Below, piece by piece: positions 1-64,000 of a DNA stretch of 64,000 nt. Source of the stretch: an uncultured delta proteobacterium (GTDB lineage Bacteria > Myxococcota_A > Polyangia > Polyangiales > Houyiibacteriaceae); the NCBI GenBank assembly GCA_963699755.1, contig CAVOVB010000002.1:320001-384000 (forward strand). Reading direction: 5' to 3'. The number at the start of each line of letters is the position of its first letter. Position 1 is the stretch's first letter. The notes beneath the pieces are model-generated. The model saw only the letters and a program-made list of their open reading frames with translations, was not told where the DNA came from and ran no database searches. Position numbers and translations under genes: made by a program.

Positions 1-379
1 CCAGGTCGAACATCGCGCCGGCCCCGAACCAGTGATCGGGGTCACCATTGCCCCAGAGCGCGCCGAGTGCGCCGCCCACAGTTCTCATGTTCTGTTCCAC
101 TGAGGCGATCGTCCGGCTCCCGAAGCGGGCAAACCCTTCACCGGTGATATGGAGACACTTGTCCGTAGGTCTCCAGACCGCTCCGGCAGCGAAGCCGATC
201 AACGCGGCGTCGGCATTCGGATAGATCCGAGTGCTCGAGAAGAGGTCGACGAAGAGCCGAGGCGCTTCTCTCTGATTGCACGCGACCTCGGCCAACGCGG
301 GCTGTGCAAGGGGCAGAAGCAAGATCACGAGAAGCCCAGCAAGCGATCGGCGAAGGAGAGCTCCAGATGATTCGTTCAT
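1..379 (-). pseudogene. Probable frameshifted exported beta-strand-rich protein, running off the window start
   Basis: ATG at 379 overlaps the upstream stop (ATGA), but that frame stops early. A signal-like stretch and beta-strand-like text (RIYPNADAALIGFAAGAVWRP...DHWFGAGAMFDL) lie in another frame. Confidence 0.3.
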
Positions 380-1083
380 GACTCTCGCTCCAGGTGCAGC
401 TTGACCGGGGCGGTGTGCTCGAACGCCAACTTGCCTTGCCATCTTCGAATGAAGAAGAAAGCGATGGCGACGCCAGCTACGACGAGCACGATGATCAAGG
501 GGCCGAATCGATCCCAGGGCCAGCTCGCAATCGGATGCACGGCCAGCCAGGCGTTGATCTGCGTGCCGAGCAGAGTCATGAGCGCCGTGAAAGGGACGAC
601 TCCCAACATCGTCCCGACCAAGAAGGCGCCAACTCTCACGCGCGACACGCCGAGCGCAAACTGCAAGGTCGGCGCAGTGTAGAAAAGGAGTCGGAGAAGC
701 AGCACCGTCCTCAATCCACGCGTGGCCAAACGCTCATCCAATCGACGAATGCCAGGTGGAAGGCGTCGCTGGACCCAAACGCGTCCGGCGAAGCGAGCGA
801 ATCCAAATGCGGCAATCGACGCTGCGACGGTGCCCGCCCAGCTGAGAGCGAACGCGGTCACCGGCGCCCAAACCAGCGGGGCGCTCAGCAGAAATAAAAC
901 GCTTCGCACTCCGAGGGGCTGCAAAACGCAGTAGGAAAGAACGAACATCAAGCCGCCCCAGGCTCCTGCATCCAGCAGCCATCCTCGCATCCCCTCGGGG
1001 TCGAGCGCCGGGCGAACGCCGCCGGCGTAGAGCCAGCCAGCTGCCCCCAACACGACCATGACCAAGGCGATTCGGACGCGCAT
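376..1083 (-). CDS. TVP38/TMEM64 (DedA/VTT domain) membrane protein
   Basis: Hydrophobic 235 aa with AFGFARFAGR, VLLLRL and FLVGTMLGVVP motifs typical of SNARE_assoc/VTT proteins. Confidence 0.85.
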   Translation of the reverse strand: MRVRIALVMVVLGAAGWLYAGGVRPALDPEGMRGWLLDAGAWGGLMFVLSYCVLQPLGVRSVLFLLSAPLVWAPVTAFALSWAGTVAASIAAFGFARFAGRVWVQRRLPPGIRRLDERLATRGLRTVLLLRLLFYTAPTLQFALGVSRVRVGAFLVGTMLGVVPFTALMTLLGTQINAWLAVHPIASWPWDRFGPLIIVLVVAGVAIAFFFIRRWQGKLAFEHTAPVKLHLERES

Positions 1084-1090
1084 CCAAGCC

Positions 1091-1354
1091 TCAGGGCTCC
1101 GTTGTCGCTCGGCGTAGCTGCTGGAGCAAGCGCGCCATCACGTCGAGCCCTGCTTTCGGACCGTGCTCGGACTCTTTGCGAAGCGCTACAAGCATCGAAC
1201 CGAAGTTTTGGCCGAATCGTTCGCAATTGGGGCAGCCAAGAAGGTGCCCCTCGACCTTCTCGACGGTCGATTCGTCGAGCTCGCCATCCACGTACTCGCT
1301 CAGGAGCTCCAGGACTTCGAAACAACGAAGGCCACCGACATCACGTTCGATCAT
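1091..1354 (-). CDS. zf-HC2 anti-sigma factor
   Basis: C...LLSEYVDGEL...HLLGCPNC (HxxxCxxC); directly downstream of the ECF sigma gene. Confidence 0.85.
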   Translation of the reverse strand: MIERDVGGLRCFEVLELLSEYVDGELDESTVEKVEGHLLGCPNCERFGQNFGSMLVALRKESEHGPKAGLDVMARLLQQLRRATTEP

Positions 1355-1961
1355 TGCGGGCTCCTTCCCCGTCACGTGGGTTCCCAGCGGAGCTGGCGCG
1401 AAGCGCTGCGGCAAGCCGTAACCGCGCCCGGTGCAAACGACTCTTGAGTGCCCGCTCGCCTATGCCCAGAACCTCCGCTGCTTCCGGCCCGCGCAATCCT
1501 TCGACATCCCTCAAAATCACAACCTCTCGGTCGATGGGTTGCAGCACTTGGAGAGCGCGCACCAGAGTCTCTCTACGCTCTGCTGCGATGGCGAGAGCCT
1601 CCGGGTTGTCGCTTCCCCAGCCGGCCTCGAGACCGAGTGTCATCAGCGGTTCCTCCATGAGTTGCTCCTGGCCGTGCTTCGTCCGAAGCCGGTAGGCCGC
1701 GTTGCGGGCGATGCTGAGCAGCCAGGTTCGAACCGAAGCCTCACCGCGAAAGCTGGCCGCGTTTCGGTATGCGGATAGAAACGTCTGCTGCAGGGCATCT
1801 TCAGCGCTCACGGGGTCATCGGTGACGATGGTCGCCAGGCGGAGAACCGCCGCCGCGTGACGCTCGACGAGAGATTCGAACGCGCGGCGGTCTCCTGCGG
1901 CGGTTTGCGCAACGAGGTCACGGTCAGAGCTCAGGTCGTCTTGCTTGCGTCGATCGGGCAT
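1341..1961 (-). CDS. ECF RNA polymerase sigma-70 factor
   Basis: GDRRAFESLVERH, AEDALQQTF, FRGEASVRTWLLSIARN, EAAEVLGI...KSRLHRAR. Start codon uncertain (1961 or 1994). Confidence 0.9.
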   Translation of the reverse strand: MPDRRKQDDLSSDRDLVAQTAAGDRRAFESLVERHAAAVLRLATIVTDDPVSAEDALQQTFLSAYRNAASFRGEASVRTWLLSIARNAAYRLRTKHGQEQLMEEPLMTLGLEAGWGSDNPEALAIAAERRETLVRALQVLQPIDREVVILRDVEGLRGPEAAEVLGIGERALKSRLHRARLRLAAALRASSAGNPRDGEGARNDRT

Positions 1962-2146
1962 GTCGAGATGCCGAAAATCCTGTAGAGCGGGCAACTACCC
2001 ACCAAGCCGGTGATCAGCGGCACGAGCCCGACCCAACCCCAGGGTGTCTGTGGCCCGATCCATACCAGCGACAGGAGACCTATCCCAAGGATTACCCGGA
2101 TCACGCGATCGGCTATGTGTTCGTTTCGAGGGAAAATTGCACTCAT
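1931..2146 (-). CDS. DUF2892 (YgaP-like) small membrane protein
   Basis: NEHIADRVIRVILG...GLVPLITGLVGSCPLYRIFGISTC; AAGGAG RBS before ATG 2146. Confidence 0.85.
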   Translation of the reverse strand: MSAIFPRNEHIADRVIRVILGIGLLSLVWIGPQTPWGWVGLVPLITGLVGSCPLYRIFGISTCPIDASKTT

Positions 2147-2258
2147 GGCTAGACTCCTTTTCACAGACCCCGGCTGCGGCGTTCATTCGCCAGCCTCCTT
2201 GGGGACAGGAGTAGAGAGCCGCCCCAGGCCCAAAAGGATTCGGGCATTCGGACGAATT

Positions 2259-2309
2259 CGACCCAGGTTGAGCAGGGCGCGACCCAGGTTGAGCAGGGCA
2301 GAGCAGGGC
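2259..2309. repeat. Short tandem duplication (CGACCCAGGTTGAGCAGGGC x2 plus a partial copy)
   Basis: Identical 20-mers at 2259-2278 and 2280-2299, followed by GAGCAGGGC. Confidence 0.8.
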
Positions 2310-2409
2310 GGAGCGGAATCGCCCCCCCCGAAGCCCCGAAAAGGTTCAAACTGGGGACAATTTTAGCTTGCAGCAATACCGAGCTGCCCCTGTTGTCGAT
2401 AGCGAAGAG

Positions 2410-2425
2410 GAAAATCGTTTTCAAT
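2410..2425. promoter_or_regulatory. Fur-box-like palindrome GAAAATCGTTTTCAAT
   Basis: AT-rich near-palindrome resembling the TTGAAAATnATTTTCAA Fur site of deltaproteobacterial lineages; upstream of the FMN-binding gene remnant. Confidence 0.45.
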
Positions 2426-2519
2426 AGAGCGACCTCCTGCTCGCACTCACGGCTTTGGGGTCCGGCATGGCGGCGAACGGGCACGCTCAGGTGTGCTTCA
2501 GCCTCCGGGGTCTGCTTGC

Positions 2520-2850
2520 CGAGCAGTTTCATCGGTCCGAGCTGGTCGACGGATACGCGCTCTTCGATCGAGAGATCGGCCAGCACGAGTACATCGACTT
2601 TGCCACTTTCTTCGATGGCGAGGGCCGCGTGACGCGGGTCGAGGTCGTCGCGTATCGCGAACCCTACGGCGAAGCGATTCGCTCCAAGCGCTTCCGCAAT
2701 TAGTTCGTAGGCAAGCAGGCGGCTAGTGGATTCAAGCCTGGACACGACATCGACATCATTTCCGGCGCGACGCTTTCTGCGCGTGCAATGGCCAACGCCG
2801 TAGAGCGCGCGACCTTGCTCTTACGTGACACCGCGCTGAGCTCGTCGTAA
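2520..2850 (+). pseudogene. FMN-binding (RnfG/NqrC-type FMN_bind) protein, 5'-truncated with internal TAG
   Basis: ...VEVVAYREPYGEAIRSKRFRN*FVGKQ...DIDIISGATLSARA. The SGAT flavinylation motif lies after the TAG at 2701, in frame to TAA at 2848. Confidence 0.75.
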
Positions 2851-2858
2851 CTCGAGCC

Positions 2859-3407
2859 ATGCAGGACTTCACTCGACCTTCCGGCAGGCTGCCAGCCCTA
2901 CCTCTCTGCGCGCGTGCCGTCTACACGGTGTTTCTGGTGTTCACCCTCATCGGCTTGGCGCTTACGCTCTTTCTGACGCACGACGTGGTCGGGATCGGCC
3001 TCAGCCGTGCCGGTGAATACTAAGCGGGCGAAGCCGCGCCCGTGGAAGAGGCTGCGCTCGACGGAGGCCCCGCGCTGCTCCTTCCCCCGGAAGGCGAGAA
3101 CTTGGCCGCATTCGAACCCATGCCGCGCAGAAAGCTGCTGGAAATCACCCACTTTCACCTGTTCTCGATGCCGGTTTATCTTTTGATCCTCGGTCACATG
3201 TACATGCTTTCCCGTTCCCGAAAAGCGGCGAAGGCCGCATGGGTCGCGATTGGCTCCTTTGGCACCCTGCTCCACATTGCGGCGCCCTGGCTCGTCGCAC
3301 ATGGCTGCGCGGGCGCCGTCGCAGGCCATGCCCTGTCAGGCCTGCTCCTTCTCGTCAGCTACGTCGTGATGAGCCTGGTTCCGCTTTGGGAGATGTGGCG
3401 GCGCTAG
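2859..3407 (+). pseudogene. Membrane protein with internal TAA at 3021
   Basis: The ATG 2859 frame (MQDFTRPSGRL...VYTVFLVFTLIGL) continues past TAC-TAA into ORF 3042..3407 (LLEITHFHLFSMP). Confidence 0.65.
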
Positions 3408-3438
3408 GCACGGACGCCCGACGTGCTAAGAAGCCGCG

Positions 3439-3795
3439 GTGGCTGAAAACGGCAAGTCGGGGAAGCGCGTCGTTGCAGTGCTGCTAGCACTCGTGCTCGG
3501 CGCAGGCCTGGTCGCCTGGCTCGGCGCGGCGAGGCTCGAGAAGAACAACCGAGCCCTTCAGGAAGCCAGGAGCACCTCCGTCTTGAGCGAAGGAGTGCTT
3601 TACCGGGCGGAAGCGGGCGAGCCTGGCGTCGTGATCGCCACAGACGTCGGCTCTGGCAAGGAGCTCTGGCGTGCCGAGCTCGGCGAGGTCATCAGCAAAC
3701 CGGCGGTCACGGTCCATGAAGAGGTGATTGAAGTGCAGATCGCCGGAACCCCTTGGATGAGCCTCGACCGCTCGACCGGCGAGCCCTTGGACTGA
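3439..3795 (+). CDS. Small membrane-anchored protein with a PQQ-like repeat
   Basis: N-terminal TM helix; ATDVGSGKELWRAEL and LDRSTGE motifs. Confidence 0.6.
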   Translation: MAENGKSGKRVVAVLLALVLGAGLVAWLGAARLEKNNRALQEARSTSVLSEGVLYRAEAGEPGVVIATDVGSGKELWRAELGEVISKPAVTVHEEVIEVQIAGTPWMSLDRSTGEPLD

Positions 3796-4062
3796 TGAGC
3801 GACGCCCCTGCCGAGATTCTCGAAGGGGGCCGACGCGATCACGACCTACACCTTTGGAACACACACAGCCCGGCATCATTTCTGCAGCCACTGCGGGATC
3901 CACTCGTACTACCGGCCGCGCTCTCATCCTCACCAGGTCGATGTCAACGTGCGTTGCCTCGATGGTGTCGAGCTCTCCGACTTTGCGTTTACCGCATTCG
4001 ATGGTCAGAACTGGGAACACAGCGTCGCAGAGCTACGAGCGCATGAGCGCAATCGTCAGTGA
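3795..4062 (+). pseudogene. GFA/CENP-V family protein, internally deleted and frameshifted
   Basis: Frame not in the ORF track: TTYTFGTHTARHHFCSHCGIHSYYRPRSHP...VNVRCLD...FDGQNWE. The N-terminal CxCG/CxCxxC part is missing and ATG 3795 is out of frame. Confidence 0.8.
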
Positions 4063-5420
4063 AGCTCGATCGACTGCCAGCGGCCACGCTTCCACATGAG
4101 TGAAAAGGTGAGCGACTGAAGCGAGCGGTAGATCACCTGAAGGGCGAATACCACGACGAGTCCTAGACCCATCACCGGACCGAACAGAGAGACGAGCGGC
4201 AGGAAGATCAACCACTGAAAGCCGGTGGCGACGAACATCACGCGCTTGACGTCCCCGACTCCCATCAAGGCGTTCATCAGAACCATCCCGATGGCATCGA
4301 TGAACAGAAACGCTGCCACGAGGCGGAGCGGGTATTCGGCGAGCGCGAGCGTCGACGGCTCATGAATGAAGCCGCTTAAGATCCATTCGGGAGCCAAGAG
4401 CGCCGGAAGGCTGAGCCCGCCCACGACGAGGACCGCCATCTTGGTCACATCCCATCCCCACTGTTTGGCATCATCGGGATGACCGCGTCCGAGCGCCTGA
4501 CCAGCAAGCGAAGCCGCCGCGAGCCCGAAGCCGATGCCAGGCAGGATACCGACGAGGATCAAGTCGATGATCACCTTGGTGGCTGCGAGCTCCGGGGTAC
4601 CGATGCGAGCGACGAGCATGAGGAACACCGTCATCCCTGCAGCGAAGAAGAATTGCTGCAGGCCTGCGGGAGCTGCGAGACGCGTGATGGTCTTCATGGT
4701 GTCACGGCTCGGTAACCCCTGAAGAAAACCCGCTTCGCGCGCATAGCCGCGACCGAGCAGGAAATAGGAAGCCGTTCCAAACACGGTGGCGACAGCTGAG
4801 GCTACGCCAGCGCCCATCGCGCCAAGCGCGGGCGCGCCGAGGTTCCCGAAGATCAGTACCCAGTTCAGGAAGACATTGACCAGGTGCATCGTCATCAGAG
4901 TCCGCATGTAGAGGATCGACTTGTCGACCGCGTTCCAGTAGCCGCGGAAGGCGAAGTTCATCCCCATCGCGAACATCGCGAAGAGGCGCGCACGGAGATA
5001 GGGTACGCCTTGCTCGACGACAGCGGGGTCGTTCGTGAGCACCGGGAAGTAATCAGGCGCAAGCGCGATCAAGGTGGCCGACCAGGGAACCGCGATGATT
5101 GCCGCAAGCAGCAAGCCCCCGTTGAGCGGGATGGCGGTTTCACCGAGGCGCCCTTCCCCGACGCGACGTGCCGCCATCGCCTGAACCCCCGCGGAAAGGC
5201 CCAAGATGAAAGCAGAGAAGAGAAAGTTCGCGAAGCCACCGAGACCGACACCAGCGAGCGCAGCATCGCCGAGGGTACCGACCATGCCCGTGTCTACGAG
5301 GTTGAGCACGTTCTGCGAAAGCATCCCACCGATGATCGGGAGGGCGAGGCCCAAGATCCGGCGCCGACGCACGGGAGGAACGCCCAAGACGTGCCTCTCC
5401 TCTTGCGCGCCGTCAGCCAC
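4056..5420 (-). CDS. MATE family efflux transporter
   Basis: [40 protein letters not shown]...GAGVAS; about 12 TM segments. Confidence 0.92.
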
Positions 5421-5455
5421 GGCCCGACTCTAAGACTGCACCGCGATGCGACAAG

Positions 5456-6220
5456 TCAGCGCGGCGCCATGCGAATGGATCCGTCGAGCCGAATGACCTC
5501 GCCATTGAGGTAACTGTTCTCGACGATGTGGCAGGCGAGCGCGCCGAACTCCTCGGGGCGACCAAGCCGGCTCGGGTGCGGAATCGTGGCCGCCAGGGCT
5601 GCACGCATCTGCTCCGGAAGGGAGGCAAGCAAGGGCGTGTCGAAGGTGCCTGGCGCTATCGTCATGACACGAATTTGCGCTTTGGAAAGATCGCGCGCGG
5701 CCGGGAGGGTCAAGCCAACGATGCCGCCCTTCGAGGCTGAGTATGCGACTTGCCCGATCTGACCGTCAAACGCGGCCACCGACGCCGTATTGATCACGAC
5801 GCCTCGCTCGCCGTCTTCGGGCTCGTTTTTTGCCATAGCCGATGCCGCCAGGCGGAGGACGTTGAACGTGCCGATGAGATTGACCGAAACGACCTTCTGA
5901 AAGACTCCGAGATCGTGAGGTGTGCCGTCCTTGCCGATCGTTCGCATGCCGAATCCGATCCCCGCGCAGCTGATCGCCGCGCGGAGCGTACCCATCGACG
6001 TTGCTTGGTCGACCGCAGCCTGCACTTCCTCGGCGTTGCTGACGTCGGCCTGCGCATACGTCGCAGCGTCACCGAGCTCTGCGGCTAGCCTATTTCCGCG
6101 GTCCGCATTCAGGTCGACGATGACCACGCGGGCTCCCTTGCTCACGAGCTTGCGCACCGTCGCCTCGCCCAAGCCAGACGCCCCACCCGTCACCAGTGCT
6201 ACCGAACCGTCAATCTTCAT
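5456..6220 (-). CDS. SDR, 3-hydroxyacyl-CoA dehydrogenase type II (HSD10-like)
   Basis: [40 protein letters not shown]. Confidence 0.92.
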
Positions 6221-6331
6221 CGAAACCTCCCGGTCGAGATGCTTGGTCTAAGCAGGGGGCCCGTCAAGCAGCTAGCGTGCAGGGCCGCCTGCGGCTAGAA
6301 CCGGGCGCACTCACGCTGGGTAAGGGGACCA

Positions 6332-7759
6332 GTGCTCTTCAATAGCCTCGACTACATTCTGTTCCTGGGGATTGCCGTCGCCGGGTTCTGGCTCTTGGCT
6401 CGCCATGCTCAGGCGCGGATCATCTTCATCTTCGTGCTGTCCTGCCTCTTCTACATGGCATGGCACCCCGCCTATATCGTTCTGATCCTCGGCTCGACCC
6501 TCATCGACTTTGTCGCCGGCCTCCGAATCCACGCCACTGAGAGCACCAAGATCCGGAAGCGCTGGCTGATCGTCAGCCTGGTCTCGAATCTGGGACTGCT
6601 TGGCCTCTTCAAGTATTTCAACTTCGCCTCGCAGGCCACCGCCGACGTCCTGGGGCTCTTTTTCGGCATCGAGATCCCGAACCCGCCGTTCCTCGACATC
6701 CTTCTTCCAGTCGGCATCTCCTTCTATACCTTCCAGACGCTCAGCTACACGATCGACATCTACCGGCGGAAGCTCGCTCCAACCCGCAACTTCTTCGAGT
6801 TCGCTTTCTTCGTCACGTACTTCCCGCAGCTGGTCGCCGGGCCCATCGTTCGCGCGTCCCAGCTGCTGCCACAGCTCCAGCGCAAGATCACGCTGCGGAA
6901 CGATCAGGTCACTCAGGGTCTTTTCCTCATCGCGACCGGCATGGTGAAGAAGATCGCCATCGCCGATTACCTTTCGGTCAATCTCGTTGACCGCGTCTTC
7001 GACCAGCCGGAGCTCTACAGCGGCGCAGAAGTCGTGATCGCTCTCTATGGCTTCACGATGCAGATCTACTGCGACTTCTCGGGCTACACCGACGTCGCAC
7101 GCGGATCGGCGAAGCTCATGGGGCTCGAGCTTCCGGAGAACTTCGACCGACCATATCAGTCCTCGAGTCCTGCGGAGTTCTGGCGCCGCTGGCACATGAC
7201 GCTTTCGACTTGGCTCCGCGACTACTTGTACTTCCCGCTGGGCGGCTCACACACCGGCCCGATCCGGGCGTACTGGAACCTCTGGCTCACCATGTTCCTC
7301 ATCGGTATCTGGCATGGCGCATCCTGGACCTTCGTCGTCTACGCGATTCTGCAATCGATGGCCATGGTGATCCACCGCTTCTTCTACAGGCGATCGGGCC
7401 GCAGTGGCGACACGGTCGACGGGTGGCAACTGCACGCCTTCAAGGTGTTCATGGCGCTGCAATTCGTCGTCTTTTCGAGAATCTTATTCAGAGCGACGAG
7501 CCTTCAGAACGCCGCGGACGTCACGGCGCGCCTCGGCTCCGGAACGTTTTCGGTCGCCCAGATTTCGTTCGGGATCTGGACGATGCTGATCCTGACCTTT
7601 GCCGCACATTACACGCCCAAGCGCTATTTCGAGTCGATCGAGCTCCGCTTCAAGTCGATGCCTGCGCCGGCCCAAGGCGTCGCGCTCGCGATGGTCGGGT
7701 TCGTTTTGAGCGTCGTCGCAACGAGCGAAGTCGTTCCCTACATCTACTTTCAGTTCTAA
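6332..7759 (+). CDS. MBOAT O-acyltransferase (AlgI/PatA/DltB-like)
   Basis: LPVGISFYTFQ, FPQLVAGPI, YCDFSGY, FWRRWHMTLSTWLRDYLY, GIWHGA, YIYFQF. Confidence 0.95.
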   Translation: MLFNSLDYILFLGIAVAGFWLLARHAQARIIFIFVLSCLFYMAWHPAYIVLILGSTLIDFVAGLRIHATESTKIRKRWLIVSLVSNLGLLGLFKYFNFASQATADVLGLFFGIEIPNPPFLDILLPVGISFYTFQTLSYTIDIYRRKLAPTRNFFEFAFFVTYFPQLVAGPIVRASQLLPQLQRKITLRNDQVTQGLFLIATGMVKKIAIADYLSVNLVDRVFDQPELYSGAEVVIALYGFTMQIYCDFSGYTDVARGSAKLMGLELPENFDRPYQSSSPAEFWRRWHMTLSTWLRDYLYFPLGGSHTGPIRAYWNLWLTMFLIGIWHGASWTFVVYAILQSMAMVIHRFFYRRSGRSGDTVDGWQLHAFKVFMALQFVVFSRILFRATSLQNAADVTARLGSGTFSVAQISFGIWTMLILTFAAHYTPKRYFESIELRFKSMPAPAQGVALAMVGFVLSVVATSEVVPYIYFQF

Positions 7760-9414
7760 TGCTCAAACGAATTCACGAAGAGCTCACGCCCTTGCAGCAC
7801 CTGGTGACCGTCGTCGCGTTCATGTTCGCCGCATGCATGCTCACGTACGTCGTCCCCCCGATGGAAGGCTTGCGTCCTTGGGTGCCGGGCGAAGACGACT
7901 TCCCAATCATGAGACTGTTCAAGAGTTGGGGTGAGATCCCAGCCTTCGCCGGGCATGGTGGCTCCTATCGATCGACGGCTGGCACCGCAGCTGGAAGCGA
8001 GCGCCTCGCTGAAGCAGTGGGGGAAACCGTGGCAGCGAACCTCGGCGCCGAGCGCATCGTGGCACCGCCCGTGGGTGCGAGAGACGGCGTCGAGATCGAC
8101 CCGGCAGAGTACGCTGGGATTTCGGTCCGAATCGAAGACCCCAGCGGACGGGGCATGCGTGCGTTCTACGAAGCCCTCGAGAAGACGGCGCGGGCCGACG
8201 GTGGCGCCGTGACGCGTGTGGGACATTACGGCGATTCGAGCATCGCAACCGACCTCATCACGTCGACCGTCCGTGAGAATCTTCAGGCGCGTTTCGGAGA
8301 TGCAGGGCATGGTTTCGTCCTCGCCGCCAAGGGATACATCCCATACAAGCACCGCGGCGTACGCCAATCGTCCAATCCCGAATCCTGGGAGCTTCGCGAA
8401 GTCGTGCGTCGGCAGGATCGCGAGGGCCGCTACGGCTACGGCGGTGTTCAGTCGAGAGCGATGCAGGGCTCTTGGGCTCGAATTGGCACTGCCAAGCGAG
8501 GCGACGTGGGACAGAACGCATCGCGGTTCGACATCTACTATGAGGAACAGCCGCGCGGTGGGAAGTTTTCCGTTCGGCTCGATAGAGGAGATCGCGAAAT
8601 CGTGTCGACGCAAGCTGACGCACTCGGCGATGGTGTCTACTCCATCGCAGCCCCCGACGGGCCGCACAGCATCGAGCTTCGCGACATACGGGGCGGGCCC
8701 GTGAACTTCTACGGCGTCGTGGTCGAGCGCGAGGGGCCCGGCGTGGTGTATGACTCACTCGGCCTCGTCGGCGCGCGCGCCAATCGATTGCTCAACTTCG
8801 ACGAAGAGCACATCCGGCACCAGCTCGAGCTGCGCGGCACCAACCTGCTCGTGCTGGGCTTCGGTGGGAACGAAGCGAGCGACGACCGAACCGAGCAGGC
8901 GTACTACGAGGACTACCTCCAGGTCTTGCGCCTCATGCGACAGGGGCGCGAGGACCTGGGCTGCCTGGTCTTTGCCCCACTGGACCAGGCGCGGCGTACG
9001 CGTGGGCGCATCCGCACTCTTCCGACGATTCCCTTGATCGTAGCAGCCCAGCGACGCGCGGCTTTCGATTCCGGCTGCGCCTTCTTTGACACCTGGACAG
9101 CGATGGGCGGCGAGGATTCGATGCGCCGCTGGTACAAGGCGCAGCCGCGACTCGCGATGGGCGATTTCCGGCACGCAACGCCAGCCGGCTATGAGATCAT
9201 CGGCAACATGCTCTACAAAGCCCTACTCGCGGGCTTTGCAGCTTACCTCTCCGGCGAACCCTCGGCGGCGCCCGCGTCTGCAACGGATTCGTCGAGCGAA
9301 GGCGCAGGAGACGCCGGGGCCTCGACAGGGAGCGCAGCGGACGCCGGTTGGTACTCATTCGACGGGGGCATCCCTTCGAGCAACGCCGAGAGCAAGACCT
9401 CGCCCAAGCGCTGA
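7759..9414 (+). CDS. SGNH/GDSL O-acetyltransferase/esterase (PatB/AlgJ-like)
   Basis: ATG overlaps the MBOAT stop (TAATG); N-terminal TM; YGDS, FGGNE and DFRH catalytic blocks. Confidence 0.8.
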   Translation: MLKRIHEELTPLQHLVTVVAFMFAACMLTYVVPPMEGLRPWVPGEDDFPIMRLFKSWGEIPAFAGHGGSYRSTAGTAAGSERLAEAVGETVAANLGAERIVAPPVGARDGVEIDPAEYAGISVRIEDPSGRGMRAFYEALEKTARADGGAVTRVGHYGDSSIATDLITSTVRENLQARFGDAGHGFVLAAKGYIPYKHRGVRQSSNPESWELREVVRRQDREGRYGYGGVQSRAMQGSWARIGTAKRGDVGQNASRFDIYYEEQPRGGKFSVRLDRGDREIVSTQADALGDGVYSIAAPDGPHSIELRDIRGGPVNFYGVVVEREGPGVVYDSLGLVGARANRLLNFDEEHIRHQLELRGTNLLVLGFGGNEASDDRTEQAYYEDYLQVLRLMRQGREDLGCLVFAPLDQARRTRGRIRTLPTIPLIVAAQRRAAFDSGCAFFDTWTAMGGEDSMRRWYKAQPRLAMGDFRHATPAGYEIIGNMLYKALLAGFAAYLSGEPSAAPASATDSSSEGAGDAGASTGSAADAGWYSFDGGIPSSNAESKTSPKR

Positions 9415-10709
9415 TAGCCGACCCGCGTGTAGTGAATGTGATCTTGTGATGCGTATGCTGGGTCGTTCGCGGCCCACTGCACCATCGAGAGCGCGCCGCC
9501 CTGGAACGCGACCAGATCGAAAAAACCGCAACCTTGCTCGAGCGCAACGCGGTGCTGCACTTCGATCAAGCTGGCCGTTCGCGAGCGGTCTTCGAACACG
9601 TGCGCCTCTACTTGCAGTGGCCGGTCCGACGGGCCGATCAAGAGACAGGAAGCCTCGGGGACCGTGTCCCGCATGCGTTGGAGCACGGCGCGAAGGTCTT
9701 TCTCATAGTCTTCGAGAGGTGATTCGTCGCCGCTTTCGTTGGTCCCGTAGGCCAAGACGACCAGGTCCGGCTTTCGTCTCCGAAGGTGTTCCTGGTACAC
9801 CTCCTCGTCCCACAGGAGCTGATAGCGAACGCGTGAACCGTTGATGCCAAGGGTATCGACGATCACGCCGGGCTCATCGCGTTCGACCGCCAGGCCATAG
9901 ACACGGACCGGACGCTTGCCCAAGGTTCGGATTTCGAAACGATGAGGGGCATCCGGCACGCGAAAGGTGGCGTAGGCAGTCGAAGCCTTGGCGGCCCGCG
10001 TGGAAATGCGACGCGCCTTCCGGCCGTCGATGTACACATCCATGTCGCCGCCGTGGGGGTGGTTGTCGTAGTAGAGCTCGAAGAGGCCCGCGGTTCGGCC
10101 GTGCTCACCCTCTTGGGCAGTCTGTACCGCGCCGAACGAGCCTGGTCGCTGGCTCATCATGGCGATTCCGGCGAGCCCAACGCGCTGGACGTCCTCATCC
10201 CCGACTCGAACGCGCTGCGTCTCCCATCGATCGCCGTCGCTCTCGATGTTGATGTCACGGTGCCTATAGGTCCGCCAGGGATGCACGGGCACGAGAAAGC
10301 CGTGACCTGCATCGCCGTAGCGGGCTTGCAGCTCCCGACGGATGTACCCTGTGAAAAGATCACTGGCGACGTGAGACGCGCCGTAAAACAGAAGTCGAGC
10401 TTGGCCTTCGCCCGCCGCAGCGCGTGCAAGAGCTCGATGCAAGGCGTCCATCGACTTCCCATCACGATCTTCAATTGCGATGTCGAGCCCCAGCCGGTCA
10501 TTTGGCGGTGGCCCCAGGAGCTTCGGTCCCATGCGCTCTTTGGAACGAGCCGCCTCGAGGACCACGGTCCCGTTGATCGCGGCAGGCGTCCTCGGAGATG
10601 CATCGGCCGAGGTCGAAGATGCGCCATAGCCGAGCGTCCAGACGCTCGCTAGCGCCAGCCCAAACAAGACAATCGCCGCAGGCGAACCCCATAGATTCCC
10701 GAGCCGCAC
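9243..10709 (-). CDS. Second SGNH/GDSL hydrolase (Ape/PatB-like)
   Basis: Signal/TM; YGASH, GINGSR, YGTNES, DHIHY; paralogous to the convergent neighbour (LQARY/FGDAGHGF). Confidence 0.8.
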   Translation of the reverse strand: MRLGNLWGSPAAIVLFGLALASVWTLGYGASSTSADASPRTPAAINGTVVLEAARSKERMGPKLLGPPPNDRLGLDIAIEDRDGKSMDALHRALARAAAGEGQARLLFYGASHVASDLFTGYIRRELQARYGDAGHGFLVPVHPWRTYRHRDINIESDGDRWETQRVRVGDEDVQRVGLAGIAMMSQRPGSFGAVQTAQEGEHGRTAGLFELYYDNHPHGGDMDVYIDGRKARRISTRAAKASTAYATFRVPDAPHRFEIRTLGKRPVRVYGLAVERDEPGVIVDTLGINGSRVRYQLLWDEEVYQEHLRRRKPDLVVLAYGTNESGDESPLEDYEKDLRAVLQRMRDTVPEASCLLIGPSDRPLQVEAHVFEDRSRTASLIEVQHRVALEQGCGFFDLVAFQGGALSMVQWAANDPAYASQDHIHYTRVGYQRLGEVLLSALLEGMPPSNEYQPASAALPVEAPASPAPSLDESVADAGAAEGSPER

Positions 10710-10786
10710 GTCCCCACAATGGCGACCCCGCGCGATCCAGTCAAATTGGCGTGTGATGCGGATGAAAGTCGGCCATGATGTGTGCC

Positions 10787-11305
10787 ATGAAATCGCGCGA
10801 GTTGCTCTTCTCCGGCACCTTATTCGACGTGGCTCGTCTTAGCTTCGAAGGGCCGGATGGCCGCGCGGCCGTCCGCGAGGTGATCGAGCATCCAGGGGCG
10901 GCCGTGATCCTCCCCCTTTTAGACGACGGTCGTGTCGTCCTGATTCGCAATATGCGCCATGCCGTCGGCAAGGTTCTCTGGGAGCTGCCAGCCGGCACAC
11001 TCGAAGCCGGGGAAGCCCCCATGGCCTGCGCGGCTCGAGAGGTAGAGGAGGAGACCGGTTATCGGGCAGGAACGATCGCACCACTCACCGCGTTCTATGC
11101 CTCCCCTGGCGTCCTCAACGAGCGGATGCACGGTTTTCTGGCCACTGACCTCGAGCAGACCGCCCAGTCGCTCCAAAATGACGAAGAGATCGAAGTCTTC
11201 CCGATTCCGCAATGGCAGATTCGCGACATGATCAAGGACGGACACATCGAAGACGCCAAGACCATCGCGCTGCTGCTCTATTGGATGCACCTTTATTCCC
11301 CGTGA
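10787..11305 (+). CDS. NUDIX hydrolase (ADP-ribose pyrophosphatase-like)
   Basis: WELPAGTLEAGE...AAREVEEETG Nudix box; IEDAKTI. Confidence 0.92.
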   Translation: MKSRELLFSGTLFDVARLSFEGPDGRAAVREVIEHPGAAVILPLLDDGRVVLIRNMRHAVGKVLWELPAGTLEAGEAPMACAAREVEEETGYRAGTIAPLTAFYASPGVLNERMHGFLATDLEQTAQSLQNDEEIEVFPIPQWQIRDMIKDGHIEDAKTIALLLYWMHLYSP

Positions 11306-11328
11306 AGTTCTCGGGAGCGTCGATACCG

Positions 11329-12567
11329 ATGGAGCTGCTGACCCGCATTCAAGACAACTGGATCGTCCTGCTGATCCCGATGATCAGCGCATTGGTGGGC
11401 TGGTTCACCAATGTCGTCGCCATCAAGATGATGTTCAAGCCGGTCGAATTCATGGGCATTCCACCCTATCTCGGCTGGCAAGGCGTGATCCCAGCCAACG
11501 CGCTCCGGCTCGCGCGAGTTTCAAACACACTGATCACAGAGAAGCTGATCTCACTGCGGGAGCTTTTCGACGAGACCTTCAGCGCCGAGTCCTTTGCTGG
11601 AAAGCTCGGCGCGGTCATCGATGACGTGACGGAACAGGTGATCGACGAGGTCGCGAACAAGCACGCCAAGGCGATGTGGGACAATGCCGGCGAGTTCATG
11701 CAGAACAAGGTGCGCGGGCGGGTGCGAGCCGAAGTGATCGAAGTCTCGCGCGCAATCGCGATGGACATGGCGGACGACATCGACAAGATCATGGACATCG
11801 AGAAGACGGTTCTCGACGCAATGGAACGGCACAAGGCGTTGATGGGCGAGATGTTCTTCGAAGTCGGGCGCAAGGAGTTCAAGTTCATCGAGCGATCAGG
11901 CCTCTATTTCGGCTTCCTGTTTGGCCTCTTCCAGATGGTCGTCTGGGTCCTCTATCCCGCTCCCTGGATCCTTCCCGCCGCTGGCTTCCTCGTCGGCTAC
12001 CTGACCAATTGGATCGCGATCAAGCTCGTGTTCGCACCACGCGAGCCCGTGAGAATCGGACCCCTGACGGTACAGGGCCTGTTTCACAAGAGGCAGAACG
12101 AGGTCGCCGAGGCGTTTGGGCGAACTGTCGCGACGCGCGTACTGAACGCTGACAACATCGTGACTACGGTGATGCAAAGCGATGGTGCGGCGCATATGAA
12201 CGCAATCGTCGAGCGTCGCATCGGCGAGCTCATCTCGAAATACGAAGCCCACCCCATGGCTGCTCTGGTTTTGCCCGAACAGAAGCGACCTGCCCTCCGG
12301 GCCGAGCTCCTCGAACGAATCCAAACCGAGTGGCCGAAGCCGGGCGGCTTCTTCCACACCTTCGCCGGCGAATCGGTGGATCTCCAAGGTGAGCTCGAAC
12401 GTCGGATGAAAGCGCTCGACCGCGAAAGCTACGAGGGGGTTCTCAGGCCTGCATTCCAGCAGGACGAATGGAAGTTGATTGCAGCGGGAGCCGTCCTAGG
12501 CACCATCGCCGGCGTCCTGCAGCTGGTTTTCATCTTCGGCGACGCCATGGAACGCCTGAGCCGCTAG
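11329..12567 (+). CDS. DUF445 family membrane protein
   Basis: VGWFTNVVAIKMMF, GWQGVIP and VGYLTNWIAIKLVF internal repeat. Confidence 0.85.
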   Translation: MELLTRIQDNWIVLLIPMISALVGWFTNVVAIKMMFKPVEFMGIPPYLGWQGVIPANALRLARVSNTLITEKLISLRELFDETFSAESFAGKLGAVIDDVTEQVIDEVANKHAKAMWDNAGEFMQNKVRGRVRAEVIEVSRAIAMDMADDIDKIMDIEKTVLDAMERHKALMGEMFFEVGRKEFKFIERSGLYFGFLFGLFQMVVWVLYPAPWILPAAGFLVGYLTNWIAIKLVFAPREPVRIGPLTVQGLFHKRQNEVAEAFGRTVATRVLNADNIVTTVMQSDGAAHMNAIVERRIGELISKYEAHPMAALVLPEQKRPALRAELLERIQTEWPKPGGFFHTFAGESVDLQGELERRMKALDRESYEGVLRPAFQQDEWKLIAAGAVLGTIAGVLQLVFIFGDAMERLSR

Positions 12568-12609
12568 GCAGCCGGGCGCTGGCCGAACACCCGCGCAACG
12601 GCTACACCT

Positions 12610-13470
12610 TTGCCCGTGGAACACACCGCAACGTTGCTCGTCTGCTGCCCCGACCGCAAAGGCCTCGTCGCGGCCCTGGCGCAGGTTCTCTACGGCCACG
12701 GTGCCAACATCCTCGATGCCGATCAGCACAGCGATCCGGTCGCCGGTCAGTTCTTCCAACGCATCAAGTTCGACATGTCCGAGCTGCATACCGATCGCCG
12801 AAGCTTGGAGACCGCGATCGCCGAAGTCGCCGGCCGTTTCTCGATGAGCTGGCGGATAGCCGACGGCAGCAATCGCTTTCGGACCGCGATCTTCGTGTCG
12901 AAGTACGACCATTGTCTATATGACCTGTTGCTGCGCCAACGCGCTGGGGAGCTCTCCACGGAGTTCGCCATGGTCATCAGCAATCACGAGGACCTTCGCC
13001 CGGTGGCCGAGCAGTTTGGGATCCCGTTCTACTGCCTACCGGTCACCAAAGAAACGAAGCCTGCGCAAGAGCGTGAGACGCTCGCACTGCTCAAGGCCGA
13101 GAGGGTCGATCTCGTCGTGCTCGCTCGATACATGCAGATTCTCAGCGATGACTTCTTGAATGCCTATGACGGTCAGGTCATCAACATCCACCATTCGTTC
13201 TTACCTGCCTTCATGGGGAGCAAGCCCTACCACAGAGCTTTCGAACGGGGCGTCAAGCTGATCGGCGCTACCGCACACTACGCCACCGCAGACTTGGACG
13301 AAGGACCGATCATCGAGCAAGACGTCGTCCGCTGTTCACACCGCGACTCCGTGCAGGACCTGATTCGCAAGGGTCGCGACCTCGAGAAAGTCGTGCTGGG
13401 GCGCGCAGTGCGCTGGCACCTCGACGACAGAATTCTCGTCTACGACAACAAAACGGTCGTGTTCAACTAA
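12610..13470 (+). CDS. purU: Formyltetrahydrofolate deformylase
   Basis: ACT domain CPDRKGLVA; SKYDHCL, LARYMQIL, INIHHSFLP, GVKLIGATAH, DEGPIIEQ. Confidence 0.96.
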   Translation: MPVEHTATLLVCCPDRKGLVAALAQVLYGHGANILDADQHSDPVAGQFFQRIKFDMSELHTDRRSLETAIAEVAGRFSMSWRIADGSNRFRTAIFVSKYDHCLYDLLLRQRAGELSTEFAMVISNHEDLRPVAEQFGIPFYCLPVTKETKPAQERETLALLKAERVDLVVLARYMQILSDDFLNAYDGQVINIHHSFLPAFMGSKPYHRAFERGVKLIGATAHYATADLDEGPIIEQDVVRCSHRDSVQDLIRKGRDLEKVVLGRAVRWHLDDRILVYDNKTVVFN

Positions 13471-13479
13471 GGAGTCCAG

Positions 13480-14274
13480 ATGTTCGAACGAGTTAAACTG
13501 ACCATCGACAACCAGGTCGCGACGGTTCGCATGTCACGTCCCGAAAAACGCAACGCCCTGGACGCAGACATGTTCGAGGCTCTCATCGGCACAGGTAAGC
13601 GCATCATGGCAGACAAGAGCGTTCGCGCGGTCGTGCTCCACGGCGAAGGCAAGGCCTTTTGCGCCGGGCTCGATTTCGGCTCGTTCATGGGGTCGCCTGA
13701 TCTGATGCAGAAGCTCCTTTCACGAAGCGAAGAGAGTCCTGCCAACGTGGCGCAACGGGCAGGGTGGATTTGGCAAGAGGTCCAGGTCCCTGTCATCGCC
13801 GCGATCCACGGCTTCGCTTTTGGCGGTGGGCTTCAAATCGCCCTCGGCGCCGACCTTCGCTACGTCACCGCCGATTCGCAGTTCTCCGTCATGGAGATCA
13901 AATGGGGATTGATCCCCGACATGAGCATCACACAGACGATGTTGGAGACCGTCCCGCTAGACGTCGCCAAGGAGCTTACGTTCACCGGAAGGATCATCTC
14001 GGGCAGCGAGGCGGTCGCGCTGGGGCTCGCGACCAAGGTCTCCGACGATCCGCTTGCGGACGCGCTCGAAACCGCCAAATTGATTGCGACGAAGTCGCCG
14101 CATGCGATCCGAGCAGGAAAGGCTCTTCTTCGCGACGCGCCCAAGATGTCCCGCGCAGATGCGCTCAAGCTCGAAACCGCGCTGCAGGTCACTTTGCTCG
14201 GCAGCCCCAATCAAATGGAGGCCGTGCAGGCCAACATGAGCAAGCGCGATCCCGAGTTCAAAGACCCAGAATAG
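13480..14274 (+). CDS. Enoyl-CoA hydratase/isomerase (crotonase) family
   Basis: RPEKRNAL, AFCAGLD, GGGLQIALGADLR, EIKWGLIPD. Confidence 0.92.
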   Translation: MFERVKLTIDNQVATVRMSRPEKRNALDADMFEALIGTGKRIMADKSVRAVVLHGEGKAFCAGLDFGSFMGSPDLMQKLLSRSEESPANVAQRAGWIWQEVQVPVIAAIHGFAFGGGLQIALGADLRYVTADSQFSVMEIKWGLIPDMSITQTMLETVPLDVAKELTFTGRIISGSEAVALGLATKVSDDPLADALETAKLIATKSPHAIRAGKALLRDAPKMSRADALKLETALQVTLLGSPNQMEAVQANMSKRDPEFKDPE

Positions 14275-14284
14275 GCGCGACCGG

Positions 14285-15328
14285 CTAGGCCGTCTCGGGC
14301 GGCTTCGAGACGCGGGGCTGATACTGACAACAATCCGGTGGACAGACGTCTGGTGAAGGACCGCGGTTACCCATGGATTGACGCACGCTGACCTTGCCGA
14401 GGCGCTCTTCGATGAGCTCGCGAATCATGGAAACGAAAGCCGGGTGGGTTCCGACCGTGGGCGCGCGCGTGAGCGTAATACCGAGCTCGTTGGCATAGTC
14501 TCTGGCCTCGTGGTCGAGATCCCAGATTACCTCCATGTGGTCCGACAAGAAGCCAATCGGCGCGACCACCACGTCTTTCGTGTTGATCTGTGCAAGGGCC
14601 TCTAGATGCTCGAGGATGTCCGGACCCAGCCAGGGGACATGAGGGGGCCCACTTCGGCTCTGATAGACGAGCTGCCAGCGATCGTGGCGCGCCCCCTCTG
14701 CAACCAGTCGTGCAGTTTCTTCGAGCTGATCCGCGTAGTCGCAAGTCTTGGCCATCGCATCCGGAATGCTGTGGCCGCTGAATGCGACGCGCGCGCATTC
14801 GCGTCGCTCTTTGGGTAGCGTCTCGAGCGCGGCGAGCAAGCAGTCGACGTTCGCTTCGATGAAGCCAGGATGATTGTAGAACGCTCGGATCTTGTCGACC
14901 AAGGGCGCGCCTTCGCCCAGCTCCTCGCAAGCCTTTGCGATGTTCTCCTGGTACTGCCGACATCCACTATAGCTACCGTACGCCGATGTGAAGAATGCAA
15001 GCGCTCGTTTCTTCCCGTCGTCACGCATTTGGCGGAGCGCTTCGAGAATGAAAGGGTTCCAGTTTCGATTTCCCCAGTAGATCGGCAGATCTATTCCGCT
15101 CTTGCGTAGCTCCTCTTCGAGCGCAGCGATCAACGCTCGATTCTGGTCGTTAATGGGACTCTTTCCCTCGAAGTGATTGTAGTGCGCGGCAACTTCCTTG
15201 AGCCGCTCGGGCGGGACGTTCTTGCCACGCACCACGTTCTCGAGAAATGGCATGACGTCTGCGCGGTTCTCCGGTCCCCCGAAAGACACCAGGAGAATGC
15301 TGTCGTACTCCAAATCTGTATCGCCCAC
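14285..15328 (-). CDS. hemH: Ferrochelatase
   Basis: SFGGPE...VMPFLENV, SYSGCRQY, HSIP, YQSRSG...WLGP, IGFLSDHMEV. Confidence 0.93.
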   Translation of the reverse strand: MGDTDLEYDSILLVSFGGPENRADVMPFLENVVRGKNVPPERLKEVAAHYNHFEGKSPINDQNRALIAALEEELRKSGIDLPIYWGNRNWNPFILEALRQMRDDGKKRALAFFTSAYGSYSGCRQYQENIAKACEELGEGAPLVDKIRAFYNHPGFIEANVDCLLAALETLPKERRECARVAFSGHSIPDAMAKTCDYADQLEETARLVAEGARHDRWQLVYQSRSGPPHVPWLGPDILEHLEALAQINTKDVVVAPIGFLSDHMEVIWDLDHEARDYANELGITLTRAPTVGTHPAFVSMIRELIEERLGKVSVRQSMGNRGPSPDVCPPDCCQYQPRVSKPPETA

Positions 15329-15402
15329 GTCCGAACTCTCGCGCCGAAAACCGTCAATGGCAAGCCAAGACTCTTGCCAAGTATCGAGGGCTGTGCTCTA
15401 GC

Positions 15403-16191
15403 TTGGCCGTGCGGATCACGATTCTCGGAAGCGGTAGCGAGGGGAACGCGCTTCTCTTGGAGTCCAGGACGACCACTGTTCTGGTCGACGCAGGTCTTTC
15501 GCACCGCAAGCTCGTTCAGCGCTTCGCGGCGCTCGGGAGAGAGGTTCCGACCAATGTGCGCGCCCTCATAGTGACCCACAGCCACAGTGACCACGCAGCG
15601 CACGCGTCGAGCTACGCGACCCGTCTCGGCTGCCCGATTCGTGCCAGTGAAGCAACGATGCCTTGGATTCGCCTAGGTGCTGCGGCGCAAGCCGAAACCT
15701 TCACCACAGGGCGGCCATTCGTCTTGGGCGACATCAGGATCCACTCGCAGTCGATCCCGCATGACGTGCCCCAGGTTGCCCTCCGCTTCGAAACGAAGTC
15801 GACCAGCGTCGGCCTCGTGACCGACCTCGGGCATGTTCCCAAGGAACTCCGGCGATTCCTCGGCGACTCCGAGATCCTTCTGCTCGAGAGCAATCACGAC
15901 CCGGAGATGCTCGCCGAAGGCCCCTACCCTGCGACACTCAAGCAGCGCGTGAGCGGGTCGCGCGGACATCTTTCGAACGGTCAGGCTGGCGACTTGCTGG
16001 CAGGGCTTGGGTACGTGCCCAAGTGTGTGGTCCTGATGCACTTGTCCGAGACCAACAACTCCCCTCGACTCGCACGAAGCTCCGCCGAGGCAGCGCTGGG
16101 ACATCAGGGCACTCAGCTGCTTCTCGCAAAGCAGCGAGAGCCGCTGGAGCTTGGTCCCAGACTCGAACCACAGCTGCAGCTCGGTCTCTGA
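15403..16191 (+). CDS. MBL-fold metallohydrolase (YycJ/WalJ-like)
   Basis: GSGSEGN, THSHSDH, PHD, TDLG, ESNHD, GHLSN, HLSETNN. Confidence 0.9.
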   Translation: MAVRITILGSGSEGNALLLESRTTTVLVDAGLSHRKLVQRFAALGREVPTNVRALIVTHSHSDHAAHASSYATRLGCPIRASEATMPWIRLGAAAQAETFTTGRPFVLGDIRIHSQSIPHDVPQVALRFETKSTSVGLVTDLGHVPKELRRFLGDSEILLLESNHDPEMLAEGPYPATLKQRVSGSRGHLSNGQAGDLLAGLGYVPKCVVLMHLSETNNSPRLARSSAEAALGHQGTQLLLAKQREPLELGPRLEPQLQLGL

Positions 16192-16364
16192 CGAGAAAGC
16201 AGTGTGTCCTCTGGCGGATTTGGGGGCGAGTGCGTCGCGATCGCGAGCACGCCCATCGCGAGGCGTTCGCCGGTTGTATGGTGGATCGTTGCCGGGGCGA
16301 CTTTCTGTCGATCCAAACGCCGCAGCCCGGCGTAGGTCTGGATGAAAGGGATAGGAAGACCACC

Positions 16365-16553
16365 ATGTTTTGGACCAGCAGCCAGGCCGCCGTGAGTCAG
16401 GACCTCCTCAACGAAATCGCCACTTCCAGTGCCGTCCCCGATCCGATGCTCATCGTCTATGGTGTCTTGGGAGCACTTGCGGTGGCAACCCTGGCGACCG
16501 GCTATCTTCTCTTCGGACGATCTGGGAGGCGATCGCTACCAGACCAGCACTAG
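16365..16553 (+). CDS. Small single-TM hypothetical protein (62 aa)
   Basis: AGGA RBS, ATG 16365, one hydrophobic helix followed by a basic tail. Confidence 0.5.
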   Translation: MFWTSSQAAVSQDLLNEIATSSAVPDPMLIVYGVLGALAVATLATGYLLFGRSGRRSLPDQH

Positions 16554-17522
16554 CTTCCCGAAGGTCTCGTTGCTGTCCATTCTCCGGTGCGCGGCTTGCA
16601 CCTCAGACATCGGCAAGACCTCATCGATGATGGGCTTTAGCTCCCCGTTTGCGAACCGCCCCAGCATTGCTTCCCTAAATGCCTTCGTTAGCTCAGCTTT
16701 TTCGGCCGCGGAGCGACTGCGAAGGACCGACCCGTGAATCGAGGCGCGTTTGGCCAAGAGCGCACCGAGCGCGAGCTCGGCCTTCGCGCCACCCATCAAA
16801 CCGATCACGATGATCCGTCCCTTCTTCGCGATCACTTTCACGTTTTGCGAGAGGTAAGCGGCGCCGACGGTGTCGAGAATCACGTCGACGCCCTCTGGCG
16901 CTGCGGCGAGAACGGTATCGGCAAACTGACCGTCCTCCACGAACACCGCGTGGGTCAACCCGAGCTTGGTGCAGCGTGGAAGCTTCTGTACGCTGCGGGA
17001 AGTGCCAACGGACGACGCGCCGAGCGTCCGGGCAATCTGGATCCCAGCGGTGCCGACACCACTGGCAACCGCGTGCAAAAGGACCGTCTGCCCCGAGCGA
17101 AGGCCACCCTGCAACACGACGCCATCGTACGCCGTCAGGAAAACCTCCGGCACCGCAGCGGCTTCCTCCAACGAGATCTCGTCCGGAACGGGCATCAGCT
17201 CGGCAGCTTCGGTGACGAGCCGCGTCGCCATGGAACCGCCACCCACGATCCCCATCACCCTATCGCCAGGCGTCCATTCGCTCACTTCGTCGCCGATCGA
17301 CTCGACGACGCCGGCAAATTCGAGGCCAGGGACATCCGCCGGGACCCCAGGAGGCGCCGGGTAGAATCCACGTCGCTGTAGGCAATCGGCACGGTTGAGG
17401 CCAGCGGCTGCAACTTCGATGAGCACTTGAGTTGGCCCAGGCTCGGAGAGCACGATCTCGCCGACCTCGAGCACCTCCGGCCCGCCGGGCTCACGAATTA
17501 GGATCGCTTTGGCTTTGCGCAT
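16536..17522 (-). CDS. NAD(P)H-quinone oxidoreductase (PIG3/zeta-crystallin MDR family)
   Basis: GLNRADCLQRRGFYP, PGLEFAG, PEVFLTAY, HAVASGVG, GSVLRSR, GKLVL. Confidence 0.92.
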   Translation of the reverse strand: MRKAKAILIREPGGPEVLEVGEIVLSEPGPTQVLIEVAAAGLNRADCLQRRGFYPAPPGVPADVPGLEFAGVVESIGDEVSEWTPGDRVMGIVGGGSMATRLVTEAAELMPVPDEISLEEAAAVPEVFLTAYDGVVLQGGLRSGQTVLLHAVASGVGTAGIQIARTLGASSVGTSRSVQKLPRCTKLGLTHAVFVEDGQFADTVLAAAPEGVDVILDTVGAAYLSQNVKVIAKKGRIIVIGLMGGAKAELALGALLAKRASIHGSVLRSRSAAEKAELTKAFREAMLGRFANGELKPIIDEVLPMSEVQAAHRRMDSNETFGKLVLVW

Positions 17523-17586
17523 GCGGCGAAGCCTATCGCGCCGCCGGCCGCCGTCCAGCACCGTCTGTCGTGCTAGCTTCCCCCTG

Positions 17587-19116
17587 ATGAACGCAAACGT
17601 CGGAAGCTTGCTGCGTCGCCGGGCGCAGACCGACCCAGGGCGCACGGGCATCATCGATTCGCGGCGCGATGACCTCCCGCTCAGCTATGCGGAGCTCGAT
17701 GCACAGGCGTCCCGGGTTGCCGCAGAGCTCATTGAACGGGGCGTTGGCCCCGGCGACCGCGTCGCGATCTGTACGGCGAACGGCCTGGACTTCGTAGCCG
17801 CGTGGTTTGGCGCCCTGTACGCCGGATGCACCACGCTCCCCATTCCGGCCTCCTCGACGCCTCACGAGATCGCTGACCGTCTGCGGCACGCGAGCTGCAA
17901 GGCCCTCCTCTCCGACGCCGATTGCGTGGCGGTCGCTCGAGCGGGCAGGTCACGCGCAGGCATCTCGTCCGAGATCCTCATGGTTGAAGACGGGATCAAC
18001 CGGTCCGACGGTGGTGCTGCTCCCTGCGAAGTCTCTCCAGATTCGTTCGCCCTACTTCTCTACACTTCGGGGACGACCGGAGCCCCCAAAGCCGTCTGTA
18101 TCACCCACGGCTCACTCGCCGCCCACAGCAAGACGCTCGCCGAAGAGACGTTGAGGCTCGGCGAAGACGACCGAATCCTCGGCACCCTGCCCCTGACACA
18201 CTCCTATGGAATTCGAACGACCCTGCTCGTTCCATTCTATGCCCGCGCAACGGCCATCTTCGTCCCGAAGTTCTCCCCGACGCGGACGCTTGAGCTCTGC
18301 ACTAAACATCGGATCAGCTGGATCCCGGGCGTGCCGACCATGTTCGTCGCCTGGGCGAACGAACGCCGTCTCCCCAAGCCGCCGGCGCTTCGATGGTGCA
18401 TGAGCGCGGGCGCTCCCCTCTTGGAAGACCTGCGGCGGCGCGCAGAAGAGCGCCTCGGCGCACCGGTTCGTCAAGCGTACGGCCTCACCGAAGCGAACCT
18501 GACTGCGATCAACGCACCGCCCGACGAGGCGATCGCGGACTCATCGGGGAAACCGGTCGCCGGTGTCGAGCTCCGCATCGCGGACAGCCACGGCGCAGCA
18601 CTGCCAGAAGGCCGGCACGGCGAGGTGCTGGTGCGGGGGCCGAACGTCATGGCGGGCTACCTCGACGACCAGCTCGCGACCGCCCACGTGATGCGCGGCG
18701 GCTGGCTTCACACGGGCGACATCGGATTCGTCGACAGCGAAGGGCGGCTCAGCATCGCCGACCGTAGCAAAGACTTGATTCTCCGAGGCGGAGCGAGCAT
18801 CTACCCTTCTGAAGTCGAAAGCGTTCTCGCTCATCACGAGGCCGTTCACGACGTCGCCGTCGTCGGACGCGCAGACGACTACTACGGCGAGGAAGTGGCT
18901 GCCGTCGTCGTTTGCAGCGCCGAGGTCAGCGCCGAAGAGCTCGACGCCTGGGCAGCAGAGCGTCTGGCTCCATACAAACTCCCGCGCTGGTATGCATTCG
19001 TGAGAGAGCTCCCACGGACAACGAGCGGAAAGGCCCTGAAGCGTCGCTTGCGCCAGCAGCTCAACTCGGGCGAAATCTTGGCGGAGCCCTTAGCCCCGCA
19101 CCGCCGCGCTGAGTGA
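17587..19116 (+). CDS. AMP-binding long-chain acyl-CoA ligase
   Basis: YTSGTTGAPK, AYGLTE, WLHTGDIG, DRSKDLI, TTSGK. Confidence 0.92.
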   Translation: MNANVGSLLRRRAQTDPGRTGIIDSRRDDLPLSYAELDAQASRVAAELIERGVGPGDRVAICTANGLDFVAAWFGALYAGCTTLPIPASSTPHEIADRLRHASCKALLSDADCVAVARAGRSRAGISSEILMVEDGINRSDGGAAPCEVSPDSFALLLYTSGTTGAPKAVCITHGSLAAHSKTLAEETLRLGEDDRILGTLPLTHSYGIRTTLLVPFYARATAIFVPKFSPTRTLELCTKHRISWIPGVPTMFVAWANERRLPKPPALRWCMSAGAPLLEDLRRRAEERLGAPVRQAYGLTEANLTAINAPPDEAIADSSGKPVAGVELRIADSHGAALPEGRHGEVLVRGPNVMAGYLDDQLATAHVMRGGWLHTGDIGFVDSEGRLSIADRSKDLILRGGASIYPSEVESVLAHHEAVHDVAVVGRADDYYGEEVAAVVVCSAEVSAEELDAWAAERLAPYKLPRWYAFVRELPRTTSGKALKRRLRQQLNSGEILAEPLAPHRRAE

Positions 19117-20805
19117 TTCAAACGCGGCGATCATCACCAGGGCTCCGACCAGGAGGCCCATCCAGGGGCCGTACCAACCCCCAGCAACCGGAAGCTCCGC
19201 GCAGAGCAAGCTCACCCCGCCGACGAGGAGTGCGTACGGAAGCTGTGTTCGAACATGGTCCATGTGATCGCAGCTGCTGGCCATCGAGCTGAGAACCGTC
19301 GTGTCCGAAATAGGCGAGCAGTGATCGCCCCAGACCGCACCGGCCAAGATCGACGACACCGTGCCCAGAAGGATCGTCTCGTTGCCCGGCGCGATCTGAT
19401 GCGCGAGCGGGATGACGAGCGGAAAGAGGATCGCCATCGTGCCCCAGGACGTGCCGGTCGCGAAGCTGACGAGCGCAGCCATGATGAAGACGGTTGCGGG
19501 AATCCAGGCGGGCGCGATCCAATCTCCAACCGCGCCGATCAAGAATGAAGCGGTGTCAAGGTCACGGCAGACCCCGCCCAGGGCCCAGGCCAAGACGAGG
19601 ATCACCGCTGCAAAGAGCATCGAGCGCATCCCCGACAGCCAGGCCTCGATCGACTTGGCAAACGAAAGCGCGCCGCTCCAAACCGAGAGCGCCAAAGCCG
19701 CCAGGCAGCCTGCCCCCGTCCCCCAGAGGATCGCCGCGCTCGAGCTGGCCTCGCCGACGATGGCCCTGAGTGAACCGTCCATCCCTGCCGAGAGGGCCTT
19801 CGCCCGCCCATCGAAGTAGATCCCGAGCGCGGCCACGAGCACCACGACGACTACGGGGATCAGGGCGTTCATCGGTCTGCCGGGAAGGTGCTCCGGAACG
19901 GATTCCTCGTGAAAATCCGAAGCCGGCTCGGCACCAGGGCGCGACACGAAGCCTTCGTGAAACGCGCGCCGCTCCGCTCGAAGCATCGGTCCGAAGTCAC
20001 GGCCCCTGACGGCGACCCAGGCGACGAAGAGCAACATCAGAATCGGATAGAAGCGAAACGGGATCGTTTCGATGAACGTCAGGTAAGCGTCCCTTTCAAT
20101 CCCGAGGTGAGTGAACTGGTCGGCGATGTAACCAACCTCGACCCCAATCCACGACGATATCAAGGCCAGGCTTGCCACGGGCGCCGCGGTGGCGTCGACG
20201 ATAAACGCGAGCTTCTCGCGACTGATGCGAAGTCGATCCGTGAGGGGACGCATCGAGGAGCCAACCAGGAGCGAGTTGGCATAGTCATCGAAGAACACCA
20301 GCAAGCCGAGGAACCATGTCGTGAGCTGTCCGCGTCGGCGGCTCGTCGCATCGGTGCCCACCCAGGAGGCGAGCCCCTTCGCACCGCCGCTTTGCGTCAT
20401 CAATCCGAGCATTCCGCCAAGCAGCAAGCTGAAAACTAGAATCGACGCGTGTCCTCGGTCCGCAATCGCGCCGACGACGTGCGTGTCGAGCAAGCGCGCG
20501 AACGAGCCCAGGAACGACAGATCCGCGATCAGAAACGCGCCGAGCCAGACGCCCAGGACCAACGCCACCAGCACGTGACGAAACAGCAACGCGAGGACGA
20601 TCGCAAGGAGCGGCGGCAAAATCGACGTCCATGGGGGCAGACCGCTGCCGGCGGCGTTTGCGGCTACCTCGCCGGCCGCCCCCGGTGTAATATTCGAGGA
20701 AATACCTTGAATGACCGTCGAAGCGGCGGCGTCATCGGAAAGAGCCCCGGCTCGAGTGGCCGCGAAAACGATGATGACTACAAAACCGACGAGGACTGCC
20801 CGCAT
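19090..20805 (-). CDS. Na+/H+ antiporter NhaC family transporter
   Basis: FFDDYAN, SREKLAFIVDATAAP, SFATGTSWGT, GDHCSPISDTT, HVRTQLPYA. Start uncertain. Confidence 0.9.
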   Translation of the reverse strand: MRAVLVGFVVIIVFAATRAGALSDDAAASTVIQGISSNITPGAAGEVAANAAGSGLPPWTSILPPLLAIVLALLFRHVLVALVLGVWLGAFLIADLSFLGSFARLLDTHVVGAIADRGHASILVFSLLLGGMLGLMTQSGGAKGLASWVGTDATSRRRGQLTTWFLGLLVFFDDYANSLLVGSSMRPLTDRLRISREKLAFIVDATAAPVASLALISSWIGVEVGYIADQFTHLGIERDAYLTFIETIPFRFYPILMLLFVAWVAVRGRDFGPMLRAERRAFHEGFVSRPGAEPASDFHEESVPEHLPGRPMNALIPVVVVVLVAALGIYFDGRAKALSAGMDGSLRAIVGEASSSAAILWGTGAGCLAALALSVWSGALSFAKSIEAWLSGMRSMLFAAVILVLAWALGGVCRDLDTASFLIGAVGDWIAPAWIPATVFIMAALVSFATGTSWGTMAILFPLVIPLAHQIAPGNETILLGTVSSILAGAVWGDHCSPISDTTVLSSMASSCDHMDHVRTQLPYALLVGGVSLLCAELPVAGGWYGPWMGLLVGALVMIAAFESLSAAVRG

Positions 20806-21475
20806 GAACAAAGCCAGACATAGACAGGAACGAGGCCGCTGGTCAATTTTGACCGCCAGTCTCGCCCTGCTTTCTATCCTTGGGTTGTCTTTCGCAGCGC
20901 CGTCTCGATCATTCTCGAGCAACGATCGGCTCAGCGCCGAAGACAAGAAGCTCCTTGCGGCGGGTGAGCTCGTCATGAAGCAGAAGAGCGAGCAGCGCGG
21001 TGTGTACAAGCTGATCGGTGGACAGAGCTGGCAGATCGTGGACGTTCCGGTCGAGGTAGCCTGGCAGGCCTTGGCCGACTTGTCGGGGTACAAAAACTTC
21101 ATCCCTCTCGTGACCGAGAGCGACGTCAAGCACCAAGTCGGCGAAGAGGCCGACCTGGCGATTCGGCAGGAGTGGGGACCGATCGACGTTCGTTACGTCC
21201 TACAAACGACGCTCGAGGTGGATCGTCGCTCGATGATGTTCCGAGTCGATCACTCCCAGGCCCACGACATTCGGGCCGGCTGGGGTTTCATGCGAATCCG
21301 TCCTTACAAGGGAGGTCGGACGCTGGTGTCCTTTGGTGCGCTCGTCGACATTGGTGACGGCGTGTTCGTGTCGATCATCCGCCCCGCAGTCCGGAAGGAC
21401 CTCCTGCGGATTCCGTTCTATTTCAAGCGTCACCTCGAGGCAGAAGTCGCCGGGCTCCGGACTGACTCGCTTTAG
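20804..21475 (+). CDS. Exported SRPBCC/START-like protein
   Basis: Signal-like N-terminus; IVDVPVEVAWQALADLSGYKNFIP polyketide-cyclase-like motif. Start uncertain. Confidence 0.7.
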   Translation: MNKARHRQERGRWSILTASLALLSILGLSFAAPSRSFSSNDRLSAEDKKLLAAGELVMKQKSEQRGVYKLIGGQSWQIVDVPVEVAWQALADLSGYKNFIPLVTESDVKHQVGEEADLAIRQEWGPIDVRYVLQTTLEVDRRSMMFRVDHSQAHDIRAGWGFMRIRPYKGGRTLVSFGALVDIGDGVFVSIIRPAVRKDLLRIPFYFKRHLEAEVAGLRTDSL

Positions 21476-22884
21476 AAAAGCTTCTTGAGCCAGCCCAGCT
21501 TTCGGTTGCTGTATGGCGGGAAGAGAATCGGGGGATCGGGAAGCGTTGGCTTCTTCAAGACCGACCGGCGGTGCGAGAAGCTTTCGAACGAATGACGCCC
21601 GTGGTAGGCACCCATGCCACTCTCGCCGACGCCGCCGAACGGCAGCGCAGGTACGCCAAAATGAAGACCGACGTGGTTGATCGTCGTGCCGCCGGCGCTG
21701 GTTTCCGCGAGAACGCGGTCCTGCACGGTCTCATCCTCCGCGAACAGGTAGAGGGCCAAGGGCTTGTCGCGCCGGTTGACGAAGCCAATCGCCGAAGCGA
21801 CGCTCGGAACGGAAATCACCGGCAGAATCGGTCCAAAAATCTCGTCCCGCATCACCGCGTCGTCTTCTTCGACGTTCTTCACGATGGTGGGTGCGATGTA
21901 GCGATCGGCGAGGTCGCTTTCGCCGCCGGTGACTAGATCAGCTCCTTCGAGCAAACGGGTCAGGCGCCGATGATGTTGCTCGTCGACGATCCGGCCGAAG
22001 TCCGGGCTCTGTTGGGGATCCTCCCCATAGAATTCGCGAAGCGTGGAGACGAGGCGGTTGACGAGCGCATCGTGAACATGATCGTGAACCAAAACGTAGT
22101 CCGGAGCGACGCACGTCTGACCGGCGTTCAAGAATTTGCCGTAGACGATCCGCTTGGCCGCGGTGTCCAAGTCGGCGCTCTCATCGACGATGCAGGGGCT
22201 CTTTCCGCCAAGCTCGAGGGTCACGGGCGTGAGGTGTTTGGCCGCAGCTTCCATCACCACGCGACCCACGGTCCCGCTTCCAGTGAAGAAAATATGGTCC
22301 CATTGCTGCTCTAGGAGTGCAGTCGTTTCGAGCACTCCGCCTTCGGTGACCTGAATCGCGCTCGGGTCGAGATACTTGGGGATCCACTTGGCGATGAACG
22401 CCGAAACCTGCGGAGCGACCTCCGATGGCTTGAGCATCACACAGTTGCCCGCTGCGATGGCGCCGATCAGAGGCAGGACGACCAAATGGAATGGATAGTT
22501 CCAGGCGGCGATGATCAGCGTTACACCGAGCGGCTCTCTGCAAATGTAACTGCGGCCCGGCCAGGCAGCGAGCGAGGTCCGAACGCGTTCAGGCTTCATC
22601 CAAGAAGCGAGCCTCTTCCGCGTCGAACGTAGCTCGGAAAAGGGGACTGCGATCTCTGCTACGAAAGCTTCCATTGCCGGCTTTCCGAGGTCGGCGCGAA
22701 GCGCGTCGAGGATGTCCTGCTCCCGCTCCATCAGGAAATGCTCGAGCGCATCGAGCTGCGACAGACGCCAGGACAGCGACCTGGTCGCGCCGGCTTCAAA
22801 ATGGGTCCGGAGAGCCCGGGCAGCGGTCGAGGCGCGGCCTTCGAGGGAGGCAGAGGAGGCGGGAACGACGCCGAGTTGAGACAT
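21472..22884 (-). CDS. Aldehyde dehydrogenase (ALDH3-like)
   Basis: AWNYP, KPSE, FFTGS, LELGGKSP, NAGQTCVAPDY, EIFGP, PFGGVGESG; AAGGAG RBS before ATG 22884. Confidence 0.95.
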   Translation of the reverse strand: MSQLGVVPASSASLEGRASTAARALRTHFEAGATRSLSWRLSQLDALEHFLMEREQDILDALRADLGKPAMEAFVAEIAVPFSELRSTRKRLASWMKPERVRTSLAAWPGRSYICREPLGVTLIIAAWNYPFHLVVLPLIGAIAAGNCVMLKPSEVAPQVSAFIAKWIPKYLDPSAIQVTEGGVLETTALLEQQWDHIFFTGSGTVGRVVMEAAAKHLTPVTLELGGKSPCIVDESADLDTAAKRIVYGKFLNAGQTCVAPDYVLVHDHVHDALVNRLVSTLREFYGEDPQQSPDFGRIVDEQHHRRLTRLLEGADLVTGGESDLADRYIAPTIVKNVEEDDAVMRDEIFGPILPVISVPSVASAIGFVNRRDKPLALYLFAEDETVQDRVLAETSAGGTTINHVGLHFGVPALPFGGVGESGMGAYHGRHSFESFSHRRSVLKKPTLPDPPILFPPYSNRKLGWLKKLF

Positions 22885-22947
22885 GAGCAGAGCTCCTTGA
22901 GGGCGATTGCCTTGGAAATTGCGTTTGATCTTCAACACTTAGCATAT

Positions 22948-22987
22948 TTGCGAAACAATTTCGCAACAAGACTTACATCTGTATAAT
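22948..22987 (+). promoter_or_regulatory. Perfect 8-3-8 inverted repeat (TTGCGAAA-caa-TTTCGCAA) plus TATAAT -10 box
   Basis: IR at 22948-22966 and TATAAT at 22982-22987 in an AT-rich divergent intergenic region. Confidence 0.65.
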
Positions 22988-23025
22988 CGCTGAACGGTAT
23001 TCGACAGCCCGACGGAGACCTTCCA

Positions 23026-23106
23026 ATGCAGAGCAGCGAACGCACTTGGCAACCTCATAGGAAGCCGGCCCCATGGTGGGCGCACATCCTACGTTGGTGG
23101 CTGTAG
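23026..23106 (+). CDS. 26-aa Trp-rich small peptide MQSSERTWQPHRKPAPWWAHILRWWL
   Basis: GGAG 8 nt upstream, TATAAT further upstream, hairpin plus T-run right after the TAG. Confidence 0.55.
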   Translation: MQSSERTWQPHRKPAPWWAHILRWWL

Positions 23107-23108
23107 TC

Positions 23109-23139
23109 AAACCCGCACACCTTCACCGCGGGGTTTTGT
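23109..23139. terminator. Imperfect hairpin between convergent ORFs
   Basis: AAACCCGC...GCGGGGTTTT. Confidence 0.45.
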
Positions 23140-23140
23140 C

Positions 23141-24061
23141 CTAGGCGGCTAGGCTGAGTTTCTTCGGACTCTCGCTGCGCGTGCCCTCCTGGCCGTCTTC
23201 GCCGGCATCACGGCGCCGACCTTCTTCGAGGACGCGCTCCGGTACATCGCGGATATCCCAGACCAGGCCGATCCAGCTCAGCATCTTGAGCACGTAATAA
23301 GTCACGTCAATTTCCCACCAGTAGAAGCCGTTGCGGCAAGAGGACTGGTAGTAGTGGTGGTTGTTGTGCCAGCCCTCTCCCAGGGTCAGCAGTGCTGTCA
23401 CTATGTTGTTGCGGCTCTCGTCGTCCGTGTCGAAGCGCTTCGTGCCCCAGACGTGCGTGACCGAGTTGATCAAGAAGGTGTTGTGCCAGAGGAGCACGGT
23501 GCTCAAGAAGAAGCCGATGAAGAGACCAGGCCAACCGGCGATCAGAAAACATGCGACAGCGAGGGCAGTCGGGGGCACGGCCCAGTACTTGTTCAGCCAG
23601 CGGAGCTCGGGGTACTTCGCGAAGTCTCGAATCTTGTCCCAGCGCGTCTCCTCGGTACCGTCGAAGATCCAACCGGCGTGCGCGTAGAGAAAGCTGTTCT
23701 GCACCGGCGAATGAACGTCACCCGTTTGGTCGGAGAGCTTGTGGTGCACACGGTGGTGGGCGGCCCACCAGAGCGCGCCTTTTTGGGAGCTGCTCTGCGC
23801 GAGTAGTGCCAGGAAGAGCTGAAACGCCCGGCTGGTCTTGTAGGTTCGGTGGGCGAAGTAGCGGTGATAGCCGGCGGTGATACCCCAGACGCGAACGAAC
23901 AGGAGCACGAAGCAGAGCACGAGCGCCTGCCAGGTCACCCCTGACCAGAACGCGCCCAGCACCGCGAGATGCGCGAGCACGAATATCGTTGCACGCCGCC
24001 ATTGCTCGGATCGGCTCAGCGGTCTGTTGGGGAGCGCGGCCCCGAGAACCTTCGTTTCCAT
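23141..24061 (-). CDS. Delta-9-type acyl-CoA/lipid fatty acid desaturase
   Basis: His boxes GYHRYFAH, HHRVHH and GEGWHNNHH. Confidence 0.95.
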   Translation of the reverse strand: METKVLGAALPNRPLSRSEQWRRATIFVLAHLAVLGAFWSGVTWQALVLCFVLLFVRVWGITAGYHRYFAHRTYKTSRAFQLFLALLAQSSSQKGALWWAAHHRVHHKLSDQTGDVHSPVQNSFLYAHAGWIFDGTEETRWDKIRDFAKYPELRWLNKYWAVPPTALAVACFLIAGWPGLFIGFFLSTVLLWHNTFLINSVTHVWGTKRFDTDDESRNNIVTALLTLGEGWHNNHHYYQSSCRNGFYWWEIDVTYYVLKMLSWIGLVWDIRDVPERVLEEGRRRDAGEDGQEGTRSESPKKLSLAA

Positions 24062-24140
24062 GCCTCAAAGGCTATCGCGGCACCCGAGATTTCACCGTCA
24101 CGGTTCACCCTCGAAAGGTCATAGTTGTGTAAAAAGTTCC

Positions 24141-24857
24141 TCAAGCGATGAATTTGTATCCGGCTCCACGAACGGAGAGGAAGTGGATGGGAGAGCTCGG
24201 GTCCTGTTCGAAACGGCGGCGGAGGCGCGAGATGAAGTTGTCGACCGTTCGGGTGTTGCCGTAATTGCGGAGTTTCCATACCCGTTCGAGGAGCTCGGTA
24301 CGGCTCAGGACGCGGCCGGCGTTTTCAGCAAAGTACCGAAGGAGGTCGAGCTCCAGCTGGGTGAGTTGCACGTCCTGGCCGGCGACCTGGACCTCATGGG
24401 TGTCGAAGTTGATTCGGGCGTCACCAAAGGACAGCGTGGCGGCCTTGACCTGGGTCCCAGACCCCTGCTCCCAGCGCTGGCGCCTGAGCACCGAACGCAC
24501 CCTGGCGAGCAGCTCGCCCAGCTCGAAGGGTTTGACCATGTAATCATCCGCGCCGGCTTCTAGGCCGAGAACCCGATCTTCGGGCGATGAGCGCGCGGTC
24601 AGCATGATCACCGGCACGAAGTTTCCCGCGTCCCGAAACCTCTTGCAGAGCTCGAAGCCGTTGATGTCGGGCAACATGACGTCCAGGACAATCGCATCGT
24701 ACCCGCTCGGGTCGAGCAAGCGCTGCCCGGCTTCCTTTGCATTCGCCGCGACGTCGACGCGATAGCCTTCGAGCTCGAGGTTGAGCTTGAGGCCAGCGGC
24801 CAAATGGTCTTCGTCCTCCACGATGAGTAGTTTTTGCGCTTCGTCGTCGGTCATCAT
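24141..24857 (-). CDS. OmpR-family response regulator
   Basis: VEDE, LDVMLPD, GADDYMVKPF; winged HTH RTVDNFISRLR...VRGAGY. Confidence 0.95.
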   Translation of the reverse strand: MMTDDEAQKLLIVEDEDHLAAGLKLNLELEGYRVDVAANAKEAGQRLLDPSGYDAIVLDVMLPDINGFELCKRFRDAGNFVPVIMLTARSSPEDRVLGLEAGADDYMVKPFELGELLARVRSVLRRQRWEQGSGTQVKAATLSFGDARINFDTHEVQVAGQDVQLTQLELDLLRYFAENAGRVLSRTELLERVWKLRNYGNTRTVDNFISRLRRRFEQDPSSPIHFLSVRGAGYKFIA

Positions 24858-25795
24858 CCCCTCACCGCATGGGCCATCGGCAGCTCGACGCGCATCACCG
24901 TGCCCTGCCCCCGCCCTTGAGAAGACGCTCGCACCTCACCGCCCAGCTGTTTCACCAGCGCCGAGACGACGAAGAGCCCGAGGCCAGTGCCGCGTCGTTC
25001 GCGAACCTCCTGATCCTCCACGCGATAGAAGCGGTGAAAAACCCGTCTCAGATTCTTTCGCTCGATCCCTATTCCGGTATCGCTCACCTCGATCAAGACC
25101 TTGTTTTCCGAATCTCTGCGCGCCGTGACCTCAACCCGCGCGGGGCGCTCGGAGTACTTGACCGCGTTGTCGATGAGATTCTTGACGATAATCTCGAGTG
25201 CCGCACGATCAGTGGTCACTACGAGCTCGGGATCGACGTGAATGCGCACCTCGTCTCGCCCTAGATTGTGTCGACTGCGAACCGCTTCGGCGCATTGTTC
25301 GCTGAGCTGCGAAAGGGGCACATCGCTCAGATTGAGCATGCCGGGTCGCGCATAGGACAGACGGTTCGCTTCAAGGACGTCGTCGATGAACGCACGCAGA
25401 CGGTCGACATCCTGGAGCATCATCTGACGCAGCCTTTCCCGGGCCTCGTCTTCGAGCTCTTCGCGCCCGAGCGTCTCCAAGCAGAGCTGCAGCGACGCTA
25501 GCGGGCTCTTCAGCTCGTGCGTGACGGAATCGATGAAGGTGTCCTGCTTGCGCACCTCGATGATTCCCCGTGCCAGGGAAATCACGAAGAGCACGAGCAC
25601 TACGATGATGAGCACGAAAGACAGAGCGCCGAGGACGAGAAGCCACACGTCGCCAGCAATGTCTGCGGAGCGGACGATCTTCTGGCCGAGGAGAAAAGAC
25701 CAGCCCACCAGCAGTGCGATGCTCAGCAGAACGGTGATCGCGCCCAAGGTGATAGGGATCGAAATCGAGGATCGGATTTTTCGACGGCGTGCCAT
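24854..25795 (-). CDS. Sensor histidine kinase (2 TM, very short loop)
   Basis: VTHELKSPL, NLIDNAVKYS, DTGIGI, FYRV, GTGLGL. Confidence 0.95.
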   Translation of the reverse strand: MARRRKIRSSISIPITLGAITVLLSIALLVGWSFLLGQKIVRSADIAGDVWLLVLGALSFVLIIVVLVLFVISLARGIIEVRKQDTFIDSVTHELKSPLASLQLCLETLGREELEDEARERLRQMMLQDVDRLRAFIDDVLEANRLSYARPGMLNLSDVPLSQLSEQCAEAVRSRHNLGRDEVRIHVDPELVVTTDRAALEIIVKNLIDNAVKYSERPARVEVTARRDSENKVLIEVSDTGIGIERKNLRRVFHRFYRVEDQEVRERRGTGLGLFVVSALVKQLGGEVRASSQGRGQGTVMRVELPMAHAVRG

Positions 25796-25809
25796 GAATC
25801 AGCTTGCGG

Positions 25810-26577
25810 TTAGGTCCCACGCAGCAGGCGCCAGAGGTTTTCTTTTTCCCATTGCTGCGCAGCGGAGTGGTACTCGAAGCTTCGCTCACGCGTTCGAAAT
25901 GCTCGAGTGTGATAGTGGTGACGCCCATTTCGCACGACTGCTGGCATGTCGTGGTGCAGCATCTCGTGAAAAACGACCGCTTCGACGAAAAAACGGGGGA
26001 CCCAGGACTGGTCGAGCGCCGGATGAATCCGAATCAGACGTTCCTCAGGAAGGTAGGTTCCGAGCTGAAGCGAGCGCTGCCGGCGTTTGGGCTGAACGCG
26101 CTTTCCCCAGGTGATTCGGACATCGACGCCGGCGCCGAAGTGCCGGCGACCTAGCTCGTCGGCGATTGCGCGAAGATCATGATGGCGCCCCTCTGAACGC
26201 AAGTCCTCCTGAGGCGGTCCCGAGGCGACGAAGTGGCGGCGATGCTCTTCGACGAATCGATCGATCGTCGCGGTCGCCTCCGCCGCGTTGCCTGTCAAAT
26301 AGTCGCCCACAGCGTCCAAGATGTCTTCGTTGGCGGTGAGGAACATGTGATGAAGACGCAGCTCGAGCCGGCCCCCCTTGGGGCGAGCAGCCAACATGGT
26401 GCTCCGGTTGTCGGTCACGACGAGACGAACCGGCTGGTTCAGGCGTGTGGCCAGCGCTCGACTCCAGTCGGACGCTCGGGCATAGGCCCGATCCAGCTCG
26501 TTCTGACGACCTTCGGTGACGTCGCGCTCCGCGGTCGTCGGCGACGCAGCGGCAAACTCGAAGGAAAGTTGAAGCAC
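25810..26577 (-). CDS. SprT-like zinc metalloprotease
   Basis: LGTY...IRIHPALD...VVFHEMLHH (HExxH)...HTRAFRTRE. Confidence 0.75.
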   Translation of the reverse strand: MLQLSFEFAAASPTTAERDVTEGRQNELDRAYARASDWSRALATRLNQPVRLVVTDNRSTMLAARPKGGRLELRLHHMFLTANEDILDAVGDYLTGNAAEATATIDRFVEEHRRHFVASGPPQEDLRSEGRHHDLRAIADELGRRHFGAGVDVRITWGKRVQPKRRQRSLQLGTYLPEERLIRIHPALDQSWVPRFFVEAVVFHEMLHHDMPAVVRNGRHHYHTRAFRTRERSFEYHSAAQQWEKENLWRLLRGT

Positions 26578-26657
26578 CCCATCTCGAGCTAGAGGTTTGC
26601 TGGTTCTTTGTCAACCGCGCTTTCCGAGGGGCGACCGGCAGGCTAGAATCAACGGGG

Positions 26658-29600
26658 ATGCGCGCTGCGACTCGGGACCGCCTCGAAGGCCTGTCGGTCT
26701 TGCACCGACTGAACAGCGCTGAGCAGCGCGAAGCAGCATGGCGTCGAGGTATGGCAACGCTCGCGCGAGCGGTCATCGACGAGCGACGTCCTCTCCCGCT
26801 CGAGGGCCTCGATCCAGAGGCCTTGCGTCAAAGCTTGGAGGTCGCAGTCGATGGCGGCCTCGTCGACGAGCTCGGCTGGCTCTCGGGCCCCGCCGCCGCG
26901 GCAGCGCTCTACGAAGTCGCAGCAGCCCTCCCTTCGAGCCCGATCAAACGCCAGCTCGGGCGGATGGTGGTCGAGCGTCTGCGAAGGGGTGACGCCGCAA
27001 CGTTCGTGTCCGTGGCGACGCAGCTGGCGCTAGGATCGCAACGCGCCCTCAGCGGGCGATTCATACGTGCCCGTGTTGCACTCGCGCTGAGCTTGCCCAT
27101 CGGCGCCGTCGACAACGTCGACGCCCTCGCTCTCGCGCTGGTCTCGCGGCAGGATTCGAGCCGCGACTGGCTCCTCACGCCCGCTGCCGGATCACTTCCT
27201 TCTCGCCGTTTGGCCGCTCGACTCTTGGAGCGTGCCGCCCGGGAAGCGGCGCGGCGCGCGGCCGAAGGCGACGACACAGGCGTCCGTGTCTTCTGCACCC
27301 CGGCCGTCCGCGAGGCCTGGGACCGCTTACTCTCGGATCGGGAGACCTTGGTCTGGCGGCACGTCGCATCCGCCCGGGGACTGCTGGCGTCGTCGATGCC
27401 AATCTTCGAGCAAGAGATTCGGCGTCACCTAGACCCAGAGTTCACCATCACCGAATGGCGCCGCGCAGCAGCATCCCTTGCTGCAAGCATTGCAGTGGAG
27501 CCCGAAGAGGGTGTTCGAGCCTGCCAGGAGCTCTTGGAATCTCTCATTTTCGAGCAGGATCACGGCGTCGCTGCGGCGATGATCTCCGGGCTTCCGCGCG
27601 CAGCGGAAAGCCATCCAGTCGCGGTCGAGTCCTTGCTCGAGCAATTGATGCGCGTGAGCGGTCTGGAGACGGCAGAGGCTCTGGTCGAGCTCCGGGCCGA
27701 ACGAATCCGGCCGGGCTTTGCGGAGAAGGCGGCGAAAAGAGCCGAGACCCGTCTCCGCCAAGCGATCGCCGACGGCGGCAGCGAGGACCTCGGTCGCGAG
27801 GCGCTCATGAAGGCTCTCGCAGAGGAGCTCGGGGGCAAATCGAGCCAGGGCGAACCCACGCTTCGTGAGATGCTGTCGGACGCGCTCGAGATCTTCGCAA
27901 GCAAAGGCGCCTACGAAGCGGCGCGTGAAGCAGAGGCAATCCTCGAAGCGGCAGCCCGCAAGGCCACTCTCCTCCAGCGTCCTTTCGAGGGTGATCCCGC
28001 GGCCGAGGTGGAGGTGTTCCTGGCACTTCGAGAGCTGGACTCAGCGCTCTTCGAGACCTCGACCCTGAATGACCTCTTGCTCGTAGGCGAGGACGATGAC
28101 CAACACGACGGCCACGACGAGCGCCTCGGGGATCTCTTTCAGCAGGTCACTAATTGGCTCGTCATTCGAGAAGGCGACCCATTGGAAAAGACTGGCGAAG
28201 TCAAGCAGTTCACGACGCGCCTGCGCCAACTTCGGACCATGCTTCATCTGGTCGATGCGGATGGACCGGAGGTCGACCCACGAAAAGACCTCGTCCGGCA
28301 ACGGCGATTGCTAACGCAGCGCGTCTTGCTCAATCGCATCCAGCGCGATCGACAAGGCTCGCTTCGACGCACACTCTGCGCCGCAACCGCACGCACCTGC
28401 GACGCCCTGGTGCGCGAAGACAGTGCGGACCTCTCCGAGGTCCTGGTCGCCGCGGCGGAGCACGTTCCCCACATCGATGATCTCAAAGCCATGGCCGAAG
28501 CCTCGATGGTTCCAGAGATCAAGAGCATGCTGAGAGCGTACGCGAAGCTACAGCAAGCCACTCGCACGGCGGCGCGAGACGGTCAGGGATTGGTCGCAGC
28601 GACGGACGCACTCAGGGCCATTGGCGCCGAGCTGCCCGTTGCGCGCTCCGCCCGAATCGAAGCGCTTCGCCAAGCCCTATCGCTCCTCTCGCGGGGGCTC
28701 CGCGCTGTGGCTGCGTCAGGCTCGCTCACCGAGGTCGCGGACCGTTCGTCGGGCACTCCGCTTTCGCCCCTCGAACGCGGCGTTGCGGCTCTAGCTCAGC
28801 TCGTCAACGGATCTCGGCGGCGACTGGGTGTTTCGGTCGGCGACGATGCTCCGGCAGCGGCAGCGGCGATCTGGGCGATGGGGCTTGAAGTCGAGCGCGC
28901 GCTTCGCAGCTCGGTCTCGGAGATGGACCAGGCGTTGACCATGGCGCTGAATGCGATCGACCGCGATTTGCCAGGTGCTTTCGGTGAGCTGACGGGAACG
29001 GTTCTCGAGCACCTGCGCTCGCTCCCACTGGACGGTCCGAAACGAATGCCGAGCCTCGCTCCGCTCGAGCTCGACGCGGACGCGCCCTTGCCAGCATGGG
29101 CGCCGCCAAGCCGAATCGTCGGGGGGTTCTATCTGGTGCGAACGGTTGGCACTGGCACGGTAGGCTCTGTCTTCATCGCTCGCCGCGCCGAAGAGAGGCA
29201 AGACGAGACCGCGCCGCTCTTCGCGTTGAAGGTGCCCGATTACTCGGCCGCCGCTGCGCGCACGCTCTCCGAGGACGAGTTCCTGAAGATGTTCCGCGAG
29301 GAAGCGGGTGCACTCCTAGCGCTCCCAGAGCATCCGAACATCCCGCACTTCGTCACCTTCGACGCCGGCGCTCGGCCCAAGCCGATCTTGGTCATGGAGT
29401 TGGTCGAAGGCCCGAACCTCGAACGCATGCTCGAGATGGGTGACCTCTCCGTCGGACGCGCGCGGGATCTACTCCTCGGCATAAGCGCGGGCCTCGATGC
29501 GATGCACCAAGTCGGCGTCGCGCACTTGGACCTGAAGCCCTCGAACATCATCGTCTGTCATGCGGAAGCCAACACCGGCGTGGGTCAGCCGCCCAAGCCC

Positions 29601-30005
29601 GTCCTGGTCGACTTCGGCCTCGCAGGTCGTCATCTCCGGCCAGGCTGTGGAACCGCGAACTACGGGGCCCCGGAGATTTGGGGTGCCGGAGACAAGTCTC
29701 AGGCGATCCCCGCGGACGTGTACGCATTCGGTTGCCTCATCTTCGAGGCGTATACTGGCCGGCCTCTATTCGATGGGATCGGAGAGGCCGCGTTGCTCAG
29801 CCAGCATGTGACGCACGACGGGAGGCCCGAAGCCGTCCGCGCACTGCTCGAGCAATCCGAAACCCGCGACCTCGGGACATTGATCGCGCGCTGCCTCCGA
29901 CGCGACCCGCGCGACCGAATCACGATTCGACAAGCGCGGCAGTTCCTCGCCGACCTTAGCCTCGGCGCGCAAGACCCGGCCTGGCCCGTGCGAATCGCGA
30001 GCTGA
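26658..30005 (+). CDS. Ser/Thr protein kinase with an ~810-aa helical N-terminal region
   Basis: C-terminal Hanks kinase: GTGTVGSV, ALKVP, FREEA, HLDLKPSNI, DFGLA, GTANYGAPE, DVYAFG. Confidence 0.88.
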   Translation: MRAATRDRLEGLSVLHRLNSAEQREAAWRRGMATLARAVIDERRPLPLEGLDPEALRQSLEVAVDGGLVDELGWLSGPAAAAALYEVAAALPSSPIKRQLGRMVVERLRRGDAATFVSVATQLALGSQRALSGRFIRARVALALSLPIGAVDNVDALALALVSRQDSSRDWLLTPAAGSLPSRRLAARLLERAAREAARRAAEGDDTGVRVFCTPAVREAWDRLLSDRETLVWRHVASARGLLASSMPIFEQEIRRHLDPEFTITEWRRAAASLAASIAVEPEEGVRACQELLESLIFEQDHGVAAAMISGLPRAAESHPVAVESLLEQLMRVSGLETAEALVELRAERIRPGFAEKAAKRAETRLRQAIADGGSEDLGREALMKALAEELGGKSSQGEPTLREMLSDALEIFASKGAYEAAREAEAILEAAARKATLLQRPFEGDPAAEVEVFLALRELDSALFETSTLNDLLLVGEDDDQHDGHDERLGDLFQQVTNWLVIREGDPLEKTGEVKQFTTRLRQLRTMLHLVDADGPEVDPRKDLVRQRRLLTQRVLLNRIQRDRQGSLRRTLCAATARTCDALVREDSADLSEVLVAAAEHVPHIDDLKAMAEASMVPEIKSMLRAYAKLQQATRTAARDGQGLVAATDALRAIGAELPVARSARIEALRQALSLLSRGLRAVAASGSLTEVADRSSGTPLSPLERGVAALAQLVNGSRRRLGVSVGDDAPAAAAAIWAMGLEVERALRSSVSEMDQALTMALNAIDRDLPGAFGELTGTVLEHLRSLPLDGPKRMPSLAPLELDADAPLPAWAPPSRIVGGFYLVRTVGTGTVGSVFIARRAEERQDETAPLFALKVPDYSAAAARTLSEDEFLKMFREEAGALLALPEHPNIPHFVTFDAGARPKPILVMELVEGPNLERMLEMGDLSVGRARDLLLGISAGLDAMHQVGVAHLDLKPSNIIVCHAEANTGVGQPPKPVLVDFGLAGRHLRPGCGTANYGAPEIWGAGDKSQAIPADVYAFGCLIFEAYTGRPLFDGIGEAALLSQHVTHDGRPEAVRALLEQSETRDLGTLIARCLRRDPRDRITIRQARQFLADLSLGAQDPAWPVRIAS

Positions 30006-30025
30006 GCCAAGCCGCTAAACGCGAA

Positions 30026-30054
30026 GCGGGCTCCAGATCGAACCTGGAACCCGC
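30026..30054. terminator. Hairpin between convergent kinase and OmpA genes
   Basis: GCGGGCTCCAG-7 nt-CTGGAACCCGC. Confidence 0.4.
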
Positions 30055-30090
30055 CGCGCAGATGCCGCGCCCAGTGGGCGCTACCGTGGA

Positions 30091-31905
30091 CTATGGTGCG
30101 GCGTCGCCGTCTTCAGTCGCACCTTCCTCGGGGCCCGTGTCGACCATGTGGAACTCGACGCGTCGGTTCTGCGCGAGCTCTTCCTTGGTCCTGGCGTCGG
30201 GAACGAGTGGCCGGGTTGGACCGAAGCCCTCGGCAATCAGGCGATCGTTACTGACCTTACCCCTACCGACGAGGTAGCGAACCACGGTCGTCGCGCGCAT
30301 CTTCGAGAGCCTCATGTTGTACTTGAGGCTACCGGTCGAGTCTGTGTGGCCCTCGACTCGGACGAGCTCGATCTCCGGGTGTGCGTTCAGGACCTCGGCC
30401 ACGTTGTCGAGCAGCGCGAAGGAGCGCGTCTGAAGCTTGTGACTTCCGGTCTTGAAGTAGACCTTCTCGAGGATCTCGAGCTGGCCCAGGCCGATGACCA
30501 CCATCTGGGCATTCTGACAGCCGTGGTTCTCCACGGTGCCCGGCTCATCCGGGCAGTTGTCGACGCGGTCGGGAACACCGTCGCCATCGCGATCGGGGTC
30601 CGGACAGCCGTTGTTCTCCAGGCTGCCAGGCTCGTTCGGACACTGGTCGTCGACATCGAGAATACCGTCGCCATCGTTGTCTGGATCGGGGCAACCGTCC
30701 TCGTCCTCGAATCCGTCGATGTCTTCGGGGTCGTTCGGACAGCCGTCGTCGACGTCGAGCACGCCATCGCCGTCGTTATCGAGGTCGGGACAACCATCTT
30801 CGTCCTGGAAGCCGTCGAAATCCTCAGGGTCATTGGGACACTGGTCGACGTCATCGAGAATGCCGTCGCCGTCGATATCCAGAATCGGTTCGACCCCGGG
30901 CATCGTGTAGCCGATCATCCCGATGCCGCGCCAATCGGGCGCGCCGTAGCCAGCGGTCACGCCCGCGCTACCCGAAACACCAACCACGAATCCCTTCGGA
31001 TGCAGGTACTTGAAGCCGCCGAGCACCTCCACGGGCGTCTCTTCTCGGACCCAGAACTTCACTTGGGTGTTTGCCGCGGTGCGGCCAAAAGCTTCAGCCG
31101 AGAGCATGAACTTCTCCTGGCCGAGCATGAGCAAAAGGCCACCGCCGAAGGTGAATTCGTTGCCAACATAGAGATTGGGCGCCACCTGTCGACCGTTCAT
31201 GTTACCGAGCTTATAGCCCGCCTGGATCGGAATACGCACGATGTCTCCCGCGTTGAAGGTCATCAGGAGCTCGAACCAGCCGCCGATGTACGGCTTCTTG
31301 TCGAACTGGCCGGCGTACTTCTGCAGATTGTCCGACAGCGAGGAGGTATTGATCGTCATCGTGGCCTGCAAGGCGAGCTCGAAGACGTCGTCACGCGTGC
31401 CAAAGATGTTGCCGCGCGCACCGAAGTACACGTCTCCAAAGTGACCGCCGTTCGGAAGCAGGTAGTTGAAGCTCGGATCGGGCAAACCCGCCGCCGCGTT
31501 CTGCCCGGCATCGATGATGAAGTGATAGGGGATGTCCATGTAGATCACCAGGTGATCCCACAAACCCAAGTTCCAATTGATGTGTCCGGTGAGCTGTCGA
31601 TGGACGACCGAAGAGGTCGTGCCGTTACCCGACTGCTCGAAGACGAGCGCGTCGTCGTTGTAGTCGACGTAGATCATCAGACCAAACCGCTTGTGGCCTT
31701 GGCCGTCTGCGGTGCTCGTCGCAAAGCCGTCTGTCGCAAGCTCCGCGGGTCGGTACTGGTTTAAATCGATCTGCGCCGTACCCTGTGCCTGCACTGAGTC
31801 GCCGACCAAAAGCCCGAGCAGGCCTATGAGCACCGCCAGCAACCTTGCAACCCAACCCCGGTTGAGCATTCTTAGGTCATCGCTCTGATTCACGCCATCC
31901 TCCAT
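30091..31905 (-). CDS. OmpA-family outer-membrane protein with thrombospondin type-3 repeats (TraB-like architecture)
   Basis: Signal peptide, beta-barrel-like N-terminal region, DxDxDGxxDxxDxCP repeats, OmpA_C motifs VEGHTD...NMRLS...NRRVEF. Confidence 0.9.
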   Translation of the reverse strand: MEDGVNQSDDLRMLNRGWVARLLAVLIGLLGLLVGDSVQAQGTAQIDLNQYRPAELATDGFATSTADGQGHKRFGLMIYVDYNDDALVFEQSGNGTTSSVVHRQLTGHINWNLGLWDHLVIYMDIPYHFIIDAGQNAAAGLPDPSFNYLLPNGGHFGDVYFGARGNIFGTRDDVFELALQATMTINTSSLSDNLQKYAGQFDKKPYIGGWFELLMTFNAGDIVRIPIQAGYKLGNMNGRQVAPNLYVGNEFTFGGGLLLMLGQEKFMLSAEAFGRTAANTQVKFWVREETPVEVLGGFKYLHPKGFVVGVSGSAGVTAGYGAPDWRGIGMIGYTMPGVEPILDIDGDGILDDVDQCPNDPEDFDGFQDEDGCPDLDNDGDGVLDVDDGCPNDPEDIDGFEDEDGCPDPDNDGDGILDVDDQCPNEPGSLENNGCPDPDRDGDGVPDRVDNCPDEPGTVENHGCQNAQMVVIGLGQLEILEKVYFKTGSHKLQTRSFALLDNVAEVLNAHPEIELVRVEGHTDSTGSLKYNMRLSKMRATTVVRYLVGRGKVSNDRLIAEGFGPTRPLVPDARTKEELAQNRRVEFHMVDTGPEEGATEDGDAAP

Positions 31906-32052
31906 TCACGTCCCTGCAAGGGGCTGAAAACCCCGAATCTCCGCGCAAGTGTCGCCCTCAAGTAGCACCGCAGTAAAAAAAAGCGGAGCGAAAGCGACTA
32001 AGCAAAGGGTCCGAAAGCCGCTGATACAGAAAGAATCCGCTAGGATCACACC

Positions 32053-33411
32053 ATGCGTCCGGAGGCCGGATATCGAACTGCACCCCTCGCCTTGAAGGGA
32101 ATGCCGCCCGGCATTCCATACATCGTCGCGAACGAGGCGGCCGAACGGTATAGCTTCTACGGGATGCGCGCGATTTTGGTCATCTTCATGACCAAGTACG
32201 TGATGAACGCGCAGGGCGAGCTCGATCCGATGACGGACGAGCAGGCCACCGCCTGGTTCCACGTATTCGTGTGGGCGGTTTACTCATTTCCGATTCTAGG
32301 CGCGATTCTCTCAGATGCATTTCTCGGCAAGTATCGCACAATCATGGCGCTCTCGATCGTGTATTGCCTGGGGCATCTGACGCTGGCAATCGACGACAGC
32401 AGATTCGGCCTGGGCCTGGGCCTCGCCCTGATCGCAATGGGATCGGGCGGCATCAAACCTTGTGTCTCGGCTCATGTCGGAGATCAGTTTGGTCCATCCA
32501 ACGCCTATCTCTTGACGAAGGTCTTCGGCTGGTTCTACTTCGCGATCAACGTGGGCGCGCTCGCGTCGATCTTGTTTGCAGAGCCCCTCCTTCACCGGTA
32601 TGGGCCGTCGGTCGCATTCGGAGTCCCGGGTGTGCTGATGGCGCTGGCAACCTTCGTCTTCTGGATGGGACGAACTAGGTTCGTACACATCCCTCCTGGA
32701 GGGCTCGCGTTCGTTCGCCAAGTCTTCAGTGCGGAAGGTCTCAAGGTTCTCGGAAGGCTCTCCGTCATTTACGTCTTCATCTTGATGTTCTGGGCGCTCT
32801 TCGATCAGCAAGGATCGGCCTGGGTGCTTCAGGCCCAACGCATGGACCGACACTTCATCATCGATTGGGATCCATCCCAGGCTCAGTGGCTCAACCCCGC
32901 TCTTGTGCTCTTGTTCATTCCGCTCTTCAATCGCGTGGTTTACCCGGCTTTCGGCCGGTTCTGGCAACTCACCCCGCTCCGGAAGATTTCGATGGGATTG
33001 TTCTTGACGGTCCCTGCATTCCTGCTGCCCGCCTGGCTCGAAGCGCGGCTCGATGCGGGGGAAACGGTGAGCATCGTCTGGCAGCTGGGCTGCTACGTCC
33101 TCATGACGGCTGCCGAGATCCTCATCTCGATCACCGCGCTGGAATTCTCCTATACGCAGGCGCCCAAGAGAATGAAGTCGGTGGTGATGGGTGCGTTCTT
33201 CGCTAGCGTGGCGGCGGGGAACCTCTTCACGGCTGCAGTAAACTTCTTCATTCAGAACCCGGACGGGACGAGCAAGCTCGAAGGAGCCTCGTACTATTTG
33301 TTTTTTGCGTCGGCCATGGCGATCACTGCAGTACTCTTCGTCCCGTTTGCAGTCTGGTACAAGGAACGAACGTACATTCAGGACGAAGTGCCAAGTGAGG
33401 CAATGGCGTGA
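32053..33411 (+). CDS. POT/PTR oligopeptide:H+ symporter
   Basis: [12 protein letters not shown] (ExxERFxYY), [26 protein letters not shown]. Confidence 0.93.
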
Positions 33412-35135
33412 GCATCATCGACGAGGCGCGGTCCTGGATCGCCATCGACCCGGATCCCGAAACGCGTGCAGAGCTCCAGGCGCTCATCGAACAGGGAGAT
33501 CTCCCGGCTCTCGAGGAACGCTTCAGCGGGCCCTTGCAGTTCGGCACTGCTGGGCTTCGCGGCCTGCTGGGCGCTGGGCCCGCACGGATGAACCGAGTCA
33601 CGGTCGCGAAAGCCACCGCGGGTTTCTGCGCTTGGTTGAAGCGAGAAGTTCCCGAGGTAGCCTCCCGGGGCATCTGTGTGGGCCGCGACGCGCGTCCCAA
33701 GAGCGACGTTTTCGAGCGCGACATCATCGAAATTGCGACTGGCGCCGGCATTCCCGTTTGGTGCTTCAGCGATCTGGTCCCTACCCCCGTGCTTGCGTTC
33801 GCGGTGCTGGAGGTGCGCGCCGCAGGAGGCGTCATGATCACCGCGAGCCACAACCCACGCGGGTACAACGGCTACAAGGTTTACTGGGAGAACGGCGCGC
33901 AGATCATCCCGCCGAACGACCGAGGCATCGCTGGCGAAATCGAGCGGTGCCCCAAACTGAGCCAGATTCCTCGTCTCTCACCAGCGGAAGCTCAACAGAG
34001 GGACTTGCTCCGAAACGCTGATCAGCTCCGGGAGCGCTACGTCGAACGAATCGCCGCTGAGGTCCACGACACCAAGGTCGGCGCCGACCTGCGCATCGCA
34101 TATACGGCGCTTCATGGCGTCGCAGAGGACACGTTCCGAAGGGTCCTCGCGCGGGCAGGCTTTGAAGATGTGCAGAGCGTGAGCGAGCAGGCCAGCCCCG
34201 ACGGCAGCTTTCCCACGGTCGAGTTTCCAAACCCCGAGGAACCCGGTGCGATGGACAGGGTTCTCACGCTCGCAGAAGAAATCGGTGCCGACCTTGCGAT
34301 CGCCAACGACCCCGACGGTGATCGTGTGGCGGTTGCGGTGCGCGGTGAACGAGGCTTCGAATCGCTCTCCGGGAACGACGTTGGTATCCTCTTGGCCAAT
34401 GAGCTGCTCGCTCGGCATCAGGGATCGGGGCAGCCCGTGGTGATTTCCACGATCGTGAGCAGTCCGATGCTCGGCCCGGTGGCGGCGAGCTATGGGGCGC
34501 GATGGGAGCAAACACTAAGCGGGCACAAATGGATTCAAAACCGCGCGCTCGAGCTCGAAGAGCAAGGCTACGCCTACTTGTTCGGCTATGAAGAGGCCCT
34601 CGGCTACGCGCCCTTTTCCGCGGTTCGCGACAAAGATGGCATCAGCTCTGCGCTGCTCATGGTCGACGTGGCCTCGCGCCTCAAAGCGCGCGCAGCGACG
34701 CTGTTGGACGCGCGCGACGAGCTCTGGCGCAAACATGGTTTCTTCGCGGAGCGCCAGATTTCGGTGCGCTTCGAGGGTGCGGACGCCAAGGCCCGAATGA
34801 ATGCCATCGTCGATCACTACCGAGAAGACCCACCATTGCTGATCGGTGGACAGGCACTGCTCCGAATGCTGGATTTCGAGCGGAAACTTCAGTGGACACC
34901 CCTCGCACAGAGCCCCCTAGGCGGGCGCGCATCGAGCAACGTCTTGGTCTTCGAGCTCCAGGGCGGACATCGGGCCATGATGCGACCAAGCGGAACCGAG
35001 CCGAAGCTCAAGTATTACTTTTATGCGGCGGCCTCGGCTCGCGTGGGCCACGACCTGATCGAGGCAAAGAAGCAGGCACGCGATGTGCTCGAAGGCATGG
35101 TCGAAGATCTCCTCAATCAGTCCAACGGTTGCTGA
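33408..35135 (+). CDS. Phosphomannomutase/phosphoglucomutase
   Basis: [37 protein letters not shown]. Confidence 0.95.
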
Positions 35136-35297
35136 GCAGCGCTCGTGCCATCGCTCTCATGCCCGTGAGGCGCGGTACAGACCTTTCGCTCGGCAGGTTC
35201 GGTGGGTTGAGACGCTGACCGAAACCCGGCCACGAGGCGAGCGCGAAGCATGGGCTATTCCGCTTGTGGCGGACGTCCGTCGCATTGGTCCGCAAAG

Positions 35298-35882
35298 CTA
35301 CTGGAGCGAAGCGGTCACGACGATTGCAATCGCCGCCAAGAGAACGACGCCGGCGGCACCCCAGAGGATGGCCGTTCTGTGGCGTCGGCGACGACTGCGC
35401 GAAGCGCCGTGATGCGCATCCCCCAATTGAAGGCGTTCCGAAAGCAAGCCCGGCGCGGACCCAGGCTCGTTGGGCCAGGCAGCAGTCGTAGCCGGCATGG
35501 CGAGCGGATCGAAGCGCGGGGCCCGGCGCGCGACCGCCGAGTTGGCCCGCGAGGTCGTTTGCCCGCGACCGGGATCGGTTTGGATCGATTCGACCTTCAG
35601 CTTGGGCCCACCACGGCCGAGCTCAATCTCGTCGTCGGTCCTGAGAGCCGCGTGCTTGATGCGTCGACCGTTAAGCCAAGTTCCGTTGCGGCTACCCATG
35701 TCGACGAGGATGTAGCGCCCGCCTTCGCTCCGGATCTCAGCATGCCGACCCGAGGCGTCCAAGTCGACCTCTGGATCGAAATTGATATCGCTGTCGGGCA
35801 TGCGCCCGATTCGGATCAGCTCTTGGTCGAATTCGAGCTCTCGTCTCGAGTCGGCGCCCTTGGTTTGGCGAATTCGGATCAC
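35298..35882 (-). CDS. FHA-domain protein with C-terminal TM anchor
   Basis: IGR...SGRHAEI...DMGSRNGTWLNG. Confidence 0.85.
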   Translation of the reverse strand: MIRIRQTKGADSRRELEFDQELIRIGRMPDSDINFDPEVDLDASGRHAEIRSEGGRYILVDMGSRNGTWLNGRRIKHAALRTDDEIELGRGGPKLKVESIQTDPGRGQTTSRANSAVARRAPRFDPLAMPATTAAWPNEPGSAPGLLSERLQLGDAHHGASRSRRRRHRTAILWGAAGVVLLAAIAIVVTASLQ

Positions 35883-35891
35883 AATCGAATC

Positions 35892-37367
35892 TCAATCAAC
35901 TGACGGCACGAGCTCGACTTCCCATCGCCGCCCAGGCTCCACCATGATGTCTTTGCCCACCTGTGTCCCGTCTAGCTCACGGGCCTCGAAATGGTACGCG
36001 CCAGGCGGAAGTCGCAACAGAATCGCCTCGTCGACTCGAAGCGGCCCGTAGCTCCTGCCGTTGACGTAGAGCTCGCCATCATCGATCGCCGCGCGAACCT
36101 CCACCTCGACAGGGACCTCCGCGTTCGCAAACGCAGGCGGCGGTGGTTCTGCGAGATCTGTCCGAGTCGCACGCCGTCCGGCGCTCACGATGGTGACGAC
36201 CGCCGCCAAAGCGAGCAGCCCAAGGACCGATGCGACTGTCGTCCAGGAAAACGAACCCTGCGCCGGTGGGTCGGAGATGAGCTCCCGAATCGATCCTCGT
36301 GTCCCCGCCATCGCGCGGGGCACCATGCTCTTGACGACACCTGGGAGAGTAGGACCAGAAACCACTCGCTCGTTCTTGCCGCGTGGAAGTGGATACTGCT
36401 GGTAGAAGGGAACCTCCCCGGCTTCAGGCGGGTCTAGCGCCTCACCATCGAAGTCGGCAACGATACAAGTGATGTTGTCGTGACCCCCGGCGGCGTTGGC
36501 AAGGTCGATGAGAGAGTCCACTAGCTTCGGGAGCGAACGAATTCGGGCCATCTCTGCTTCGATCGCGGCGTCGTGAACGAGGCCGCTGAGCCCATCCGAG
36601 CAGAGCAGGATCCGGTCGCCGCGTCGGAGCTCCACGAATGTGAGATCGACGACGACCTGTTCGGTGGTGCCGAGCGCCTGCAAGATGATGTTCGAGTGCT
36701 CGAATGCCTCGGCTTCGTCTGCGGTGAGCTGGCCCGCTTCGATCAACTGATTGACGAGTGACTGATCTTTGGTGATGAGGGTCAGGCGCCCGTCTCTCAG
36801 GATGTAACAACGGCTGTCGCCTACCTGCCCGATGAAAAAGACTTTGTCGATAAGCCCCGCAACTGTCGCCGTGGTTCCCATGCCCCGGCGAGAACGATCT
36901 TTCTTGGCGGAGCGGAAGATCCGCGAGCCGGCTTCTTCGATGGAGTCGACCAAGCGTCGCGCGAAGCTGTCGCGGTCCTTGGGTGCCGCCTCACCTCGCA
37001 GTGTTTCGAAGAGCGTGTCGACTGCCATTTGGCTAGCAACCTCGCCGGCAGCGGCCCCACCCATGCCGTCACAGACGGCCAGGGCGATGCCCCGGTTCGA
37101 AACCGAGCCGGTGATGATCTGCTCGCCGGGCAGGGGACCAGAGGCGACGCTCAGGTCGCCGACCATGAAATTGTCCTCATTGTGTTCGCGGACGAGGCCA
37201 ACCTCTGTTTTTCCATAGAAGGTGAAGACAATGCCATCGGCACGGGGCTTCAAGCTCGGGTCGGAGACCCTCTCCCAGGTCTCCTTGCCCCCCGCCGGAA
37301 GCAACGTGTCCTCACCCTCTCGCCGCTTCGAGCGATCTCCACCGTTGCGGTGTGCGTCGCCGCTCAT
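35892..37367 (-). CDS. PP2C (Stp1/PrpC-type) phosphatase with TM helix and PEGA-like domain
   Basis: VREHNED, CDGMGG, GMGTT, VGDSR, CSDGL, GGHDNIT; TM; C-terminal ELYVNG...LPPGAY. Confidence 0.9.
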   Translation of the reverse strand: MSGDAHRNGGDRSKRREGEDTLLPAGGKETWERVSDPSLKPRADGIVFTFYGKTEVGLVREHNEDNFMVGDLSVASGPLPGEQIITGSVSNRGIALAVCDGMGGAAAGEVASQMAVDTLFETLRGEAAPKDRDSFARRLVDSIEEAGSRIFRSAKKDRSRRGMGTTATVAGLIDKVFFIGQVGDSRCYILRDGRLTLITKDQSLVNQLIEAGQLTADEAEAFEHSNIILQALGTTEQVVVDLTFVELRRGDRILLCSDGLSGLVHDAAIEAEMARIRSLPKLVDSLIDLANAAGGHDNITCIVADFDGEALDPPEAGEVPFYQQYPLPRGKNERVVSGPTLPGVVKSMVPRAMAGTRGSIRELISDPPAQGSFSWTTVASVLGLLALAAVVTIVSAGRRATRTDLAEPPPPAFANAEVPVEVEVRAAIDDGELYVNGRSYGPLRVDEAILLRLPPGAYHFEARELDGTQVGKDIMVEPGRRWEVELVPSVD

Positions 37368-37481
37368 TCAGTTCCCACCAACATCCATGGACCCCACCAA
37401 GACACTATAACGATACACTGTCGATCTGCACGATCGAAATCTCTCACCGATCGGCCCTCGATCCCCAGGTTTCGGGGCCTT

Positions 37482-38141
37482 TCACAAGACGAAATTGAAT
37501 CCAACCCGAAGGACCAACATCGCGTCCAAGGGTGCATCAACCGCTCGCAAGGCGCCATCAGCAGGGGTGGTGAACGATCGAGTCCGCAGGAGGTTCCCAG
37601 TCACGAGGAACGTGAAGGCGGTGCCATGACTCAATTCCACCTCGGCACCGGCCCCGATCTCGGCCATCCCGCCCATCGTCGCCACGCGAAAGGAGGGACC
37701 GAACACAAGGAAGCCGCCGCGGAGGCGGATGAGTGGGTGGAGCGCGTTCTTGGGCAGGAACGAGTACTGGAGCAGCCCCGTGAACATCTGGGGAACCGAG
37801 GTCTCGTAAACGCCGTTCGCCGTCAGCAGCCAGAGCTCGTAGCCAAAGCCCAAGCCAATGCCCTTCGGCCAGCGGTAGGAGAAGTTGAGCCCGATGGCCC
37901 AGCCGAGGTCGGCGATACAGCCATAGCCCTGGGGGCAGAGCCGATTGGTGGACAGCGGAACCACCATGCCGGTCTCCGGTCCGATCGCGATTGACCCTTT
38001 GCGCTGTGGAGGGCCTCCCGGCAACTCCCCTGGCTCGGCCCCAGCCCATTGCGGCGCGCCCAGGCAGAGCCCCCATAGACAAATGGCTGCGGCGCGGCTT
38101 GGCACGGCTGTAGCATAGAGCGTCGAATCCCGTAGAGACAA
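37482..38141 (-). CDS. Outer-membrane beta-barrel-like hypothetical protein
   Basis: Signal-like N-terminus, alternating beta strands, C-terminal LRVGFNFVL. Confidence 0.65.
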   Translation of the reverse strand: MSLRDSTLYATAVPSRAAAICLWGLCLGAPQWAGAEPGELPGGPPQRKGSIAIGPETGMVVPLSTNRLCPQGYGCIADLGWAIGLNFSYRWPKGIGLGFGYELWLLTANGVYETSVPQMFTGLLQYSFLPKNALHPLIRLRGGFLVFGPSFRVATMGGMAEIGAGAEVELSHGTAFTFLVTGNLLRTRSFTTPADGALRAVDAPLDAMLVLRVGFNFVL

Positions 38142-38143
38142 GA

Positions 38144-38171
38144 TTGACAGCCCCCTACCCTCTCTTATAGT
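38144..38171 (+). promoter_or_regulatory. sigma70 promoter TTGACA-16-TATAGT
   Basis: Near-consensus boxes about 33 bp upstream of ATG 38205. Confidence 0.6.
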
Positions 38172-38204
38172 AGCGCCGATTCGACCCCGCTTAAGAGGTT
38201 TCAG

Positions 38205-38573
38205 ATGGAGATCTTCCTAACCAAGCGCGCGATGCGGCAAGTGAGGCTCTCGGTCGCCGATGCGATCGAAGACGGTGAGATCGACGCACTGCGCGAGGAC
38301 CTCGTCAGCGTCTTTTCCGACGACGACGTCGAGGAAATTGAACGCCGAATCGACAGCGGCGACTTCTATGACTTCATCTCGGAGATCCTCGACGAGTGGT
38401 CTGGCGAGGACCTGGACGAGCTCATGGAGCTCCTCGAGACCCAGCTTGCCGATGCCGACGTGGATCTCAAGTACACGGCAACGGAAGACGAAGAGGTCGA
38501 GGTTGAGGAAGAAGCGGTAGAAGAGGAAGAAGAAGAAGAGCTCATCGTCGACGACGAAGACGAAGAAGTGTGA
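38205..38573 (+). CDS. Extremely acidic small protein
   Basis: GAGG RBS, strong promoter; 122 aa with very high D/E content and a poly-E tail. Confidence 0.8.
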   Translation: MEIFLTKRAMRQVRLSVADAIEDGEIDALREDLVSVFSDDDVEEIERRIDSGDFYDFISEILDEWSGEDLDELMELLETQLADADVDLKYTATEDEEVEVEEEAVEEEEEEELIVDDEDEEV

Positions 38574-38684
38574 GCGGCCGCCGCAGGCGTCGGCTGATCC
38601 CGTCACCATCCTTGCCGCCGACTGATTGACAGCTCGCCCCCGTCACGCTACCAGCATCGCCGCTCTCCCGAGAGCGACCCCCAG

Positions 38685-39916
<1,232 letters not shown>

Positions 39917-40159
39917 GCTGCCTCAGGCGCTTGACCTCGGGGAGCTCCATGCCGCCGTACACCCGGCGCCACCGGTACAGCGTCTCGACGCTCACGTCGT
40001 GCTTCTTGGCGACTTCCGCGACCGAGCTCTGGTCGGTCTCCCGGACCGTCTTCACCTTCTGCTCTTCACTAAATCGACTCTTCCTCATGCACTCTCCGGA
40101 CGGTCCCGAAGAGGCAGTCTGTCACGTTTCGCGTGGTCCGAAATTCCGGGGGCAGGTCA

Positions 40160-40428
40160 GGCGGGGCAGCGCCGGCTACGTCGGACGCACGCTGACGCTA
40201 TCGGCATCGGCTCGTCGCCGCACCGAAGTTCCTCGCTGCTCACCCGCTCACAGTTCCGCGCGACCTCACCCGCGTCCCGTGTGCGTGCTGCATCCACTGC
40301 CGGAAAGTCCAATGCGCGCTCTCGTCGTCGAGCGACGATCGATGTCGCCCCTTGTCCGACAGTTTCTCGACTACGCCAGCGAAAACGTGGCCCAAGCTTT
40401 GGGCACGGTCGTCAACAGCTCGTTATGA
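40160..40428 (+). pseudogene. Possible 3' fragment of a LysR-type regulator
   Basis: ...ALVVERRSMSPLVRQFLDYA resembles a LysR C-terminal helix; cut by the IS3 end. Confidence 0.35.
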
Positions 40429-40482
40429 GGCGCATGAGGACTTAGCAACCAAAGGTGGGCCAACGGCGAGAACGATCGTCGG

Positions 40483-41112
40483 CTAGGCGGGTCGACGAAA
40501 CGTCCGTGCCTCGCCCTCGACGCGACCGTGGGCATGGCAGCCTCTGATGTGGTCGTTGACCATCCCCATCGCTTGCATGAATGCGTAGGCAGTCGTTGGG
40601 CCTACGAACTTCCAGTCGCGCTTTTTCAGATCCTTGGATAGCGCGGCGCTCTCGGGCGTCTTGCCAAGCTGATGAAGCGTCTCCCAGTCGAGCGCCTCTC
40701 GCCGGCGCGGTGGTTCCCATCGCCAGAAATATGCGGCCAGCGAGCCGTACTCCTCGCGGAGCTCTTGGGCGCGGCGCGCGTTATGGAGCGTTGCCTCGAT
40801 CTTGGCTCGATTGCGCACAATGGCCTCGTTGCCCAGGAGCGCCTTGATCTCGGCCGTTCCCATGGACGCTACCGCATCGATCTCAAAACCGGAGAACGCC
40901 TTCCGAAACGCCTCTCGCTTCTTAAGCACGGTCAGCCATGACAGCCCGGACTGAAAACCCTCCAGGCAGATCTTCTCGAAGAGCCGGCGGTCGCGGGCTT
41001 CGGGGCGCCCCCACTCGTTGTCGTGATAGTCGATGTAGAGCGGGTGACTGGTGCTCCAAGCACACCTCGTTACGCCGTCCTCTCCGACAGAGAGTCCCTG
41101 CCGAGCACTCAT
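40483..41112 (-). CDS. tag: DNA-3-methyladenine glycosylase I
   Basis: RCAW...YHDNEWG, LEGFQSGLSW, IVRNRAKIEA, FVGPTT, GMVNDH...C. Confidence 0.94.
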   Translation of the reverse strand: MSARQGLSVGEDGVTRCAWSTSHPLYIDYHDNEWGRPEARDRRLFEKICLEGFQSGLSWLTVLKKREAFRKAFSGFEIDAVASMGTAEIKALLGNEAIVRNRAKIEATLHNARRAQELREEYGSLAAYFWRWEPPRRREALDWETLHQLGKTPESAALSKDLKKRDWKFVGPTTAYAFMQAMGMVNDHIRGCHAHGRVEGEARTFRRPA

Positions 41113-41513
41113 GCCGGCGCGGCGCTCTTGGTTCCCGCCCAGGCCCAGTACAGCATGAACCCAACCATGGGTGGCGCTGTGAAGCAAAGCGGCAGCGGTA
41201 CACCCAGGACTTGCGGGCACTGCGTGCCTGCAAGCACGAGCTCCTTGATACTGAAGCCGATACCCGACGCGAGCGCGATGCCTCCCGGGATGAAGAAGAG
41301 CCAGCGCGAAAGCCGCGGGTTTGACACGAAGAGAGCGCTGAACATCAGCGCAAAGTAGCTCAGCATTACCACGCACGCAGGAAGTCCGAGCACTGGATAC
41401 GGTGGGCACAATCCCGGAGATCGGGCGTTGAGCAGCACGAGTCCCCCTGTGGCCGCGAGCATGACCGTGCCGAGGACGAGCATGCGCTTGCCAAACCGGT
41501 TGCCCGTCGTCAT
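41109..41513 (-). CDS. Small membrane protein with two CP-x(n)-PxC motifs
   Basis: LCPPYPVLGLPAC and QCPQVLGVPLPLC between TM helices; translationally coupled on both sides. Confidence 0.7.
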   Translation of the reverse strand: MTTGNRFGKRMLVLGTVMLAATGGLVLLNARSPGLCPPYPVLGLPACVVMLSYFALMFSALFVSNPRLSRWLFFIPGGIALASGIGFSIKELVLAGTQCPQVLGVPLPLCFTAPPMVGFMLYWAWAGTKSAAPA

Positions 41514-41971
41514 CACGGTCTCCCCGCGTTCGCCTCGGCCTTGCCTGCGAGACCTCCGAGGACGGCGTCGAAGACCTTGCCGGTCATCGACTTGATCATC
41601 GTCTGACCCATGAGCCATCCGACTGGACCAAATTTCACGTCATAGTCCATAGCCATGCGAGCGCGGGTTTTGCCGTCGGCCATGGGCTCGAGCGAAAACT
41701 CCGCGAAGGCTCGCTTGAGAGGCATCGCATACTCCGAGAGCCGGACTCGATAGCGCCGTCCGCCCTCCCACTCGGTGACCTCTTCGACGACGGAGGAGCC
41801 ATCCTTGAAATTGCAGCGCCGCATCGCCCCCTCTCCCGGCTCGCCGCTGGTGAGCGGCTCCACTGACACGATCGTAGGATGAAAGTCGCCAATCTCCATG
41901 AACCGCCCCAAGAACTGCCAGACCGCATCAACTGGCGCGTCGATGTCCCGTGTTCGCTCGCTGTGAATCAT
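41513..41971 (-). CDS. SRPBCC family protein
   Basis: IDAPVDAVW...FHP...GEGAMRRC...EEVTEWE; GGAGG RBS. Confidence 0.85.
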   Translation of the reverse strand: MIHSERTRDIDAPVDAVWQFLGRFMEIGDFHPTIVSVEPLTSGEPGEGAMRRCNFKDGSSVVEEVTEWEGGRRYRVRLSEYAMPLKRAFAEFSLEPMADGKTRARMAMDYDVKFGPVGWLMGQTMIKSMTGKVFDAVLGGLAGKAEANAGRP

Positions 41972-41997
41972 TCTCAGACCTCCGTGGATGTTTCCAA

Positions 41998-42009
41998 CTA
42001 ATCGATTAG
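41998..42009. promoter_or_regulatory. Perfect palindrome CTAATCGATTAG (candidate TetR operator)
   Basis: Lies between the TetR gene and the SRPBCC operon, ~27 bp upstream of ATG 41971. Confidence 0.55.
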
Positions 42010-42063
42010 ATACTGCGCCCAACGAGGTGTGTCAAGCCCGTAACGACGACGCCGGAGGCCCTT

Positions 42064-42654
42064 TTACGGGCGAAGTCGCTCGAGGTCGCGACAGATGGCC
42101 CGCGCCGCGTTCACCGTCATCTCCCGAGGCAGGCGCGCGCGCTTCATCACCCAGAAGCCGATCAGGGTGGCGGCAAGCATGTGGCTCTGGTCTTCGCAGG
42201 AGACCTCAGGACGGATTTCGCCGCGGTTCTTCGCGTTTTCGAGGGCGCCCTGGATAGCTCGCTGAATGCGGGCCACGTACGCGTGGACCTGCTTTCTGCT
42301 GGCGTTGTCCTCTGGGCCCCGCTCGACAGCCGCATTGGTGAGAAAACATCCCTTTTCCGCACCTGAACCGCTCGCGCCGGCGAAGAACTCAACGACGGCG
42401 ACGAGCTCGCGGATCCCCGCCTCCGGTGCCTCGAGAGCACGAAAATGCCGGCCAACGACTTCGAGATCGTAGAGCTCCAGCGCTGCTTCGTAGAGGCCTT
42501 GCTTGGACTCAAACTCCGCGAACAGGCTGTACGGATTGACCCCCATGTGGTCGGCGAGCTCTTTGGTCGAGGTAGCGTGGTAGCCCCGCCGCCAGAACAG
42601 GTCCATCGCTTTCCTCGCGACGCTCTCGCGATCATATCCCTTGGGTCGTCCCAT
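42064..42654 (-). CDS. TetR family regulator (NemR/ComR-like)
   Basis: MGRPKGYD...FWRRGYHATS...SLFAEFESKQGL; C-terminal GCFLTN. Confidence 0.9.
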   Translation of the reverse strand: MGRPKGYDRESVARKAMDLFWRRGYHATSTKELADHMGVNPYSLFAEFESKQGLYEAALELYDLEVVGRHFRALEAPEAGIRELVAVVEFFAGASGSGAEKGCFLTNAAVERGPEDNASRKQVHAYVARIQRAIQGALENAKNRGEIRPEVSCEDQSHMLAATLIGFWVMKRARLPREMTVNAARAICRDLERLRP

Positions 42655-42826
42655 TCGCGTCTGCCTCCAGGCCCAGGCCGAATCTAACCTAGCACTTGGA
42701 AATCGCCAGCGCCACCACGAAGTCGCAGAGATGGCAGGGCTGTGAGCCTCAGAGTGCTCCGGGCTTCAGTCGCCCAGGCGCGAACTCCAAAGCACTGAGC
42801 ACGAGACCACAGATCCAGTCAGCCCG

Positions 42827-43000
42827 GGCTGCCCCGCGGGCTCGTCTTGCGCGGAAACCACGCTCGGATGGCTTTGCCTCGTCGATTGCGAGACGGATTC
42901 GGAATGTCGTGAGGGCTATGCCTGCGAATCGATTACGGAAGCCGGGACGAGCGGCGGCTCGACTGTCTTGGTCTGCATCGCCCCCGACCCGGCTTCCTGA
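42827..43000 (+). pseudogene. 3' remnant of a Cys-rich secreted protein
   Basis: Frame not in the ORF track: GCPAGSSCAETTLGWLCLVDCETDSECREGYAC...LVCIAP*; no start codon seen. Confidence 0.5.
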
Positions 43001-43028
43001 TTCCCGGTCTTCGACTCGCGCGCGACGA

Positions 43029-43247
43029 TCAAAACGCGATTCCGCTCAAGGCATGTTGAAGGATCACGCGGTCGGGTTTCGCGAATGCGTCGCAGAACGC
43101 GACCAGCACGCCGATTGCGGCGTCGACTGGCGTGAGCGCGAACGACGCATCAGGCCATCGGATCGCGTTCGCAATTTCGGCTATGGAGAGGGCGAATTGG
43201 GGGTCTCTGATGTCGGTATTCATGGTTCTCTGCCTTTCTGGATTCAT
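43029..43247 (-). CDS. Small hypothetical protein
   Basis: ATGA-coupled to the upstream hydrolase; no motif recognised. Confidence 0.45.
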   Translation of the reverse strand: MNPERQRTMNTDIRDPQFALSIAEIANAIRWPDASFALTPVDAAIGVLVAFCDAFAKPDRVILQHALSGIAF

Positions 43248-44140
43248 GCGGCCGCTTGCCGATGCATGGGTGCATCGATGAAGCGAACGGCGGAATTAGT
43301 TACGCTCTCGTCGCGAAGAATTCGCTGGTGTCCCAGACCTTCGGTGAGCATGAGCTCGGCGTTCGGCCAGGCCTCGGCAATGCTCTGGCCCGCGCGCGCG
43401 GGGACTTCCTTGTCATCGCGATCGTGAATGACGAGTAGGGGAGTACGCATCGCCGGCGCCAGTGCGGTCGCTCGCATGTCTTCCATCGCGGCTCCTAGCC
43501 GTTCTTCGAGCCGGCGTTGCACGAGTGTGCGTACCTCGTCGCTGATGCCGAGTGCAGCGCTGAATGACGCGAGGAACACCCGGGGATCGGCCGGGGGCGA
43601 GATGAAGACGGCGCGCTCGAGCTTCAAGCCTTTCGCCAAAGCAAGCGTGGTCGCCGCGCCGCCTAACGAGTGCGCGACGACGCCGTGCACAGCTCCGAGC
43701 TGGTCGGCCACTTTGCGAATGCAGGTCGCAAGCTCCGGGAGCGAGAGGTAGTTCCCCGGCGACTCACCGTGCCCAAAAGCGTCGAACGCGACCACTCGGT
43801 AGCCGCGAGCCGATAGGGGCGAAACGAAAGCTCCAAGCTGCGTGGCTCTGCCGTTCCAGCCGTGCACGAGCAACACCGTGGGACCTTCACCCCAGGACCA
43901 GGCCTTCATTCCCCCGAGCGTCATCGGACTGGCTCCTTGGAGCACTTCGCGCTCTCCCGGTCGCGCGCTTCGCCGCTCGGTCTTTCGAAAGAGTCTCTCG
44001 ACGAGCCTCGCAGTGAGCCCGGGGGCGACCTGACTGGCGGCCGAGAAACCAGTCTCGATCCACTGTGGTGCTGTATAAGTAGAACGAACGATCGTGCTTT
44101 TATTTAGGCGTTCTCTCGGGTCGTCGGCTAGCGTCGTCAT
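43244..44140 (-). CDS. Alpha/beta-fold hydrolase
   Basis: LVHGWNG, GHGES, AHSLG nucleophile elbow, HDRDD, GLGHQRIL. Confidence 0.92.
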   Translation of the reverse strand: MTTLADDPRERLNKSTIVRSTYTAPQWIETGFSAASQVAPGLTARLVERLFRKTERRSARPGEREVLQGASPMTLGGMKAWSWGEGPTVLLVHGWNGRATQLGAFVSPLSARGYRVVAFDAFGHGESPGNYLSLPELATCIRKVADQLGAVHGVVAHSLGGAATTLALAKGLKLERAVFISPPADPRVFLASFSAALGISDEVRTLVQRRLEERLGAAMEDMRATALAPAMRTPLLVIHDRDDKEVPARAGQSIAEAWPNAELMLTEGLGHQRILRDESVTNSAVRFIDAPMHRQAAA

Positions 44141-44151
44141 GGTCTCCCTCC

Positions 44152-44736
44152 TCAGTGCGAGCGCTCGAGCAAGGCTTCGAACGCGGTGTAGGCATGTTGC
44201 TCGGCCCTAGGGTCGCCCAGGAGCCGGCCAAAGTGATGATAGGCCGCGGTGATCGCGCCGAGCTCGAAAGCGAACTGCCCAAGGTCCAAGCTCTCGCGGA
44301 ACTCTCCCTCGTCGATCGCGATCTGCGCCGCGCGCTTCAACACATCCTGATAGTCCTTCTGGACCTCGACCAGATAGTCGCGCGCTGGACCGGGCTGGTC
44401 ATCGAGCTCCGCTGCAACGGCATTGAAGATGCAGCCACCAGGGAGGGCCCTTTCCCACCGCTGCATCGTGTTCTCGAACAAGGCTCGAATGCGCGCCTCA
44501 CCTCGGGGCTTCTTGAGAGCTGGTGCGATGACGATGTCGACGAAGCGCTGTCTCGCTTCTTCGAGGACCTGGAGCTGGAGCTGTTCCTTCGAATTGAAGT
44601 GAGCAAAAAGACCGCTCTTGGACATCCCGGTTGCTCTCGCGAGCGCGCCGATGGTCAGATTCTCGAGGCCAACCGTGCTCACGAGATTGAGCGCCTCGCC
44701 TACAATCGCTGCCCTGGTCTCTTCTCCCTTGGTCAT
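44152..44736 (-). CDS. TetR family regulator
   Basis: MTKGEETR...LTIGALA...MSKSGLFAHFNSKEQLQ; GGC...ELDDQPG. Confidence 0.93.
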   Translation of the reverse strand: MTKGEETRAAIVGEALNLVSTVGLENLTIGALARATGMSKSGLFAHFNSKEQLQLQVLEEARQRFVDIVIAPALKKPRGEARIRALFENTMQRWERALPGGCIFNAVAAELDDQPGPARDYLVEVQKDYQDVLKRAAQIAIDEGEFRESLDLGQFAFELGAITAAYHHFGRLLGDPRAEQHAYTAFEALLERSH

Positions 44737-44742
44737 GGATTG

Positions 44743-44770
44743 ACAATAGAACGACCGTTCGTTTCGTCAA
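44743..44770 (-). promoter_or_regulatory. sigma70 promoter TTGACG-16-TATTGT with a palindromic operator in the spacer
   Basis: GAACGGTCGTTC between the boxes; ATG only 6 nt after the -10 box (probably leaderless). Confidence 0.6.
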
Positions 44771-44805
44771 CAGAAAATCTTGGGAATCGTAAAAAGCCAG
44801 TTAAA

Positions 44806-46023
44806 TCAGGGGCTTCCGTTGCAGCTGGAAGCTGCCGAGCCCGGAACCGTCTGGGCGGGGAAGTAGTCTCCCGGGTCGGTGAGCATGCCGCCGGCTTCGA
44901 GCTCCGCTTCGTTTCCGGAGATGGTGCTGTTGACGAAGGTCCCGCCGCCGTAAACACCACCGCCAGCGCGCGCCAGATTGTTCGCGACGGTACTGCCGTC
45001 GAGAGCTACTGGACTGTGCCCGTAGATGCCGCCGCCGAACCCGACCGCGCGGTTCTGGGAAAAGGTGCTGTCGGTCACGGTCGCCGTGCCCCCGTGGACG
45101 GCAAGTCCACCGCCATCTTTGTCGGCGGAATTCCCTGAGACCGTCGTTCGGGCCATCGTGAACTCGGCCGAAATTGAAAGGCCGCTGTCGCTGTTCCCTG
45201 AAACCGTGGAGTCGTTCACCGTCACCGTTCCTCCGGCGGAGATGCCGACGCCTACGTTGTCTGCCACGACGCTGTTCGTGACGGTCAACGTGGGGTCGCG
45301 CTGACTGAGTATTCCGGCCCCGTCTCCGGCTTCGTTCTGCACAACGCTACTATCGGTAAGGGTCAATGTGCCGTCGTTGCAAATACCGCCGCCGCGGCCA
45401 TGGAATCCAGGAGCGCCCATCGCGACGCTCTCGGAGACTACGCACCCTTCGTTCGTCAGGCTGCCGGCGTTCAGCACCGCCCCGCCTTCGATTCCGAATC
45501 CTTCGTTCGAGCCTCGGGTCATCGTGAGGCCCCGGAGCTCCGCGGCCACGTCAGCGGGTACCGAGAAGACACGGTGCTCATCGTTGGCGTTTATCGTCAT
45601 GTTTCCCTCGCCATCGAGGGTGACATCGTTGTCGATGACGACTTCGGCCGTCGTCGTGATTGTGGTCGGGCCATCGCAGTCGAAAGTGTACGGGCCGCCG
45701 CCCGCTTCAATCGCACAGAGGATCCCCCGCTCGTTGCACGAGCAGGTGTCGTCCTCGTCGCACGGGGCCGTGAACACACACTCTCCATCCGCCGGATTGC
45801 ACGCGTCGTCGGTGCAGTCGTCTTCGTCGTCACAAGTGACGCCTTCGCAGAGGTCGCCCCCCCCGTATCCACCACCACCGCCGGTGCCCCCGACACCGCC
45901 AGTTCCGCCGGAGCCACCCATGCCGCCATGCGGACCATCATCGGTGCACCCAACCATCGGCATGACGCCCAGCGCCAGCACGAAGCCGAATCCGAATCCG
46001 AATCCGAATAGGCAACGCATCAC
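44806..46023 (-). CDS. Lipoprotein with Gly-rich linker, Cys-rich repeat and beta-helix (PMP-like GGxI) repeats; probably 3'-truncated
   Basis: Lipobox MVGC; CDDEDDCTDDAC; GGAVLN/GGGI/NSTISGNEA repeats ending abruptly. Confidence 0.8.
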   Translation of the reverse strand: MMRCLFGFGFGFGFVLALGVMPMVGCTDDGPHGGMGGSGGTGGVGGTGGGGGYGGGDLCEGVTCDDEDDCTDDACNPADGECVFTAPCDEDDTCSCNERGILCAIEAGGGPYTFDCDGPTTITTTAEVVIDNDVTLDGEGNMTINANDEHRVFSVPADVAAELRGLTMTRGSNEGFGIEGGAVLNAGSLTNEGCVVSESVAMGAPGFHGRGGGICNDGTLTLTDSSVVQNEAGDGAGILSQRDPTLTVTNSVVADNVGVGISAGGTVTVNDSTVSGNSDSGLSISAEFTMARTTVSGNSADKDGGGLAVHGGTATVTDSTFSQNRAVGFGGGIYGHSPVALDGSTVANNLARAGGGVYGGGTFVNSTISGNEAELEAGGMLTDPGDYFPAQTVPGSAASSCNGSP

Positions 46024-47554
46024 AACGTCCCGGTCTCGAGCAATTGCTTTGGTGCAACGGCATCAACCGTGCCTTCTGGGCCGGAGCATACGGAGTGGCA
46101 TTGGTACGGGAGCTCTTCGTACTCGAAGTAGTAGCAATCCCAGTCCTCGAGTTCCGCGACGCAAACGTCCAACGCTTCTGCGTTAGGTTCGCAGGGCATG
46201 CGCTCTCGCAACGCCATGCACTCGGAGACGCATTCGGCGAGGACTAGATCCTCGGGGAAGCACGCCACCGCACGTTCGCAGTACCCGTCGCAGAGCGCTT
46301 GCCAGACTTCGGTGTGATCGGTCCACGGGCCATCGCCATAGCGGCTAGACCACACGGAGGCTCCAAGGCCGCCCGTCAGCGGCGGCCACACTGCGAGGCC
46401 CTTGCCATCCGTGTCCACGCCCATCTTCGGGTGCGCGACGTCACCCCCGGTGTCGAGTCTCACAGATTGGTCCCAAGCGCTACCTGGGGTGTACCGGCTA
46501 GACCAGATGGTGCCCCTGTAGTTGAAGACACCGCCCAAACCGCCAGCGCATTCCCGTTCGGATCGATCGCGACATCGGGCTCGGCATCGTATCGCTCGAT
46601 GTAGTCGGCCTCGACCAGCGCCGCCGTTCTCCATCCCGCAGCCGGGTCGAAACCGTTCGACCAGATAGCGCCTTCTTGGGTCTGCTCGTCCCAGCGCTGC
46701 CACACGACGACCGCTTCGCCGCTGGCGTTCATCGCGATCGCAGGCGCGCGCGATCGTCCAGCGCCGTCGAGGCTTTCGATGCGGGAGGGCTTGGCCTCCC
46801 AACCACTTGCGGGGGTGAAGCGATTGGCCCAGATGCGGGAGGGCCAGTCCTCCTGGTCCCCCTCTTCCTGGCGCCACACCGCAATGGCGCTTCCATTTGC
46901 GTCCATCGCGATGCGATGCCCGTCTGGATCCATCGCTGCCTGCGGAGCGCTCGGGTAGCCGATCTGGTCGTCGTCGATCCGCGTGACGGCGCCCCAGCCG
47001 CCTGTCGGCGTATGGCGCGCTGCCGCGAGGGTGCCCCGATTGTCCGCCACGCGGACCCACACCGCTATCGCATTGCCGCTTGCGTCCATTGCAACGCTCG
47101 GCGCGAACGTGCTCCCTGCGAAATCGGAGTCGAGGGACACGGCTGCCTGCCAGCCGCCTGCTAGCGTGTAGGCGGCGGCCCAAACTTCGCCCTGCCCGCC
47201 TTGAGCATCATGCTGCCATACCGCGACCGCGCTGCCGCTCGGATCCATTGCGACGCGCGGGTATCGCGCGAAGCCGTCGTCTGCCGCGATGCGCTCGGCC
47301 GTTCCCCAGCCACCTTCCGGCGCAAACGAAGCGGCCCACACTTGAGAGTCCGCCCCACCATAGTAGAGCCAGACGGCAACGGCTGCGCCGCTCGCGTCGA
47401 CGGCGAGATCGGGATCGTACCCGTCGGCGATACGCTCGGGGTCTCCACATCCGTGATCGATCGTCTCGCCTTTGGGATCGTCAGCGCACCCAGCGATCCG
47501 CAGAGCACCTACGGCAAGCAGAAACACCGAAAAGCCGATCAAATACCGCATCAC
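46020..47554 (-). pseudogene. Lipoprotein with AxDxxGxAxAVW repeats and Cys-rich tail, frameshifted near 46535
   Basis: Lipobox IAGC. Repeats continue from ORF 46460..47554 into the 46020 frame (GTIWSSRY...VDTDGKGLAVW...CDGYCER). Confidence 0.7.
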
Positions 47555-47591
47555 AACGTCCCCGATTCAGCAAGTCAGTCCTTCAGATCAG

Positions 47592-47607
47592 TGCAGCAGC
47601 CGTGCCA
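47592..47607 (-). promoter_or_regulatory. sigma54 promoter TGGCACG-gctg-CTGCA
   Basis: GG-N10-GC spacing, 38 bp upstream of the lipoprotein start. Confidence 0.6.
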
Positions 47608-47721
47608 GCTCGTTTGCGCGAATTCCCCTGGGTCTTCCGCATACTTCCAGCGCAAGATTTGCGTTTGGGGCGTGGGTGCGCACCGGATGCGCAGACACAG
47701 CTAGCGCCTTACGGCGGCACC

Positions 47722-48060
47722 TCAGGCGCCCCCATCGCTCATGCCCCCGTCAGGTGCTTCGCCTTCGAGTCGACACTCTCCTGAATCGCAAACTCCAGGT
47801 TGCCCATCTACTTCGCATGGGGTGCCGTCGCTGGCGTCGTCGTATTCGCACCAGTACGTATCTGTTCCTCCCGCTTCGAGACAGGAGGGATCGCTAGACA
47901 ACGAAGGCGTCCACTCGCGATGACAGAGATCCCTGGTACACGGGTTGTCGTCATCGCAGTCGCTATCGAGGTAGCACTCGTCAAACAATAAACCGCACCT
48001 CGGCATGAAGACGAGCAGAGCTAGAACGGCCACCATAATCCACTTGAGCATCGACAACAT
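47722..48060 (-). CDS. Small Cys-rich secreted/lipoprotein
   Basis: Signal peptide; CYLDSDCDDDNPCTRDLC...DGTPCEVDGQPGVCDSGEC. Confidence 0.75.
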   Translation of the reverse strand: MLSMLKWIMVAVLALLVFMPRCGLLFDECYLDSDCDDDNPCTRDLCHREWTPSLSSDPSCLEAGGTDTYWCEYDDASDGTPCEVDGQPGVCDSGECRLEGEAPDGGMSDGGA

Positions 48061-48066
48061 GACTGG

Positions 48067-48082
48067 TGCAACGCGCGTGCCA
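48067..48082 (-). promoter_or_regulatory. sigma54 promoter TGGCACG-cgcg-TTGCA
   Basis: Perfect -24/-12 consensus. Confidence 0.7.
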
Positions 48083-48426
48083 TTTGGTGCGCCGAAACTG
48101 CTTAGCTTCTGGCGTTGCTCAGGCGCAGCTATTGCGTTTGGGGCGGTGGGGACGTAGCGGGTGCGCTCGGCGTCACACCGCGACGGCCGCGACCGCGTGC
48201 GCCACGTTCCACTTCCGGCGCTGTTTGATCGACACCTTCCGACGCCATTCGAACCCCTCTAGGCCAAGCTCCGCAAGTTCGACCGGCGGCGGCGTGGCGC
48301 CTTTCGTCCCCCCGCGTCGGGGTTCCTGGCCCGAGGCACACGTCCGCGACCTTCGGGTCTTTTGCCCGAAGGTCGCAAGACGCGCGCGTCTCGTGTCCCG
48401 CAAATCGCACCGCTTGGCAACCCGTC

Positions 48427-48445
48427 CGACCTTCGGGTTATGAGC
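48427..48445 (-). other. tRNA-fMet-like fragment (anticodon loop to variable loop)
   Basis: Minus strand GCTCATAACCCGAAGGTCG matches the canonical initiator tRNA sequence (recalled, not searched). Confidence 0.65.
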
Positions 48446-48658
48446 TCACAAAGGAAGGCTTTCGCACGCCAGAACAAGCAATCGAGACCACTCAGAAACC
48501 TCAGTGAAGGCCAGGTATTAGGTTCCTTCGCCATGTTCACGGGTCGTCATCTCTCATCACTGCGTTTCACATCGTTAAGGCACCGTCAGGCCACCGGGTT
48601 CGTTTCGACACCGTCAACGGGCTCCGATGCAACACAATCCAGGTCTGAGTCGGGCATG

Positions 48659-49030
48659 CTACTCGAGCAAGCTGCGAAGCATCCACGCTGTCTTATGGTG
48701 TACCTGCATGCGCTGCGTGAGCATATCGCAAGTGCGCTGATCATTCGCTACCTCGGCAATCTTGAAGACGTCGCGCGACGTGCGAGCCGCGGTCTCGTGT
48801 CCTTCGACCAGAAGGCGGATCATGTCCTCGACCGTGAGAACGCCCTCTTCCTCCTTGATCGCCGATAGCTCCGCAAATCGCTTGTACGTACCGGGGGCCG
48901 CCATACTGAGGGCACGCATGCACTCCGCGACGAGATCAACAGCGAGGGCAAGCTCCTTGTACTGGGCCTCGAACATGAGGCGCAACGTCTGGAACATAGG
49001 CCCCGTGACGTCCCAGTGAAACTTGTCACG
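48659..49030 (-). pseudogene. dps: Dps ferritin-like protein, 5'-truncated and degenerate
   Basis: FHWDVTGPMFQTLRLMFE...DLVAECMRAL...HHKTAWML; first helix missing and conserved His/Arg residues altered. Confidence 0.8.
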
Positions 49031-49242
49031 GACCTCGGCGTTCTGAACGGCCATACGAGCGAGTTTTGCCGGTGTTTTCGCGGTTTCGTGATTCGGGAAA
49101 GTGCGCTAAGGAGAGTGGCGCTTAGATGCGCGAGCGCAGGAGTTCGCCGGAAGTCGTAGCGGCGCATCGTCGACTTTCGCCATGCTTGTGGTACCGTTCA
49201 GACTGCCTGGCGTGAGACGTGGCCGGCATGGGAGGGTTGGAG

Positions 49243-49611
49243 ATGAGAATGCTCGTGATACTGGTTCTGAGCGGGACGCTCGGGCTCCTCGGGTGTGGCA
49301 GCAGCGACGACGGAAGCGGCGGCTCAGGGGGGTCGGGTGGAAACGGTGGCACGGCAGGCACCGGCGGGGCCGGCGGCACCGGCGGCACGGACGCCGCGGC
49401 GGCGTTCTGCGACGGCTTCGAGGCCACCTGCAATTACGTCGACTACGAGTTCGAGAACCGTGCCGACTGCCTCGACTTCTACAACACCGAGGATGCTGCG
49501 CGTGTGGCATGCGTCGAACAGCACTTGGGCTTCGCGATGGACGCCGAGACCGGTAGTCCCGACAGGGCTTTGCACTGCGGACACGCGTCGGGACTCGCAC
49601 CGTGTAACTGA
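49243..49611 (+). CDS. Gly-rich/Cys-rich lipoprotein
   Basis: Lipobox LLGC; GGSGG linker; six further Cys, with C...H...HC.HA.G..PC at the end. Confidence 0.75.
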   Translation: MRMLVILVLSGTLGLLGCGSSDDGSGGSGGSGGNGGTAGTGGAGGTGGTDAAAAFCDGFEATCNYVDYEFENRADCLDFYNTEDAARVACVEQHLGFAMDAETGSPDRALHCGHASGLAPCN

Positions 49612-49841
49612 CACGACGGAAGTCTCTCGATCATGAGCTTCACGACCCGGGTTTCCGAGCGAGGCAGCATAATGCCGTAAGCTTCGGGTTCGATCGGAGA
49701 TGTGATGAACCCCACTGTGCCTCCTGCAATCGATAGCATCATCGCGGACATGCGGTTTTCGGCGCTGGCGCCCTCGCCGCTCGGCCCCAGTCGATCGAAG
49801 TAGCGCTTGGTTCGAGCAGCGTCCGGTCGGGAAGACAGTCC

Positions 49842-49872
49842 TTGAAATCCTGACCGACGGTCGTTATACGCT
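49842..49872 (+). promoter_or_regulatory. Candidate promoter TTGAAA-19-TACGCT with GACCG-A-CGGTC palindrome
   Basis: Upstream of the TMEM165 gene; long spacer containing a dyad. Confidence 0.4.
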
Positions 49873-49914
49873 GTCCACCGTTTTCGATACCGGCGCGTCC
49901 CGCGGAGGCTGTTC

Positions 49915-50481
49915 TTGGAAGCTTTGTTTGTCTCCGTGTCGGTGGTCGCGCTGGCGGAGATGGGTGACAAGACCCAACTGCTCTCCTTTGTTCTCGCGGC
50001 AAAGCTCAAACGCAAAGTGCCTATCGCACTTGGAATTCTGTTCGCTACGCTCGCCAATCACGCCCTCGCCGGCTACGTGGGCACATGGCTCGCCGCCCTG
50101 GTGTCCCCCGGAGCTCTGAAATGGATCATCGCCGTATCGTTTTTTGTCTTCGCTTTGTGGGCGCTCAAGCCGGATAAGCTCGATGAAAGCAAAAAGCTCC
50201 GTGGCACCGGTGTGTTCCTGACGACACTCTTGGCCTTCTTCATGGTAGAGATGGGCGATAAGACGCAGCTCGCGACCATCGCGCTGGCGGCGCGCTACGA
50301 GTCCCTGTTCGCTGTCGTGCTAGGAACGACGCTTGGTATGATGATCGCAAATGTCCCTGCTGTGTGGTTGGGCGAAACTCTGGCTCATCGCGTCAACATG
50401 AAGGTGATGCGTGGAGTCGCGGCGGCATTGTTCGTCGTTCTCGGAGTATTGGCGCTATTCGCCGGGAACAGGGTTGACTGA
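49915..50481 (+). CDS. TMEM165/GDT1 (UPF0016) Mn2+/Ca2+ transporter
   Basis: Two EMGDKTQL motifs; GGAGG RBS before TTG. Confidence 0.93.
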   Translation: MEALFVSVSVVALAEMGDKTQLLSFVLAAKLKRKVPIALGILFATLANHALAGYVGTWLAALVSPGALKWIIAVSFFVFALWALKPDKLDESKKLRGTGVFLTTLLAFFMVEMGDKTQLATIALAARYESLFAVVLGTTLGMMIANVPAVWLGETLAHRVNMKVMRGVAAALFVVLGVLALFAGNRVD

Positions 50482-50499
50482 CCCAGTTCGGCCGAAATC

Positions 50500-50740
50500 G
50501 AAGTTGAGCGTCGACTCGCTCGATATGGCCCGAACGAGCTGGAAGCCGCTGATCGTGTCTCGCCTTGGGCCGTTCTGTTGGGACAATTCAAGAATGTCCT
50601 CATCATCATCCTGCTGATCGCAACCGCAGTCTCCGCCTTTGTTGGACACGGCGTCGAGGCCATCGCCATCGCCGTGATCCTGCTGTTCGCCGTGGTGCTG
50701 GGCTTCGTAATGAGTACCGAGCGGAACGTGCGATCGAAGT
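50500..50740 (+). pseudogene. N-terminal fragment of a cation-transporting P-type ATPase
   Basis: Frame not in the ORF track: RRLARYGPNEL...LLGQFKNVLIIILLIATAVSAFVG...VLGFV, then frameshift to EYRAERAIE. Confidence 0.8.
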
Positions 50741-50949
50741 GCCGGTTTTGATTGCGCAACCCCCCCGCACGGAGGTCGCTCGCTCGCCGGGCTCGGCAGC
50801 GCTCGCTGAAATAGGGAACTCTTACCACGCCGCAGCAGCGGTCAAGAGCTCTGCCACGACCAATTTCTTAGTTTCAGTCAACCTTAACACTTGAGACATT
50901 TCGCAAACGATGGGAATACAAACCCACGTGAGCGAGGGGTCATAGGGTA

Positions 50950-51423
50950 GTGGCGCTGGTTTCTCAGCGACCGTGTCTGCGGGGTCGTCACCGTGTCGCG
51001 GCCTTCTTGTATGCCGGCATCGCCGTCGTCAGCTTGGTGCTTGGCGCGATCTACTTGTTTCGCGATTCTTTCATGCCGTATCACGCGGCTGCCCTGGGCA
51101 AGGATTGGGGCGATCTCGGCTCTGCGACCCAGACTCTTCTCAAGGCCCTCATGGAAGTTGCGGCGGGCGGCTGGCTGGCGCTCGGAGCGCTGGTCTTGTT
51201 ACTCGTTGCGTTTCCGATTCGGCGCGGTGAGCGCTGGGCGCGGCTCGCTGCACCAGCCGCTCTCTTGCTCTTCTACGTCCCCACGCTGCTTGCCACCCTG
51301 CGTGTGCTTCATGAGACACCCGCTTCGCCACCTTGGCGCTTCAACGTAGTCGCGTGTCTATGCGCGCTCGTAGGCTTTCTTCTAGACGCACCGTGGCGTT
51401 CTCACCAGACGAACTTCCGATAG
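50950..51423 (+). CDS. Four-TM hypothetical membrane protein
   Basis: YLFRDSFMPYHAAALGKDW motif; hydrophobic helices. Confidence 0.65.
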   Translation: MALVSQRPCLRGRHRVAAFLYAGIAVVSLVLGAIYLFRDSFMPYHAAALGKDWGDLGSATQTLLKALMEVAAGGWLALGALVLLLVAFPIRRGERWARLAAPAALLLFYVPTLLATLRVLHETPASPPWRFNVVACLCALVGFLLDAPWRSHQTNFR

Positions 51424-52940
51424 ACCCTAGGATCGATCGCCGCGGCGCCGAGCATGCCGCCTGCGAGAGCTCCGGCGATCCCGGGGATCATGACGTCCTG
51501 GCCGGTCAGGAATAGGCCGGGGACCGGTGTACGAGCGGCGAGCGCCTCGGACAACATGCGGCGAGGCGTCGTTTCGACGCCGTAGAACCCGCCCTTCTCG
51601 TGGCCGGTGAACGCCGCCGTTGCGAGCGGGGTGCCGAGCTCGCGGTAGACGACGAGCGGCGCCAGCGCCGGGAACTTCTCCTCGAAGAACGCCATCATCT
51701 TCGCCTCGACGCCCTGCTTGAACGCCGCCCATTCGGCGGCGAGCTCCTCGGGCTCTCCGTCCGCGAACCGGGCGACCGACGACCAATCGGCCCAAACCAG
51801 CGCTTCACCGGTGTGTTTGTTCGATGGGCCGGGATCGTGCTCGGGGTCCTTGAGCGACGGGAAAGAGACGAACATCATCGGGATAGGGCTGCTGTCTGCG
51901 TCTACCCAGATGCCATCGTTGGTGTCCCAGCTTTCGTAGAACCAATGGTTCGCGCGTGTGGCTCCGTGTCGAGCGATGTCTCCCTCGAACCCGAGGAACA
52001 TGTCGAAGTGGCAGATCGACGGCTCGAAAGAAGCGATCTCGCGGGCCCACTCCTGCTCGCGAATTCCCTCGGGAAGCAATCGCTTGACCGTTTCGCCCGC
52101 GCCGATCGCCGAGACGATCACGGGCGCCTTGATCTCTTCGCCGCCGCTCGTACGGACGCCGACGGCTCTATCCTCTTCAAACAGAATCGCGGTGACGGGC
52201 GTGGACGCGCGTGCGCTTCCGCCAGCCTCCTCGATCACCGGTACGAGCCCCGCGGCAATGGCGCTTGCGCCGCCCACGGGATAGCCCGCGCCGTCGAGGT
52301 AGTGGCGCATGACGATGGCGTGAACGCCGAAGCTGCCTTCCTTCGGTTTGCCGCCATAGGTGCCCCACTGCGCAGACAACACCGCCGCGAGCTTCGGGTC
52401 GGTGATGATGTCTGCGATGACTTCGCCGGTCGTTCGACCGCACCACCGCTGGATCTTGCGCTTGTTCAACCAGCGCTGCGCGGAGCGGAACGGCTCGGGA
52501 ACCGAACGCCCACCGGCGACCATGTGCGCAATCGTCTCCGCCGACTGCAACGCCTCGAAGTAGGCCTCGATTTCCGCCGCGTTGTCCGGGAACCGATCCT
52601 TGAGCTCCATCTTGTATGCGGCCTCCGGGCGCGCCACCGAGATATCGAAGCCATCCGGAAAGTGCAGGGTGTCGTAGACCGTGCCGACAGAGCGAAACTC
52701 GATCGTCCCGCCACTGAGCCAGTCCAAGATCCGACCTGCGGACTGGTCGGGACCAAACAAGCCGCAGTAGTGAAGGCCCACGTCCCAGCTGAAGCCGTCT
52801 CGAGAGAAGGTGTGGGTCAACCCTCCAATCGACTGCGCCTGCTCGAGAAGCAGGACTTTGTGTTCCAACCGGGACAGGGCTGCCGCAGTCGTCATGCCGC
52901 CCATGCCCGATCCGATGACGATGACATCGAATTCGCTCAT
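51402..52940 (-). CDS. FAD-dependent oxidoreductase (phytoene desaturase/retinol saturase family)
   Basis: VIGSGMGG, GGLTHTF...WDVGLHY, YPVGG, FPSLKDP, TPL, GLFLTGQD. Confidence 0.9.
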   Translation of the reverse strand: MSEFDVIVIGSGMGGMTTAAALSRLEHKVLLLEQAQSIGGLTHTFSRDGFSWDVGLHYCGLFGPDQSAGRILDWLSGGTIEFRSVGTVYDTLHFPDGFDISVARPEAAYKMELKDRFPDNAAEIEAYFEALQSAETIAHMVAGGRSVPEPFRSAQRWLNKRKIQRWCGRTTGEVIADIITDPKLAAVLSAQWGTYGGKPKEGSFGVHAIVMRHYLDGAGYPVGGASAIAAGLVPVIEEAGGSARASTPVTAILFEEDRAVGVRTSGGEEIKAPVIVSAIGAGETVKRLLPEGIREQEWAREIASFEPSICHFDMFLGFEGDIARHGATRANHWFYESWDTNDGIWVDADSSPIPMMFVSFPSLKDPEHDPGPSNKHTGEALVWADWSSVARFADGEPEELAAEWAAFKQGVEAKMMAFFEEKFPALAPLVVYRELGTPLATAAFTGHEKGGFYGVETTPRRMLSEALAARTPVPGLFLTGQDVMIPGIAGALAGGMLGAAAIDPRVYRKFVW

Positions 52941-53081
52941 TGGTGCTCCCCGAACTCCGCTCAGAGCCGGCCCAAGTCAGATAACCGCAAGAGCGGCGCC
53001 GCGTCAAACCGTCTGTGGCCGCGCCGTCTGTGCACGTGGAGCTCTCCTTGACGGGGGCCAGCGAAGATCTACCACAGCTCC

Positions 53082-53564
53082 ATGCCGGCTCCCGTCACCC
53101 CGGACCTCGTCTGGAAAGAGATCGAAAAGCGATCGTTCGCCGTCCTTTCCTACGTGAACCCCAAAGGCCGGGCCCGCTCCTCTGGCATCGTCTACGTCCC
53201 GATCGACCGGGTGCTCTACGTTCGCGTTGCGAAAGATTCGTGGAAGGCGAAACACATCCGGCGGAACCCCCACGTCGCGCTCAACGTGACGATTCCCAAA
53301 CGCGTTCCGTTCATGCCCTGGATCGACATCCCCGACGCGACCATCGCGTTCAGCGGCACCGCACGCGTCGTTCCAATGAGCGAGGTCGGACCGAAGCTCC
53401 TCGAAAGGATCGAGGGACGCCTGATCGAACACCGCGAGACCATGGTCGAGAACTGCATCATCGAGATCCACGCGACCGGTCACTTTGCGACCTACGGCGT
53501 CGGCGTGTCTCTCCTCGACATGCGCGACCCAGAAAAGGCGCGCGGTCGCACGCCCGTCGGCTAG
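53082..53564 (+). CDS. Pyridoxamine 5'-phosphate oxidase-like FMN-binding protein
   Basis: FAVLSYVNPKG...SWKAKHIRRNPHVAL. Confidence 0.8.
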   Translation: MPAPVTPDLVWKEIEKRSFAVLSYVNPKGRARSSGIVYVPIDRVLYVRVAKDSWKAKHIRRNPHVALNVTIPKRVPFMPWIDIPDATIAFSGTARVVPMSEVGPKLLERIEGRLIEHRETMVENCIIEIHATGHFATYGVGVSLLDMRDPEKARGRTPVG

Positions 53565-53684
53565 ATACCTTTGGCCTTACGCGTGGACGTTCCATCTCGG
53601 ATCACGGGCGCAGCTGCGTTTGGTCGAGTCGCTGCGGCCCGGTGCTTCACCTCAGGGCACCCTCGCGGCACCGAACAAGAAGAA

Positions 53685-53737
53685 AGGCACCTAGCCAATT
53701 CGCTAAGTGCCTGACTTCCTTAGTTGCGGGGCCGGAT
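53685..53737 (-). other. tRNA-fMet-like 3' end followed by a hairpin
   Basis: Minus strand ATCCGGCCCCGCAACTA (one C short of the canonical end), then the AGGCACTTAGC/GCTAGGTGCCT stem. Confidence 0.5.
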
Positions 53738-53883
53738 ACGCACAGCGTTGTCCGGTCGATTTCGGAGTGGCGATGGAGGCGGTGGTCGCGGCGTAGTACG
53801 GCGGCCCGAAGACGACGGAGCATTTGTGCTCGCCCCCGCCGAGCACATGTCAACGCTGCGTCAACGCCGGACAACGGAAGGGC

Positions 53884-53989
53884 GGGCATAGCCAATTCAA
53901 ACGCCCTCTCCGCACGCTCCCCAGCGCGACATAAGATCTAGTAGCGCGAAATTCGGCGCTTCTATTGAGCCCGATGGGCCAAGAGAGAC
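53884..53989 (-). repeat. Orphan copy of the ISCR oriIS end
   Basis: 71/74 identity to 58566-58639 plus a further identical 15-mer; ends GGGCGTTTGAATTGGCTATGCCC. Confidence 0.85.
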
Positions 53990-54180
53990 GCTTCCTCGCC
54001 GCCGGACTGGTGCTCAGCTTTCTCGTTCAGAATCCGAACACGGCCTTCACGCTGCAGGTGTTCTTTCTCTCCTGCGTGGCACTTGCCGGGCTCTACGGAG
54101 CGATCACCGCAAAGATGTCGATCCTCTTCATGCAAGGCCTCCCAGCCATGATCGCCCTGGCCTTGTTGCTGCTCGCCTGA
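53990..54180 (+). pseudogene. 3' half of a DUF1304-like membrane protein
   Basis: FLAAGL...FFLSCVALAGLYGAITA...ILFMQGLPA; the 5' half is replaced by the oriIS repeat. Confidence 0.7.
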
Positions 54181-54183
54181 GGG

Positions 54184-54825
54184 ATGAACCGGGTACTTCA
54201 GAAAGTGCTCCGACAAGCGGCGTTGTTCGCCCTCTGCTGTCATTGCCTCGTGGCGGCCGTTGTTCCGACACGGGCGGGCGCCGAGGAAGAGGAGGGTCGC
54301 AATGCGCTCGAAGTTGGTTTCACCCACACGTTTCAGCTTCTGCGGGCGAGCCCAAGCGAAACAGAAGCTGGTCGGAGCGAGAACCTCTGGGGCTTCGCGC
54401 TTGCGTACGAGCGCATTCTCATTCCGGATAGACTGGCGCTGGTCATCGCGAAGCCGTTTCACTTCACTCAGGACCGCTTCGATTCTCCACCGGACGTCTT
54501 CTTGAAGGTGGCCTTTCCCAAGGGCCACTGGGACCCCTGCGTCGGTGCAGGGGTCAGCGGCAACCTGCGATTGTTCGGCGGGGAGCTCGAACAAGAAGAG
54601 GGCAGACGGGCCGAGTACACCTTCGGCTTGGGCGCGATAGCGGGATGCACCTATCTTTTCACGCCTCACTGGGGGCTCTCTCTGGGGTCGGCTACTGTAT
54701 TTCGTCAATGGCCCGACGCAACACGGGTTCATCGACGCACTCTCCGGTGTCTGGACATTCTAGTGAACATTCGGACTGCTACTGCTCGCAACGAGTGTGT
54801 TACATCCAAGCGACGACCGAAATGA
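54184..54825 (+). CDS. Exported beta-barrel-like hypothetical protein, probably frameshifted near 54685
   Basis: Signal peptide; beta-strand pattern up to FTPHWGLSL, then the pattern is lost. Confidence 0.45.
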   Translation: MNRVLQKVLRQAALFALCCHCLVAAVVPTRAGAEEEEGRNALEVGFTHTFQLLRASPSETEAGRSENLWGFALAYERILIPDRLALVIAKPFHFTQDRFDSPPDVFLKVAFPKGHWDPCVGAGVSGNLRLFGGELEQEEGRRAEYTFGLGAIAGCTYLFTPHWGLSLGSATVFRQWPDATRVHRRTLRCLDILVNIRTATARNECVTSKRRPK

Positions 54826-56399
54826 CGATCGCTTTCGACGAGTTCGAGCTCGATTCCGCAAAGCGCGAGCTCCGCGTAGCGGGTACCGTGCGCGTCCTGC
54901 AACCTCGAGTGTTCGACCTCTTGCTCTATCTGGTCGAGAACCACGAGCGAGTCGTTCCGAAGCAAGAGCTTCTCGACACCCTCTGGCCTGATTCGATCGT
55001 GACCGAAAGCTCGATTCAGCGAGCGGTCAGCTTGGCGAGGAGCGCGCTGGGCGAACGTGGCGCCGAGCTCATCCAAACGTTTCCGCGACAAGGATACCGG
55101 TTCGTCGGCAAGATCCGCGTATCGGACGAGCCGAACGCCAAGACGAGTCTCAAACCTCGATACGCGCGAAGCGGCGACGTTCACATCGCATACACGACAT
55201 TGGGCGAAGGCACGACGGCCATCGTGATCGTACTCGGCTGGATCCTTTCAGTTCGTGCGATGTTCAAGCATTCGAAGACACGAGCGGCGATCGAATCTCT
55301 CTCGAAAATCGGCCGAGTGATTCTCTTCGACAAGAGGGGCACAGGACTCTCCGACCGAGTCAAGGAAGTCCCGATCCACGAGCAGCGCATGGATGACCTC
55401 CGCGCGGTGCTCGACGCCTGTGGATCGAAACGAGCCATCGTCATCGGTTTTTCCGAAGGTGAAGCGCTAGCGATGTTGTACGCGGCCACGCATCCCGAAC
55501 GCGTCCATGGATTGGTCCTCAGCGGCGCCTTCGCGCGCATGACTCGGACCCCAGACTACCCCTATGGCTATACAGCTGACGAGCTGCAAGAGCTCAAGAG
55601 CTACATACGAGGGGCCTGGGGAAAAGGCGCATCATTGCGTGCGATCGCGCCGAGTCAGCTCAGCGACCGAGATTTCGTCGACTGGGTAGCGTTCTCTGAA
55701 CAGGAAGGCACGAGTCCTGGGAGCGCACTCGACCTACTCGAGATGAATACGCGCATCGATCTCCGCGCACTGCTCCCCACCATTCGAGTGCCGACGGTCG
55801 TCATGCAAGCCGCACGGGACGCGATGAGTCATCCGGGAAACGGGCCGTACCTGGCGGAAAACATTCCCAATGCAAAGTACATCGAGGCGCCCGGAGACGA
55901 CCACGTCTTCTTCTTTCGGACCCAGCACGAGATCTCGAATGCCGTCCGGTGGATCCTCTCCCAGGGACCACGGGCGGTCGACGAAGAAAATCCATTCTTG
56001 AGCACTGCTCTGGTTGGTCGCACGGCCGGTGCAATCGACTACGAAGCGTGGCGCACGCTGGTCCGGAGCTTTCGCGGCGAAGCCGTGCCGGGGAAGCTCT
56101 GGGCGTACTTCGATGGCCCGGTTCGGGCCATGCGCTGCGGAGCGGCTTTCGCTCAACACGATCCTGTATCGTTTGGTGTGCACACGGGGGAAGTCGTCCG
56201 TAGCGGCGTGACCGTCTCAGGTTCGGCCTTCTCAGTTGCCGAATCGGTCGCCGAACGAGCGCCGCTCGGGGAAGTCTGGGCAACTCAGGTGCTCGTCGAT
56301 CTGGTGCCGGGGAGCGACCTCCAGCTCGATGAAACCAAGAACCTCCTTCAATGGCAAGGGCGCGGAATCGCGCTGTTTTCTGTCCGGCGCCAGAGCTAA
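54822..56399 (+). CDS. Winged-HTH (CadC-like) + alpha/beta hydrolase + degenerate cyclase-like domain regulator
   Basis: LQPRVFDLLLYLV...IQTFPRQGYRF; FDKRGTGLSD, GFSEG; FDGPVRA...GVHTGE, but the first cyclase Asp motif is absent. Confidence 0.85.
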   Translation: MTIAFDEFELDSAKRELRVAGTVRVLQPRVFDLLLYLVENHERVVPKQELLDTLWPDSIVTESSIQRAVSLARSALGERGAELIQTFPRQGYRFVGKIRVSDEPNAKTSLKPRYARSGDVHIAYTTLGEGTTAIVIVLGWILSVRAMFKHSKTRAAIESLSKIGRVILFDKRGTGLSDRVKEVPIHEQRMDDLRAVLDACGSKRAIVIGFSEGEALAMLYAATHPERVHGLVLSGAFARMTRTPDYPYGYTADELQELKSYIRGAWGKGASLRAIAPSQLSDRDFVDWVAFSEQEGTSPGSALDLLEMNTRIDLRALLPTIRVPTVVMQAARDAMSHPGNGPYLAENIPNAKYIEAPGDDHVFFFRTQHEISNAVRWILSQGPRAVDEENPFLSTALVGRTAGAIDYEAWRTLVRSFRGEAVPGKLWAYFDGPVRAMRCGAAFAQHDPVSFGVHTGEVVRSGVTVSGSAFSVAESVAERAPLGEVWATQVLVDLVPGSDLQLDETKNLLQWQGRGIALFSVRRQS

Positions 56400-56471
56400 G
56401 CAATTGGTAAGGCAGCGCAAAGGACCTTCGCAGCCCGCCCCCGTACCTTGGTGCTCGTCAAGGAGGTCCCC

Positions 56472-57218
56472 ATGCCAGAGCTCACCGCCGCACGCGCATC
56501 CCATCATTCCACTGCCACATACACCGACCGAGTCGCCGACCGGTTCTGCGGTCCGCCAGGATCCGGAAATGGCGGATACACGGTCGGCATGGTTGGAAAG
56601 TACGTCGGCCACGAAGTCGAGGTGACGCTCAAGCGTCCCATTCCACTCGATGAGGACCTGCAAGTGCAGGTTGACGTGGAGGGCGGCGCGACACTCGGCC
56701 ACCGCCGCACCGAGATCGCAAGCGCTCGGCGTGCGGAGCTCAACATCGACGTCCCCGAGGCAGTGAATTTTTCGCGCGCATCCGACGCGCGCATGCGCTA
56801 CCCCGGCTTTCAAACGCATCCATTCCCCGGTTGCTTCGTCTGCGGAACAAGTCGCTGCGCGGGAGACGGGATGTGTCTCTTCACCGGTCCCGTCGACGAA
56901 GGCCTCGTGGCCAGCCCCTGGGTTCCGTCCGGGGAGTTTGCGAACGCCGAAAGCGAGATCGCACCTGAGCTGATTTGCTCCGCACTCGACTGCCCCGGCG
57001 CCTGGGCGCTGATCGATCGCTATGGCATCGAAGGGCCCTTGGTCCTCGGACGCATGACCTATCGGTTCGAGCGACCGATCCGTGCCGACGAGCGCTATGT
57101 CGTGATGGGCTGGGCGCTCGGCCGGGAGGGCCGCAAGACATTCTGTGGCACCGGCGTGTACGACGCCGATGGCAAGGTATGCGCCATCGCCGGAGCCACC
57201 TGGATTGATCTCAAATGA
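56472..57218 (+). CDS. Double hotdog-fold (thioesterase-like) protein
   Basis: RFCGPPGSGNGGY, HPFPGCFVCG, ALDCPG, EGRK...ATWI; AGGAGG RBS. Confidence 0.75.
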   Translation: MPELTAARASHHSTATYTDRVADRFCGPPGSGNGGYTVGMVGKYVGHEVEVTLKRPIPLDEDLQVQVDVEGGATLGHRRTEIASARRAELNIDVPEAVNFSRASDARMRYPGFQTHPFPGCFVCGTSRCAGDGMCLFTGPVDEGLVASPWVPSGEFANAESEIAPELICSALDCPGAWALIDRYGIEGPLVLGRMTYRFERPIRADERYVVMGWALGREGRKTFCGTGVYDADGKVCAIAGATWIDLK

Positions 57219-57237
57219 GCTGAACCGCGCGTCCGGC

Positions 57238-57531
57238 TCAGGGCTCGGGCGATCCGGCCTGCGCCAGCGACGGCGGAATCGGTTGCGGCGCGACGTTGGC
57301 AATGGGCGGTAGCGTCTTCAGAAACGCGAAGACCGCGCGCATGTCCTCATCCGTCATCTTGGAGTAGGCGGGCCAGGGCATGGGCGGGAGCACCGCGCGC
57401 CCAACGCCGAGGTGCAAGCCGGTCCGCATGGTCTGGATGAACTGCTCCTCGGCCCAGAGACCCAGCCCATCCGGGTGAGGGGTCTGGTTGCTTGCAAAGC
57501 TGATGCCCCAAGGGCCCGCCCAGGCGGTCAT
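57238..57531 (-). pseudogene. 3' fragment of a diheme cytochrome c
   Basis: AWAGPWGISFASNQTP...LPPMPW...DEDMRAVFAFLKTLPP; no CxxCH and no signal peptide. Confidence 0.7.
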
Positions 57532-57598
57532 CTCATCTATGCTCCGCAGGCACCCTTGCCCAAGTGGTAGGGTCAGGCCGGGCGGACGCCGTACAGCG

Positions 57599-58405
57599 TC
57601 ACCTCACCGGCGTTGCATCGATATGCCGGCGCACCAGTGCGGCGATCTCGGCCGGATGGCTGCTTGGAAGAAAATGACTGCCGCCATCGACGGTGACGAG
57701 CTGCGCCCCGGGAATCCAATCGTGCAGCAACTCGGCAATCCTCTGCATCGCCGGATGGCTGTTGCCTCCGCGAACCACCGTTGTCGGAACGTCGATCGCC
57801 TGCAATGTCTCCTTGCCAGGCTCAAACGGTGTTCCCGAGGACCAGTCGCGTACGTTCACCGGCGTGGTCGCGATGATGTAGCTGCGCACCTTCGGAGGCA
57901 TCGAGTCGAACGTGCCGGCACCGCCGTAGAAGTCAATGACGTGTCGGGCCGCCTCGACGTCGCCTCGGGCAAAGTCGGCGTAGTACGCTCCGGTCATTGA
58001 CTCGAACATGCCGTAGTGTTCGAGGTCGCCCGACGCGCGCAGCACGCCCAGCGGGTTCGCCTCCACGAGCAACAGGCTCGCGGGCCTGTGTCGGCCGGAC
58101 AAGGCGTGCACGATGGCGGACAGCCCGCCATACGAGTGCCCCACGACATGGGGTGACGTGCCGATCTGATCGATGATCCGGTCGATGACGCCGACCTGCT
58201 GCGCCACCGTATCATTGCCATCCGGCCGGACATCTGGCGTGGCTCCGTATCCAAGCAGGCTGGTGGTGACCATGCGGTAGCCGCCACCGAGATGCCCCAT
58301 GACCGCCTTCCATCCCGCGCCCGTGCCAAAGCTACCCGGGAGAAACAGCAGGGCGGGGCCGTCACCCGTCTCGGTGTAGTCGAATGAAACGGTTTGCTCG
58401 TTCAC
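57599..58405 (-). CDS. Alpha/beta-fold hydrolase
   Basis: GHSYGG nucleophile elbow, GGSHFLP; GGAGG RBS before GTG 58405. Confidence 0.88.
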   Translation of the reverse strand: MNEQTVSFDYTETGDGPALLFLPGSFGTGAGWKAVMGHLGGGYRMVTTSLLGYGATPDVRPDGNDTVAQQVGVIDRIIDQIGTSPHVVGHSYGGLSAIVHALSGRHRPASLLLVEANPLGVLRASGDLEHYGMFESMTGAYYADFARGDVEAARHVIDFYGGAGTFDSMPPKVRSYIIATTPVNVRDWSSGTPFEPGKETLQAIDVPTTVVRGGNSHPAMQRIAELLHDWIPGAQLVTVDGGSHFLPSSHPAEIAALVRRHIDATPVR

Positions 58406-58565
58406 GATGACCTCCGGGCGATGAGTACACAATCTCGGGTCGAGGCGCTGTGTTCACGCGGCGGCATATTCCCAGCCTAGCATGCATTGCTCGATCAAGA
58501 GGGAACATGCCCGGTACGTCACTGGCGAGTCTACCGCTTGGGCGTGTGTGCCGGTCCATCCAGCA

Positions 58566-60230
58566 GGGCATAACCAATTCAAACGCCCTCTCCGCACGCT
58601 CCCCAACGCGACATAAGATCTAGTACCGCGAAATTCGGCAGTCATCTTGAGCCCGATGGGCTGAGAGACCGGCAAACAAACGCGGTCTGAGTACTATGTT
58701 TGCATCTCGAAGGGCTGGAAACGACGTGAATACGACCGAGCGGATGCAGTTATCCGGTGGCTCGAGCCTCGAAGGCAAGCGCGGTCAACAAGCCCAGGCG
58801 TCGTCGAGCTCAGGGGGTGCCCGTGCAGGTGCGAGCTCGACGGGGCCTGAGGGAAGACCGAGATGACGGAGGATTCGGTGGATGGCGCTCGAAAGCAGGA
58901 TGGCGGCCACAAACCGGAGGCGACCACCGCACGCAGGACACTCGAGCACGTCGATGTCGAGACCGCGCCGCATGAGCTCAGCCCAGGTGCGATTGTGCGA
59001 AGCGACGACTGTTTTCGGGGTGCTTGCGGATGATGCCTTCTCAACTTGCGGACGGCCGAAGTCCACGACCTCCCCCCGCCACTTGGCGTTCGAAGCGAGC
59101 ACGCCGTGATAGACGATGAGGTTGACGTAGGGGCGCGGAATGAGCGCAGCGAGCTTTTCGAGGAGCTCCAGCGGCTGAAGGGCGATGTGACTCGTGCCAT
59201 CGCGCCACGGTGTTTTGAGCCGCACGAGCACGCTTCCGTCGGGTGCGAGGGACAAGCGTTCTTCGGCGACGGGCGGCCGCAAGAGATATCGGCAAAGGCG
59301 CTCGAGCTTGGGTCGGTTCTTGGCGCGGACGGAGGTGTTCGCGTGAAGGTCGAAACCACCGAGGCGGGCTTGTCGCCGACCTTTCGGAAGAGCGGGCTTC
59401 GCCGTTGGCGCGTCTCCGAGGCGGAGCACCGTTGCACCTGGGCGCTGTCCCATGGCCACCCGTTGACGGACGGACGCCGTATAGAGCGTGTGCAATGGCG
59501 GCACCTGCGATTCATCGAGGCGATCGCCGGCGTCGTCGCACAGCAAGCCCCGTCGCACGAGCAGGCGCAGGATTCGGCCTCGAATGACACCGAGCAGGGT
59601 CTCGACCTCCTCGTCGGTGGGCGCTTTGGCGGCTGCGAAGGAAAGCGAGCCGTCCGGCTCTCGCACGAAGACCCCGTCGACCGCCAGCGCGTGGAAGTGC
59701 ACGTTCAGGTTGAGCGCGCCACCGAAGCGCTGGATGACGGTCACCGTACCGGTGCGGCCATCGCGATGACCCGACGCTCTGGCCCTCTTGCGGTAGAAGC
59801 CCTGCACTGCCCGCATGTAGACCGCGAGCACCGCGCGGCAGAGGCGGTGATCCCAGGCAAGCCGATAGCGAAGCTCGAAGGGAAGGCTCAGGACCCATTG
59901 TCGAAACGGGGCCCGCGGGAGCACGTGGTCGACGAGTTGTGCCGTACGCTCGGTCATCCGACGGCCTCCGCAGCTTGGGCAGAAGCCTCGGCCTTCGCAC
60001 GAGAACGCAACCAACCGATCGGTACCGCAGCCCGTACACCGAAAGCGGGCGAAGCCATGCGCGAGCACGCCGCAGCGAACGAACCGCTGAAACTCGCGCT
60101 TCACGAACAAGGGGGCGCCTCGCTGTTCGTCGTGTCGGTCGAGCTCCCAGAGGAAGGTCTGGAGGTGCTCGCGCACCACACGGTGAAGCACCCCGTGCTC
60201 CGGAGCGCGACGCACGTACGATCGAGAAAT
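58566..60230 (-). mobile_element. ISCR/IS91-like rolling-circle element (oriIS at 58566; no terIS recognised)
   Basis: Transposase followed ~220 bp downstream by GGGCGTTTGAATTGGTTATGCCC, resembling ISCR oriIS ends. Confidence 0.8.
58785..60215 (-). CDS. IS91/ISCR-family HUH transposase
   Basis: Zn-binding CG...GFARFRCTGC...FSCEGRGFCPSCG; QWVLSLP; QRFG...NVHFH (HUH); RYLLRPP (single Tyr). Confidence 0.93.
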   Translation of the reverse strand: MRRAPEHGVLHRVVREHLQTFLWELDRHDEQRGAPLFVKREFQRFVRCGVLAHGFARFRCTGCGTDRLVAFSCEGRGFCPSCGGRRMTERTAQLVDHVLPRAPFRQWVLSLPFELRYRLAWDHRLCRAVLAVYMRAVQGFYRKRARASGHRDGRTGTVTVIQRFGGALNLNVHFHALAVDGVFVREPDGSLSFAAAKAPTDEEVETLLGVIRGRILRLLVRRGLLCDDAGDRLDESQVPPLHTLYTASVRQRVAMGQRPGATVLRLGDAPTAKPALPKGRRQARLGGFDLHANTSVRAKNRPKLERLCRYLLRPPVAEERLSLAPDGSVLVRLKTPWRDGTSHIALQPLELLEKLAALIPRPYVNLIVYHGVLASNAKWRGEVVDFGRPQVEKASSASTPKTVVASHNRTWAELMRRGLDIDVLECPACGGRLRFVAAILLSSAIHRILRHLGLPSGPVELAPARAPPELDDAWAC

Positions 60231-60348
60231 CGCCTCGCTGAGCGACCGATGAGCTTCTCCAACTCTGTGATCGGCTCCTCAATGCGTTCTAGCGGACACG
60301 ATTGGTCATTGGGCACCCTAACCTCTTGAAAGCATTGACTGCACCTTG

Positions 60349-60394
60349 GGTTTCGTAAACCGTAGGTCGTTGGTTCGAATCCAATCGGTGGCTC
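60349..60394 (+). repeat. attR core (46-bp tRNA-Thr fragment)
   Basis: Identical to 38713-38758; the 5' half of the tRNA is absent. Confidence 0.95.
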
Positions 60395-60550
60395 TAGTGA
60401 GGACGGGGGGTAGCCGTCGATGCCCTTGGGCCCATTCGTTGGAGCGATCCGGTGACCCAAGGCCTCCCTCGTCCGCTCGGTCTGTCCAGCGGCGATAGGC
60501 GAGTGCTAGTGTACTGCTGATCCGCTTGGATGAGGCAGAGGAAGGTTCCA

Positions 60551-62926
60551 ATGAGCGACATTTCAGAACGCGTACTTTCGAGAGAAGAAATCGATGGCAT
60601 CGATGCGTACTGGCGGGCCTGCAATTACCTCGCAGCCGGCATGATCTACCTTCAGGCCAACCCGCTCCTGCGCCAGCCGCTGAGACCCGAACACATCAAG
60701 AATCGGTTGCTTGGCCACTGGGGCGCGAGCCCGGGCCTCTCGTTCATGTACGTGCACCTGAATCGGCTGATCCGCGAGCACGATCAGAACGCCATCTTCC
60801 TGGCGGGACCCGGCCATGGTGCGCCCGGCGTGCTCGCGCCCGTGTATCTAGAGGGCACTTACTCAGAGCGCTACCCGGAGAAGAGCGAGGATGAAGAAGG
60901 CATGCGGCGGTTCTTCAAGCAGTTCTCGTTCCCAGGCGGGATTGGAAGCCACTGCACACCGGAGACGCCGGGCTCCATCCACGAGGGCGGCGAGCTCGGC
61001 TACAGCCTCTCTCATGCATTCGGCGCCGCCTTCGATAATCCGGACCTGCTGGTGGCGGTCGCGATTGGCGACGGTGAATCGGAGACCGGGCCGCTGGCCA
61101 CGGCCTGGCACTCGAACAAGTTCCTGAGCCCCGTCACCGATGGAGCGGTGCTGCCGATCCTCCATCTGAACGGCTACAAGATCAACAACCCAACGATCCT
61201 CTCGCGCGTCTCGCACGAAGAGCTCGAGCAGCTCTTCCGCGGCTACGGCTGGACGCCGCACTTCGTGGAAGGCGACGACCCGGCCGACATGCACCCGAAG
61301 ATGGCCGCGACGCTGGAACGCTGTCTCGCCGAAATCCGCGACATCCAGGGCAAGGCGCGGGCAACCGGGAAGGCAAGCCGCGCGCGCTGGCCGATGATCG
61401 TGCTGCGCACGCCGAAAGGCTGGACCGGCCCGGCCGAGGTTGATGGTCATCGGGTCGAGGGATTCTGGCGCGCACACCAGGTGCCGCTCACCGGCGTGCG
61501 GGAGGACCCGAAACGCCTCTCCCAGCTCGAGGGCTGGCTGAAGAGCTATGGGCCCGATGAGCTCTTCGACCAGACCGGGCGCCTCGTGCCCGAGCTCAAG
61601 GCGCTCGCTCCGGTGGGCGACCGCCGGATGAGCGCCAACCCCATCGCGAATGGCGGACTGCTTCGCAAGGCGCTGCGCATGCCGGATTTCCGCGAGTACG
61701 GACTGAAGGTGGAGCGCCCCGCGCAGACCCGCGCGGAGAACACACGACCGCTGGGGCGGCTGTTGCGTGATGTGATGCGCCGCAACGCGGACCGCTTTCG
61801 TGTGTTCGGGCCGGACGAGAACACCTCGAACAAGCTGGACGCGATTTACGAAGTCAGCAAGAAGCTTTGGCTCGCAGACTACCTGCCGGAGGACGAGGAC
61901 GGCGGTCAGCTTTCGCCGGACGGCCGAGTGCTGGAGATGCTCTCGGAGCATACGCTCGAGGGCTGGCTGGAGGGCTATGTGCTCACCGGCCGCCACGGCT
62001 TTTTCTCGACCTACGAGGCCTTCGTCCACGTCATCGACTCGATGTACAACCAGCACGCGAAATGGCTGGCCATCTGCAACGAGATCCCCTGGCGGGCGCC
62101 GATCTCGTCGCTGAATCTACTGATCACCTCGACGGTGTGGCGCCAGGATCACAACGGGTTCACCCATCAGGACCCGGGCTTCTTGGACGTGGTCGTGAAC
62201 AAGAACCCCGAGGTGACTCGTATCTACCTGCCGCCGGACGTGAATACGCTGTTGTCGGTGGCAGACCACTGCCTCCGAAGCATGAACAACATCAACGTCA
62301 TCGTCTCCGACAAACAGCAGCATCAGCAATACATGGATATGGACGAGGCGGTGAATCACTGCACCAAAGGCATCGGCACCTGGGACTGGGCCAGCAACGA
62401 CCAGGGTTCGGAGCCCGATGTGGTCATGGTCGGTTGCGGCGATATCCCGACACAGGAGGCGCTGGCGGCCACGGCGATCCTCCGCGAACATTTCCCGGCG
62501 CTGAAGATCCGCTTCATCAATGTGGTCGATCTGTTCAAGATGCAGCCCGAGGGAGAGCACCCGCACGGCCTTTCCGATCGCGACTTCGACGGCCTGTTTA
62601 CCAAGGATAAGCCCGTGATCTTCAACTTCCACGGTTATCCATGGCTGATCCACCGCCTTGCCTACAGGCGCACGAATCACGCGAATCTGCACGTGCGCGG
62701 CTATAAGGAAAAGGGCAACATCAACACGCCGCTGGAGCTCGCCATGGACAACGAGATCGACCGCTTCAGCCTCGCGATCGACGTCATCAACCGCCTGCCA
62801 GAGCTGCAGGTGGCCGGCGCGCACGTGAAAGACTCGCTGCGCGACCGGCAGATCGAGTGTCGCGCGTACGCTCACCGGCACGGCGTCGACCTACCGGAGG
62901 TCAGCGACTGGTGCTGGCCGTACTGA
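60551..62926 (+). CDS. xfp: Xylulose-5-phosphate/fructose-6-phosphate phosphoketolase
   Basis: [50 protein letters not shown]. Confidence 0.97.
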
Positions 62927-63056
62927 CGCCCGCCGTCTTCGAGCCTGCTTGGCACAACACTGCGCGCGGCATCATATTTGTCTGGCCACGGCGCTCCCCT
63001 CAGCCGAGCAGTGCGCCGCCACTGAACTACTGGCCAAGAGAGCACCGACACACTCG

Positions 63057-63557
63057 ATGACTGAAATCCTTCACTACGAATGCTCGGATTCCCTCGCGAT
63101 GCTCGCCGAGCTGAATCGGGGGCTCGATCGGGCGGACCAAGACGCAGCGGTAGTCGTGATCACGGGACGCGATGGCATGTTTAGCGGTGGTTTCGATCTC
63201 GGGACCTTCAAACCAGGGGGCCAGCCGCTCTATCAGATGCTCCGTGGCGGAGCAGCGCTGGTGGGTCGCATCGCTTCGTTCCCGGGGCCGGCTTTCTCGC
63301 TCGCATCGTGCCCGCGGCCGACCTGGCCAACGGGGCCCGCGAGCGCGGCGCGGCGCCTCTCTACGCTCGACGCCCGCGCGCGCACTGCGACAAAGATGCT
63401 GGTTCGGGAACCGGCCCTCGAAGCCATCCGAGCGGGAACTGCCAGCGAGCTGGGTTCGTACGAAGTCTTTGTCGAAACGATCGGCAAGGGCATGAAGACG
63501 GGCAGCCGAGCGTCCGTTTGGGGCCGCGCGGGAGTACGTGGTGGAGGCTTCTGCTGA
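63057..63557 (+). pseudogene. Enoyl-CoA hydratase remnant with internal deletions
   Basis: MLAELNRGLDRA...VITGRDGMFSGGFDL...SFPGP, then the central catalytic region is missing. Confidence 0.7.
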
Positions 63558-63627
63558 ACCGTCGGTATCGACAGGTCGGGCCTGAACGAGTACGGTCCAG
63601 CCTCGATTTGCGCCCGGAGACTCGACA

Positions 63628-64000
63628 ATGACCAACGAATTTCTCTTTGATATGCCGCTCCTGCCCCATCTCACGATCAATGGCCTGAAACGCTACGACG
63701 AGCGGCCGTTCATGTTTCTCGGAGACGACGTCATCACGTACAAAGAGGTTCGGGAGAAGACGAGTCGGTTCGCGCAAGCCTTGGAGTCGAAAGGCGTTCA
63801 CAAAGGCTCGCGAGTTGCCCTGATCTCCGCCAACCGCGCCGAAGTTCTGTATCAGCTCTTCGCGAACATGACGGTCGGAGTCGTTTACACCCCGCTCCAT
63901 CCGATGGGGTCCCTCGACGATCACGCCTATGTCCTCGAAGACGCGGGTGTCGATACTTTGGTGTTTGATCCTGCACTGTTTCAACAACGCGCCGCGCAAC
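63628..64000 (+). CDS. AMP-binding acyl-CoA synthetase (FadD8-like), partial
   Basis: GGAG RBS; MTNEFLF...SRFAQAL...NRAEVL...TPLHPMGSLDDHAYVLEDA; runs off the window end. Confidence 0.85.
   Translation, partial: MTNEFLFDMPLLPHLTINGLKRYDERPFMFLGDDVITYKEVREKTSRFAQALESKGVHKGSRVALISANRAEVLYQLFANMTVGVVYTPLHPMGSLDDHAYVLEDAGVDTLVFDPALFQQRAAQ

Follow-up and report, generated by a model that had tools for sequence, protein, structure and literature searches.

Integrase-less, decayed elements are known to stack at one target by successive integration, forming tandem accretion arrays and CIMEs (PMC5704250). In the ssrA islands of Dehalococcoides, the 3′ end of the gene for the serine recombinase DsiB overlaps the attachment (att) site, and 15 islands are without integration modules (PMC3146451). 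The tycheposons of Prochlorococcus use mostly tyrosine and some serine recombinases, and jump to short tRNA segments in other islands (bioRxiv 10.1101/2020.12.28.424599). Islander-type tRNA islands have crossovers centred on the anticodon or at the T/acceptor junction, with small deletions near the 3′ end of the fragment as known damage, and the 2014 Islander paper describes serine recombinases as not known to target tRNA genes (PMC4383910). In mycobacteriophage integration-dependent switches, recombination strips the C-terminal tail from a repressor spanning attP, and the tag was tested (PMC3694055). These statements, and the comparisons below, refer to the consulted parts of the papers.

The window analysed here, a stretch of 64,000 nt, carries two pieces of tRNA-fMet on its minus strand, beginning at 53737 and 48445. 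We confirmed both in the window sequence. The initial annotation had read the 5.3-kb block between them as a single tRNA-fMet element that had opened its attP at the T-loop and integrated at a secondary site within an island at tRNA-Thr. Our analysis indicates that the block is probably a decayed fragment of a tandem array at tRNA-fMet. It would comprise two cassettes, owe its assembly to two recombinases and have been transferred afterwards, flanks included, to the Thr island.

The piece at 48445-48427 matches this genome's own tRNA-fMet exactly over 19 nt. A match with two or fewer mismatches arose in 0 of 100 dinucleotide-preserving shuffles, and the longest exact tRNA-fMet match in 300 shuffles of the block was 16 nt. 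The piece at 53737-53721 corresponds to the tRNA-fMet 3′ end with its run of five Cs one C short. Taken alone, its longest exact match (just 10 nt) is at chance level; extended to include its flanks, it aligns to array copies on contig C3 with E values down to 6e-47. The missing C sits at the predicted serine crossover, and an extra base at this position is present in sequencing runs X2, X3 and X5 and absent from run X1. The combined halves lack the 5′ acceptor strand, D arm and T loop, and make no complete tRNA. ARAGORN and Rfam detect nothing at the fragments, ARAGORN reports no intact tRNA-fMet near the block in the window, and the only structured RNA that Rfam reports in 36-62 kb is tRNA-Thr. 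The T-loop, annotated as degenerate, is in fact absent: the 9 nt between the pieces are exchanged for unrelated conserved modules on both sides, and the bases beside the anticodon fragment that had been read as a T-loop cannot be one because they begin the array module W.

Read along the minus strand, the 53737 fragment consists of a serine attR scar and, after it, the left arm of a tyrosine element with its last 33 integrase codons. The serine-recombinase attR core (53721-53737, minus) adjoins the X arm (53738-53796, minus), the right end of a large-serine-recombinase element. The plus strand of X encodes the attP-side C-terminal tail of the serine recombinase and shows coding constraint: in 36 of 37 distinct copies the reading frame stops at codon 25 (TAG in 26, TAA in 7, TGA in 3), and none of the 37 has an earlier stop. 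Inverted 10-bp motifs, spaced 20 nt and centred on the C-run, are present in X and the serine left arm; they are also seen as attP half-sites in an X-core-Y3 junction elsewhere (L033). On the other side of the core lies the Y1 arm (53593-53720, minus), the left end of a tyrosine element, with arm-type repeats at 53672-53641. Its hairpin at 53712-53685 is terminator-like, as annotated, with a stability not above that of shuffles (z -1.4). Direct X-core-Y junctions number 12 among distinct matches, the window included.

The 48445 fragment is a tyrosine right arm and core whose 3′ half is replaced by a conserved array module. The Z arm (48446-48605, minus; 77% identical to C3 copies), with arm-type repeats of 11-bp period at 48595-48574, leads into a tyrosine-integrase attR core (48427-48445, minus) that matches the anticodon loop and right half-site of tRNA-fMet and lacks the tRNA 3′ half. 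Module W (48320-48426, minus; 86% identical to C3:7065-7188) follows. Descent from one element's ends, as first proposed, holds in so far as Y1 and Z align to the left and right ends of L150, a complete 4.3-kb tyrosine-integrase element at tRNA-fMet, so that the block contains a matched pair of arms, one left and one right, bearing arm-type repeats. Both fragments do share a source in tRNA-fMet; they do not represent the halves of a single attP, having been made in unrelated events by two different recombinases, an outcome that the initial annotation had named as counting against its reading, and the block ends share 5 nt near the cores and no common core. The order of the pieces, 3′ piece first, is simply that of successive junctions in a tandem array.

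Between these ends, the annotated cargo calls stand: a dps remnant (48659-49054, minus; PF00210, tblastn) spanning residues 35-155 of 156, the first 34 missing; an apparently intact GDT1/TMEM165 cation-proton antiporter (49915-50481, plus; PF01169 twice); and an N-terminal fragment of a P-type ATPase (50491-50777, plus), which keeps about 95 of 899 codons and is 93% identical to an 899-aa gene on contig C7 (residues 34-107). Also present are a small Gly-rich lipoprotein-like ORF (49219-49611, plus; no match in Pfam or NCBIfam) with a homologue in the fMet array of a relative, a small membrane-protein-like ORF (50950-51423, plus; no family match), an intact phytoene-desaturase-like FAD oxidoreductase (51402-52940, minus; scores below curated cut-offs) and a PNPOx/PPOX-class protein (53082-53564, plus; PF01243). 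Integration and transfer genes are gone. The block had been thought to hold no recombinase, yet the final 33 codons of a tRNA-fMet tyrosine integrase remain (53593-53691, plus; 79% identical to C3:17973-19058). Its derivation from tRNA-fMet-targeting elements, with loss of the integrase, is upheld by the arm matches to L150 and by an intact integrase elsewhere in the genome. A third fMet att arm, Z3 (50846-50911, minus; truncated at the start of the anticodon loop), lies inside the block, which is therefore composite; at three loci in relatives this cargo has Z3 at its end, with the tRNA core next.

This genome's tRNA-fMet spans the start of contig C11 into C3, and C3:1-50 kb is a cassette array at that tRNA with repeated X, Y, Z and W modules. 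Beside this 50-kb array we found, as the initial annotation had suggested looking for, an intact tyrosine integrase (362 aa) and an intact serine recombinase (557 aa; PF00239, PF07508 and PF13408). The serine recombinase gene (C3:3-1673), like those of relatives, reads through the tRNA antisense, its 3′ end overlapping att. Judged from sequence, tRNA-fMet is the predicted common target in this genus of the tyrosine integrase, crossing over at the anticodon loop, and the large serine recombinase, crossing over at the 3′ end. Across 19 distinct intact tRNA-fMet loci, the tRNA is followed by Y1 in 10, the serine arm in 8 and another module in 1, counts that do not measure prevalence since the loci were retrieved by the queries of this analysis. 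The precursor order Z3-core-3′half-Y2-V-core′-W exists in one relative (L074), and joins of an arm and core to W, with other arms, occur in two more genomes. W usually follows a mini-module carrying its own core-like site (14 of 17 distinct copies); the other 3 follow an element arm.

A perfect 12-bp hairpin with a 7-nt loop had been noted at 48376-48346 and is present. It is not a terminator, because no T-run follows it on either strand; we identify it as a symmetric core-like site (48346-48376, minus) in which the tRNA right half-site occurs twice, inverted, around a 7-nt spacer unlike the anticodon loop. Such sites were found in 11 of 55 genus genomes (0 for a reversed-pattern control), with a 7-nt spacer in W-type copies. 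A spacer that mismatches the core blocks most tyrosine recombinases. The mini-module alignment, checked for a conserved small ORF, contains many indels.

Array sequence of the fMet type runs on beyond both fragments. A further arm-type triple repeat, of the Y2/Z3-arm type, lies outside the block at 53844-53875 (minus). On the other side, left-flank cargo at 46001-47692 (minus) is 89-92% identical to G058:C273 (L129), and in that relative it comes directly after an fMet att module, indicating that fMet-array DNA reaches past the reported block; the interval 48320-47693 between W and this cargo has no array match. The host island begins at tRNA-Thr(cgt) (38685-38759, plus; ARAGORN, Rfam), with a tyrosine integrase (38696-39916, minus; PF00589) of a family other than the fMet integrase, whose relatives adjoin tRNA-Thr. 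A repeat search places its attR, a 46-bp perfect repeat of the tRNA-Thr 3′ part, at 60349-60394 (plus). With the integrase frame open and this attR in place, the block could ride with the Thr island. The array-derived stretch is bordered by an IS91/ISCR-like end repeat (53884-53986, plus; 90% identical to 58566-58668), presumably an oriIS, with 32 matches in the genome. An IS91/ISCR-like Y2 transposase (58785-60215, minus; PF04986 and PF14319, NF052416 below cut-off) is without upstream sequence present in other copies. We rejected movement of the block by the end at 53884, keeping it as a possible contributor only, because its tip faces the block and under the rolling-circle model it would carry DNA of the opposite side.

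Eight relatives have the main cargo (53564-50904) embedded among fMet modules. The middle cassette (P-type fragment, GDT1 and lipoprotein-like ORF) adjoins tRNA-Arg(ccg) in another, so parts of the block may have joined separately. Modules of fMet type occur away from tRNA-fMet in 5 of 8 well-assembled probed relatives with the tRNA located, and at two more stray sites in this genome. No relative has the whole 7.8-kb arrangement, leaving a move in one piece to be suggested by mosaic matches, and we did not locate where the moved piece ends on its left.

These observations point to the following history. A tyrosine element with Y1 and Z arms, as homology shows, entered tRNA-fMet at the anticodon loop. 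A serine element would then have entered the tRNA 3′ end and displaced the older element from the 5′ half, yielding the X-core-Y1 junction of the 53737 fragment; the anatomy of this step is visible, and its place in the order is the likely one. The attR core may next have recombined with a similar core in a mini-module that lay some 200 bp downstream, so that the tRNA 3′ half was lost and Z-core-W, the 48445 fragment, was formed. Internal deletions, evident in the block, have taken out the integrase and fused the cassettes. Finally, at least 7.8 kb (46.0-53.88 kb) may have entered the Thr island inverted, most likely through inter-island recombination or an IS91/ISCR-type event. Contrary to the proposed mobility in trans, the block as it stands is predicted not to be excisable by either enzyme, because its left end has only the serine core and its right end only the tyrosine core.

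The originally proposed single fMet element, opened around the T-loop and movable in trans, would explain why Y1 and Z are matched ends of one element family; an intact integrase exists in the genome, and the joined form Z-core-3′half-Y does occur in arrays (gap of 9-10 nt in 6 of 7 cases). However, the outer flanks are array modules, 9 nt of the T-arm are missing at both ends, and the crossovers map to the anticodon loop and the 3′ end rather than the T-loop. The empty site, X joined to W, is absent among the loci examined, this genome and the listed joints of four runs, and no joint of a circle of the block is among those listed for these runs, which comprise contigs only, with low-share runs left out, and show presence and not absence. 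A joint of 53564 to 48342 in run X5 was rejected as a circle because its contig shows 15 differences over 101 nt there and has 92 letters of other sequence in the gap; it fits the W-then-PNPOx order seen in two relatives. This model is already largely refuted, and we consider it very improbable. An assembly chimera joining fMet-array sequence to the Thr island might be suspected, given that the genome is listed at 9% contamination, that the arms are repeats and that no contig among the matches listed bridges the two main junctions. Yet the window arms are merely 77-87% identical to the C3 copies and thus not collapsed repeats, the block lies in the interior of a 903-kb contig, contigs of run X1 have zero differences inside the block and on both sides of it, and separately assembled relatives have comparable strays, all of which makes an artefact extremely unlikely.

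Alternatively, the block could have been built where it lies. A mini-module in the Thr island would have offered a docking site; tyrosine insertion at its first core-like site would have produced a Z-core-W junction at the right and, at the left, a new tRNA 3′ half, which a serine element would have entered, later losing its own left part. Three independent arm-core-W junctions do switch at the 7-bp overlap or right half-site, and in one relative (G042) a symmetric site is directly followed by a tRNA 3′ half and new left arm (L123/L133). Core-like sites of fMet type also occur in tRNA-Arg(ccg) island modules of two relatives, and in 7 of 9 cases X and W lie 206-210 bp apart, as would fit replacement of a mini-module by the block. 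Set against this are the absence of a serine left arm, recombinase remnant or V arm anywhere in the window, the 2 to 4 mismatches, out of 7 positions, between core-like spacers and the anticodon loop, and the Thr islands of six relatives, which have no fMet modules within the stretches examined. Plain deletion between 13-16-bp direct repeats would, moreover, yield the same junction. We regard construction in place as improbable and favor assembly at tRNA-fMet followed by transfer.

The block is of a known kind, tandem accretion; what is unusual is that two families of recombinase are interleaved at a single tRNA and that additional core-like sites are conserved. The block itself is a dead remnant of little significance, and its setting is the more useful. 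Permuted tRNA fragments can arise without a T-loop attP when a second recombinase enters the same tRNA and strands the first element; because a single genome supplies the two enzymes and the precise site of each, the system is testable on plasmids; and in these uncultured sediment myxobacteria, array pieces have moved repeatedly among islands located at different tRNAs. More speculatively, the genus may practise an integron-like cassette exchange, a reading that we hold to be unlikely. Tyrosine and serine enzymes would act at tRNA-fMet, with mini-modules of 200-300 bp, bearing extra core-type sites with a fixed 7-bp mismatched spacer, as docking sites. Cassettes would be inserted, excised and exported in trans, also to islands at other tRNAs, the block being one exported product, and the serine recombinase would exchange its conserved, degradation-tag-like Ala-Ala tail upon integration. 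Should the additional core-like sites be working docking sites, cassettes would be shuffled without IntI or attC; the integrase scores 32 bits against TIGR02249 (cut-off 265), outside the IntI family, and the block junctions are tRNA-derived. Our literature search, mostly of sources other than subscription journals, found no published description of such a system.

Like the components of accretion arrays and CIMEs, the block is decayed, integrase-less and from a stack at one target (PMC5704250). Unlike a CIME, which keeps attL and attR, it has neither complete, the left being without the anticodon core and the right without the 3′ half; it is also separated from its target tRNA, sits in inverted orientation in a different island and has ends from two recombinase families. 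Crossovers centred on the anticodon and at the T/acceptor junction, and a small deletion near the fragment 3′ end, are shared with Islander-type islands (PMC4383910), whose integrase, configuration and orientation filters the block fails; there is no nearby intact tRNA-fMet to pair with a displaced direct repeat. Contrary to the statement in that paper, a serine recombinase here is predicted to target a tRNA gene. As in Prochlorococcus islands (bioRxiv 10.1101/2020.12.28.424599), newer elements push older ones inward, and partial tRNAs and integrase fragments are scattered; unlike tycheposons, the block is without replication or packaging genes, and this genus has conserved mini-modules with mismatched core-like sites. 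The DsiB islands (PMC3146451) offer a parallel in a recombinase 3′ end that overlaps att and in many direct repeats downstream of one tRNA-like gene. They differ in that the target here is tRNA-fMet, with a tyrosine integrase at the same site, that no six-gene module occurs at the loci examined and that the attP-side tail is conserved at codon level. As in the mycobacteriophage switches (PMC3694055), a tail-coding gene spans attP; here that gene is the serine recombinase itself, and its Ala-Ala tail is a candidate degradation tag.

Both tRNA-fMet fragments reported in the initial annotation are present where it placed them, bracketing a minus-strand block (48427-53737) within an island that is bounded by tRNA-Thr (38685) and a 46-bp repeat (60349-60394) and carries its own tyrosine integrase. 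The anticodon piece (the 48445 fragment) is an exact 19-nt copy of the genome's own tRNA-fMet and exceeds chance, with no match in 100 shuffles and a longest match of 16 nt among 300. The 3′ piece (the 53737 fragment) lacks one C, and its longest exact match of 10 nt is at chance level taken alone; its flanks show strong homology to repeats elsewhere in this genome. Just upstream of the Thr integrase, at 39870-40160, lies an insertion-sequence fragment 92-97% similar to copies on contigs C2 and C6, which may alter the start or promoter of that gene. Beyond the Thr attR, a phosphoketolase gene (60530-62926) had no DNA match in the five relatives probed; variability is therefore likely to continue beyond the island repeat.

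The genome's tRNA-fMet is itself split between the starts of contigs C11 and C3. The first 50 kb of C3 (C3:1-50000; loci L001-L003) form an array in which partial tRNA copies, each with conserved arms, divide one short block of cargo from the next. Its cassettes span 1-11 kb and include hydrolases, transporters and a P450. Across about a dozen att junctions, just two recombinases are intact: a large serine recombinase of 557 residues (C3:3-1673), whose frame continues through the tRNA antisense, and a tyrosine integrase of 362 residues (C3:17973-19058). Of 55 genus genomes, 17 have matches to the serine enzyme at E 1e-40 or lower. The tyrosine enzyme was matched in 31 of 55, many of these being 55-70% relatives that may have other targets; records of its named relatives are titled Myxococcales, Polyangiales or Deltaproteobacteria, plus one Coxiellaceae bin. 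Also recurrent in such arrays is a MITE-like unit of 140-150 bp that is bounded on both sides by the tRNA-fMet 3′ end, the two copies facing opposite ways (C3:25661-25830; L019:7411-7558), which in the relative G015 is the first thing behind the tRNA.

The block is best explained as a displaced, immobile piece of this two-recombinase tRNA-fMet array. Directly behind intact tRNA-fMet stands Y1, the left arm of the tyrosine element (10 of 19 distinct loci), Y3, the left arm of the serine element (8 of 19), or, once, another module, counts that give no prevalence, as these loci were retrieved with queries of such arms. In Y1, the C-terminus of the integrase is accompanied by a terminator hairpin and by repeats with an 11-bp period. 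The same repeats recur in the right arm, Z, upstream of a long core (the tRNA-derived crossover segment) that begins at the anticodon loop. Locus L150 holds a complete 4.3-kb element in the order tRNA-Y1-integrase-cargo-Z-core, and the two inner arms of the block align to its two ends.

At the 53737 fragment the order is X-core-Y1, where X is the right arm of the serine element; this appears to be the attR of that element, which would have entered tRNA-fMet when the tyrosine element was already in place. Direct X-core-Y junctions occur in 12 of 14 distinct X-to-Y hits. The 48445 fragment, Z-core-W, is best read as a tyrosine attR that has lost its 3′ half. In 14 of 17 W copies, the normal case, W is preceded by a mini-module of ~200 bp made up of a terminator, arm repeats, a spacer and a core-like site with changed overlap; in the other three, the window's copy among them, it follows an element arm and a tRNA-type overlap. 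G006 has a precursor in which core and core-like site follow one another, so deletion of the ~200 bp separating these direct repeats, by integrase or by slippage, would account for this junction. The conserved core-like sites are unlikely to be working docking sites. tRNA-Arg(ccg) islands share the mini-module design, with a 3′ half, terminator, arm repeats and a symmetric core-like site with changed spacer (L182:444-800 and 7081-7420, G050:C18; L189:9632-9900, G046:C1), some with an fMet-type core-like site as well. Inside the block, a third fMet att arm, Z3, at 50846 breaks off where the anticodon loop begins, and in relatives the same PNPOx-oxidoreductase-membrane cargo terminates in Z3 followed by a tRNA core; the block therefore comprises at least two cassettes.

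The initial annotation had instead read the block as an attP opened at the T-loop and inserted at a secondary site of the Thr island, an interpretation that is partly supported overall but fails on the secondary-site insertion. Such insertion would predict a core common to both ends, an empty site, and no relation between the outer flanks and the array. Array modules flank the block on both sides, X with a further arm repeat to 53875 and W to 48320, and the cargo at 46001-47692 has a counterpart behind an fMet module in G058. (An ORF there, at 46460-47554, has five repeats of ~55 residues spaced 159-183 bp apart and no confident Pfam hit; it is probably a beta-propeller.) The block ends have just 5 nt in common near the cores. 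None of nine distinct places with both X and W had the two joined, and in seven they lay 206-210 bp apart; neither an empty-site nor a circle joint was among the joints listed for four sequencing runs. Most of the block is contained in one run, which comes from a sediment metagenome. A compatible pair of sites around the block exists for neither enzyme.

The array piece presumably moved into the Thr island from elsewhere; such strays are common in relatives. Among ten relatives chosen for few contigs, tRNA-fMet could be located in eight, of which five (G015, G023, G050, G062 and G063) had fMet modules away from it and three (G008, G014 and G061) had none seen. Where strays were inspected, the tRNA ahead of them is tRNA-Leu(tag) in G062 and tRNA-Arg(ccg) in G050 and G063, as also in G046; the stretches fetched from G015 and G023 contained no tRNA. 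The window's genome has two further strays, on C1 and C6. On its right, the array-derived stretch is bordered by an IS91/ISCR-like end repeat, and such a repeat also adjoins the G062 stray. Against movement in one piece, the whole window arrangement occurs in no relative, and the middle cassette adjoins tRNA-Arg(ccg) in G015. No fMet modules were present in the stretches fetched from Thr islands of six relatives. The 100-bp end repeat (53884-53986 and 58566-58668) has 32 hits in this genome; at C7:11011-57245, one Y2 transposase is followed by nine co-oriented copies spread across 46 kb, each interval holding different cargo, an arrangement that resembles a cassette array assembled on transposon ends.

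X is a 60-bp arm with sharp boundaries that, on the recombinase strand, encodes a 24-residue tail (53738-53796 in the window). Across 37 distinct copies (the window's and 36 others), a stop falls at codon 25 in 36, using three different stop codons, and earlier in none; 30 end in Ala-Ala. Differences from consensus are mostly synonymous (103 versus 76, related copies not being independent). The attP-side tail of the serine recombinase is under coding constraint, and integration would swap it for one encoded by the antisense strand of the tRNA. X and Y3 also bear motifs in inverted orientation to each other, with the C-run at the tRNA 3′ end as their centre. Inverted motifs around a central crossover are the expected layout of a serine attP.

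The block resembles a CIME-type remnant, but it lacks the complete attL and attR that a CIME retains. Tandem accretion and integrase-less remnants have already been described (PMC5704250), as have ISCR ends (PMC13393415), and there is precedent for tail removal (PMC3694055). Islander lists crossover subsites and a small 3′ deletion (PMC4383910). In the ssrA arrays of Dehalococcoides, a serine recombinase overlaps att (PMC3146451), and Prochlorococcus islands have scattered partial tRNAs with both recombinase types present (bioRxiv 2020.12.28.424599).
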